Source: Yuukianura sp. NJ FZ-2021 (Eukaryota). From it: a stretch of DNA of 64,000 bases. The DNA lies in assembly GCA_046563655.1 (NCBI GenBank), contig CM102289.1, positions 6,758,001 to 6,822,000 on the forward strand, read 5' to 3'. The notes beneath the pieces were generated by a model. The model worked only from the letters and a program-made list of their open reading frames with translations, had not been told where the DNA came from and searched no databases. A program made the position numbers and the translations under genes. The stretch's first letter is position 1; every line of letters begins with the position of its first letter. Shown in pieces: positions 1 to 64,000 of this stretch.

Positions 1-270
1 TACTTTTCCTTCCATTCAATGTCTGTAACCATTTATATGCAATGTTTCGTCTTGAAATCACACCATGTCTTAGGGTTTCCAATTTCTATAAGTATCGATA
101 TCGTCTTGTGACTTCCCCTGCTCTCTAACGGCCCTTTGCCTGAACTAAAACACTTTTTATCACTAACAAACCAGCCAATCACATTCCATTTTACCCAACC
201 TTCTCTTCTGTAACCTGTAACACTTTTTCTCTTCTCTATTCTATCTTTCTGCGCTGAAGCTGTTTGCTAG

Positions 271-3200
271 TTGATGAATTGGCAGCATCAACAGGGTAAG
301 TTACACAACAAAAGAGAGCCATTTTAGGTTTTCCATTGCGCCGACGTACTTACTATACTGATAGCTGTTTCCACGCATGAAATGCTTAACACGTATCTGG
401 GCATCCACCTTCTAGTTAGTCGCTTTTAGATCAACTGTGCAAATCTTGTCACCTTCGAATATTTCAACCAATGCTTGCTTACCAGCTGATGTTGAGCATT
501 GTACAAGAGCTTGGAACAATACTGGAAACTGTTTGCAGGTACATCGGACTGTCAAGTCTCAGTGGAGATGCGAAACGTGTCAACGAACGAATGAATTTTC
601 CAAATCCCATAATTACTGTTACGGAACATACGCCTGCGCCAACTCCATCGCCGGAAAGAATGTACCGGTAAGGCATAGCTGAAGGCGGATTGAACGGATT
701 GAGGTTTGAATGTATTTTTTGAACTTAGACGCCGAGCAAGCTCCGTCGACAGTCAGCTGAGTGAATTTGTGCAAAAATTTGTGCAACATCGTAGCGGTGG
801 GGGTTGGAGACGACGTAGATTTCTTGGAAGATCCAAAAGCGATAGTAAGATTAACTACAGCGTGAATGAAGCAATGGAGGCTCCAGGAACTGCGCCGTAT
901 ATCACTGCTGATGGAGAGATTAACGTTAAAGTGATTTTTAAGGTAAATTCAAAACTCAACCCCTGTTCAAAATTTGATCAATGTCGATAAAACATGTTCA
1001 AAATTTTCCGCCTTTTCAATAATGTAAAGTTAACATGATTCAACAGGCATTGCATACCGTCTGTTCCCGTGAATCCATCGTACGATCGGTCAAAGTGTGT
1101 GCAGTGGCTCTCAGCTTGATTGACCTGCTTTTCCTAGAGGTTGAAAAAGACGAAGAGGTTGCCCTTGTTTTGGACACAATTATCAAGTATGTTACAAAAA
1201 TCTTAATTTTGTATTAATTAATTAATTCAAATTAATTAAACAGGATAACGACTTCTATGGGCTGTGCCCATGGTTGTGGAGATGCCCAACGCTGTAGCCA
1301 ATCAGACACTGTCCGGTCACATGTTCATAGCTTGTTCCTCCGAATTTCACACAAATTCCGGGTTCAGTTTGGAAAATGTTTTCAGCGCATGGTCACTACG
1401 CAGCCGCTGGCTGACATTATGGACTTCTTCCATTCACTTTGTGGATTTTGTATTGACCCGACTACACTACTGTCACCTCAAAGTAAAGACTTAAAAAAAA
1501 CTTAAATGAGGATTTGAGTTAAAAATGTTTTCGAAATTTCAGATCCAAAAATTCGAGATTTCTACGCTAGCTACATGAGTGGAATGGAAAACAATCACGG
1601 GAAAGTGGAATGCCACATTTTCAAGGCCGTTTTTAAAAGATTAGTTTCCCGCCTAGCTTCTGTTTCAAAGGAACTGAAAAATTCGGACAATATGGTAAGA
1701 CCCTATGAAGAAAAATTTACTTCCAAATTTCAAAAATTAACAACTGAAACCGTTTACTTCTTAAACTTCTAACATTCTAGTCACTTTACTGCGATGTTCG
1801 TCAATTCATTACTTATGTTTACGAAAACGATGGAAACACTTTTCGAAAAGTTGCACTCTCAGCTCTGATCGACTCTGTAAGAATATTTGGTGCTCCAAAT
1901 TATTTCAAAATACATTCCAGATTTTCAAAATTCTGTTTTAGATGGAAAGTCCAAACAAAAAAGATGCTTCTAGACAAACTCAAACTACCCGTATTGTGAG
2001 GTATGTTATGCGTTAGAGATATTTTTGTTTAAAAGAAAAACATATAAAAACAAAATTCAGTTTAAAATTCAATTTGAAATCGAAAATTTGTAGAAGAGTA
2101 CAGCAATCTGAAGATGCTGATTACTACGTAGTCGACGAAACGCAGGATAGGAGTGGCCCTTCCAGTGGAAACAACAACAGGAAAGGATTTTTCAAAAAGA
2201 AAAGTTCATCATCTACTTGTGCCGTTAGAAAAGAAATACTTGCACAAACTTAAAAATTCTCGCATTTCAAAAAATTTCAAGCTTTAAATTATTTTTTTGT
2301 TGTTTTCAGAGTATGGGTGACACTGAAAATGCTGGAGAAAGTCCAAGTGGAACTATGACTAGGAAACATGCTGCTCTAACTCCGAAATCCAGTGAAATTG
2401 ATTTGGTGCATTCAATCAAACGTGGTGGCGCTCCAAGCGGTGGTCTTGGTGGTCCGAAAAAAGAATCACGGCTTGTCAATTGGCTTAAGCGTGGGACTGG
2501 TGACAAATCAAAATCTTTTGATTTTGATTTTGAAGATACCACTTCAGTAACTTCCGGTTCTGGACTAAGCGAACCACAAAAACGAACAATCCGCCAAGCC
2601 ACGATTGTACAAAGAGCAAAACGTCGAGTTGAAGAGAGACTTAAAAGGATGAAATTAAAACGAGATTCTTCAAATGAGGAACATGGATCGGGTGGAGGAA
2701 TTAGTAGAAGAGGATCCATGGAAAATATTTCAAATGAAAATGTAACATTTTCAAAAATTAATTTCATATTTTCAACATTATAAGAATTTTGTTAATGTTT
2801 AGGTTGTTGGAGAGACTAATGAGTTCGTAGTACTCAAAGAACGAAGACTTGTAAATCCAACCGTAGTGAGAGATGGATTGACCAGATTCGGATTTTTACT
2901 AGAAATTACACATCCTGGATCTCTTCCAGACGCGCATTTACTTGCAGCCATTTTGGATTTGGTATGAAACTGTGTTTCAGGTTTGAATTTTTTTTTTAAA
3001 TTTTGAATATTCTTCAAAAATTTTTGAATTTTTAGCCAAAAACAGTCGTGGTGAGTCGAGCAGCGATATTGCTGGAATGCTGTTTCCTTGTCCACGCTTG
3101 CAACCGAGGTCATTGGCCTCTCTGGATGAAATTGCCACTGTTTAGACCTTCATGTGCAGGAATTACGATAGGGGTTACTAAACCGCAAGGAACCAAGTCT

Positions 3201-6200
3201 AGATTTGCACTTCAAAAAGCAGCGGGAAAAATGTTTCATCAATGGGGCGAAGCTCTGCACACTCGACTTGAAGAATTCAATCGAATTAATCGTGCCAAAG
3301 TGGCAGAATTAGATCTTTCGGATGAGCAAACACAAAAAGATTTGGCACAGAAAGATGACGAAGAAGATTTTCTAGACGAATGTAATTTCCAAACACTTTC
3401 ATAACTTGTTCAGCTTTTCAAAACGGAAGTTCAACGTGTTTGTTTTAAATTTTTTTAGCTTCTGTGGCTGACGGACTTGACTGTCCTTTGGCTCTCCAAA
3501 TCATTGCAGGAATGTTACTTTATGAAATTACAGCTTTTATTCGAGAAACTTACCAGGTAAGGATTCAAAATTTGGAAATTGTTTGGTTTGGAATTTGAAA
3601 TGATTTTTTTTGTTCAATTTTAGGCGTTACCGAAACTGGGCCAGACGAAAGTCCCTGCTGAAAAAGACCAGAAAGCGCAGGCTGTGAATACCGGAAATCG
3701 CCGTTGGAGTTACGGTAAGTCAGAGGAACTCAAATTGTGAAAACTGTTGTTGAGTTTTTTAAATTGAAAAGGCAAAAGTTCGCGGCATGTTTACAGGATT
3801 GTCTTCTATGGGCCAATCACAAGCTTCACATAGCCTACAATCTATAACGGATCCACATGCTGCTGCTTCTGCGCCTTCAGGTGAACGCAAAATCAGTTTT
3901 GTACTGCAAGATAACGAGTCGAACGAAAGTGGAGAAAAGGCTCACGTGAGTTCAAAAATTTCGAATTTCAAATGATAAAACCAGGCAAATTCAAACTCTT
4001 TTGCTATGTTAGGTTGAAGCTGAACAAGGAGACGACCGACGTGGCAGAAAAGTACGACCGCTGTTACTTCGACGTGGAACGGCAGCAAGTTCCAGTTTTC
4101 GTCGTCGCAGTATTAAACTTCAACGGAGCGGCAAAAAAGAACCGGACGGAGACTCTATTAAGCGATCCGACTCTTTAACGAGCGGAAAACGCAAAGTAAG
4201 TTCAATTTCCGATGACACTTCGGAACAAAACAGCGGAGACGAATCACCCGGCGTTTTGAGTAACACGGAAGAACAAGCTAACGAGGACGAGGGGCTGTAC
4301 ATGCCTTGGATTGGTTCGGTCATTGACTTCCTGTCGGCCATGCACTTCAAATGTAATCATCAGCAGTACTGTCACACTCACTGTCCAAGACGACTCATGC
4401 GTGGAGGGTCACGGCTGGTCAAAGCAGTTCGTAAAATTTATGGAGAGGAATTTGGAATTTCAAATTCAACTGGGTCGTTTGGACGGTTGGACAGTGCTGA
4501 CAGCAACGGCAACGGTGGAGTAAACAAACTTGAAGAGCCCGCCATTTTGAAATACATAAAACACAAAGTACAGGGTGGATTCCACGGTTTCTTTTCACTT
4601 CTGATCAAATCGGCATCTGTTTTGACTGAAGAGCAATACGTTGCCATCATCCCTACTGCATGGGAACTTCTTCTGGAACCAGATACTCAAGTAAAAATTT
4701 TTCAAAATTTTCAAGAACTTTGAATATTTTTTGTTTTATGAAAAAAAGAAAATCATTTCTGGATTTTAACAGATTAGTACATGTGCAGCAGCACTTTTCA
4801 TTTTGGCTGCAGCAAAGGCAGCTGAACAAGTCAAAACCCTGTTGCAGAGTGAATTTGAAAATTCAAATGCGCAGACGCGTCTGAACGCACTTCTGCGCTT
4901 CCAAGTTCTTTGGAGGTCACGTCATCAAGTTTGGCCAAGGATGGAAGAATTCTCGACCTTCAAAGCCCCGCCGCCTGGAATTGAATTCACACTTCCATCT
5001 CCGAAGTATTTCAAATTGAAAAGCTTTATCAAAAAATTCTAATGCTCAGTTTTTCAAATTTAAAACAAATTTTGAAATTTCAGAATTGGAGTAGAATGTA
5101 TTCCAGTTCCAGTTCCGCCGTGGATGCCACAAACAAAGGCCAAAGTAGAAGAAGTTACACTCAATCAAGATTCCCACATTTCCCGGGTAAATTTTCAATT
5201 TTGACTTTTTTTCAATTCAAGCGCTGAAATAATTTTTTTCTTTCATAGCGATACCTCGTAACTGCCACGAAAACGCGAAAAACGCAACAAGACGAACTGG
5301 TCAAGATGGCCCTAAAAGCAGAAGAAGACAAAAAGCGACTTGAACGGGAACAATTTCTTCTTACCGCCGTTCCTATTACTACGCAAGCATCCTATGAGCC
5401 AAGTGAGCTTAGGTTTACCGGGAAATTTTGAATTGGCGAATTTTTTCAAAATTTGTTGTAATTTTTGCCTTTCACAAGGTCTCCATCATTCCATAACTGA
5501 AGAAGACGACGATGAGGCACAGGCGCAAGGAGCTGCAGGTCAGACACCAGCAGCTCCAGGAACAGGCCCAAGTCCATCTCAAGGACCCCAACCTGCAACA
5601 GGTCCAAACGACAGCGTCACAGTTACGACAGGAATTTTGACATCAACGATGAAGTCGAGTCACCACCGTGGTCTCACCTTATTCCCATCGTCACTCTGTT
5701 CTGCAGCAGTTTTCATTATTCAGCTACTGGATGACCCAGCAGTGACCTTGGATGGCGGTGCTGTCTATGAAGTTGCTTACCAACTTCTGTGGAATTGCCT
5801 CGTCGAAGACTCTTCTTTGTTTCTTCGTCATATTTTTGAAAAACTTACAAAAGGCCGCCACGAGCTGATGTTCAAGGTGAGATTCAACAAAAGAGCAAAA
5901 TCCAAAATTTAAAAATTTCAAATACTTTTTTTTAGACTTTGCGTCATCTTATAATGTTCGTACCGAGACTTCCGCAACAAGCAGCATTTTCTCTGTACAA
6001 CCACATCATTGGTTTCATAATGTTCCATACGAGGTCACCACAAGATACAAGTTTGGAGATGATTGGTTCAGCACTCTCCGTGCTGTGGATGGTTGTTCAC
6101 AGTGTTCAAGGAATTATGTTCAAAGATTTAAAACAGATTCTGAGAAAAGAACAAGCGGATGCTTCCATTCTTCTGACAGCCAACGTTCCAGCAGCCAAGA

Positions 6201-9200
6201 AAATCATTGTGCACGGTCCACTTGGACCCGAAGCAGGAGGAATTCCGACACAATTTCCAGTTCAAGAAGATACTCAATTTGTACAAATTTTGAGAGAGTC
6301 ACATGACTTTTTCAGCATCGATGAGGAGCATCACAAAGAATATTTCCTCATTGATCACAAAACGCGTAAGCTTGGCCAAAAAATAAAATTTCAAAGATCA
6401 AAAACTAAATTTTGCTTTTAAAATTTTTCTAGATCAAATGCACAATCCGAATGCTTACGTCCGAGATTTCTACTTTTTCTCAAGAGCTCAGCATCCACAA
6501 CTGAGTCTGGTCCATATGGCACCCGACCATGCTTACAGCGCCCTCCAGCGACAGTCGTTCATTCTCAAATTTTTGGAAACTGGAAAAGGTTAGTACCCAA
6601 ATCCAAAATTTAAAAAAAAAAATTTGTTTCACTCAAATTTTATAATTTTTAAATGAAATATTAGTCACACTGACATGGGCGATTCTGAAAAATGTGGATC
6701 AAGTCGTCCAACGCGTCGTTTTCCTACACGACGAACTGATGAAGCTACCGTCGTTTCCGCGGAAGGCCCTTGAATCTGATATGGACATTTGCAAAGGCGG
6801 TATGATGGGACGTGTAAGTTGAAACATAACATTTGAAACGTGACCTTTGATTTTTGTTTTTGACCTTTGACCATGTCTTGTTTACACAGGAGCTACTGGG
6901 ACTCGATGTACTTCATAAATTTATGTGGACAAAACTTATTACACGGATGTTTGAGGCCATGTCGGGAAATTTTGCCTATTCGGGTGACATTCATCTTTTT
7001 GTTAACGTTCTCAGCGGCTCACTTTTTGTTCACTCCGAAGATGCGTCGATTATTCGCTACGTTATTGCGGCATTCATAAATGCTGCACAACAGTTCAAAA
7101 ATATATTTTCAACCAATGGCTACCTTCTCATTATGCCCCCGCTTTTACTTACCTACTGCAACCATCAGAGCAACCCACTTGGTATGCTAAATCAAAATTT
7201 TTAGCACGTTTGCATGAAGGAATCTAGTTTTATTTTGAATCTTCTAAAACCATGGCGGATTTTTTTGTTTGAAGTTACCGGTTCAGTAGAATTTGCCGTA
7301 AAAGAATTTTACCTTCTGCATCGAAAGCCGTTTGTGTTGCAAATGTTTGGAGCACTCGCAGCACTTCTGGATACAGATGAAATCGGTCAGTTCGGCGATC
7401 CGACACGCGTTCCTTCAAAATGTTTGTTCCGTCTTCTACTGTCTCTCGAAACACCAACACCCGATCCACTTCATATTACCGAACTGATCCATGGTTCGCA
7501 ACCCCTACGACCTCTGGACTTCTGCTACCATGACGACTCTGATGAAATTACCGTCCTGGATTGCATTTCAATGTGCGTCTGTGTCGTAGCCTACGCGTCA
7601 GATTCCCTACGTGGACAACAAATGTTAACTATTCTGGAAGCAGTTTTGCCACCATATTTACTTCACATTCAAACAAACAAAACGGAGGGCAAAACGGAAC
7701 GGGACATTATCAATCACATTGCTGTTGCTATCCGAACACTAGTGAACAACTGTGAACCATTGGCCAAGTACGACCGACATTTTTGAAATTCAAAATTTTT
7801 GAAATTTTTGAACCTTTTTTTTTGCTTGCATAGAAATTATTCTGGACCGCAAATGTCTAGTCCGACGGACAACAGAGGCTCAAGTCAAAGAAATTACAGC
7901 AAAGGAGGTTTGCCTGGTTACGAGTTTGCTGATGACGATTCACATTCAAAGTACATGAGTGATCACTCCAGGAACAAAAATGCATATGATCGTGATATGC
8001 AAGACTCAGAGGTATGTCTTTCAAATTTTCAAAAAATATGAATTTTTTGAAAATATTTTTGAATGTAGGTAATCCGCGATGAATTTCGACGGCCCAGAGA
8101 CACACTGCTCTGCCTCGTTGCTGACTTCTACAGCAAGACGCTCGTACGATTAGGAGAGTTGGCCAAAAAAGGTGGAGCTGAGGCAAAACCAGTTGAATTG
8201 TTGGACATGAAAAGTCATACTGTAAAACTTCAATTAAAAAAATTTCGATTTTTTGAAACATTGAGTAAAAGTTTTTTGAAATTTTGGTTTCAGCGTCTGT
8301 CTGAAGTAGCCATGAGTCTGCTTAAAGTGAGTCCTTATGATTCAGCCACGATGGGATGTCGTGGACTACAGCGCTACATGAACGAAGTTTTCCCGTTTGG
8401 AGAATGGTCACATGAAAGTGCTCGTCCGTCCTTAACAGCCTTCCTGCGCCGATTGGATAAAACTTTTTTAAAAATCTGCAAGAAACCATCCATACGCGTA
8501 ATCTAAAATTCCCGCCAAATTCAAAAATACAATTTTAAGGACATTCTTGATCTGTTTTAGCGAAATGCCGACTGGGAAGCTGCCGCGGGATTGCTCAAAG
8601 GAGTCTACCAAGCTCTATGGCGACATCCGTACATTGTGCACATGGCGTACCTCAAATCCCTAGTTAATACGTGCCAGGTATAACGAGAATGACATTTTTT
8701 GCATTGCAGCGTCGATGAACTCCCAATTTACGATTTGTGCTATTTTTAGCAATGTCTGCTTATGGGTGACGGTGGCGCGAGTGAATCTGGCTTAAGCTCG
8801 GCTGGAGCTGCTCTTATGGGGAAAATTCCACCGACGCATTTTTGTTCTACCGTGGTTCGCCTTTTGGCGCTTCAAATTCGAGCTCAAGGAGAAAGTTATT
8901 CCCTTGAACAAGCTTGCGGAATACTTCCAAATTTGCCAATTTCTCAAGAAAAGTCTGACGTTCTTTTATTGAATCTGTTACTTCCAATGTGCTTGCGTGT
9001 TGGTAGTGGTCGGAAAGGTAAAGCGGCCAACTTAAAATCCAAAAATTACACATCACATCTTACAAAAATTGTTTTCAGATGTTCCAAAAATGCGAAAGTC
9101 GGATATTCTTTTCATCTTAAACGTGATTCTATCAAGCATCAGTCCTACTGGACACAGAATTAGAACGGGTACGGACGTCAACAGTACTGCAACTACAACA

Positions 9201-11344
9201 ATCATGGGCAGTGTGAGTGCTCCACGTGCTGGGAGCATCTGTGAACGAAAATTGAAAAATTCTACTTGTCAAATCGCGTTTCTCGGTTTGAAAATTTTGT
9301 GCGTTTGTTTTGATACGGAACTGAGCACTGAATGGCCACGTACGGTACGGTTGATTCATGAACTTGGAAATCGCGTTGAAGGTGCTGCAGCACTTTGGGA
9401 TTTTCTGGAATTTGTTGTAACTGTTCGAACTTCAATTTATCCAATGTTCAGACCATTTATTGCACAGAAGGTAAACTTTTAGCAATGTTATCTTAACTTG
9501 TGTGCATTTCATTAAAGTTTTTGTCTTGTACGTAGATGGCAAAAACTCCAACAAATGACAATGAACGTCACTTTCAATTTGTCATACGAGAAAAGATGCG
9601 TGGAATCACTTTGGGAAAATGTAAAGGAAGTCTGCTCATAGAAATTGCACATCAGTTGAAACAACTGAAAGAAGAGTTGGAAAGCAAGCAAGGTTTGTGT
9701 TTCAAAATTTGAATTTGAAAAATAGCATTTGATTTTTTCTGATTTTCGAATTGGAAAAAATTGCAGAGGAAATTATTTTGAACAAACGAAACCTGGTCAG
9801 TGAGCATGAAGCGACTCGAAGGCCACGCCCATCACTATCCGAACTTTTTCCGGGAATCGCTGCTCGCTTCAGCACTTCTGCGCCTACGACTGAAGAAAAA
9901 GCCAATCGCGCGTTAAACAGAGAATCTAGTGTTAGAGTCAAAGCGTCATCACAGGGTAAGTGTATTTTATAGGTTCAAGTTTTTTGAAAGTTCGGAAATA
10001 AGTGAAAATGGAATCAAATTTTAAAATTGCCGCTTGAGCCAAATTCAGATTAACCAATTGGGTTAATTGTTAAACTCTTAGAACTTTACCTGTCAAACAT
10101 GTTGCAAGAAGAAAATGAACATGTCGTCACACAATAATTTCTTCTGTTCATGGAATTCAAAAATTGTCTTGTTTGAATTTTGTCTTTCCCGCGCGCTCCC
10201 TCTCGCGCTTTGAATGTTTAGTTTTTACACAATGACCTTGCCGTTGTCTCTGATTGTTTGTTGGATATTCTCTAAAGGTCGAATGGTGGATCGCTTCATG
10301 CGTCGAGTCTCCATTGCAGGAGATGCACCATTTACAATTCCTGAAAACTCTGTACTCAAGGCCAAAGGTTTAATTTTTTCATCAAAAGTCATCATCTACT
10401 TCACTTTTTTACCTATCGCTTTTCAGCCGCCATTTTGTTTTGTTACAAATTTGCACATTCTGTCACCTAAACCGTTTGAAACTTGTTTTGGATGTTTTTG
10501 AACTGCACCTTTATGCATGCCTTCATAGACTTTTTGAATTGCACAAACTTGCTATTCTGACAAGTGAAATCTAACGCGCAATTTTTCAAAATTTGGATTT
10601 ACAATAGAACGGAGTGAAGAAAGTTTTGAAGCCCATCCAGAAAGTGGAAGCGTTCCAGAAACGAGTTCAATTTTGGAGGAGGAGCCAAAATCACATCGAC
10701 TCCAGCGCCAAAAATTTCAAAGCCGGAAGACGTTTCGTTTTCGAAAAAGTCGAAAAGGCAACTTAGAGGTGCGTTTTGAGTTTTCAAAATTTTGACTTCT
10801 TCTACATGTAAAGTTTTTTTTGATTTTGTAGTTTTCAAGTATTGATGTTGGAGAAGAGAGTCCTGAATCTCCATTGTCTCCTTTGCCAAAAGAAGAAGCA
10901 ACTGAAGAATTACTTCCAGACGATCCGCCGCCAGAATCAAAAATTCCCGCCACTGTTTGTGGCAGCGGTGGAACTTCGCTGCGTATTCGACCAAAACGCA
11001 AGAAATCCGTTTCTCCACAAAATGGTGCTGATTGTGACAGTCAAAATTCTTTTTCAAGAACTTCTAGTACGTGTGGCTACAGAGAAAGCTTTGGTGAGTT
11101 TTAGTTTGAGAGAAAAGGCTAAGGTCAAAGGTCACTGCTAATTTTTGTTCCATTTGCGTTACACTTAGGTTCTGCTGAAAGATACAGTTTACAAATGTTG
11201 GAAAGACTTGAAGTTCCTAATGCAGAGGAGCTTGAGCGGGAACGAGCGGGTGGTGGAAGTAGTCGGAGCGGCAGTACTTCATCAAAGAAAAGAAACGAAA
11301 AAAGCGACAAAGTCGGTGAAGACGAAGACGATACTCTCATCTGA
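271..11344 (+). CDS. unc80: UNC-80 (NALCN channel complex subunit), multi-exon, 5' end probably outside the window
   Basis: Spliced ORFs carry UNC80-typical segments: HPGSLPDAHLLAAILDL, VVSRAAILLECCFLVHACNRGHWPLWMK, RFQVLWRSRHQVWPRMEE..FKAPPPGIEFTLPSPKIG, DLKQILRKEQADASILLTANVPAAKKIIVHGP, ELLGLDVLHKFMW, SLLKVSPYDSATMGCRGLQRY. The last exon ends EDEDDTLI-TGA at 11342-11344. Confidence 0.93.
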
Positions 11345-11612
11345 CTGTAGTTCGATCACATGATTTTCGGATGTGAAAATCACGTGATCGGTAAAGTTCG
11401 TTGATTTTTTAGTTTTCGTAACAATGGCTTCCATGTTTTAGTCATCCAGTAAACTGCTTGTGGTACTCAAAAATTGTTGTCAAATTGAAAAGTGCCAAAA
11501 CATTTAGTTGAAATTTGAAATATTCCAAAATAAAAACAGTTTGGGTAATGGAAGCCATACGTTCGTACCTTGTTCAAAGGTCAAAGGTAAACAGTTTTTC
11601 TTTTTTATTATT

Positions 11613-11700
11613 ATGTTTTACAATAAAATTACACAATGCGTGGTGTTTATAACATAAAAAAGTTTTATTCCATAATATTCCGCTCCTTGTACAATTTTTA
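11613..11700 (+). repeat. Left copy (first half) of a diverged direct repeat; continues at about 12979-13060 after the inserted element
   Basis: atgttttacaataaaattac...gttttattcca..aat..tc.gctc.ttgt.caatt aligns without gaps to 18733-18820, roughly 80% identical by eye. Confidence 0.8.
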
Positions 11701-12978
11701 TTAAGTAATCGTCAGATACTTATAGGGATCGTCTTGTCCGTCCGTCCGTCTGTCGTCCGTCCGTCTAATGGTTACAACTCGATAACCACTGAATTGATTT
11801 TTAACCGGTGTTTTTATATTAGTAACTAACTACTGACCAGATAACTAAAAATTAGTTTTTGGATTCACCTCGAGTGACCTCTAATGGTGTCAAAGGTCAA
11901 GCAGGTCAGGCTATTTCCAATTGTGTTATTTAAAAAGAGTGATTTTCCTACTAAAGTTTTAGCATTTTGGAATTTGGAATTATGTTATTTAAAAAGAGTG
12001 ATTTTCCTACTAAATTTTTTAAAGTTTTGGAATTTGGAATTGTGTTATTTAAAAAGAGTGATTTTCCTACTAAATTTTTAACTTTTTGGAATTTGGAATT
12101 ATGTTATTTAAAAAGAGTGATTTTCCTACTAAATTTTTAACTTTTTGGAATTTGGAATTGTTATTTAAAAAGAGTGATTTTCCTACTAAATTTTTAACTT
12201 TTTGGAATTTGGAATTATGTTATTCAAAAAGAGTGATTTTCCTACTAAATTTTTAACGTTTTGGAAATTGGAATTATGTTATTTAAAAAGAGAGATTTTC
12301 CTACTAAATTTTTAACGTTTTGGAATTTGGAATTGTTATTTAAAAAGAGTGATTTTCCTACTAAATTTTTAACTTTTTGGAATTTGGAATTATGTTATTC
12401 AAAAAGAGTGATTTTCCTACTAAATTTTTAACGTTTTGGAATTTGGAATTATGTTATTTAAAAAGAGTGATTTTCCTACTAAATTTTTAACGTTTTGGAA
12501 TTTGGAATTATGTTATTTAAAAAGAGTGATTTTCCTACTAAATTTCTAACGTTTTGGAATTTGGAATTATGTTATTTAAAAAGAGTGATTTTCCTACTAA
12601 ATTTCTAACGTTTTGGAATTTGGAATTATGTTATTTAAAAAGAGTGATTTTCCTACTAAATTTCTAACGTTTTGGAATTTGGAATTATGGACCGATTCGG
12701 CAGCGGTTTGCGGGGTTCCGTTTTTCTGACCTCCAGTGACCTCGAGGGTCAAGGCTCAAGGTCTTAGTTTTCTCTATAATTGGCAAACGGATGGACCGAT
12801 TCGGAAGTGGTTTCTGGGGATGGATGTTTGACGACGCGAGGACTAAGATTCCGAATGTTGTTTGACCTCAAGTGACCTCTAATAATACCATAGATCAAGG
12901 CCAACAATATCTTGCGCGGGAACTCTCTATAATTGATCTAACGATACTTATTTATATCGTCTTTGCAAGAAGTTTATT
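11701..12978 (+). mobile_element. Non-autonomous Helentron/DINE-1-like (HINE) element, copy 1
   Basis: The 5' end ttaagta(a)tcgtcagatacttatagggatcgt is followed by a (GTCC/GTCT)n microsatellite. A subterminal inverted repeat atct(a)acgatactta lies near the 3' end, there is a central tandem array, the insertion site is T-rich and no TSD is evident. Both ends match the copy at 52405-53523. Confidence 0.82.
11917..12688 (+). repeat. Tandem satellite, about 59-bp unit, about 13 copies, inside the HINE element
   Basis: Unit ttttggaatttggaattatgttatttaaaaagagtgattttcctactaaatttttaac(g/t) is repeated head to tail. Confidence 0.97.
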
Positions 12979-13666
12979 TCTTCTTGCAAAGCAAAATTCG
13001 TTTAACTCCTATTGTGTTGTTCTTTTGCTTTTCCAGAACAATGTCTACTTCCTTGTAATTTACATGTTGTAAATGCAATGTAAATGAAAGTCGTCAAAAC
13101 TGCTCGTGGATTATGGGGTATAATTTCTCTCAAACGTGTTAATTGTTCAATAAAATGTAAGTATTTCCTTCATTCTTATTCATTTAGTTTGGGGCAGTTT
13201 CTATTGCATTTTCAGTTACATCCTGCCTTCCCACACTAACAAAATTAGTCATCATCATTCACATAAATTAGTGACAAGGTTATGGCTGAGAAGGCGTACG
13301 CTTTTCTATTGACGCAAAAGCAAAACACTGTTGGTGCTTTAAAGTAGTAAAGTCAGAATTTACGTCATTTGTTTGTAGTGTTGGTACTAACTTATCAACC
13401 ACTTTATGACACTAACTTAACCAACGAGTAGTATGCCTCTAACCACACACTGAAAATAAGACCTTCAAAACGACAATTGCTCTTTTATTGCCAGTGAGGA
13501 CCTAGATTAGGTTAACGACTATATTCTATTTTTTGTTTCGTTTTTCCAGGATCTGTGACAGTATACCTGTGTGGTTGTCTGGCTTTGTGTTCAAAAAACT
13601 ATTATTTTCAGTGAATTATTTAGTTATTATTTATTTGAAAATCAGTGTAGTGTAGTCCTTTAAATC

Positions 13667-16600
13667 ATGACCACCGTTATTCAAAAGCACAAGGACTCTC
13701 TCATAAGTCTAGGTTAGTGGCACACGTTCTAAAGATTTCTAAACTTTATAAACTTAAACTATTAGCATTATTTCTATATTCGATGAGAAACTTTTTATTG
13801 CCTGTTGCAAACAAATCCTTTAGCCTAATAAAAAAAAAGAAATGAGATTTTGAAAAACCTGTGGGAAATGCAACACTTAAAATTTAAGAGAAAGTTGAAC
13901 CTAATTCACCCTTGAGCTTTGGACTAAACAACTGTAAAAAGTCTGTTACAAATATTTTGTCGGGACATGGCAAGTGTTCAAATTGGCTAAATTAGCTAAA
14001 TTGGTAAGTTTTTTTCTTTGGGTGTAACAAGGCCGTGTCAATCTCTTATAAGCTGGTGAAAATTTGCAATTCAACCTCAATACTAAATATTTTTGTTTCG
14101 GAAATGACTGAATCATGACACTTCTTACAGACAAATTGGACAGTTGCAACTTAAATATTGAAACGCAGCACGCTCTTCAGGGGTTGGATGGAGAAGAGGC
14201 ATACCTCTGGAAAGTTCGAACGACTTCAAGATGGGCCAGAAAGAAGTTCGACATAAACGTTACTGATATGAACATTAACTATTCACCAACTGGAAATTGC
14301 TGTGCTGGAAATGGAACATACACAAGTAAAAATGTATTTTACAATTATTATCGATACCAGTTTTCAGAAACTGCTTAAGTGGTCGGTTTCAAATTTTATC
14401 GGAAACTAATCGTGTAAATAATTTTTTTAAAGTTGCCATTGCTGATATTCAAGAAGTCCGGAGGGGATGGAAAAGTAAAAAATTTAGGAAAATTGAAAAC
14501 CAACAAAGCAAGCCCTCTAACAAACCTGAAATTGAGGAAGGAATGTGTTTTTCGATCATACATGGCGCAAGACGGAATAAAACACTGGATCTTGTAGCCC
14601 AGAGTGTAGCTACAGCCGAAAAATGGGTGAGTGTGTTTGTAAATTGATCAACTCATAGAAGGCAAATCCTAGAAGAACATCGTTTTTACCAATCTCGAAG
14701 TATTTACACCAAAAATATTGAATTTTATAAAGGCAGATGCAATTGAAAAAATTGTAAGCTGGTACCAAATGACGCAACTGGATGCTGGCTATGAGCTTTG
14801 GCTACGACAAAAATTTAACTCTGCCGACGTCAACCATGACAAACGCCTAACTTTAAAAGAGATCAAGCATTTGCTTCATGACCTCAACATTGAAGTAACG
14901 AAAGAAGAAGCCTTCAAGTTATTTACCTCAGCTATACCGAATTCAGGTCAAACCGAGAAAAGCAAATTAACAGTAGAAGCTTTAACTGAAGACGAATTTT
15001 TGGTGCTCTATTTTAAATTAATAGAGAGGCAAGAGGTACTGGAAATCTTTAAAAGGTATGGCACGCCAAAATGCCTTTATGCCTCGTTCAAAGTGGAAAC
15101 CATTGTTTCACTTCAACTAAATCTTTTCCAGTTATATTTCACCGTATGGGGAATTCACGGCAACACAACTTCAAAAGTTTCTTCAAACAGAGCAGGGAAA
15201 AGGCTACGAATCAATTTCAGGAGAGGAATGTTCTAAACTACTGCAAAAGCATGAACAGTCTGATTCAAAACTCAAAGGTCGAATGACGCTAGCTGGATTT
15301 CAAAATTTATTGATGTCTCCTGAATTCGACATTTTTGATTACCAAACGCATGGTACCGTTTACCAAGATATGTCGTACCCATTGTCGCATTACTACATTG
15401 CCTCCTCTCACAACACGTAATAAGCTCACTACAAATGCCATCAGGCGATAATACAATATATCATGTAAATGCTCTAATGCAAGCGCGTATTCTAATATAA
15501 GCGCATACTCTAATGCAAGCGCGGTTTCAGCGGGGGCAAATTGCGATATAAGCGCGGTAGCTAACCTGAGTTTAAAGCAGAGCCTAGAGCAAAGTGACAT
15601 CATCTGTTTAACTTCTATGTTGCTAATTTGACTCAAATCAAAATGTAGCACTTAAATACAAGTTTTAAAAATGGTGTAACTAAAAGACGATCGTTTGATC
15701 TCAGTTTTAAGTTAAAAGTGGTTCAGTATGCTTCTACTAATACCACGCATGGTACCGCAGCTCACTTCGGAATACACCGAAAACAAGTCGGTTGGCTGAA
15801 GCAAAAGGATAAAATCGGTAAAAATTTAACTAATTTTAGCTTTCGACTCGGGAAACCAATTTTCTAAAGAAGCAGAAAAATGGTTTACGATTGGATTTTA
15901 AATCAGCGCACCAACCAGCAAAGTGTCTCCTTCAAATCTATTCGTGTAAAAGCTAGGGAAGTCTACTCTGCAGTGCTTCAAACAAACGAATTTCAGGCTA
16001 GCAGTGGTTGGCTACAAAAATTTATGAAGCGCCATGACCTCAGTTTGAGAAAGAAAACGTCATTGGCTCAAAAAGATCCAAATTCGTTATTAGAGAGGTC
16101 CAGATTTACTGATTCTGATTCTAAAAGCTGATTCTAGGCCTAATAGGGGCGGTTACAATATTTTTTAGAATCAATTTCTCCCCTTCTAAAAACATAACTC
16201 CGAACCTGATTCTGATTGTGCCTTACTTAAACACATTCAAATTTTGAATTTCCCGGGGTGAACTACAGTCAGAATCAGAAAAAACTGGAACTCAGCACCA
16301 TTTTACTCTGATTCTGATTCTACTAGAGTCAGAATCAGTTTGAAATCTGGACCTCTCTATTGAGAAGCTTGTTGAGTTCGCCATGTACACTTCCAACCTC
16401 GCTGTTACGAATAAAATTTCCAACCCAAATATTATTGCCATGACTGGAATATTTTTTCACATGCCAAGTATTACTACAGTGGGCACAGTTGGAGGAGGCT
16501 TGAAGAAAGCAACAGTGACACCAGCGACGAATGGGATCACTATTAATTGAATTTTGGCTCACTTAAAACTTATTAATTATTCCGGTAAAAAATAGTGTTC

Positions 16601-18514
16601 TAATAGAGGCGCGTCCGAAAGGTCGAAAATTCTTATAAGCGGCGCGCTTATATTGGAGCATTTACGGTAGATTATATTACGTTATGCTTTGTGTAAGGCC
16701 AATTGAAAACTTCAGCCAAAATATTCGAATACCAATAACTTGAACTTTTTTGAATTCAGGTATATCGTGGGAAATCAATTTTCTGGAAAATCAAGTGTAG
16801 AAGCTTACATCGATTCCTTGAAACGCGGGTGCAAATGCGTAGAAAGTAAGCGTATTTTGTGTGTGTTAGGTTATAAATAAGTTATTAATAAGCTAAATAA
16901 GTTATCTTTTAATAACGTTTCTTGTACAATTCTTTTTTTCATTTTAATTTAATTTAATGTCTTAACGTTTTCCCTGTAGAGCCAACCACTCTATTTCTTA
17001 TTTGTATATTTTTAATGTTTTATTTATTTATTTATTTTTTGTATGCAGTTGACCTTTGGGATGGAGAAGATGGAGAACCTATAATTTGGCACGGCCACAC
17101 CCTGGTTACCAAAATTCCGTTCCGAGTGGTCCTAGAACATGCAATCAAACCGTTTGCGTTTGTGGTGTCTAATTTCCCGCTAATTCTGTCTCTGGAAATA
17201 CATTGTTCTAGTTCTGTACGAGCCAAGATCTCATCCTATCTGAAAGAAATTCTGGGAAACGTTTTATATACCGTTGAATCCATGAAATCAACAGAGTCAT
17301 TACCTTCGCCAATGGAGTTACAAGGCAAAGTTTTAGTCAAGGCTAAATCAGTGTTCAAGGATAAGAACGGGAGGAAATCATCTACGGCACCAGATTCACC
17401 TCCATTACCTATTTTACTTCAAGCCAGAAAATTTACTACGTTCGAAGACTCCGGAGAGTGCTACGAGATGAGCTCATTTAGTGAAGCTAAGGCCATGAAG
17501 TATTTAAAGGAACGCCCTGTTGAATTCGTAAATTACAACAAGAAGCATCTTTCACGAATTTATCCCGCAGCAACACGCACTACGTCATCCAATTTCATGC
17601 CAACAACATTTTGGCGCTTAGGGTGTCAGATTGGTAAATCTTTTCCACTCATGAAAAGTTAAATCTTGTAAAGTTATAAATTAATTCTCAATTGATTTTG
17701 AATTTTCAGTGGCTTTGAATTATCAGACAAGAGATACTCCCAATATGATTAATGATGCCATGTTCCGTCAAAACGGTGGTTGCGGCTACGTGCTGAAGCC
17801 TGAGTTTCTTAGGGCGGCAAGCTTCGAGAGCGCTTTGTTTAAAAATGCATGCATATTAAAAATACGTATTATCAGTGGGCAGCATCTTCCAAAGGCCGAA
17901 AACGAGTCTGAAGTCGTGGATCCTTATGTCGAGTTTTATGTACGAAAATATTCTTTTGTAATATGAATTGAAATATATGTACTGCATTACATATTATTTT
18001 AACATGTTGGATAGGTTATTGGAGGCGGAAATGAAGACGAATCCCGTGAAAAATTTACAACAAGAAGAATTCAAAACAACGGTTTCAACCCAATATGGAA
18101 TGAGACTTTTGAAATGGCCATAGATTGTCCAGAACTTGCATTTCTCTTTTTCCGGGTACGAGATTATGCACAAAGTGGTTCAGATGTTGCATTGGCCTAT
18201 TATGCTGCGCCATTCACTGCGATAACAACCGGTATGAAGTCAATATTTGCTCTACCAATAGTTTCCATGTTGTTGGCGTCAAAAATGGATTTTATGTGAA
18301 ATTATAAGATTTAGAACAAGCCAAGAGAGTGGTATAGATTGGAGGCATTTATTTTGGAAAACGCTAGAAAAACAAATAGTATTTGAGTGATGTAGTGCAT
18401 AATTTACCGTGAAATTTTGTTTTAGGCTATCGTCATATCCGCCTGGAAAATATTGACGGAGAGATCATTACCCCGGCGTCTTTATTTGTACACATCGAGA
18501 TTAAGCGAGACTAA
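13667..18514 (+). CDS. Phosphoinositide phospholipase C, delta-like architecture (PH, EF-hand, X, Y, C2), multi-exon; start codon tentative
   Basis: PH-like exons, EF hand [14 protein letters not shown] box [71 protein letters not shown] box [38 protein letters not shown]2 [22 protein letters not shown], and the end [22 protein letters not shown]. Confidence 0.92.
15459..16669 (+). mobile_element. Decayed, internally deleted pogo/Tigger-type (Tc1/mariner superfamily) DNA transposon in a PLC intron
   Basis: Imperfect TIRs: gtaaatgctctaatgcaagcgcg on the left and gcgcgcttatattggagcatttacggta on the right. Transposase remnants are a Brinker-like HTH ([17 protein letters not shown]), a CENP-B HTH ([27 protein letters not shown]) and IEKLVEF..NIIAM, with frameshifts and the DDE core missing. 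Confidence 0.85.
16092..16358. mobile_element. MITE, 267 bp, nested in the pogo remnant; 3-bp TSD suggests PIF/Harbinger type
   Basis: Perfect 16-bp TIRs agagaggtccagattt (16092-16107) and aaatctggacctctct (16343-16358), ATT duplicated on both sides, and internal ctgattctgatt repeats. Confidence 0.88.
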
Positions 18515-18732
18515 AAGCTAACTGCCATGTACCTGTTTGACACTCGTTACTATAAGCCAATCAAAATTTTGAATTGCATAAAATCTGTGTTCTGACAATT
18601 AAACTTTATTCTCCATTTTTCGAAATTTGTATTTATAACTGAAAGGAGTGATTAAAATTTTGACGTACATTCATAAAGTTTAAGCTTTCGAGAAACAAGT
18701 TCCATTTTAGAGGAGGAGCCAATTATCGTTAA

Positions 18733-18917
18733 ATGTTTTACAATAAAATTACATCCTGCCTAGAGTTTATAATATAAAACGGTTTTATTCCACAATGTTC
18801 AGCTCGTTGTCCAATTATCATTTCTTGTAGAAGAAAACTTCCTGAAGTTAGTCTTTCGCTTCCTATTGTGGTTGCTTATGGTTTTCCAGAACATGAACAA
18901 TGCATACTTCAATGTAA
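18733..18917 (+). repeat. Right copy of the diverged direct repeat (uninterrupted, 'empty-site' version)
   Basis: Matches 11613-11700 joined to about 12979-13060 (tcctattgtg..ttttccagaaca..acaatg..tacttc..tgtaa). Confidence 0.8.
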
Positions 18918-19041
18918 ACGATTTCAGGAAGTAGGTTGCCAAATTTAATACCTTAACCTAACTAAAAGCAAATCTTGCTACTAACATTTTTTTTAATTAC
19001 ATTCATTTTTAAAATCAGTCCAATCTGCGTTGACCACCAAA

Positions 19042-19857
19042 ATGCTGTCTTTCCGTCACGTACTTTTGATTATTGCAACAATTTCCTTAACCTTCCATTT
19101 TCAAAAAGTACTAGGAAACTTTGAACATTTAAATCAAACTAAGCTGTTATTCTCATTGTTGGTTTACTTTTGATTTGGAATTTCATTTTCCAAAGGTTGA
19201 AGGCGCCGTTCGATTCTGCACTACGTCTGAAATGTGCCAAAAAGTCCGCGCAAATGACTACGATGCAGGAATCTTTAATGCCTGTAGAAGGTCCGTTGTA
19301 GACGATCAGACTTCCCTGACTGTTTGTGGAATTGTTTATGTTGATGTGAGTTAACATCAATTTAACACATGACAAAGTAACTTTTAACAAATTCTTAAAT
19401 CACTTTATACGAGCGTATCTAATGTGTAAAGTTTGCTGTAAACATTTTTTGGGTATGTTTGTGTGAATTCAATCGCCAAAATTGCTCTCGCCACAATGTA
19501 TTTTCTAAAGCACAGGCTACTTTAATTCAATTTTAATTCAGAAAAAAAATTCAGTTGTATTGTATTGCTTTTTTTCATTTGCTGTTTTAACAGAATCCGG
19601 ATATTAATGAGGCCTCTACAATACAAAATCCAAATAAAGAAATATGTACTCGCGTGCAAACGCATCATGCGCTGCGTAAGGCTTGCAGCGATTACGTCAA
19701 GAGCTACAGTCCTTACTACAATGAATCCAGAGGAAGATTCTACAAGCACCGCTACACCTCGTTTAGAACCTACACTTGCGAATTTGAAGGTCAAACTTTA
19801 CTGTTTTGCAGCGTCCAAGCTGTCAAAGACGTACTTGACCCATCAAAACGGAGCTAA
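19042..19857 (+). CDS. Small secreted cysteine-rich protein, paralog A (exons 19042-19107, 19196-19345, 19594-19857)
   Basis: Signal-peptide exon MLSFRHVLLIIATISLTFHFQK, exon 2 with 4 Cys (RFCTTSEMCQK..NACRR..TVCGIVYVD) and exon 3 NPDIN..ICTR..ACSD..YTCE..LLFCSVQAV. Both introns are phase-0 GT-AG, and the layout matches paralogs B and C. Confidence 0.8.
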
Positions 19858-20409
19858 GTTACCCAGAATTAACCTTTGGCTGAATAAAACTTAAAAAATG
19901 AAATCCAAAATCCAAATCAAATAGGAATTTAAAATATTATTCGAAAAAAAATACAAAATTGAAATTGGCTTCACTGAGATTGCCAAATACAAAAATATGT
20001 TATTTGGATTTATAATAAAAGTTATTTATTTACTAGTTTTTAGATTTAAGTTTGGATTCTTATCTTTCGTTCAAGTATTTGAGAATGCTGTTTTTTTTTA
20101 TTATGTGACAGCCTTTAGAATTCGAGGGTAGTATTTCCATTATGTCCTTTGAATTCACAAAAAGTTGAAAAACAATAGACAAATTGTGCCAGGCGTCTCA
20201 AATTTGACATTTAGAGGCTACAGCAGAGGCAACTTGGTCTTATGATATTAATATTCCACAAAATACAGGTCAATTTGGTGTCAATTCCATGACATGAAAA
20301 AATTAAAACTGAAGACCAATATGATATTCTGTTACATAGAAACTTTTAGACACTACCAATTGAGCCGCTCTTTACAACGCCACAATTTTTTTGGGTTCTT
20401 GAACAGAAA

Positions 20410-21086
20410 ATGGCATTTCTAGCGTTTTTGCTCGTGGTTGCTTTTGCGTCCAATATTCACTTCGTATCGGTAAAATAAAACTTACCAGAAAATTAATTTC
20501 TTTTGAAATTCAAAATTATGCAAAATTATGGAAATTGGTGCAATGTTTCTCGTAGAGTGAAATCATCTACTGCAAAACTTCTGCCGATTGCACAGCCATA
20601 CGAGCAACGGATAATCCGAAAGGAATTTACGTTAATTGCCAACCATTCGTAAAATATGTCCCATTAAGCACAAAAGTCTGTTCTGTCGTATATGTCGAAG
20701 TGAGTTCTGTTGCTTTTTTTGGTCAGTTTTTTTTTTTGCTTTTCGCTCTTTCTTCAATCTTAACGTTAATTTAGAATTAACCAAGAACAAATTGAATCAG
20801 CAAACTACGGTTTAAATTATGCCTATTTTGTACTGTTTATTGCTAGAATCCAGATATTAACAGGAACGCAACTGCTGGAAATCCAAAAGAAGGTGTTTGC
20901 AGCGTTCTGACAAGCAACACGTTCAAAAACCTTTGTAGGAATTTCCGAATGACCCACAGTCCATTTGTTGGTACAGAGAATGGAAAGGGATACACGAACT
21001 GCTACACAAGTGCCAAACCTTATGGCTGCACCTCCGTCGGCAGTAAACAACTGCTGTTCTGCAGTGTCCAGGCCGTGGAATGTTGA
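20410..21086 (+). CDS. Small secreted cysteine-rich protein, paralog B (exons 20410-20469, 20556-20699, 20847-21086)
   Basis: MAFLAFLLVVAFASNIHFVS | SEIIYCKTSADCTAIRATDNPKGIYVNCQPFVKYVPLSTKVCSVVYVE | NPDINRNATAGNPKEGVCSVL..LLFCSVQAVEC*; canonical splice sites, open frame. Confidence 0.82.
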
Positions 21087-21376
21087 GCTCATCAACACAT
21101 TTTGAATTTGATAAAGTTCTTAAAATAAGATGATTTGACAATAATTGAACGCAGTAATCATCGTAGTATTATTAAAAAGCTGAATTGAAAGTGATCGAAT
21201 TTTGAATTTCGTAGCTATGCTGCAGTTTACTATAAAAAATCCAAATGCTTTGATTGTATTAAAAACAGGGCCATCTAAATTACAGTCATATTAAAAGTTT
21301 CTGAGTAATCAGCAGTTCTGCCATAAATTGTTTTATTTTAACAATTTGAAAATTCAAATGTAAATAGTAACATTTT

Positions 21377-21760
21377 TTAGTTGATGAATCTCCTGGCTCT
21401 TGTACCGCCGAATGCAATAGCGATTTGATCATTATCGTAGAGCTTTTCAAGTGCTGCTCTCCATTCTGATTTGTCGTAGCCGTAAACAGAAATTTGAGCT
21501 TTTTGACGTTGATGCAAAAATCCTTCGACCAACCATAACACAGCTTCAAATGCTCTTGGCGTTAAAAAATCAAAGAAAAATTGGTTTAGCAAGACTTTTA
21601 ACCTAAAAGTTGCTTAAGTCTACACTCTGCATGAATTTCCTTTACCATTGACAAAAATTACGGAATTTCCAAACTCTGGATAATGTGTGGTAATCAAAGG
21701 AACAATGTCGGACAGTCCTTGTAAACACGGGAGACAAGCATGTTGTCTGGAATTGAATCC
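21377..21760 (-). pseudogene. 5'-truncated duplicate of the last 1.5 exons of the CRAL-TRIO gene at 23606-24824
   Basis: GFNSRQHACLPCLQGLSDIVPLITTHYPEF and PRAFEAVL..FGGTRARRFIN* are cut off at the duplication junction. Confidence 0.8.
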
Positions 21761-21816
21761 ACTTTAACTCAATATTAAATTCATTTATTTCTTTTTTTCA
21801 TTTGTTGTGTTAATAG

Positions 21817-22080
21817 AATCCGGATATTAATGAGGCCTCTACTATGCAAAATCCAAATAAAGAAATATGTACTCGCGTGCAATCGAATCATGCTCTGCGT
21901 AAGGCTTGCAGCGATTACGTCAAAAGCTACAGTCCTTACTACAATGAATCCAGAGGAAGATTTTACAAGCACCGCTACACCTCTTTTAGAACCTACACTT
22001 GCGAATCTGAAGTGCAAACTTTACTGTTTTGCAGCGTCCAAGCTGTCAAAGACGTACTTGACCCATCAAAACGGAGCTAA
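21817..22080 (+). other. Orphan duplicate of paralog A exon 3 (intact acceptor, open frame)
   Basis: taatag|AATCCGGAT..., reading NPDINEASTMQNPNKEICTRVQSNHALRKAC..DPSKRS*. It has no exon 1 or 2 of its own. Confidence 0.8.
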
Positions 22081-22632
22081 GTTACCCAGAATTAACCTTT
22101 GGCTGAATAAAACTTCAAAAATGAAATCCAAAATCCAAATCAAATAGGAATTTAAAATATTATTTGAAAAAAATACAAAATTGAAATTGGCCTTACTGAG
22201 ATTGTCAAATACAAAATATGTTATTTGGATTTATAATAAAAGTTATTTATTTAACTAGTTTTCAGATTGAAGTTTGGATTCTTATCTTTCGTTCAAGTAT
22301 TTGAGAATGCTGTTTTTTTTATTATGTGACAGCCTTTAGAATTCGAGGGTAAGTATTTCCATTATGTCCTTTGATTTTACAAAAAGTTGAAAAACAATAG
22401 AGAAATTGTGCCATTCTTCTCAAATTTGACATCTAGAGGCTACAGCAGAGGCAACTAGGTCTTATGATGTTAATATTCCACAAAATACAGGTCAATCTGG
22501 TGTCAATTCTGTGACATGAAAAAATTAAAACTGAAGACCAATATGATATTCTGCTACATAGAAACTTTTAGTCAGTACCAATTGAGCCGCTCTTTTCAAT
22601 GCCACAATTTTTTTTGGGTTCTTGAACAAAAT

Positions 22633-23314
22633 ATGGCATTTCTAGCGTTTTCGCTCGTGGTTGCTCTTGTGTCAACTTTTTCCAATATTCCTTTCGTATC
22701 GGTAAAATAAATTTACCAGAAAATTAATTTCTTTTGGAATTCAAAATTATTCAAAATTATAGAAATTGGTGCAATATTTCTCGTAGAGTGAAATCATCTA
22801 CTGCAAAACTCCTGCCGATTGCACAGCCATAAGAGCAACGGATAATCCGAAAGGAATTTACGTTAATTGCCATGCATCCGTAAAATATGACCCATTTAGC
22901 ACAAAAGTCTGTTCTGTGGTATACGTCAAAGTGAGTTCTGTTGCTTTTTTTGGTCAGTTTTTTTTGCTTTTCGCTCTTTCTTCAATCTTAACATTAATTT
23001 AGAATTAACCAAGAACAAATTGAATCAGCAAACTACGGTTTAAATTATGCTTATTTTGTACTGTTTATTGCTAGCATCCAGGTATTAACAGGAACGCAAC
23101 TGCTGGAAATCCAAAAGAAGGTATTTGCAGCGTTCTGACAAGCAACCAGTTCAAAGACCGTTGTAAGGATTTCCGAACGACCTACAGTCCATTTGTTGGT
23201 ACAGAGAATGGAAAGGGATACAGGAACTGCTACACAAGTGCCAAAGCTTATGGCTGCACCTCCGTCGGCAGTAAACAACTGCTGTTCTGCAGTGTCCAGG
23301 CCGTGAAATGTTGA
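22633..23314 (+). CDS. Small secreted cysteine-rich protein, paralog C (exons 22633-22701, 22787-22930, 23075-23314)
   Basis: MAFLAFSLVVALVSTFSNIPFVS | SEIIYCKTPADC..NCHASVKYDPFSTKVCSVVYVK | HPGINRNAT..LLFCSVQAVKC*; duplicate of paralog B. Confidence 0.82.
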
Positions 23315-23605
23315 GCTCATATACACATTTTTAATTTGATAAAGTTCTTAAAATAAGATGATTTGACAATAATTGAACGTAGTAATCAACGTAGTATTAT
23401 TAAAAAGCTGAATTGAAAGTGATCGAATTTTGAATTTCGTAGCTATGCTGCAGTTTACTATGAAAAATCCAAATGCTTTGATTGTATTAAAAACAGGGCC
23501 ATCTAAATTACAGTCATATTAAAAGTTTCTGAGTAATCAGCAGTTCTGCCATAAATTGTTTTATTTTAACAATTTGAAAATTCAAAAGTAAATAGTAACT
23601 TTTTT

Positions 23606-24824
23606 TTAGTTGATGAATCTCCTGGCTCTTGTACCGCCAAATGCAACAGCGATTTGATCATTATCGTAGAGCTTTTCAAGTGCTGCTCTCCATTCCGATT
23701 TGTCGTAGCCGTAAACAGAAATTTGAGCTTTTTGACGTTGATGCAAAAATCCTTTGACCAATGATAGCACAGCTTCAAATGCTCTTGGCGCTAAAAAAAT
23801 CAAAACCAAAATTGTTTTTGCAACACTTTAAACGTGAAAGTTTTCTACGGCTACACTCTGCATGAATTTACTTTACCGTTGACAAAAATTACGGAATTTG
23901 CGAACTCTGGATAATGTGTGGTAATCAAAGGAACAATGTCGGATAAGCCTTGTAAACATGGGAGACAAGCATGTTGTCTGGAATTGAATCCACTGAGGTC
24001 AATCAGTATGTTGTACTGCGATACATCTTTTCCAGTAAGTGCTTGACCATACACGCGTTCCGAAATTTTTTCTAAAATGTAAATTTGGTAGCGCCGAAAC
24101 TCGTCAAATCTTCCAGCCAATAGAAATCGTCGGACGTCCCATTTGTTCAAAACGTAGCTAAGAACTGTTTTAGAAAAAGTGTAGTCAATAAAGAACTAAA
24201 ATTAAAATTTTTAAACAGATTTTAGTTTACTTTTTAAGTAGGTCAATTTTTAAATTTTGAATATACTATACCAACCTGGACGTCCCTTCTTATCAACGCC
24301 GTCCACTGTAACAGGAAACTTTTTTTCCATTTCAATCATTTCCTTTTCTTGGAGAATTTCGTCAACTTTGTTTTGCTTTCTCCATTTGAAGTTCTAGTTT
24401 TTAGAAAATACAAATTTTTCGTGCTTTTTTAAATAAAAATTCTTTGAAGAGTTTAGTTTCTAGTAAAAAATAGCTGGATTTGACTAAACAAAAATTAATT
24501 TACCTCTCGAAGTAACTTCACTGTTTCGGAAACATCAAGATTTTTTCTTCTTAAAAAGTGTATCAGGTAGGAGTCCAGTTTTTGGTAGTCGGTGTATAAA
24601 AGTCCATCAACAGATTTTCTAAGCTAAAATTAAAAAAAAATCAATCAAGTAAATACAAAACTTACAATTTTAAAATTTAGTGGTAGAAACAAAATTTCAA
24701 CCTGCTTTAAAGCTTGCGTTTCCTTTGTAGTGTACTGTGTATCAGTGTTTACTCCAAACGCTTCATAAATGTGAGCAAATAAAGCAACTCCAGCTAAAAC
24801 GACGGTAAAATACTTTGCTTGCAT
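23606..24824 (-). CDS. CRAL-TRIO/SEC14-like lipid-binding protein with N-terminal signal peptide (5 exons)
   Basis: MQAKYFTVVLAGVALFAHIYEAFG leader, then DSYLIHFLRRKNLDV, WRKQNKVDEIL, GVDKKGRP, ILIDLSGF, HYPEFANSVIFVN|APRAF and QIAVAFGGT. Confidence 0.88.
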
Positions 24825-25662
24825 TTTGGTTTAATTTGTTTTGTTGCGTCCTTTCGTATCAACTGTTCCTGTTGATTGAATGCAAGCCGATTATAATCGT
24901 CGGCCTTAAATACTAAAAAGTTCGGTCAAATGAAAAGTCAAGATCAATTTCACGTTTAAGTGCATTATTAAAAAAGGTGAAGTTAAAGCAGATTTTACCT
25001 TAATAAACCAAACGATAGCCTTTGACATTGGAGAGATACAACTATGCTTCAAAGATCTCAGCCCCTCGTTTTCAGGATCTACAGGCGAGATGATGTAAGC
25101 GAATTACTAATTTTGCAATTTTTTTTGTTGCAATCATTTTAAGTCAACTCTTGACGTTTTGGCCCCACATCTATTATATGGTTATTAACTTGAAATTTAC
25201 AGGGCTCAACTTTCCCGCAAAAAACATAACCCATAACTGTGCAAAAGAAACAATTTCTCCAGTTTTCCTTATAAACACGTTTGCATCATTGGTTGCAAGG
25301 AGGGGTGAACCAGTTTGACTGCTGATTTGTAAGAAAAAATCGGGAATTCCAGACCTTAATACATCAGCAATTTCAAGGTCACCGACACATTCAGGTTTTT
25401 GAAAATATATTTTATATAGTTTATATACAACAGATTTTCAGTAAATTGTAAAATTATCCATTTGCAGAGCACAAAACCCATTAATTTCAATAAAACATAA
25501 GTTTCTGACGTAGATTAAAAACTTTGACGCAAAAAGGTACATGACATACACTTTTCAAGGATTCACATTTTTTATTGCTCGTCATTTTTTAAATTAATCA
25601 ACTAATTTGTTTCACAAAATTGAATATGCTTCGGTAATATAATTTGTGACGTCGTTGGATGG

Positions 25663-27081
25663 TTATGCTGGCGTAATTCCCAGCCTAGCAGTAGTACTTT
25701 TCTTATTCGCGAGTGTCACTATCTTCGTTTGTCGTTTTGCCACAAAGGAATCAACTTCCACAATTGCCTGTTAAAGCAATTGAACAAGTTTTAAAATATT
25801 CAGTGTTTAGAGTTATAAAAGTTTTCATCGTTTTAAGTCGATATGCTTAACACATTAGAATTATTTTGTCTTACTTCTCCCAAGAGATCTGATCCTGTCG
25901 GGTCGCTGTCGGAGACCTTGAAAGTCCAGTACTAAAATATTTTTTTTTAAATGTGAGTAACAACGCTTGTGTTTAAAAATTTGCAAAAATAAACTAGGTT
26001 TATGAATTGCATTTAGACCTGATCTGTTCCGCGAATGAAGTTGGCAAATTCAAAAGTTTGGTTCCAGTCGGGATCTTCGTCTAAAAGATCATAATAGAAT
26101 TTTGAAATGATATTTTTTTCAAAAACTAAACCGTATGTTTAACATTGAACATACTGTTGTCCAAAACTGCTGTCTGGGCGAACTTAATCTTCTTTCCGTT
26201 ACTTCCAGTACTCCAGAAACATTCAACATAAGGATCGCTTTTTCCCACAGTATCAGCATTTGGAAGTCCTCTGCAAAGTTTCAATTTTTTTTTTGAAATT
26301 TTAAAATTATAAAAATTCTGCGCGGTATTGCTGTATTTTTGCTGTACCTTCCGTATAGGCGGAACTTCACTGGAGTTGTTTTTTGAATCAAGATGCTTCC
26401 AGTGCCATTTTGAAGTGTGACATTCCATTTCTCACCTCGAAGGACGTATTCGTCAAGGTCAATCACAGCTTGACCAAGGGGATCATCACGGCGGAAGTTA
26501 TCAACATCTCGGACTTCAAATTTCAATTTCTAAAAATCAAAAAAACCTGAAAATTTTCTGTTTTTAAACATTTTCGAATTGAAATTGTCAGCTTACTTGC
26601 TGAGTTCCCTTGTTCCAAATGACCCAAAAGACTTTCAAAAATTCCGGATTTGCATTGTTGTCCAATCCCTCTGTTTTTCCAAGAACTTCATAAGTTCCGT
26701 TTTTTCCCGCTTTGGACACCTTGATTTGTGGGTCGACTCCACTGTTCTTAAGATTCCTGCAGCAAAAAATAAGTTAGTTGAATTACATCATAGTATTGAA
26801 ATTCAACTACAAAAAATTTAGACAACTTACTTCGCTGATACAATAAAGGTCAAATTTTGTGGCAAAAATTGACCTGTGCCTGACTTTGGAGCTGGTTGAA
26901 CTTGAACTGGAATTTGTACTGGATTGGTTCTGGGCGGAGCAACATTTTTGTTTGGATTTGCCGCTTGTGCATACGTCGGTGGCGATGGACGTTGTTGCGT
27001 AATAGTTGGTGGGGTATAAATACGTTCTGCCTGGATGACCACTACCAAGGTCAGAACAATCGAGAGAGCTTTGCCAACCAT
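25663..27081 (-). CDS. Tandem C2-domain (copine C2A/C2B-like) protein with signal peptide and Pro/Gln-rich linker, no vWA domain
   Basis: MVGKALSIVLTLVVVIQA leader; C2A GKTEGLDNNANPEF..QKLKFEVRDVDNFRRDDPLG; C2B RGLPNADTVGKSDPYV..AQTAVLDNNEDPDW..FKVSDSDPTGSDLLGEA; stop after RLGITPA. Confidence 0.85.
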
Positions 27082-28258
27082 TGTTTCCTGTTCGTCCAGA
27101 ACCAAAAGACAGAATAAGTTGTCTGATGTCAATTGTTGACACTATTTATAAGATGTCTGACATCGTGCAATTTCTTGACCAGCAGGATGCCTTTGGTCAT
27201 TTTGTGTCCGTGAGGACAACATGTAATTTTAGGTATTCGTTGTTGTTTTGCAAAAGTTGATTTTTAAGGTAGGGCAATGATGCTAATTGATGACTTTGTG
27301 TAAAGATGACATAATGTGCCAAACTGAGCAACAAGATTTTAGCCTTTCAAATGATTGTTAAGAAGCGTACAAGGACGTAATCTTTCAAGCTTACTGTCAT
27401 AAAGACTGTCATGCTAACTGGCAATTAAAAAGTAGGTTTTTGAAGGTTCCAGAGAAAAATAAAATTACGACTTAACATTCCATTTTGAGTACTTTGCAAA
27501 CCACTTATGCGAAAACACTTTATTAAAAACGGTGACCAAATTGTGCCTGAAGCACCTAATGACTTTGGAAAGTAGCAGAAGGAGATCTGTTTTTCTGTGC
27601 TTGAGTTAGCTGTAAATTCTTGAATTTGAATTGTAAATTGGTTCAAAAGACTTGTTTTGTAGAAATTTTGAAAATTTAAATTTATCCAAAATTGAAAGGT
27701 AATGCCTGCCTAATCTCCAAACCGTTACCATTTACCATGCATTACGTTGGGTACAACTGAACATGTCAATTCTGTTTGACTTAACAGTTTTTACATTATT
27801 TGCTTTTTTCCGGTCCATAATTATGTGTGTAAATTGAGCCGATTTTTATGCAATTTACAATCATGTAAAACTTCATTTCTCCTTCACCCAACATCTTGCC
27901 TTCAAAGGAGAAATGAAGGCTTTTGTTACCTATGGACAAGCGTCAACTCAAAAAATTTCGTATTGTCAAAGACAAAGCCAACACATGCTGTTTTTTTTTC
28001 TTACAAGGTCAGTGTCACTCGTGACGTTCTGCAGGGCGGAAGACTTTTTCAAGACGTTGGGAAGTAAAACACAGTGCAATTCTGGAAACATAAAGTGACT
28101 GACACAAGAATTCAGAAAAGAAACGACATTGAAGCTAAAGTGACAATTCCTAACCCACTCCATGGTCAACGGCCTTCCATCGGTAAGCGACTAGCTTAGC
28201 AAGCATTTTAGTTGTTTAATTCTTACTTACTTATTATTAACTAACAAAGGTCATCAAC

Positions 28259-29234
28259 ATGACATCTAAGCAAAGACAACTCGGCGAATGCGGACGAATC
28301 TATCCCACTTGCGGACATACGTGTGGATCATTTCTGATTCCAGGTGATGTTCATGTCTGTCCAAGTCACTGTCAACATTGGTGCGTATTGCCGAGCCTGC
28401 AGATTCTGGATCAAAGTGGACCTACCTTTGTAAGTTTTTAGGAGTCTGCACGTCGAAACTTCAATTTTGATATAAAATGACAACTATTTTTACTTGCTGA
28501 TTTTGGCTAGATGGTTTTTCAATGCAATGAACCCGGCGGAGAGTTCAATGTAGAAGGGCAAGCGAACCAAACTTCGTCATTGGAGTCACCATATCCAGCG
28601 ATACCATTTCCAAATCAAGTAAAAGCTTTCATAACATTCATTTTTGACGACTTGGTTCAGAATTAGTAACGTCAGTGAAAGTTAGTTTAAAGTTATGTAA
28701 TTTATGTTTCAGGTGATTGACGAACAAGGATTGAGTCGACTTCTAAGCAACTTGAACCCATTTGAAAATCAGTTTGGACTTGGAACATTGACACTTGTGA
28801 GATCGCCCGAGGCCATGACGCTTGTACAAGGTCCGAAATCGCTGACAATCGTAAAGGCTCCAAATTCGTTGACGCCTGCGCAGACTCCGTCCCCAAACGA
28901 ACTAAATACCTCAAGTAATCCAGGAAGTTCCAATTCACAACATCGAGTTCATCTCGATGTCAATTGTAATCCGACAACGTCTACTATGTTCAATGCAGAA
29001 CGAAGCATGATGATTGTAGAACGTGTGTTTCAACCTTTGAATATCTGCGAACAATGGAGAGGTCAACAAGGTCAAGGGCCTCCTTCGACTGCGCATGCCG
29101 ACGGAGTTTTAGTACTGGACTTAGAAGACTTGTGGCGAATGGGATTCATAAGATGCAGTCAAGGTCATCTCCATGGCGGCGATGACGAGAAATGCCCGAC
29201 TTGCGGAGAAGTCAATCGCTTTTTTCGCTACTAG
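28259..29234 (+). CDS. Small Cys/His-rich putative zinc-finger protein (exons 28259-28429, 28511-28618, 28713-29234)
   Basis: N-terminal ECGRIYPTCGHTCGS..HVCPSHCQHWC and C-terminal FIRCSQGHLHGGDDEKCPTCGE; phase-0 GT-AG introns keep the frame. Confidence 0.68.
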
Positions 29235-29680
29235 ATTCCAGAAATTTTGTATTTTTATGAACTAAAAGCCACTTTTGTTAACTATATCTTGAGGCTTGTA
29301 TTTTTTCCAAAATTAATTTTAAATCTATTCTTTTCCTTTGATCAATCCTGGTCGTGACTGCACTAGTCAAATTTTGTAAAACGAAATTAGTTTAGGTGGA
29401 AAACGTATAGATCACTTCAAAATTTTCTAATTTTAGAATTTTGTTGTAAATGCTTGTTTAATTAATTCGAAGAACGTATTTATTTATTTTCTGAGGTTTG
29501 ATAACTCTAAATCTCTCATATTGTGAACTGTTCTAAGTTTTTGTTTTTTGATCTCATTTCAAATTCTTAATTTCACAAATAAATTTCCAGGTTGGACATT
29601 ACTGGCGAATATTAGAATCTCCTAGTTTAAGCTTGAATTTAAGTCATTCCAGTTCAATTGCGGAGTAAACGTAATTTACA

Positions 29681-31216
29681 TTAGGCTTTTGTTCCTCCAT
29701 ATTGTTTCGTAAGTTGGTCAGCATCAAATACCTGAAGAACAAACTTCTGCCACTCGCTCCGGTTTGTTCCAAATACCTATTTAAATAAAGTTCACAACAG
29801 GTTTACAAACTGGTTTTCAACAAAGTTGAACATAATTTTTTGTTTGTCGTGCCGTCACTTCAAAACAATGTCTGGACAAAGGTCACAACACAAAACTCCC
29901 AATTTGCGTATATTGTCTACCCATTTAGGCAACAAAACTTTCCATAATCAATGGATTTACCTTATAAGCTCTTCGAGTTTCTTCGCTCATCAACTGCAGC
30001 ATGATGTTGGACACGGCTGGAAAAAGTATTTCAATATATTTTTCAAGGTTGCACAAAAACAAATTCAAAAAGAGAAACTCCAAACAACTTACTTTCAAAT
30101 ATTCTCGGAACTAAAATTCAATTCAATGTTAAATAAATAAATTCAAAACTTTAATCCACTTTTTGAAAGCTTCAGTAACAAATTTAATTCGCTTTTTGCT
30201 TACCGTTGAAAGCGATGATATATCTTATTGTATTGGGATAATGTCGCTCGTATGTGTTCACCAAATCGACATACCAGGGAATACCTAGATGTTTCAAAAA
30301 CGCAATAAAACTAAAACATATAATAAAGTATTAATAATCTGTCATAAAATAATATCTTATAGATTAACATGGTATTGTGTTAAATGCAATTACAGGCAAG
30401 GCAAGCATGTTGTCGTAAGCTGTAGTTGCTCATATCCGGAAACCATATAAAATTTGTTGCACCTAGTCGGCGCATTGCAGCCATGTTGGATTCAAAAATG
30501 AAAAATATATATCGCGTCAACGCTTCTCGCTTTCCGGTCAGCATGGCTTTTCGGATATCCCACTTTGAATATGTTAGTTGGTAGGCAGGGTTTCCTAATT
30601 TGTCAACAGCTTTGTCGAAAGTCGCAGGATACGATTTGTGTAGCGCCAACATTTCCGGTTCGGTTAAAATATTGTCAATGTTGTTCTCCTTTCGGTGTTT
30701 CATACTCTGCAAAATAGTTCAAACATACCGAAAGAAAAATTTTACTTCCCAATTTCTAATTTGACGTTTTTGAAATTTTAAATGTAAAAACCATTTTGAG
30801 TGCTGTAGCTGCTTTTGTAACATCGTACTGCTTGTCTGTAAGCAGAGCATAAAAATTAGCTAATGTATGTTCCCTGTATTTTCTCTTTCGAAATTTTCAT
30901 GAAGTTGCAAAATTGTTTTGTTACTTCGCAGCCAGTTGATAAGAAAGCGATCATGATTTTGATAGTCCAAGTAGAGATCATTCTTGACTTCTTGGCGCAA
31001 CTAAAAAGTAAAAAATCCATTCTTTTTTCAAATTCGTAGAATTTTGACCAAAAAAAATGAAAAAATCTGATAATTTTTTAGTGTAACCTTTTCTAGCGCC
31101 TGCTTTTCTCCGGCAGTGTAGACGTTGTTGACATTACCTACAATGGACTCGAGCTGAACTTGATGTGGGAAAATATTTGAAAATACGAAGATAAAAGGCA
31201 ATATTTTGGAAATCAT
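29681..31216 (-). CDS. CRAL-TRIO/SEC14-like protein with hydrophobic leader (8 exons, including an 18-nt micro-exon at 30093-30110)
   Basis: MISKILPFIFVFSNIF leader, DRFLINWLR, AVDKLGNP, DMSNYSLRQHACLAC, YERHYPNTIRYIIAFN|VPRIFE, QLTKQYGGTKA*. Confidence 0.86.
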
Positions 31217-31881
31217 TGTGCTCAATCTCAAAATGATGATTGCTGAGCGGAGTTAAGAAAAGACACTCAACATTGGCACACATTAAACTTATTTACTCAA
31301 TTCAGAAATGAATGTGTTTTGATCAGGAAAAGACTAAAAGTTTTAGGGTAACTTTTTTGCTCAATTAATTAAGGTAGGCAATTTGACGTAGGTAGAGCCG
31401 CAAGCCTGAATTACAAAAGTGGCTTGTGTTATGTAAGCATTGCGTCGTACGAAGCAGACTAGTAATATTGCATATTATATTAAAAAAAAAGTAGATGACT
31501 GGATATATCACATTCTTCCTTATTTCAAGAATGTATCTATCTATTTCTATTTAACCCCACAATTCCAAACTGCCAAGTTCCAACTTCGAAGAAGAATGTG
31601 TGAAAAAACAAAGACTAGGTTCGAAAAAAAATTGAAATGAATCTTTGCTGAATCTTCTGTGAAACGTTTGGAAGAAAACTGATATTGCTTTTACTGATTT
31701 TGGAGGTTTTGACTAGTCTTAGTCTCTCGTTTTGTGAACTGTTTAGAGTTAATGTCCCATGATATCATTTTAATTTCGTAATTTCAGAAATAAATTTGCA
31801 GGTTGGACATGCTGACGCATAGTACTAAAATGTCTTAGTTTATGTCCAGCTTGATTTTAGTAATTCTTGTTTATTGTGGAA

Positions 31882-33404
31882 TTAAGGTTTTGTTCCTCCA
31901 AATTGTTTCGTAAGTTGGTCAGCATCAAATATCTGAAAAACAAATTTCTGCCACTCGCTCCTGTTTGTTCCAAAAACCTATTTCAAAAAAAGTTCAAAAC
32001 AGCTTTACAAACTGGTTTTCTAAGTTCTCGGAAAACGCTCTTTTGTTTGGCTGTATAATCACTTTATAAATTTTTCTGGACAAAAGTTACATCACCAAAC
32101 TCCCAATTAGCATATTTTACACCCATTAGGAAAGAAAACTTTCCATAAAAGACTAATTTCCATCAAAAGACTAACCTTATAAGCTTTTCGGGTTGGTTCG
32201 CTCATCACCTGTTTCATGATGTTGGACACGGCTGGAAAAAAAAAGTATTTGAATTTTATTTCCAAAATTGGACAAAAACAAGAAAATAGAGAACATCTAT
32301 ACAACTTACTTTCGAATATTTTTGGGGCTAAAATTCAATATCAAATGAGCAAATTAAAGAACTTTTAGATCAATTGTTTGAAAGCTTCAGCAGCATTGCT
32401 TTCTACTTACCATTGAAGGCGATGACATATCTGATTGTGTTGGGGTAATGTCGCTCATAGGTGGTGACCAAGTCAACATACCAAGGAATACCTAGATGTT
32501 TCAAAAACAAACTATAACATATAATAAATTAATACAATCTGTCATAAAATGAACTATAGAATGGTATTATGTGAGTAAGTGAAATTACATGCAAGGCAAG
32601 CGTGTTGTCGTAAGTTGTAGTTGTTCATGTCTACAAACCATATAAAATTTGTTGCACCGAATCGGCGGATTGTAGCCATGTTGGATTCAAAAATGAAAAA
32701 ATTATATCGCGTCAACGCTTCTCGCTTTCCGGTTAACATTCCCTTCCGCATGTCCCACTTTGAATATGTTAGTTGTTGGGCAGGGTTTCCTAATTTGTCA
32801 ACAGCTTTGCCGAAAGTTACAGGATATGATTTGTGTAGCTCCAACATTTCCGGTTCGGTTAAAACATTATCAATTTTGTTCTCTTTTCGGTACTTCATAC
32901 TCTGGAAAATAATTCAAAACAGACCGAAACAAAAATTTTACTTTCCAATTTCTAATTTGACTTTTTTTTTTTAATTTTGAAACCATTTTGAGTGCTGTAG
33001 CAGCTTTTGTAACATCCAACTCCTTGTCTGTAAAAACAGCATGCAAATTAGTTAATTTTTGTTCACTATAATTTCTGTTTCAAAATTTTCATGAAGTAAC
33101 ATAATTTTTTTTGCTTTTACTTCGCAGCCAGTTGATAAGAAAGCGATCATGATTTTGATAGTCCAAGTACAGATCATTCTTGACTTCTTGACGCAACTAA
33201 AAAGTAAAAGTGAAGATGGTTTATTTCCAAATTCATATAATTTTGACAAGAAAATGAAAATCTTTGGTACTTAACCTTCTCTAGCGCCTCCTTCTCTTTC
33301 GCAGTGTAGACGTCGTTGACGTTAGCTATAATGGACTCGAGACGAACTTCTTGTGGGAAAATATTTGAAAATACGAAGATAAAAGTCAAAATTTTGGGAA
33401 TCAT
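31882..33404 (-). CDS. CRAL-TRIO/SEC14-like protein, tandem paralog of 29681-31216 (micro-exon 32310-32327)
   Basis: Same exon structure; MIPKILTFIFVFSNIF leader, DMNNYNLRQHACLAC, AFN|APKIFE, QFGGTKP*. Introns and flanks also align with the neighbouring copy. Confidence 0.86.
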
Positions 33405-33909
33405 TGTGCCCAATTTCCAAGTGATTGGTTACTTAAGAGGAGTTAAGAAAAGAACTTAACCTTTGCACGGTTTAAACTTATTTGATCCATTAATTAAAGT
33501 AGGCAATTAGATGAAGGTATAACAACAACCTTCAATTTGAAAAGCGGTTTGGATTATGTAAAATTGGCGTCGTTCGAAACAGGTTAGTAATGCTGAATAT
33601 ATGCAAAAGATTACTAAAATTATCGCTTTCTTCTTATTTCAAGATTTATCTAATGCCACAATGCTAACCTGAAGCACATGTCAAAAAAAACACGACTAGT
33701 TTTAAAAAAATGTGCAACCTTGATTCAATCTTCTCTGAAAAATAAGCTGGAACTGAACAAAGTGGTTTTATTTTTTCGTTTTCACAAACTTGGAGCTGCA
33801 TGTGTAGTGAGTTCTTATTTTTATAAAGTGGCCTGTCCAGTGGTGCTAAAAATCAAATGAACAAGTTGGGCTGAATTCGTGAAACATCGTAGATTTTAAC
33901 AACTATGTT

Positions 33910-34098
33910 GCGATTCCATGTAATTTCGTCAAAAAATTTAGTCAAAAGTGGATTGATTAAACATGAAAACGTCAAAAGTGAAATCGTCAAAAATTGAAAT
34001 CCTCAAAAGTGAGATCGTCAAAAAGTGAAATGGCCGAAGTATTCGGGTGATCAATTCACTTTTGACCAATTTTTTTTTGACGAAATTACATGCTACGC
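33910..34098. mobile_element. Small foldback/MITE-like element, about 190 bp
   Basis: Inverted arms of about 45-50 bp, catgtaatttcgtcaaaaaa..gtcaaaagtg.attgat and atcaattcacttttgac..ttttttgacgaaattacatg, enclose short tandem cgtcaaaagtgaaat repeats. Confidence 0.72.
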
Positions 34099-34108
34099 TA
34101 TATTGCAG

Positions 34109-36538
34109 TTACCGTTTTCTCCATAGAACGAAACCAAGTACAATTACAGCCAGAACTAACACAACTGCAAGAGTCAAAATTAACCAAAATAGAATCTGGA
34201 AAGCATTTGAAGTAACCTCGGTTTTTTCAAGAGCCGATTTCGTTTGTGCCGCTGCGCGCGACGATTTCATTATATGAGGTGCAGTTCGGAGCCAAAAGAT
34301 TGCATTCTGCAACAGAAGCGCTTACGTTGAAAGTATGTACGTCAATGAATAAGGAAATATTTGTTCTTACGCGTTTCCTAAAGTCAATGTCCATGGGCAC
34401 AGAAATGGAAGAGACATTAAAGTAGCGTAGGTTACCAGGTCTTATGGGTTTCCAAACATCTCTGATAGGATCAGGCATGCCCAGAGGAACCCTACAGGAC
34501 ACAGGTCAACAAAATTTTCCAATTTCATAAGTAACATGGGAACTACGCTAATAGATCCGCCGTTACCCGCTTTTTGCAAAAGCAATGAGACTTCTAGTGT
34601 ATGCCAACGCAACGGATTCATCGGCAGTGGACATCGTCTGTAGGGGAGTTCTGTCTGGATATACAACAGGATCAAATATGTAGATTGCATCCTGGATATG
34701 TGCCACCCCAGTGTCAAATATTGGCAAATTCACGCCTTGCTGTCTCAAACTTTGCAAATTTTTGGCAATAATGGTTGGAGAGGTTGCAGTTTTGTGACTG
34801 AAGACATATGAGTAAACTGGAGTTGTAAGGCTCTGCACGCCATATTTTTCTAGAAACTGTCGATTGCAGGAATAGTACAGCACGTCTCCGATTAACTGAA
34901 AAACAAGTTCAAAAATTTATGTTTTAAAGTTGGAAATGATAAAGTCAAATTCAATTGCCTTACTTCAACGAATTCGTTCACTGCTAACTGAAATGACACT
35001 TCATCGCTCATGTTGACATTTTTGAAATAGTTTTCTAGAACAAGGTGCGACAAAGCTTGACTTGCTGGATCAGAAGCTTCTAGCTTCAGAGCAGCTCTCA
35101 GGAATCTCGGAATAATTTCGGAAGTGAAGTATGAAGTATTTCTGAAATTTGTGTTTCCAAATGTAGTATGAATGACAGCGTAGCCATGGAGGCCTTCGTC
35201 CTTCATCACGCCGACCATCATGGGCACTGGGATTGTTCTCTGGGCATCGAACAAGGTCAAGGGGTCACCCGGCAGTACTGCCAAACTCCCGCGTGCTTTT
35301 CCATCAACAACAGGTACAGTATTTTTCGGGTAAATCCAGAAATCAATGAAATGCTGTTGAGCTATCAACAGCTTTTCAATTGACTGATTCCGAAGGCAAC
35401 TGATCATTTGAGCCCGAGGATCTACTGGACAAGACATGAACGTCCCAACTTTCTCCAAGTATTTCAACGGTTCCAATTCCAAATTGGATCCGCAGAATGC
35501 ATTTCCAGAAATTAAAATTGCTCGATGAAATTTTCCTAAAAAAATCACAAATTTTGAAAATTCTAAAAAAAATCTGATAAGGGTATTTAAAAATGGTTTT
35601 GTTGCTTTACCAGTGGCACGCGGAGACAAAGTCATCAAATGAACTGCTGCTCCACCCGCCGAGTGTCCAATGATTGTCACCCGATTTGGATCACCTCCGA
35701 AGTATCGAATGTACTTCTGAATCCAGTCCAGTGCTTCGATGATATCCAACAGTCCCCAATTTCCAGCCAAGTCTCGTTCACCAGAAGACAAGTATCCAAG
35801 TATGCCAAGACGATAATTGACGCTAATCGCAACGACTTTCTCTTCTGCTGTCATCAAGCGTCTTGGACCAAGCACTCTCCCACTGCCTGATGCAAATCCT
35901 CCCCCATGAATGTACACCTACACAACATTTTCGAATTAAAATAATCATAATATAATTAAAAAAATATTTAAAAAATATTTTATAGAATTTTTTAGAAGTG
36001 CAGTGCATTAGTACCATCACAGGATTAAGAATTTCTCCGGTTCTTGCTCTGCTGCTATCTAACCAAAACAAATTTCATTTTGCAAATTTCAAATAAAATG
36101 TAATTTTAAATTCCAACTTAAAAAAATGAGTGCCATGATTTTACCAGGTAGAATTCGGGTGTAAATGTTCAAAAACAAACACCGTTCGTCTCCAAGTACT
36201 TTCGTTCCGCTGAGTTGAGGGCAACTTTCTCCGAATTGAGTGGCATTGTAAGTAATGTCGTTAAATTCTTTCAAAACAGGATCCTATTTCCGCAAAAATT
36301 TTCTAGAACTGAAATTTTGAAAAAGTGTAATTCGGTTTGAAAAAATGTTGTTTACCTTCCATCTATCTGCCGTAGCATATTGAATTCCCTTGAAAGCATA
36401 ATACTCTCTTTGTCCATTTCTGCCTTCAATCAATCCTCTCACTACTGCGTGACCCACCCCCAAAGAAATTATTTCTTGTCCTCCAATTTCCAAGATTCGG
36501 AGTACCAAAATGACTCGGAACAGCAAAATTTGAGTCAT
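34109..36538 (-). CDS. Type-B carboxylesterase with signal peptide and C-terminal transmembrane helix
   Basis: AFKGIQYA, GDERCLFLNIYT, PVMVYIHGGGF, VNYRLGILG, FGGDPNRVTIIGHSAGG, KDEG, GVAHIQDAIYIF; ends ILFWLILTLAVVLVLAVIVLGFVLWRKR*. Confidence 0.93.
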
Positions 36539-38062
36539 AATGACCGAAAGTTTCCTGAAATTTCAAAACAAAAAAATTCAAACATTTTTGAAAATTTTAT
36601 TTTTGGAAAAAGAATTCTAAAACAACTAGTGAGAGTTACCTCAGACAGACGTGGAGTGATTTTGACAAGCAATCAAGTCCGTTTTACCAGAAAGACTGAC
36701 GTTAAGCGTCGCGTAGGTGTAGTTGGTGTGCTGGTGATAGAAAGCTAGAAACAACAGATTTAAAAAAATTATCATTGCCAAATCGTCAGCAGTGAGGAAG
36801 CGGGCAGAATTGGAAAGAAAAAAAACTGTAAAAATTTGATTGGCAATATAAACTATAAATAGAAACTTCCATCTGCAAAACCTAGCCTAAAATTTTGAAT
36901 TCTATTCCTGTAAAGCAATATACCGTTAAAAGGAAGACGCTTTACCGTATGTTACCTTTATAGTTACAAGGAGAAAATGATTTATATGCCACGCCATGCT
37001 CCAGTTTCCATCATCAAATTCTATTCAATCTTTCACGATTTTAGTAAAAACAAATCCTGTTTGTTTACATTGTGGTTTCTGGGATTCTGAATCTTTCATC
37101 TCTCTATTGACATCAAAGCTACATCCAGAATCCATCCAAGGGTTGAGGACCTTAGCCTAATTCTTTCTTAAGTTTAACTAAAACTAAAGGTTGTTGTAGA
37201 AAATTAAATAGTAAAGATCAAAAAGATTTCATCAATTTTTTTGATTTTGAAAGTTTCTGCAATGCTTAGACTCATTTCGCCACTTTTTTTTTGCACAATT
37301 TTGAACAAGCTGAAATGTGCTTTCAGGATTCGGCTAGGAATCGGCATTTCTTGTACGCCGCCGGCCGGCACATCACACTGAACTCTACCTCGTGAGGAGC
37401 ATGCGGATGATATCTTTGCTCAATTCTTGCAAGGGGAAAGTACAGTCGAACAAGGCGATCCTTGCTTTTGAAACGCTAAAATGTAAAACCCCCGCCCATT
37501 CGAGTTGAGTTCTGAATTGTGCAGAGTGATCAACTTGTTCAGAGAAGGTCTGCGTCTCCTTTCTTCATTGGTCCTCGAAAAGCAAACAAAAAACTATAGT
37601 TGAACCACACTGTACATGCACATCTAAAGTTTCACAGAGCTTGAAACTTTACTTTTGATGTTCGGCTTTTTAGATTGTACAATCTCCGAGTTCTTTGGTT
37701 GCTAAAAGTGCTGCTCGGGACGAAATAGATTGACGTGGACAGACGGGCCCAATCAATTCTTGTCTTCTCTCAAACGGCATTCGCTAGGGGTCCTCCTATG
37801 GTATTCCAAGTCGTTGTTTTTGACTATAAAAACAAAAAGTTAATTCTAATTCAAAAAATTATATAAAAACTGCTTTGCAAAAATGAATTTAAATGTCAAA
37901 GCACCATACAATTATGAGAGTTATTTAAAATGGAGGACATAACTGGTTAGATTCCATTTTGAGTTTATTCAATCAGAAGCATTTCATTAATAAAAATATA
38001 GAACTGATTTATATTTAAGTATAATGAAATACTTCTCCCTATAGTACAACAAAATACAATGC

Positions 38063-39401
38063 TTAATCTGAAGCCAGTTTTCTTGCCATCAAGAGAAAGT
38101 AGCTGGTTCTTTTAACAATTTTTGTACTTTGAGGATCCGTGGAAACGTCCAAAATCTCCATTATGCTGTAAGAAAAAAAAATATGAGAAATGATGGCTCA
38201 ACTTTGAATTTCCGGGTTTATTTCAATTGTTTATAAAGTTACCTATTCTGCAATTGTTGGATTAGTTCTGCCCCGGCCTTTTCCCCGTGGCTTTTACAAT
38301 ATGCTTGGTAAGCGGACCAAGTTTGAACGTAATTTCCGATGTCAGTGACTGTTGCGTCCGATTCAATGAAAATGGAGTCATCCCTTAATGGAAACATGAA
38401 AAACAGGAAACAAAGAGTTAATGATGGAGAGTTACAAACGAATTCAATGGTTGGTTGATTATGGATATGAACCATTTGCTGACCTCTGAAAATCTTCGTA
38501 AGGAATCACAATGTCCGAGTACCTATTGTCCACTTTCTTTCTTCCCGGATCCCAATAATTCTCGAAATTCACACGGTTGAACTGAAAATATTAAAATATA
38601 TAATAATGGACGAAAATATATTTCCAACTAACGAAATACTTCAGTCACTACCTTTGAAAGTTTGGAATCAGAAATAAGACAAAATGGAACTTTCTATAAA
38701 CTTACATCATCCCAAACCTTTTGTAGCAAAGTGTTTTTATTTTCTGCGTCTTTCGCGCCGCTGCATGCTCTGTATGTGGGAAATGCATATGCAAAAATAG
38801 CCATGACCCCCAACGGACTTAGAACCCGACGTCCTTCATCGAAGAATTTGGGTAGGTCAAACCAGTGTGCAGCCTGTGACACAGTGATCAGCTGGACGGA
38901 GTTGTCCGCCATCGGTATCTTTTCTGCTGGAGTAACCCTGGAATTAGGGAATTTACTGGCTAGCAAACTATGAAACATTGTGATTTGGGTATACACGTTA
39001 GTTTATAACATGAATGTAGTTTTACGATCCAAAGATTCGCGATTACATTACTTGTACGAAACGTTTTGAAATTCGTTGCTCGCAGTAGCTTCCTTAATCA
39101 TGTTCTCGCTAACATCCGTTCCAATTACTTTTGTAAAATAAGGTGCAAAGAAGGTCGTACTCTGTCCAGAACCACATCCGACATCTACGGCTGTTTCTAA
39201 AGGGCCAACAGGCTGCTCCAGAAAAAAAACAAATTAACATCGGTTAGCGAAAATTTAAATCAAGATTCTGAAATTCATTCCAATTTTTACCTTCTCCTTA
39301 AGAAACGACATTATTCTGTTAATTAATTCCGGTGGTGGAACCGGTCGAAACTTTTTGTACAAAAGTGCGTGAGTTTTCCCCTCAAACAACCGATGTGCCA
39401 T
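38063..39401 (-). CDS. Class I SAM-dependent methyltransferase (Methyltransf_11-like), multi-exon
   Basis: MAHRLFEGKTHALLYKKFRP, motif I AVDVGCGSGQST, VIGTDVS, SVQLITVSQAAHWFD..RVLSPLG, YVQTWSAYQAY, YFLLMARK. Confidence 0.9.
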
Positions 39402-40109
39402 TGTCGTAACTTGACAACTCGTAAACAGAGAAAGTGATAGAACAGCAATTAAATTAGTGATAAATTTTAATTAACTTTCTCCAAAAGTGTCACCCCTTCC
39501 TTCCATGTTCTAGAAATGAACTGACACGAGTGACATTGACAGGAACAGCTGATTCCCGCGCTTATACAGAAAATCTCATCGCTGCCCTATTTAAATCTGA
39601 TCTTGCAACATGCTTTTTGAAACACTAAAAAAAATCATTGCCAATTCCCAAAAAAATTACCATTTTTTTTTTCATACATAATACTACTTCACAATTTTCT
39701 TTGGTAGTTAAGATTAAGCATAAAGAATTTTGTGAACAAAATCAATTTGCTTGATTCAGGTCAAAGCACAAAACGTTTATGTAAAGAATATTTTCCTCGG
39801 TTTAGGTTGAATGGGCCCCGTTTGCTGGTATCCAACCGGTTGAATTAAAAAAATTCCTTTTGACAAAATCATATTTGATTGCTATGAAAGCAACTAACAT
39901 GAAGCGAAAGAAACTTTTCTTAGTTCATGCCACACTTTCTGTTGAAGAATTGATAAACTTTGAAAAAGTGTAGATGATTACAAACTTCGAAACTTCCAAA
40001 ATCGTACTCAAAAATTGTATTTACTAAAAATAAAATTGAATTACGTCAATTTACTCGAGATTCCGAAAATAGAGACTCATTTCATTCTAAAAGATCACTG
40101 GAGAAAGTA

Positions 40110-40319
40110 CTAGAAATGTAGAGAATGATCTGAAAAGTGAAAGAAATGTACAGAATGTTCTGGAATGAAAGAGAAGCTTCGAGAATTTAGGTACAATAGA
40201 CGTATGCCGTTATGAGATGGAAGAAACTTCTCAATGTTTGTGGAAAACTCTCATGCCAAATGCATTGGAAGCTTCGCGAAACATCCTGAACTTTCAATGG
40301 ATTTTGGTAGGTATATAAA
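40110..40319 (+). promoter_or_regulatory. hsp70 promoter: clustered heat-shock elements and TATA box
   Basis: nGAAnnTTCnnGAAn at 40152-40166 (agaatgttctggaat), 40172-40186 (agaagcttcgagaat) and 40267-40296 (ggaagcttcgcgaaacatcctgaactttca); TATATAAA at 40312-40319. Confidence 0.88.
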
Positions 40320-40536
40320 CCCCAGCCGATTCCCCGTCATCCAACTCACTTTAACACAAAACACAAGCAAATCAGAAAGAAACAAAGCGAAACCAACGCT
40401 TTCCAAACTAAAACTCTCTGAAAAAGAAAGTTACTATTCAAATTCAAGCGAATTTTTAAATCTTACTGTTGTGAAGTTTTCAAGAATTATTATTGTTCAG
40501 TGTTTCTATTCAAGTTAAATTGTGACAACAAGCAAA

Positions 40537-42549
40537 ATGGTAGCCCTTTCTAAAGCCCCTGCTATTGGAATTGACTTGGGCACGACATACTCGTGCGTCG
40601 GTGTCTGGCAACACGGAAAAGTGGAAATCATCGCCAATGACCAGGGTAACAGAACCACACCCAGCTATGTCGCTTTCACCGACACAGAGCGACTCATCGG
40701 TGACGCTGCCAAGAACCAAGTTGCCATGAATCCAAAAAACACAATTTTTGATGCTAAAAGGTAAGTTTTGTTCTAAAAAAAAAACTAAAAAGTTGTAATT
40801 TTGATGAAAACTAAAATCAGTTGAACTAATGTTTTGTTTTTGAATTGCAGATTGATTGGACGAAAATATGACGATCCGAAGATCCAAGGCGACATGAAGC
40901 ACTGGCCATTCAAATTGCGAAATGTTGCATCCAAACCAGTTTTTGAAGTGGAATTCAAAGGAGAAACGAAGACGTTTTCACCAGAAGAAATCAGTTCCAT
41001 GGTCCTTGTCAAAATGAAGGAAACTGCCGAGGCTTTTCTGGGTCAACAGGTCAAGGACGCTGTCATCACCGTTCCAGCCTACTTCAACGACTCACAGCGC
41101 CAAGCCACAAAAGACGCTGGAGCCATCGCTGGACTCAATGTCCTTCGAATCATCAATGAGCCTACTGCGGCTGCCCTAGCTTATGGACTGGACAAGAATC
41201 TCCAAGGGGAACGAAACGTTCTGATCTTTGACCTCGGAGGTGGAACTTTTGACGTCTCCATTCTGACTATTGACGACGGATCACTTTTTTCAGTCCGTGC
41301 AACTGCAGGAGACACGCATCTTGGTGGAGAGGACTTTGACAACCGATTGGTCAACCACTTCGTGGATGAATTCAAACGGAAATACAAGAAAGACATCAGC
41401 TCAAACGTCCGAGCTATTCGACGTCTGCGCACTGCCTGCGAACGGGCCAAACGAACTCTGTCATCTAACGCAGAAGCAAGCATTGAAATTGACGCCCTTC
41501 ACGAAGGAGTTGACTTCTACTCCAAAATTTCCCGCGCCAGATTTGAAGAACTTTGCTTGGACCTGTTTCGGTCAACAATGGAACCAGTAGAGAAGGCTCT
41601 CAAAGATGCCAAAATGGACAAAGGTCAAATCCATGACATCGTTCTTGTTGGCGGGTCAACTCGAATTCCCAAAGTTCAAAAACTGCTTCAAGACTTCTTC
41701 AATGGCAAAGAATTGAACAAATCCATCAATCCTGATGAAGCCGTTGCCTACGGTGCAGCAGTACAAGGAGCCATTTTGAGCGGTGACAACTCGGCTTCAC
41801 TTCAACAAGTCCTGCTGGTTGACGTTGCTCCACTTTCACTTGGAATCGAAACTGCTGGTGGAGTCATGACAAAGATCGTTGAACGCAACTGCAAAATTCC
41901 AGCTAAACAGTCCCAGACGTTCACTACTTACTCTGACAACCAACCGGCAGTGACCATTCAAGTATTTGAGGGTGAACGAGCCATGACCAAGGACAACAAT
42001 TTACTTGGCACTTTCAACCTCACGGGAATTCCACCAGCTCCACGCGGAGTTCCACAAATCGAAGTTTCTTTTGACATTGACGCCAATGGAATTTTGAATG
42101 TATCCGCCAAGGATTCGAGTACCGGCAAATCCGAAAAGATTACTATTCGGAACGACAAGGGAAGACTCAGCAAGGAACAAATTGAAAAGATGGTTGCGGA
42201 TGCTGAGAAGTATCGAGCGGAAGACGAGAAGCAACAAGAGAAAGTCGCTGCTCGAAATAAATTGGAATCGTATATATTCGGAGTCAAACAAGCAGCGGAA
42301 GAGGCTTCGGCGGACAAATTGACTGAATCGGAGAAACGCGAAGTTGGGTCAAAGTGCTCCGAAGTTCTCAAATGGCTGGACAACAACCTTTTGGCAGACA
42401 AGGAAGAGTACGATGACAAATTGACTGAAATCCAGAAATATTGTGCTCCATTCATGACGAAATTGCATGGAGGTCAGCAGAATGGAGGTCAACGACCCAA
42501 AGCTAATGGACATTCTGGATCTGGCCCTACCGTAGAAGAAGTAGACTAA
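40537..42549 (+). CDS. hsp70: Cytosolic heat shock protein 70, inducible type; one intron at 40761-40850
   Basis: [22 protein letters not shown] and [14 protein letters not shown] signatures; C-terminal [12 protein letters not shown] intron within DAKR|LIG. Confidence 0.98.
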
Positions 42550-42946
42550 AATTTTCAAAAAATAATTGTTTAGAATCTAGATTTTAGATTTTAGTCACAA
42601 AATATTCAGTAAGCGCAACTTTTAGTAGTGATTTTCTACTTAACTTATCCTCTCGCAGCGTTTTCAAGTTAAGTACAAACGCAGAGGCATTTGCTGTATA
42701 CATTTTACTTACTACTTGTTAAAATATAATTAATATTTAAGTATTCAATTAATTACGACATTTAAAACAAAAATAAAAACTCATAGTTCAAAAAATTGCT
42801 CTTGGTCTTATTGTTGGTCTAATTTTTTTTAATCTAATTTTCAATATTTCCACCAAACAAGCAAATCTAACTTCTTTCTTTTTTTCATTTTTCGATACAA
42901 TTTTCTTCTACAATTTTTTAGGCAATTCCTCTTCACCTTAATTTGT

Positions 42947-45247
42947 TTACCTCCAGCGATGGAATTTAGAAGGTTGTACCAACTCCATTTTCAAAATGTT
43001 GATTTTCGTTTTTCTGTGTTGATTCAAAATTTCGATTGCTAAAACTACAAATGGTGCTAGAATTCCAAAAAGTAAAATTGAAAATGGTTTGACAACTTCT
43101 TCAAGTTGAAACGACACTGCAGCCTCCTTCGCTTTGCAACTTGGACTAAACACTTCAGCGTCAGCCTTTTCTCGATTTTTTATCAAACTGTCCACTCCAC
43201 GTTCCTTCATCGCCACTCTCCTAAAACAAACAAGAAAAATGTTTGACAACTTGTCAAAGTCCAAAATTCAAATGTAAAAAGTAGAGCTGCTTTTGCCAAA
43301 GTTCAATTTTACTACTTACGCTATTTTGAAAAACTCAGAATACGGCGACTCTTTCTTGAAAATAACTGAAAAGCGCACTGTATTCTCCGTGATTAGTAGA
43401 CTTTTCAGTTCTTTGCAAATTCGTTCCGATGTCCAGACATTTCGAAGGTCCTCGGCTGCCTGGATAAAGTTTGTCAACGGTGGCCCAATGAATCCATATC
43501 GTGGTGTTTTAAGAAAATACTGAATTCCATCGGCAGCCGAAAGGAGAGGGTATTTCGGATCCAAGTTGTTAAATACTTCGGCGTTCAAAACGTCTGAACA
43601 GAACTCATACCGTTCAGCGAGATTGTTAGATTCCTAAAATAAACCAAACATTTTTTCAGCTTTTGAAGAAAAGTTGGCTGCAAATCCACTTACCGGATTC
43701 TTTTCACTTGTGATTAGGAATGAATTATTTGCAATGCCAAAGGTATACTTTTTCTGAACCAAGTCGGACACAGTATATTCCTTTTGCGTTCCAACCGAAA
43801 GTGAGGAAATGAGGCTACTGCAAAACATGGTGTACAGAATCAGGCAGAGGGCACTCATGGTCAAGGTCAAAAACCTCTGCGATGTTTTAGGAGGTTCAAT
43901 ATTTTGCCAATCTGACAAAAAAAAATTTATGATATTCTTTGGAAAAAAATTGAAATTTCAGAAAGTTTTTTTCAGTATACTTTGTTGGGTAACAATTGCC
44001 ACTGTCCATATGAACGCGTCAATCCGATTGGTAGATGAGGCCATAATGGCGCGGGAAATTAAACAAATGAATATGAATATGGCAATCCGTATCCAACTCG
44101 TCAAAGTAAAGATATCTCCATATGGATTCAAAATGGCTCGTTTTTCCATTCCGTAGACAATTGTTGCTCTAATTTCAGAAATCGACAACTTTCTATTCAA
44201 GTTTGAATTGTAAACAACAAATTATCTACTGTTAGAGTATACGATTTGTTTTTTACCGACGGGAAGCCGAATGTGGTGTTACAAAACGTAACTTTTTAAA
44301 AGTTCCTGAATTCAAAGGTAAACTTCGAATTCCAAAGTCCGCAATTTCTGATTCCACTTGTTTTTCCACTGATTTCCAAAACGGAATTTTTGTGACGTTC
44401 GTTCCAGTATCTGCTGGCGCATTGCCATACCCAGAAGGACCGATAGTTTGGATGCTAATTAATTCAAATGCTTTTAGATATTCAAAATTTCTAGAAAAAT
44501 TTTTTTTGGAAGTTTTCAAATTCTGAATCTCGTGTGGTAGCATTTAATATTGATGGATTGCTTTACCTAAAATTGACATAGTCTTGGACGTAAGCCAGGA
44601 TTTTATAGTCCAGTCCAACTTGAGGTCCGCGTGTAGCCAACGTTTGGCTTCCTCGGGTAGAGTAAAAATTTTGAAAATCCTAAAGGGTCAAATTATGTGA
44701 CATTTTATTTAATTTGAAGATCAGAAATTTTGACGTTATAACTTACCAAATGACTTCCGATGAACCGGGCTCCGTAAAAATTCACTTTTGGTTTTGCTAA
44801 AAATTTGGTTAGAGGAGTCAGTATGACCTCTTGCCCTCGAAATTGTACTTCCAATAAGATGTTTTCAGAGGTCACCAGGACAAAAATTTCAAACATTAAT
44901 ATTCTGCTGAATTTGAAAGTTTTGAAAGCGTCTTGTAGCTTCGAAGTGTCTTCTGCCCAGATCAAGCAAGTAAGTGGGCGTGGGCCTGGTTTCGATTTTA
45001 ACCAATCAGATAGCGAGTTGAGAAATACTTTTGGATGAAAAGTTTGAAGAATCAACATATCTGTAGACTGAAAATTTGACCTCAAATTTTCAAAATTTGA
45101 AAACGAAAATTGGTATTGAGGAAAATCTGTAGTTGGATAAATTGTTGTAGTCAAATTGACAGAAACAACATGAATGCTTGGATACCAAGCGATTCTTCCA
45201 TACTGTTGCAACAATAACAGAAATTGTTTTAGAAATGACCAGTTCAT
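42947..45247 (-). CDS. Divergent ionotropic receptor (IR/iGluR-like chemoreceptor), multi-exon
   Basis: S1-like segment (ESEIADFGI..KLRFVTP), PYGDIFTLTSW..M1, pore FIWTVAIVTQQ, PKTSQRFL..LILYTMFCSSLISSLS (M2), FKKESPYSEFF, MKERG, FQLEEVVKPFSILLFG..VLAIE (M3). Confidence 0.8.
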
Positions 45248-45868
45248 TTTTGTTGGTGTGGTGTCTAATTTTCAAAAGTTCGTGCCCAACTGCTTGATGG
45301 GTTTTTCTTGCTTCAACTAAATACGAAAGAAACTAAAATGAAATTGAAATGAAACATAAAGCTTAATAGTTTTTGTAAGTAAGTGGAAGTTAAACACCTC
45401 ATTTGCGTTTATATGTTGAGTTGACATTCATTTGTTTCATGTTACGTTTTTATGACCCATGTTTGACACACATTGGCAAACTAAGTTGTCGATAACTTTC
45501 GTTGTTGACACCAATTTTTCCAGAATTGTCTTAAATTTGGAGAACCCGTGTGGAAAATGAGCAGCCTTGAAGCAAACTTCTAAAAAATGACGTACATTAA
45601 ACAGTTTCAAAAAATTTAATCAATATAAGGAGGGATGGAGCACTTTAGTATACTTTCGTTTTGGCATGAAATTTTTTTAGGCTTTTCAAAATTTTGAATT
45701 ATTTAATTCTTCTTCGTTATGTGAAGTAAAACATTAGGAAGTTCATTTGGCATATACTTTTGTCATAATACCCTATGTTTTTTTCAAATCCTTCAAGGTT
45801 TTTATTTCCATGATTTGCTAACAAATGCTACTTTCATTTCGGTTTGAATTTTAGCTCCGACTGGAACG

Positions 45869-47216
45869 ATGCCGCTACTGTCCAAGGAACTTCGATTTTG
45901 CTTTCGCTGGCTTCTTTCAATTTCATATTTCTTCCGGGTTGTTCCCATTAAATGGAAAGACTCTTCATCGTTGACCCTTGTGTACAGCACAGGAGAAAGG
46001 CGTTGGAGTCTACGCAATTGGAACATCGTCTTTCTTGTGACAATTCTGCACCAAATTTTTTTGACACATCGAATTTTTGACGCCATTTTGAACGACGAAA
46101 CCAATCGTGGCGTTCCCTCAGCCAAAATTATTAAAGTCATTTACTACATTTCCTATCTCATCATTCTCCTATTTCAAACTTTATATTTTATTCATGGACA
46201 CCAAATCGTGGAATTTTCAAATCATTTTTGGCAATTTTATACCAAATTTGGTAACAGACATTGAATTGAACTTTTTCTTAATAAAAAAAAAACTACTAAC
46301 TCTAAAACCATTTTTCGTACTTTAGACTCTTTGATGAAGCAAAATTGTAAGATGAGGTGGCAATGGGAATTAGAATTTCTGACATTTGGATTAGTCGGTT
46401 TAGTTTTTGCAATTCCACTTTCGATTTTTGCAGTTTATGTTAGACTGCCTTATTCAAAATTTTTAATTACTTCAGTAATTATGAACGCTGCGGACTACTC
46501 CGCTCCTATTCGCGTCATCATTGCATTTCCATCGGCTCTACTTATCTTCGTCCTATTCTTCACCCTTGTAACTACGTTCGTCATTGTCGTTCCGCCTATC
46601 TATGTTTTCTTATTTACGATACCACAATTAAGGTAGAAAAAGCAACAACTTTAGAATTAGGCACGAAAGAAAAAATATTAATATTATTTATGGTTGTTTT
46701 AGCCGAAAAACTTCGCCTTTTACGGAAAATGAACTCCGCTACTTCAAAAATGTCTTCGCGTTCTACAGAATTCTACAAATTCTGATGCGAGAAACGGAAA
46801 TTTTCACTGGATTCTTTATTTTTTGCTTACAACATTTGTTAGTTGCAAACAGTGTAATTAGTAGCGTTACATTAATAGTGTATCACTCAAAACTCCTCCC
46901 AGAATTTTTCTTTGTTACGTCTTTAGTAGCAACTACTTGTTCAATTCTTGTGTTGATGATTCACATCAAATTTGGTGAAACTAACGCATATTCGAAAAGC
47001 GTCATTCAATCTTGGAAGAAAGGAGTAAACCACGGTGACCTTGACCCCGGAAGCACCAAAGTTGAAATCCCATTAATGAAGAAGTCGCTCAGGTCATTCC
47101 CAGTATTCAAATTTCAATTTGCCTCCACCGGATACATTACGAGAGGCAGCTCGTTGGGCCTTATTCGGAAACTTACTGTGTACACGGTCAAATGTGTTTT
47201 GTTCGTTCGAAAATAA
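45869..47216 (+). CDS. GR/OR-superfamily-like multi-pass chemoreceptor (3 exons)
   Basis: About 400 aa with several hydrophobic helices, an N-terminal VPIKW motif, YRILQILM, and a C-terminal SKSVIQSWK..KSLRSFPVFKFQFASTGYITRGSSLGLIRKLTVYTVKCVL resembling the conserved tail of arthropod GR/OR proteins. Confidence 0.65.
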
Positions 47217-47405
47217 GTCACAGTATGACAATCTAATTGTATCTTTTGCAAATTATAATGTACACACAAACACATTGTAATCACAAAAGTTTAATCAAAA
47301 TATTAACATTTTTTTTTACCACAATTAGCACAACTAACCACAAATAAAATAAGTTAGATTTTAAATTCAGCACAAAGTTTTTCTAGAGAAAACCAGCAGC
47401 CAGCT

Positions 47406-50400
47406 CTATTCCGGTTCCAATTCATTAAGTCTTGTTTGCACCCAATTACTGAAGCTTCGTACTTTGGTAAACACTGCGTATGTCTCATGGTTGCAAATTA
47501 AAGTAGAATAAGGTGAAGCATGACCGTGACTAACAACTCCCTTAATAAACCAAATGATTATGCACAATTACAATTTCGAAGGTAATTTATTTTGATAAAA
47601 AAATATTTCACCTGAACTATGAACCGGTTTGTGTATCCAGTACCCACCGAAAAGTACAATCCAGACCCACTATCCCCGTTGCAAACTGCTGTACCTGTTT
47701 TACAGGTGGAAAATGATATTTAAAAAAAGCACAACACTAACTACATCTTGAAAGCAATTCTACCGTTTGTAAAACCAGCACAAAATTGGGATGCTGATGG
47801 TATTCTACCGAGACCTCGAGCGCAATCCCGATGCGAAACAACAGGAAGTTTTGCTTCTCGTAAATTCGTCGACGGCATGCCAGTTTCATCGATACCGAAT
47901 CCCACGGTCTACAGATTGTCAAACACAAGAAAATTTTTTTGAAAACAGGATTTTTAGACAACTGAAGTATGCGAACCTGTCCAAGAGTCCCAGGACTCAA
48001 TTGCAAAAGTTCAATTTCTTCATTTTCTTTATTTTGAAATGGAAAGCACACTGGTTTGACGTAATCCGACAGTTCCACTGGAAATTCTAGTTGCAGCAGT
48101 GCAATATCAGATTCAAAAGTAAGCCCGCTGTACAATTCCGGAACTAAAATGGACTTGACCTGAAACAAATTAGCGTGACCTCTGACCTGAAAATTTTACA
48201 GTTTTTGATAGTACGGGCTTACGTAAAATAGGTTAGACTTTGAAACTGGGTCAATTAGATTTTTGGTGTAGTTGCTGCTGATACTTGCAAGTACAACTCG
48301 AAAACTCCCTTTGTCTGATATGTTCGAAGTTCCCTTTTCAGTAACGCAGTGAGCTGCCGTTAGAATCACAGATTTTGAAATCAGCGATCCACCACAAACG
48401 TAGCGGGTGTCGTGCCCAACTTTTTTGAAAATCGTAGCATGCCATGGCCACGAAATCCGATCAGACACAGTTCCATTGACAATGTAAGACTTCCTAGCTA
48501 TTGCCGAAATCCCACACTCTGTAATATAAAATTTAGATTGAGTTGCTTGAAATTTTCATAAGTTGTGACTTTTAACTTTTAAATGCAAAAACCTAAGGTA
48601 CAAGTCAATTCCTTCGCGTGTGACCAAGTGCCGTTAGGTTGACAATGTCGCTTCACCGAAGATGGCCCCAAACCCGGTATATAATGCATCGTGCACTGCG
48701 CAGTCGTAACAGTACCGACGACGCCACCATTTGAACAGTCGTCAACGTCTTCATAGTCGTCGTGCTGGCAAGTTTGCATAACTCCCTGTTTTAACAAAGT
48801 CAAAGTATTTTAATAGAAGAAAAGTTTTCAAAAAAAGTTTGTGAAGAGCTTTTATTACTGTTTTAGGTTGAGGCAGTTGTGGACATCTTACGATCGGTTT
48901 CCTCCCAATTTCATAAACTACTTCTGAGTCGACCTCGGGATTGATGACTTTTGGCGTTGACCTCTCCGTTGATGTTGTGGTAGTAGGTTTACGTGTCGAC
49001 AGAGGAAATCTTGTTGGAAGGACACCATAAAATGGAGTCGCGTTTGAATCATGCTTTCTGTGAGGCGGTTTCGTGGTGGTCGGTTCGAAACGTTTCTCGG
49101 TTTCGCTGTTTGGAAACAGCTCGGCGTCACTTGGGCGTGGAGTGTGATAATTTGGAACAAGAAATGGTTCCGGAGTAAGCGGTTCGCGCTCTTTCGGGAA
49201 GTTTGGTGTTCTGGTGGTCACTGCATGACCTCGGTCATCTAACGCTGGTGTCTCCTCAGTGTTCAAGAGAACTTCGTCAGTTTCGTCGTTAATTGGCGGC
49301 TCTCGCGCAAGTTCTTTGTCAATCCAGGTTCTAACGGACGCTATATCTGTGAATCGTAGATCTGCGTTGCAATCCACAACTCGCGGTCCTGGAAATGAGG
49401 ATTCTTTTTTCTGTGAACCTGAACCTACTCCTTTTATAGTCCAAATTCCAGTTTCTTCCTGAACGACAAAAATACCAACGCCAATCGTCTTACAAGTTGA
49501 ACTGTCATCAGACGCGGCGTGTATATCTGCGCACACATGCTGGTCGCTTTCTTTCGAAAACATTTTTTGGCGACATTCTTTGATTTTTACTGGAGTTGGT
49601 TCTAAGTGTCCATACTCGTCCATTACCTCAATCTAGAACACAGTGTTGATGATATTTTTGATATTTAACAACAAACTGATTGCCAATTACCAGTCCAGTA
49701 GACGCTTCTGCTACATTGAAGAGACAAACTGGAACACGGTAAGCTTCCAATTTCACTGGCTACAGTTTTTTGTTAAAGTTATGTTGAAGTCGGTAAAGAA
49801 GTTTAAGGTTTTCCAAAAAAAAAATTATGCTTTACGTGTTTTAGCCATATGATGGCCAAATTTTTTGAGAAAGTTTGATGATTATACTGCGGATGTACAA
49901 CAGTTTTTTTCAGATCCACCAATCTCGTGCTGGAGGCCATTGCTCGGATAGTACCATCAATATTAAATTCCGTAGTTCTATCAAAAATTCTGAAATTGAT
50001 GTCTTCAATCCGACGTTCTATTTTCGAATTGGGAAGAGTCACACACTGAGCAACTATAAACAAAATTTAAAATTTACAATTTACAAATTAACTTTCAAAA
50101 TTACGAGTAAATCTACCCGTCAGGATTGCACGAGGTGAAATAAGAGTTCCTTGACATAAATACTCAAATCCCTCTGTCTTCGAAGTAGATGCAACTTCCT
50201 TGCCATAAATTTCAACAGTCCATGGAAAATCTTGGTTTTGATAGGAGTCTCCATTTTTGTGCCAAAGTCCACATTTCGGAACACAATCAAAATGACTTTC
50301 TTCTCTTAGCCAATGGCCGTTCACACAAACTTGTTTGACGGTGATAGCAGAATCTGTTTTGTGTCGCCAAAATTTGTCGCATCTGCAAATGAGAAACTGT

Positions 50401-50736
50401 GTTAACTTTTGTTTCTTAAATAGTGCTGGAAGAATCCTTAGGAGTTTTACCTGAATGATGCTACGGAATATTCTTGTGATTCATGCAGTGTACATTCAAT
50501 CTTTTGCTTTGGTTGAATCGGATGATGACAATGTACGACTTGACCATTTTCGGTATTAATTTTTGGACAAAATGATCCAACTTCTGAACCTATTTTTTTC
50601 TAAATTACAAATAAACTAATAATAATAAATATTATAAAAGTGTAAAACTCTTACCGTGATGAGTTCCAATTCCTTGTGTTAACCAAACATAAAATTGGAG
50701 TAAAATAAAAATATTTACCTTTGCAATATTGAACAT
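47406..50736 (-). CDS. Modular serine protease-like: signal peptide, CCP, inactive SP homolog, Pro/Thr linker, CCP, active S1 protease
   Basis: The second domain has SY|IVNG, TAAHC, DIALL and VCNGDSGSG. The first has FPWTVEIY..LCQGTLISPRAILTVAQC, KNLAII and TCKTIGVG (triad lost). A sushi-like C..C..C..G.W..C module precedes each. Confidence 0.8.
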
Positions 50737-51268
50737 AACTAACACGCTTAAACACAACTAACTCTGAACAAATTTAATTAGCAGTAATTCCAAATTACTC
50801 CACTAGTTTTGAGTCACTAAAAATCACACATCTTCGCTAAAGAATTTTTAGCTGAGCCTGAGCCACTTTGTTTACAAGTTAATCCGTTTTTGCAAAAGTT
50901 GGAAAACGAGTTTTCTGTAACCTGTTGTCATTGAATAAATGTACTTGAAAATTTTATCAATTCTTTTCTTTTACATGGAAATTCATTTGCTTTTGAAATT
51001 GGAGAATGTTACGTCCATACAATATGTAATACGACGCAAGCGGAAATACCCCCTGAAGATTTAAAGTTTAGCCAAATTACTTTTGAAGTTGATTTAAAAA
51101 TTTTCGAGTATTTTTATTCGAAGGTATGAAAAATTTGGAATTTTGGTATCAACGAACTGTGGATCGCTAACTAAAAATTTGGATTAGGCATTAATGCTTC
51201 TCGACGTGGCGATTTGTGTTTTGCTAATTGTCGAGCTTCGTGGAATTTGGATGAAGTTGATTCTTCGA

Positions 51269-54200
51269 TTATTTGAAAACACGCGGATTTGCAGGTTTTC
51301 CGGCGAAGCGAACACCACCATTTTCTCCTTTACCCACCGCAGTTTTTGATGCAGCTTGTTCATACATTTTCTTTTGCTGACGAAGTTGAGCGTAACTGAG
51401 TACCGGCTTCCGATACGGTTCAATAACTGGCTTGAACTTGGTTGTCGATGCACCACGGGAAGTCACCAAAGGGGATGCTGGAGTACTTGTAAATGGTTGC
51501 AAGTTTTCCATGTCCACCACCGTAGTCAAGTTTGCCGAACTCTGCGGAGCAGTGTGAACATCTCGAGGTTGTTCAAAGTTCTTGTCCATGTCAAGGATTT
51601 GGGCCAGCTCACGCTTCACAGAAGCAGCAGGATTGGGGACCACTGCGTTTGTTCCCGTCGGTTCTGGGTTTGAAGTGACGCGGCTTCCAACAGGTTGGTT
51701 GAGAAGCTTCAGACTCTCTTTGTTCAGTTGACGATAGGAAACGGTCTGAGCCACTTTTGTGAATTCGATACGACGACAACCAGGGGCAACTTTTGCTGCT
51801 GCAGCGGCCTTCTGGATTGGTGGTGTTTTTGTGGCTGGTTTGCGAGAAACATGTCCGACTGTGAATGACTGAGCAGAGTTGAATCGCGAGTCCACTTTGG
51901 CGCCAAAAGCAATTTGAGGCTTGACTGAACGACGCTGTGGTGGTAGCGAATTTGACGCTTTTGCAATTCTGCCCCATGTTTGGCTTGGACGACTCAACTT
52001 GGCAGTTGGAGGTGGGGTTTTCTTTAGCGGAGACTTTGAGATTTTCGGTTTCGGACTTTTGGATTTCCCTGAAGCCGGATTTTTGGATGCCGTTGCTGGA
52101 GCATTTGTCGTCTTGGACACAGGTACTGGTTGGTTAACAGGAGCGACAGTTTCAGAAACAGCTTGGTCTGAAAGCTGAAAAAAAAAACATAAAATTTTTA
52201 AAACTTCAAAAACACATTTCAAAAAATATAATTTTGATACCTTTGGTTGGTTGACGGCAACTTCGGGAAAAGTGACTGTAAATTCAGGTTTGAATTCTGG
52301 AGACGCTGTTTCCTCTTCCATTGTATTCTCGACGATTTCATCATTTTGCATTGTAGATCGTTCTAAGTCCGATGCAAATTCAAAAATAGTGGGATCCTAT
52401 AAAGAATAAACTTCTTGCAAAGACGATGTAAATAAGTATCGTCAGATCAATTATAGAGAATTCCCGCGCCGGATATTGTTGACCTAGACCTCTGATATTG
52501 TTAGAAGTAACTTGAGGTCAAAGAGCATTCGGCATTATATTAATATTAATGCGAATATTATATTAATTAATATTATTAATATTAATATGTATATATTACT
52601 TAATATTAATATATACAATATTAAAATTAATTAATTTTAATATATATATAATATTAATATTAATTAATATATTAATAATAATATTAATCCTCGCGGCGTC
52701 AAAAATCCATCCCCGAATTGTGGGGGAAAAAATGACCTTGACCTCTGACCCTGCTAGAGGCCACTCAAGCTCATCAAAATCGGATCCCCGCATTCCCCTT
52801 CCGAGTCTGCCCATCCGTTTCCGTGATGTAAATGGAGCATAACCTTGACCAATGACACCAATAGAGGTCACTTAAGGTGAATCCAAAAACTGATTTTTAG
52901 TCATCTGGTTTGTAGTTACTCATTAAAAAGCTGCAAGGTCACAAAGTTGTTGTCTCAATGCGATGAACACCTTTTGTAAGGGTCATTTTTTTGATTTCCG
53001 TGAAAAAATGTGCTTGACCTTGACCTTTGACCCGGAAATTGGCCACTTCCGGTCAAACCAGAGACCGATTGGTCACCCCTGTACCATGTGAAGGTCATCT
53101 GCGAAGACAGGTTGAAAATCGGTCCTGTGGTTCCTGAGTTATAGACGCGCGTAGAATGAGCGACGCCATTTTGCAACTTTCATCGTCTATATCTCCAGAA
53201 CCGTAGGTCAAAGGTCAAGGTCACCTATAGCAAAGTTGTTCCCCTCAATGAAATGAACAACTTTTGTAGAGGCCATTTGTCCAAATTCCGTCGAAAATGT
53301 ACTTGACCTTGACCTTTGACCCGGAAGTTGGCCACTTCCGGTCAAACCGAAAACGACTTGTTCACCCCTGGACCATGCGTAGTTGATCTGTGAAGACAGA
53401 TTGAAAATCGGTCCAGCGGTTCCAGAGATATTGTAGCTAGTATACAGACGGACGGACAGACAGACGGACAGACAGACGGACGGACGGACATTACGATCCC
53501 TATAAGTATCTGACGATACTTAACAACAGTTAGTTAATTAAACAGTTAAAGTAATTAAAAACGTAGGTGAAGTAAATCAAGTTTTAGTCTAAAACTTACA
53601 TCTTTCCACATTCGTTGAACAATGTCGTTGGCAATCTCCTCTCCATTTTCAGAAAAGATCTCACTGGAAGTTTTCGGTTGTGAAACGTCTTCAACCGATT
53701 CTTCGGTGTTTGCGTCTGACGATCCCGCAGTACTTGCAGCAATTTGATTTTCGTTTTCATCTGCTCCCGTAACAAACCGAGTTCGTGAAGCAGAGGCCAG
53801 CATCGTCGGAGAGAAAGTCTTGCCAAGTTGATACTGAGAAGTCAGAGGAGTACACAATTTTGATGCCGATTTGCTGAAGCCTGATGCGAAAAGGATGGAT
53901 CTCGACGATTTCGATGGAAACAGCGTCGCCATGTCAGTTTGTGACGCTTTTGATGATTCAGGACCACCAAGTATGCTTGAGTTAACATTCGACATGGAAG
54001 GAGGCATGAGACCAACAAAAGAATCGAAACCAGCAATTCGATGAAGCAGAATGTTTTCCGACGGTGGTTTGGGTGTCATGATTCGATCAGCTTCGGCTTG
54101 CAATTCAACAATTTCGGCTTCAGCCAATCGCAACTCCTCCAGAATATTTTGATACGCTTCTTGAAACTCCTCACGACGACTGTGTGGTCTTGGTAAGTTT

Positions 54201-55448
54201 TCAAGGTTTGGCTCTTGGACATTCGCAGTTGAGCTTACGCTGGCACTTGCAGCGTCAGTTTCTTGGATTGCGTCGGTGTCGCAAATGAAGTCCATCAAGG
54301 TTCCAAGGGATTGACAGGCTTGTTGAAACGGACCTTCGGCTTCAATCTTCTTCAAGTACTCATCAACTGTCTTTTCCAGACGATCCAATGCTCCGGGGTC
54401 ATCAATGTATCCCATAGGAGTCAAATTTTGACTTGTTTTGAGGTAAGGCAAACCACACGAATACTCCGAATCTTCGTCATTTTCAGTCAGACTGAATTTT
54501 CCTACAACAAAACAAAATAAAATCAATTGAAGTTAAAATTTCTCAAATTTTTTTTTCCAGAAAATTTGGACTTACGAGCCCAGTGTCGCAGTGAAGCTCC
54601 CACGGCCCATGGGACAAGATGTATCCCATTGAAATCTTCCAGAAAATTTGACAGAAGGACTTTGTTTTGTGGTTCCAGCAAAATACTTGCAAGAGTGTTG
54701 ATATTTCGAGCGACTTTCCGAAAGAGGTCGCCACAAACCAGTGTAATTTTGGCAGTATTTTGTGACTCGCGATTGTTGACTTGCTCGTAACCAAAGGAAC
54801 TTTGGTCATCGTCGCTTGAAAAATTGAATGCAGTCAGGACGTCTTCCGAGGAAGTACAGAATGCACTCGCAGAAGCTCCAACTTTCGGCGACAAAAATCC
54901 ATCAACTACAAAAAAATCAAATTTTGATTTCCAGTTTTTCAAAATATTGTTGTCACAGTTTGTGTCATTACCGTTTGGAGTTCGGAGACCTCCGGCAGCC
55001 AACGTCAGTCCAGAAGGCGTTGCTCTCGGAATGACGTTTCCGTTAACGTCAAGCATTGCCCCGGTGACCTTGAGAAATCGTGCATGAATTAGCATTGTCA
55101 TTGGCAATTGTCCAAAATTTGAAAATGGAAAACCCAAATGCTGATACCTCAGACGCTCTATTGGAAGCCATGTTGTTGTTCGTGCGTAGATTGACTTCAC
55201 TGTTTTTCTTACAAAAACTTTTGACCTTGACCTTGACAACTGCCAGAAAATTTTCTCGTGCGTGCCGAAGGAGCTGTCGCTGCTGCTGCTGTCGCTGTTG
55301 TTCTCACGACTGAGAAAAAAAAGTTTCCAAAAACGCACACATCACTCCGTTGTTTACGTAACTTGACTCGGGAAATGCAAAGCTCCAGCTCCATGGCAAC
55401 GGTAGGACACCGCGTTTTGTGATTCAGAAAAATGGATTTTTGTTTCAT
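51269..55448 (-). CDS. Unidentified large protein with Ser/Pro/Lys-rich low-complexity C-terminus, multi-exon; start uncertain
   Basis: Long ORFs 54523-55338, 53555-54526 and 51269-52351 are linked by plausible GT-AG introns. No family motif recognised. Confidence 0.7.
52405..53523 (-). mobile_element. Non-autonomous Helentron/DINE-1-like element, copy 2, filling most of an intron
   Basis: The reverse complement starts ttaagtatcgtcagatacttatagggatcgt plus (GTCC/GTCT)n and ends atctgacgatacttattt..gcaagaagtttatt. The subterminal inverted repeat taagtatcgtcagat is perfect. It contains two diverged repeats about 290 bp apart (about 52935-53430) and an almost pure A/T tract (about 52535-52688). 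Confidence 0.85.
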
Positions 55449-56362
55449 TTCAGTTTGATTTTAAAAAGTTCATGAATTCATAAGACTGGAGAAGCTTATG
55501 ATGGCTTCTGTGTTGACCTTGATGAATGAAAAAATAATCGGCAACATATATGCCATTGACATTAAAACCTCGAAAATCCTTAAAATTACGAGATGACGCT
55601 TTTGCTTTTGTCATAATTTTCCTGCGCATTAGAGTCATGTCACGTAAGAAAAATTTCCTTCAAGGATTTGCATTGTTTCATATCCAGTTTTTGAGCAAAT
55701 TAGCAACTACTAGTAACAATTCCTCCCTTCCCGTCTCCTTCATGTTACTGACGCTAATACAAATGTATTGCAAATCCTAATATCATCTCAGCTTAAGCTT
55801 CCCCTAGGATGACGAACAGTTTTGGAAACCCCGTCACTGCCAAAAAATGCATAGTTTTTGCCAATGCTAAACTCACTAGCACCTCCAATCCAACCGGTCA
55901 GTCGACCCCTCGATGGCTTTGTCGTGTTTACTAAAGCCAATTTGCCTTGAGTTTAATGCCACTAGTGATTTTGTATCAGTCACTGGACGAGTCAAAGCAT
56001 AAGTTCCGTCTTTGGTCTTTAGTGGCTAGTTTTGAAACGTCTAGTTTTGTCACAATTACTAGTTCCGAAAGTGGCAGTGATAGTAAATGACAGTTGATAA
56101 AACGCTTATGACTTAAAAGTGATTGTGTGATAGTAATGCAATAGGTTGAAGGATTTTCCTGAAAGTTCAGTTTTAGTCTAGAGTAGCCATGGGATGCATC
56201 GTAGTTCTTTAGAATTGAATTTTTACTTCAAACAAAGTTGGAAATTAATAATTTCATCATTGTCATTTTAGCCTTTTTCTTAGAACTTTAGTTGAAATTG
56301 ATAGGCTTATAAGACTTAAGTTTTGCATTTTAGAATACGTTTTGTGAAATATTGGAGTCGAG

Positions 56363-58733
56363 ATGGAAGAAGATCGCAAAGAAGCTGTAGAAGTAAGTCA
56401 ATCATCGAAAAGACGAATTTCCAAATGCAATCTAATTTTTTTTAAATTCGATTTTTTTTTAAATTTTTAGAAAATGAAACAGAAGCTACTGGAGCATATT
56501 GAAACTGAAATTGGTTCTATAGTGGAAGCCAGTAACTACTCCAATGTCTCAAATAGTACTGATCTCCAGAGCACCTCTTTTTCGCTGTCACCCTCAATAT
56601 ACTCCGTCGATAAAAGGTAAAGTGTTTGCTCACGAAAATTTTGAAAGCCAAAAATTGAAAAACTTTTACACTTTTAATTTTCCGCTTTTTGAAAAATAGG
56701 AAATCGTCTATCGACGGAAAGTTACCTGAAAAAGTTTTTCGTTCAAGAGACTCGCCTTTGACAGAACTCTTGGAAGTGCCGCATTTTAAAACCATTCATC
56801 ACATTTTCATCGCAACTTTGTCCCTGTTTATGATCCATGCTCTGGTCATTGACCTCTTCCAAACTGGAAAGTAAGTTAAGGTTCTAAAAGGATTAACTTT
56901 TCAAAATTTTGAAATATTTTGTCTCTTCTAGATTGGATTTTGGATTGGAAATGCTTTTGTGGGCATTTGGAGAATTTCAAACCCTATTTTTGATGTGCAC
57001 ATTCATGAATCTCGTTACATTGTTTGGAGTCTACCCGTCATTTTACTTTTGGGCAACATCTCGACAGGATTTCAAACTAGGTATTCAAAATGCAACTAAA
57101 ATTTTGAAAAAAAAAAACAACAACAAAATTTCATTTTTTTTATTTGCAATTTGCAGAGACTCGAAAGAAGTTCGATATTGGTGCTGGCATAGGCTTCATC
57201 GTTTTTCTGCTTGCCTTCATTTTTGTTCCAATGAGAATCTTGATAAAAAATCCACTCCCTCCTGCCTCTGGAGCCGCAGTGACAATGGAACAAGTAAGCA
57301 ACCTTGTTTTACTAAATAGTTAACATTAATTAACATCTTCAGTTAATTTCCACATCTTTATGCATGTACTAGTGCCGGTTACTCATGAAAATCTACGCCT
57401 TCGTCAGAACATCAGCTCCACGCGTAATAGCCGAAACTAGCAAAAACAGCGATTCCTCAGTAGCCGATTCCTCTTCAGATTTTCAAAATGAAAAAACGAT
57501 TGAAATTGGAACCACTAATCCAGCACAGTCCATTAGCGAAACTCTGCGCAGACGCATCACGACAGCCAATCAAAATGGTGTTAATGGAAATTCTAAGAGG
57601 AATCAACGGCAATCTTGGATCATTTGGAATGAAGAAGAGTCAGCAGGATGCCCGGGATTTTCAAAATATGTGTACTTTTTGTGTGCTCCAACGCTGATCT
57701 ACAAAGATTCCTATCCAATGTACGATTTTGAAATTCTTTATAAAACTTGACTTTATGGAAGACTTTTTTTTTGAATTTTCAAAATTTTAGGAGGGAAACG
57801 ATTCGATGGGATTATGTGTGCTGGAACTTTGCACAGTGCCTTGGATGTGTAGTTTACGCCAACTTCATGCTGACCAGATTTAATACAGCGTTCTTCTCCC
57901 ATTTTGGGCAAGAGGCAATGAATTTGACGCAGTTGACGCATGCGCTGTTTTCCATGATGCTCCCAGGAATCATGTGTCTCATGCTCGCCTTCTTTCTCAT
58001 TCTACATGCTTGGCAAAATGCGTTTGCTGAAATGCTATGTTTTGGGGATCGACTTTTCTACAAAGTAAACAAAAAACAAATTTTTGAAACATTTCTGAAA
58101 ATTTCTGGCTTTGATTGAAATCATGTCTCATTTTTTTAAAAATTTAGGATTGGTGGAACTGTACCTCGTTTTCTGCTTACTATAAAACCTGGAATCTCAT
58201 CGTCCACGATTGGCTCTACACTTATATATTTAAGGTAAGATACTGAATTTTAAAACTCCAAATTTTTGGACACTGGAAATTTCAAAATTCTTTTCGAAAT
58301 TTTAGGACGCAACAGAATTTGGCCTAGGAAATATTTGGAAACCACTCCCAACCACAATTGTGTTTGTAATTTCTTCCTTGTTCCATGAATACATCCTATG
58401 CTTCTCATTCAATTTCTTTTTCCCTGTCCTACTAACACTGTTTGGTGGATTTGGATTTGGCTTCCTTTTTGTCAAAGGAGGAAAAAGTGCTTTTGGAAAT
58501 GTCCTCATTTGGATGGCACTCATTTCCGGTACAGGAATTATCCTCACTATGTACACAATGGAGTACTATGCAAGACTCAACTGTCCACCAGCAGAGGTAA
58601 TCTAAATAATTTTAGTGCATTTAATTTATGTAATTTTTTTTTACTTATTATTTTGCTTTTTCATTTCCAGAGTTTGGATTTTTTCATTCCACGAGCATTC
58701 ACATGCGGAGCCATTTCATTATCACTTACATAA
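56363..58733 (+). CDS. SOAT1: Sterol O-acyltransferase (ACAT/SOAT, MBOAT family), multi-exon
   Basis: [108 protein letters not shown]. Confidence 0.94.
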
Positions 58734-61700
58734 ATTACAGATCAAAACGAAACTACAAAATTCTCAATGCCATAAGCGTCCAACTGTCAATTTTTTTCTT
58801 AAAATGTGCTAAAGTCGAGTTCCACAAAATGTATTTTCCAAAAATGCAAAAACATTAGATAGTTCTTAATAACTGCAATTCCATATTTGTGATATTCCAA
58901 AAATTTTGCTCATTTAGTTTAAAGTTTTACAAATTTCGGTTTGTTCGCAGAAGAAAGATAGTATAAATAAATTATTTGCAACTTACGTATCATAACACAA
59001 TATCTGTTCATCTTTTTGCCAAACTTGAAACGTTTTTACTTTCAACAAAAAATGAGCAATAAAGTCCCAAAAAATGCGTTTTTCGACGGAAGGAAGTTGA
59101 AATGCGTTGAAAATCAGTTTCTGCATTACATGGGCTAATATTGTGTTATATTCGACTGAATAGTGGATGTGGGTGTTGCCGGAAATGAATCGCTTGAGGT
59201 ATCAAATGGTCGGTGTAGAATTCCACGCAAAGCCATTCCTCAAGAACTTTCCAAACGGATGTCCAAAATGGGTAATTTATTATTCGGTCCAACCTAACGC
59301 AACCTAACGAGAGGTTATCCTGACCATGAGAGAAAGCACCGCTTGGAACCATTTATTCACTGTCTTCGTTTCCCATTCAGGTTCAAGCAAAACCAGGGAA
59401 ATTGAATGTCGAAAGTTACAGCGGAAGACGGAAACGTCTCAGTTCTGCTCCAGCATTATTTTTACATGTTCAACTCCTGGCAACTGCTTACCACGAAAGA
59501 AAATTTTCAAAAAAACTTTAATTTTTAGAAATTACATTTCAAAGTTTTTGTTTTAGTTTAACTCTTACCTTGCAGCTTTCTCTGAATTTCGGGAAACTTT
59601 CTTTTACCACAACTAAAAATGCCAGAGTTTATTAGAAAAGGAATAAAAAATTTAAAGAATTTGGAAAATTGCAATTGAAAAATCCACATAAATCTTCACC
59701 GCTTGACATTTCCTCTCATAATGATTCTCCCACCAGAATATCTTGGAGTATCAGTTGCAGAATACCAATTTGGACTGGGCTTTTTTGTTCTAGGAGACTG
59801 GAGGTTCCGAATTTTCTGAAATCCTGGAAGACTAGCCCATTAATCAGACGACGCTGGAGGAAGTGCTCTTTAACATTTACAAGACAGCAGCTTCCTGAAC
59901 GCAAAACAAAAGTTTCTCATTTTCAGACTCTTTGTTCATGCATCAAATGCTGCGTACAAAATAAATCGTTAGTTTTCCAGAAAAGGGAAGCCACAAAAGA
60001 TGCTTCAGTATTGAAACGTTCGAATTGTGAAACAAAAGTTTCCTTGTTTTCGAAAGGTCAAATGTCAATGTTTCAATTAGCGGAACCGTTAAGTTGTCAA
60101 TTTGCAATAGCAATAATTACAAATTGGTGCAAAGTTCCACTTCCATCGCTTCAGTACGTAGTAGAACCACAGTAAACACTTGATCCAACTCCTTCTGCAG
60201 AAAAATGTGCGAAAGTGTTAAAATTGTGATGTAGTTGGAGCTCTTTTCTATCCGTATGCTACAAGCAACAAAAAGGTTCCCATGTGACTCCTTCGCTTTT
60301 TGGGAATTGACAAAAGTAAAACTTGAGACTTTCGCACTAACTCTGTAAAAAAAAGTTTTAGTAAAACTTTTTGTGTCGGGTTGCACCGTACGATCTCCTT
60401 GTCATAGAATGAGACATACGCAGAGAACCTTTCGTCATTTTGTTTGATTCCACTTTTTCGCATTGGCAAAAAAGAGTTTGCAACGCTCTGTACAACACGT
60501 AATACTTCATTACCAGCCACTAAACATGCTCCACGTTTATCACTTTACAATAAAACCACAAAAGTTTTACTGTTTCCTCACATAGCTTTCAAAAAAGGTG
60601 CCAAAATAATTTTTTCATCATCGTGAATTTGAAATTTCAGAAGCTTTCTTTATTTCAGTTTTTGGGTGCCTTTTTATCGATGAGGTTTCATTCGATTTTC
60701 ATAGTCGATAGTTGAGGTTTCTTGAGGTTATAAAAATAATAGTAAAAATTGGTCAATTTCGTCTGGTTTTGAAAGCTTTTTTTTTCCTACACGTTTTTTT
60801 TTGGTTTCAAAAAATCTTCTACTCGTGTAAATTGGGCCTCATGAAACTGAATTTGGGAAATAAAAATGTCAAAGGCAGAAGTAGCGTGCCGAAACTAAGA
60901 AGAGAAAACTTTCTCTTTTGACTTATAGATTTTTTCCTTACTGATTTTCTGTTCTGTTTTTGAAAAGATAGCGAAAAAAAGTTTGTGAAAAAAGGCGCAG
61001 CCAAAGAATCTTATTATTGGAGAAGGCGAAAAACGTGAAGCTTTTTTTTCTGTGAGTTTTTGGGATTTGCTCTAACCTTTAAGTATTTACTTTTACAATT
61101 GAATTGGTCCAGCGAAAGTAATCGGATTCCATTTGCATCTTCTTTTTTTGGCAGAGAGAAAGAGGGAAAGTATTTGAACTTTATTTTTTTGTGAATAGAA
61201 TTGTAATAGTACCAAGAAGATTTTCGTAGTCAAAGTCTCTTAAAGCTTTTGTCTTCTTGTCTTCCAATTTCACTTTTTAGAAACTTTTTTTTGAAAGAAC
61301 CACCTACGCATTTTCGATTCATAAAACGAGTGAACTTTGACCCTTTTGCAAAACTTTTTTTTTAAACTGACCTCTGACCTTCACTGTTCTTTTCTCTGCT
61401 CTTTGTTTTTCCAAAGCCATATTGATCTTTCTCACTCTTCCCACTTTTTGCAAATTAGAGAAAAAGATTCAGCCGAATAAATTTATTGTTAAAACTTTTC
61501 ACCGAAAATTTGAAAATTTGGTGTTTCTGCGGAGTTAAAAGAGTTTTTCAAGTGTAAGGTTGAAAACCAATATGAATTCTCCTGGGAAAAGGAGAAAGAA
61601 AGAAACAAGAGTTTGTTGTGGGTGTTTTGAAATTAGGACCGCGTAGGTTGGTTGTAAGTAGGTTGAGTTTTCTAATTCTAGTTATGTCTAAACTTTTCCT

Positions 61701-62834
61701 AATTAATAACGTCCTCACGTCTTTCCAACCTCTCCACAAGTTGTTCAAATTGTGTTCAAACAGGAGCAGAACACTTAAATTCTAACAACTTTCTTGATGT
61801 TCCAGAAAAGGGCGAGGTAGTGGATTCCGTTTGCTTTTGGTCCACACCACCCAGATGAGCAATATAATCCATTTGAATCGGCCGTGCCTCGTTTTCAAAA
61901 TTAACCGCGCTCCTGCCCAACTAAGCTTAGAATTTACTTTTTATTTGTTTACAGGCTGGAAGTAATTGGAAGTCATTTTTTAGAAAGGATTTTAAAAAAT
62001 GGAGTTTCAACCAAATTGGATACACAGTCTGCTTTTAGTTTAATTCGACGGAAGAAAGAAAAGTTTTGGAGGCTATACTTAATGGATTGGCCAATTACTT
62101 TTTTACTCAAAAACTGAAAACGAGAAGGCAGTTAAAAGTCCGGATTTTTGGCAAAAGAGAAGTTCAAATTTCAACTGTTCATGGAATACCTAAAATTTCT
62201 TCTTGATGAAATCTAGCTAAAATTATTTTATATTTATTAGCTATAAATATAAAAATTTTATATTTATATGACTATTTGAAAATTGCTTAAGAGGTCTTAA
62301 GGAAGACTTTTCCTAAGTAATTTTTTGTCATACAGATGAAATTCTTATTGGTAAGATTTATTCCAACAGAATAAGTTAATGCGAAAATGCGGTAACATTA
62401 TTTTCTAAAATGTGGACACTTTAAAATCCTCCGCCTCTAGAAAGCTTAGAATTCAAAATTTGGGTTATTGCTGTCATGCTGTCATAAACAAATATTGACT
62501 TCCAAAATATTTCAAAAATTCTATTGGGTTTAGAAACAGATTTATAGCGGGACTGGTTGGTAGCAGAACATTTTTGAAGAAAAATGAACTGAAAATTTTA
62601 AAGAAAAGTTTGATTTTGCGCTGTTTTTATTTCAAAATATTAAGCGTCAAGAATTTCTGTAGTAGAAATCACAAGATGTATCTACATTTAAAAATGGCGT
62701 ATTTTCTACATTTGGAAATTGTGTATTTATTGACAATCAAAGTTCAAAAAATATTGGAAATCAAAATAGGGTAAAAAGAATTAGAACCACGATTTTTAAG
62801 AAAAATAAAAAGAATGTTACTTAAAATAAAAATT

Positions 62835-64000
62835 TTAAGAAGATTCTTCCAGAAGGCTCACGAGAGACTTGAGAGCATTGACTCTGCCATGACCAAATGC
62901 ATTATTTGGCCAAGTATCTTCCGAGACACCTCCACAGTGTTTACCTGGTTTAGTCAAGTCACGGTCAATCGCTTGGTATAGATGTCTCTTGACATCTTCA
63001 ATGGAGATCTCTTTGTCACGACTTTTGAGCAGAGCAACCACTCCAGCCGCATGAGGACTAGCCATTGACGTTCCAGACATTGTAGCATAAGCTTTATCAC
63101 TGGAATGATAGGATGACCGAACGGAGGAACCAGGGGCGGACACATCCGGTTTGATGTCGCCGTAAACGCTTGGGCCGACACTGCTGAAGGAAGAAAGTGC
63201 GTCGGTATTGGTTGTGGAACCGACTCCAATGACTCCTGGGTGATCCGCTGGAGAACCGGCAGAACCGCATCGGGGTCCGGAGTTACCGTTGGAAAAAAGT
63301 GTTACGATTCCTCCTGCGATCCAGGCATCAATCATGTCATGGTAAACTTCACGTCCTTGACCGCCTCCCCAACTGTTGCTAACGAGATGCGGAGCTTTGC
63401 TGCAATCTGGTTTGCTTTCATCCGGAAGCGTTGGGCACAGAATGAATTGACCGCAGTGCAGAAGAGCGTCTTGGGCACAGGAGGAAGTTGCACAGCCTTT
63501 GCAAGCCATCCAAGTTGCACCAGGAGCAACTCCAATTCCACCTAAAATGTCAAAGGTCATATGAGTGGTGGGAGATCATTCAGGTTTAGGTGATCGCAGA
63601 AGTCATTAAAACTTAATTTATATACCTTGTCCAGCAATAGTTCCGGTCGTGTGGGTTCCATGTCCATTCTGGTCATTTGGCTCAGCCGTGAATTTGTGCG
63701 GGTCAAACCATCCGTATTCTCCGAGAAAGTTGCTGCGAAGTGCTTCATGTGTATACCTCACTCCAGTGTCAACCGTAGCGACTACAACGCCCTCTCCATT
63801 GTTTCCACCATCCAATCCCCAAGCTTCCGGTGCCTGAATGATACTCACACCCCATTCCTCTGCTTGTGGCTTATCCCCAAAAATTTCAGAAGACTCGACT
63901 ACTGGCATCATTATTTCGGTGAATTCCTGTTCGTGAATAGCCGAAACCGATGGGATCTGCGCAAGTCGCTGGACCAGCTCAAGTGTCGCTTCCTTAATAA
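62835..64000 (-). CDS. Subtilisin-family S8 peptidase, bacillopeptidase F-like; intron at 63542-63625; 5' end outside the window
   Basis: Catalytic motifs VATVDTG, NGHGTHTTGTIAG and MSGTSMASPHAAG; GIGVAPGATWMACKGC, APHLVSNSWGG, FSNGNSGPRC and PNNAFGHGRVNA are characteristic of the BpF-like clade. Confidence 0.93.

Follow-up and report, generated by a model that had tools for sequence, protein, structure and literature searches.

A pair of neighboring genes in the 64,000-nt window analyzed here, a stretch of the Yuukianura sp. genome, encodes two versions of a secreted cysteine-rich protein that differ almost only by amino acid replacements, which raises the question of how the two versions came to lie side by side and whether selection has favored their differences. 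The two genes, B (20410-21086, plus strand; 147 amino acids, 10 cysteines) and C (22633-23314, plus strand; 150 amino acids, 10 cysteines), are preceded by a third, A (19042-19857, plus strand; 159 amino acids, 8 cysteines), which lies outside the interval of the original prediction. All three are intact, as had been claimed: each has an open frame of three exons without stops, and the GT..AG introns are all in phase 0. The exons most likely follow the layout of the protein, namely, a signal peptide (exon 1, at 19042..19107 in A, 20410..20469 in B, and 22633..22701 in C, where it is 9 nt longer than in B), an N-terminal module with four cysteines (exon 2, at 19196..19345, 20556..20699, and 22787..22930, respectively), and a linker followed by a C-terminal module (exon 3, at 19594..19857, 20847..21086, and 23075..23314), with four cysteines in exon 3 of A and six in that of B. 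The signal peptides were read from the hydrophobic N terminus; the donor of A's exon 1 is non-consensus and was placed by inference, and the corresponding exon of paralog E (see below) ends alike. The mature proteins of A to C comprise 127 to 134 residues, lack adjacent CC pairs, and are mildly cationic (pI 8.4 to 9.1; B, 8.7; C, 9.1), and the B/C protein carries one N-glycosylation sequon, in the linker. In exon 2 of gene A, at 19262 and 19316, the sequencing contigs hold at least two coding variants, both of them non-silent (D to N and L to M).

A recount of the differences between B and C returned the numbers given earlier for exon 3 (240 nt; 14 base changes, all of them non-silent, which replace 13 residues) and exon 2 (144 nt; 7 non-silent and 3 silent changes), and both pairs of segments quoted as examples, including QPFVKYVPL versus HASVKYDPF, are correct. 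Exon 1, absent from that count, adds four non-silent changes, one silent change, and an in-frame 9-nt indel, and the mature proteins differ by 21 non-silent and 3 silent changes. The accompanying statements about the pattern of these changes stood only in part. All ten cysteines are indeed kept between B and C, but this retention is no better than chance (P = 0.17 for 20 random replacements missing 10 cysteines). Likewise, the changes cluster only weakly, with a blind scan giving P = 0.03 at a window of 13 residues and 0.09, 0.22, and 0.37 at three other widths. In exon 2 of B, five of the seven replacements fall into the loop of codons 29 to 37.

Both genes are part of a larger repeated segment that the original prediction had missed, along with an orphan exon within it and three further paralogs elsewhere in the genome. 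Copy 1 of this 2.2-kb tandem unit (19559..21763, plus strand) comprises exon 3 of A, gene B, and a 3' fragment of a CRAL-TRIO gene, while copy 2 (21783..23994, plus strand) comprises an orphan version of A's exon 3 (A'), gene C, and the 3' end of an intact CRAL-TRIO gene; the two copies show 111 differences in 2182 aligned columns (95% identity). The orphan exon A' (21817..22080, plus strand), which has no exons 1 and 2 of its own, retains an open frame, an intact AG acceptor, and its stop, and it differs from exon 3 of A by five non-silent and six silent changes. Judging from these sequence features, it might serve as an alternative last exon of gene A. The orphan CRAL-TRIO fragment (21377..21763, minus strand) carries AA instead of AG at the acceptor of its last intron, at about 21562. 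The complete CRAL-TRIO gene (23606..24824, minus strand), whose 3' part was copied in the duplication and which provides an internal control, is apparently intact and matches Pfam PF00650 above the cut-off. Combined, the passenger coding segments (A' and the CRAL-TRIO 3' part) differ by 9 non-silent and 16 silent changes, with an omega of 0.15 to 0.18 (0.14 to 0.21 when the two fragments are considered individually), a purifying pattern. Neutral orphans left by a duplication of identical sequence would have given about 26 non-silent changes rather than the 9 seen (binomial P = 0.007). Most of the divergence between the copies thus probably arose between alleles, at a time when both sequences still belonged to functional genes.

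This observation bears directly on the claim that B and C are young duplicates that diverged, which is probably the wrong history, given that the passengers place most of the divergence before the duplication. A young duplication of identical sequence, followed by positive selection separating B and C, would account for the tandem layout, the 95% identity, and the excess of non-silent changes in exon 3, and the dead acceptor of the CRAL-TRIO fragment does represent some decay after the duplication. Nevertheless, the constraint on both orphans is unexpected under such a history, as is the presence in the reads of alleles as divergent as the copies, which makes it improbable in our view. The evidence on alleles comes from contigs of four sequencing runs (X1 to X4) of two samples, and all figures are taken from the contigs and difference rows listed. 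The contigs listed for three of the four runs, all derived from the same sample, include an intron-2 allele of A that continues directly into an A'-type acceptor (joint 19516-21778). This allele shows 21 differences in 231 nt, so that alleles at this locus are as divergent as the tandem copies.

If the divergence was allelic, B and C could also be alleles of a single gene that were falsely joined in the assembly, for example, through a chimeric read from amplified DNA, in which case the selection question would concern allelic polymorphism only. Two haplotypes would yield just such a purifying pattern in the passengers, the summed depth over both copies is just 1.15 times that of the flanks in run X3, and in X4 one set of pieces resembles a B/C mosaic entering the intact CRAL-TRIO gene; moreover, none of the contigs listed for the four runs spans the duplication junction. 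This junction (21759..21763) is, however, free of N and falls on a 5-nt microhomology, CCACT, which one allele of A's intron 2 has in common with the exon of the CRAL-TRIO gene, and the adjacent sequence is unlike both other versions of the A intron seen. Furthermore, a dead acceptor is not expected in a working allele, and the summed depth exceeds that of the flanks in all four runs, with ratios of 1.76 in X1, 2.15 in X2, and 1.49 in X4, with the proviso that contig depth does not equal copy number. A false join, to which we give a small chance, is the main alternative to a real duplication, and under both of them B versus C is a comparison of alleles. In the vicinity of the junction, at 21617-21626, loose contig ends from runs X1 to X3 with complementary termini lie on both sides of a 10-nt stretch and resemble a transposon insertion with its target-site duplication, within an intron of a copy-1-type CRAL-TRIO sequence.

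We consider it likely that B and C diverged as functional alleles before they were joined and that the duplication is real. According to this scenario, B and C would be two versions of one gene that first diverged as alleles, after which a microhomology-mediated tandem duplication would have put one haplotype of each type, B and C, onto a single chromosome; this would be a heterogeneous duplication and is probably still polymorphic. The closest parallel is the heterogeneous duplications of mosquito ace-1, which likewise place two divergent alleles of one locus on one chromosome and give each carrier both versions (PMC6121789). For B and C, by contrast, neither a selective agent nor overdominance is known, and no contig among those listed spans their junction. 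Since few present-day cases of alleles becoming paralogs are known, according to the same source, a locus that carries its own controls offers a small, testable case of this transition, and this is the most testable new element of the analysis.

The answer to whether selection has favored the differences between B and C depends on the part of the protein and on the neutral yardstick. For exon 3 alone, which was picked after the fact as the best of the three exons, an omega test gives P = 0.011 to 0.027 by simulation and P = 0.024 by a binomial calculation; a likelihood ratio test gives P = 0.002 to 0.003, but at a boundary, where the test is liberal. For the mature protein, omega is 2.3 to 2.6, which is not significant (P = 0.10 to 0.15 in a two-sided likelihood ratio test and 0.07 to 0.17 by simulation), and exon 2 has an omega of 0.6 to 0.7. 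The non-silent rate in mature B/C of 7.2% (21/291) exceeds that of the genes' own silent sites and introns (3.3%, 11/335; P = 0.02). Measured against all non-coding sites of the unit (57/1167), all of its silent sites (5.5%, 77/1402), or its four intron pieces (6.9%, 23/332), P rises to 0.08, 0.16, and 0.51, respectively, and the rate is even below the pooled silent codon rate of the unit (8.5%). Because the verdict flips with the yardstick, from P = 0.02 to 0.5, positive selection is suggested rather than shown, and of the diversifying selection originally proposed, exon 3 taken by itself reaches significance, while the whole mature protein does not. What is firm is that B and C are far less constrained than their coding neighbors in the tandem unit (21 non-silent and 3 silent changes versus 9 and 16; Fisher P = 0.0003).

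Low constraint could also mean that B and C are redundant or weakly constrained and drift about neutrally, with chance and the choice of the best exon accounting for why exon 3 has no silent changes. The similarity of the non-silent rate to that of the unit's introns and silent sites fits with such drift, as do the nonsignificant results for the mature protein, the chance-level retention of cysteines, and the fact that dN/dS between alleles is drawn toward 1 (PMC2596312). On the other hand, silent divergence is locally low, with differences at 2 of 199 intron 2 and exon-3 silent sites versus 14 of 182 non-silent sites (P = 0.001), the replacements gather in a predicted helix (see below), there are no stops, and the sole coding indel in the tandem unit is in frame, the other 12 of its 13 indels being non-coding. 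Relaxed constraint strikes us as a rather unlikely explanation, and we lean toward selection for variety acting on exon 3 of B and C. Given that dN/dS and site tests between alleles are not readable as they are between species, according to the same source, neither dN/dS nor codeml site tests on B versus C can be interpreted in the usual way. Most likely, the pattern is one of polymorphism or balancing selection and did not build up once the duplication had taken place; the signal is real enough to be worth following up, although it is based on two sequences.

To see where the replacements lie in the protein, we used AlphaFold2 models of P0003, a homolog from outside this genome, and of exon 3 of paralog E. 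Mapped from the P0003 model by alignment, a predicted helix spans codons 24 to 37 of B's exon 3 (20916..20957, plus strand; 23144-23185 in C), and within it B and C differ at 7 of 14 residues, compared to 6 of 65 elsewhere in exon 3 (P = 0.001, for a region chosen post hoc). The helix replacements lean off the buried face, although not significantly (P = 0.11 for a one-face pattern). In both models (pLDDT 63 and 57), the cysteines sit on a strand, a helix, a strand, and a strand, in this order; blocks of the P0003 model reach a pLDDT of 65 to 82 over the domain, and the domain-only model, that of exon 3 of E, is poor (pLDDT 57). Fold searches against the PDB and viral models returned no match at E under 0.001 and listed no chain with a cysteine-stabilized alpha/beta (CSab) fold, a result that does not exclude this fold, and sequence searches of the PDB gave chance matches only. 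One of these, Rop (E = 6e-4), arises through a duplicated helix and was rejected; a Frizzled-type domain, considered on account of the cysteine spacing, was discarded in view of the many strands in the models.

The collection of genomic paralogs that the original prediction had called for, carried out with single-exon queries against the 98.7-Mb genome (22 contigs), yielded three more genes, D (contig C7, 3278268-3279000 region, locus L005), E (contig C4, 3200021, locus L011), and F (contig C4, 6211176, locus L023), bringing the family to at least six members; counts from this search are lower bounds. D, E, and F have open frames, phase-0 introns, and the same layout as A to C, and E and F add a short fourth exon. 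Two other matches in the genome were dropped, L030 as AT-rich with stops and L012 for its E value of 1.06 and a stop. Outside the genome, a profile search of 1.84 billion representative proteins gave six matches, of which only P0003 (155 amino acids, E = 3e-7) is a real homolog; four others, which we take from their sequences to be prosaposin-like repeat proteins, and one low-complexity repeat were discarded. P0003 shares every one of B's ten cysteine positions and has an extra cysteine near its C terminus. Found as a singleton, on a JGI/IMG contig of 943 nt, it reads through both intron positions, which suggests a spliced transcript.

No Pfam family reaches its cut-off with any exon of A to F or with P0003, and the sub-threshold matches to EpCAM_N (E = 0.012 to 0.03), AvrLm4-7 (seen with gene A alone, E = 0.035 to 0.06), and a DnaG zinc ribbon were taken as chance. 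Searches for longer proteins retained none of 1172 candidates with the exon-3 alignment and one of three with P0003, which was P0003 itself; the ESM Atlas gave no usable match for two queries, the named springtail proteomes gave none, and a metagenome scan with exon 3 of B found nothing in 108 stretches. The one metagenome locus matched by P0003 (L034, among 55 stretches) has no open frame of at least 50 amino acids at the match and was set aside as unrelated DNA. Among the papers listed, in a largely open-access literature, for Collembola defensins, defensin-like and orphan genes, and springtail secreted cysteine-rich proteins under positive selection, none describes the family. The view that this is an undescribed, lineage-restricted family of secreted cysteine-rich proteins is therefore supported by the missing Pfam, PDB, and Atlas matches and the single outside homolog. 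As far as the searches reach, the family is undescribed, and it probably represents a new form of a known fold. It is most likely restricted to springtails; the phospholipase C gene next to A has its two best matches in Folsomia candida and Orchesella dallaii, which makes the animal itself a probable springtail.

The cysteines of the C-terminal module offer a clue to which fold this might be. Paralogs E and F carry a complete six-cysteine framework, C..CxxxC..C..CxC (chance probability for the spacing 0.004, with the framework chosen after seeing the sequences), which corresponds to the framework C1..C2X3C3..C4..C5X1C6 of CSab (cis-) defensins as defined in PMC5234102. In A to D and P0003, precisely the C2/C5 pair is missing. 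B and C keep C1, C3, C4, and C6 together with one other pair and have hydrophobic residues at the positions of C2 and C5, so they fall outside the six-cysteine framework and contain neither of the defining defensin motifs. E and F match A to D at the profile level (E = 1e-4, probability 58%), with agreeing exon structures, whereas the exon-2 modules match only weakly (E = 0.016), and no repeat was detected between the two modules (E = 0.4). The joint loss of C2 and C5 lends indirect support to a putative defensin-type disulfide pairing of C1-C4, C2-C5, and C3-C6. We tentatively propose that the C-terminal module is a degenerate CSab fold, at slightly less than even chances. As modeled, it would comprise a strand, a helix, an inserted hairpin, and two strands, with C1/C4 and C3/C6 kept and C2/C5 lost in A to D.

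Comparison with known families shows how far this resemblance goes. Like CSab defensins, the proteins have a signal peptide and the predicted strand-helix-strand-strand order, and E and F have the six cysteines with CxxxC and CxC; atypical fungal CSab defensins have also lost framework cysteines while keeping their gene structure (PMC5234102). In contrast, A to D and P0003 carry a linker and an additional N-terminal four-cysteine module, their C3-C4 spacing is 23 to 30 residues (about 30 in B and C) instead of the 9 to 10 of defensins, the mature protein, at about 130 residues, is threefold larger than insect defensins, and the searches returned no match to CSab defensins in sequence or fold. 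The collembolan antimicrobial peptides described in PMC10051947 (diapausin, Alo, defensin, diptericin, and cecropin) come from what appears to be the same animal group and are also secreted and cationic, and three of the five classes are cysteine rich. However, the defensin, diapausin, and Alo peptides have 34 to 64 mature residues, far fewer than A to C, and no published cysteine motif of these peptides fits A to D, while E and F agree with the collembolan defensin motif just in its CX3C and CXC elements, differing in spacing and size. Homology searches in springtails have found few antimicrobial peptides, with defensins in one of five species (PMC10051947), and a degenerate defensin-derived family that escapes such searches would help explain this gap. 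The X-tox proteins of Lepidoptera (PMC2728511) are lineage restricted and secreted as well and consist of imperfect defensin-like modules. Nevertheless, they are lepidopteran and contain several repeats, in contrast to the two modules found here, between which no repeat was detected, and to the springtail matches of the neighboring gene, which argues against assigning our family to X-tox.

With regard to function, the B/C protein could be an extracellular, disulfide-stabilized, two-module protein that binds a varying partner. Contact would then be made through the exon-2 loop of the N-terminal module and the exposed helix in the C-terminal one, and this surface would be subject to diversifying or balancing selection; variation in the partner would keep different alleles in the population, and carrying both B and C would widen the range of targets. 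Considering that this is a soil animal and that the fold is the probable one, the partner would most likely be microbial, although sexual recognition is nearly as plausible. Divergent amino acid variants of small secreted proteins are likewise kept within species in the antimicrobial peptides of Drosophila (PMC6764478), but those cases rest on population samples and ours on two sequences. We see host defense, as opposed to sexual or other recognition, as an evenly balanced proposition. Fast-changing secreted cysteine-rich proteins are common, and the pattern by itself is ordinary.

Alternatively, the protein might be a ligand in sexual or social recognition (spermatophore, seminal fluid, or pheromone binding), or it might have a new, non-defensin fold, with the spacing in E and F arising by coincidence or convergence. 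The absence of a fold match, the small family of six genes, the mild charge, and the size speak for these options; moreover, defensin-like folds act as species-specific attractants in plants (PMC3525529), and the defensin-derived multi-module X-tox proteins have lost their microbe-killing activity (PMC2728511). A new fold is, however, at odds with the full framework in E and F and with the joint absence of C2 and C5 from A to D and P0003, evidence that bears on the fold and not on the function, and we rate this set of alternatives as rather unlikely. Our preferred explanation, combining allelic origin, tandem joining, and a degenerate defensin-type binder of a variable partner, remains tentative as a whole. 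It is tempting to go one step further and to speculate, against the odds, that in a soil arthropod two alleles under balancing selection, encoding an undescribed defensin-derived protein of two modules, have only just been tied together on a single chromosome by a natural heterogeneous duplication. If true, Haldane's route to new genes would be seen outside insecticide resistance, and the selected surface would come down to one helix in a defensin-type module reduced to two disulfides.

Several other features were observed in the window and near paralog D. Another tandem duplication, likewise about 2.2 kb long but older (29479-33425; 76 to 98% identity), contains two minus-strand genes resembling the CRAL-TRIO gene beside C. 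Two segments (within 10581-11702 and 18615-18822) that are about 81% alike occur both 7 to 8 kb upstream of the phospholipase C gene and directly behind its downstream end, hinting at an older local duplication. Short open reading frames within the phospholipase C gene (15649-16247) resemble the decayed N terminus of a pogo/Tc5-type transposase, and the gene following paralog D (2630-3100 of locus L005) starts like a putative Cys-loop ligand-gated channel subunit. Finally, a tandem array of about 13 copies of a 59-nt repeat (11865-12760), whose flanks recur in inverted orientation some 40 kb away at 52405-53517, is probably a non-autonomous mobile element.
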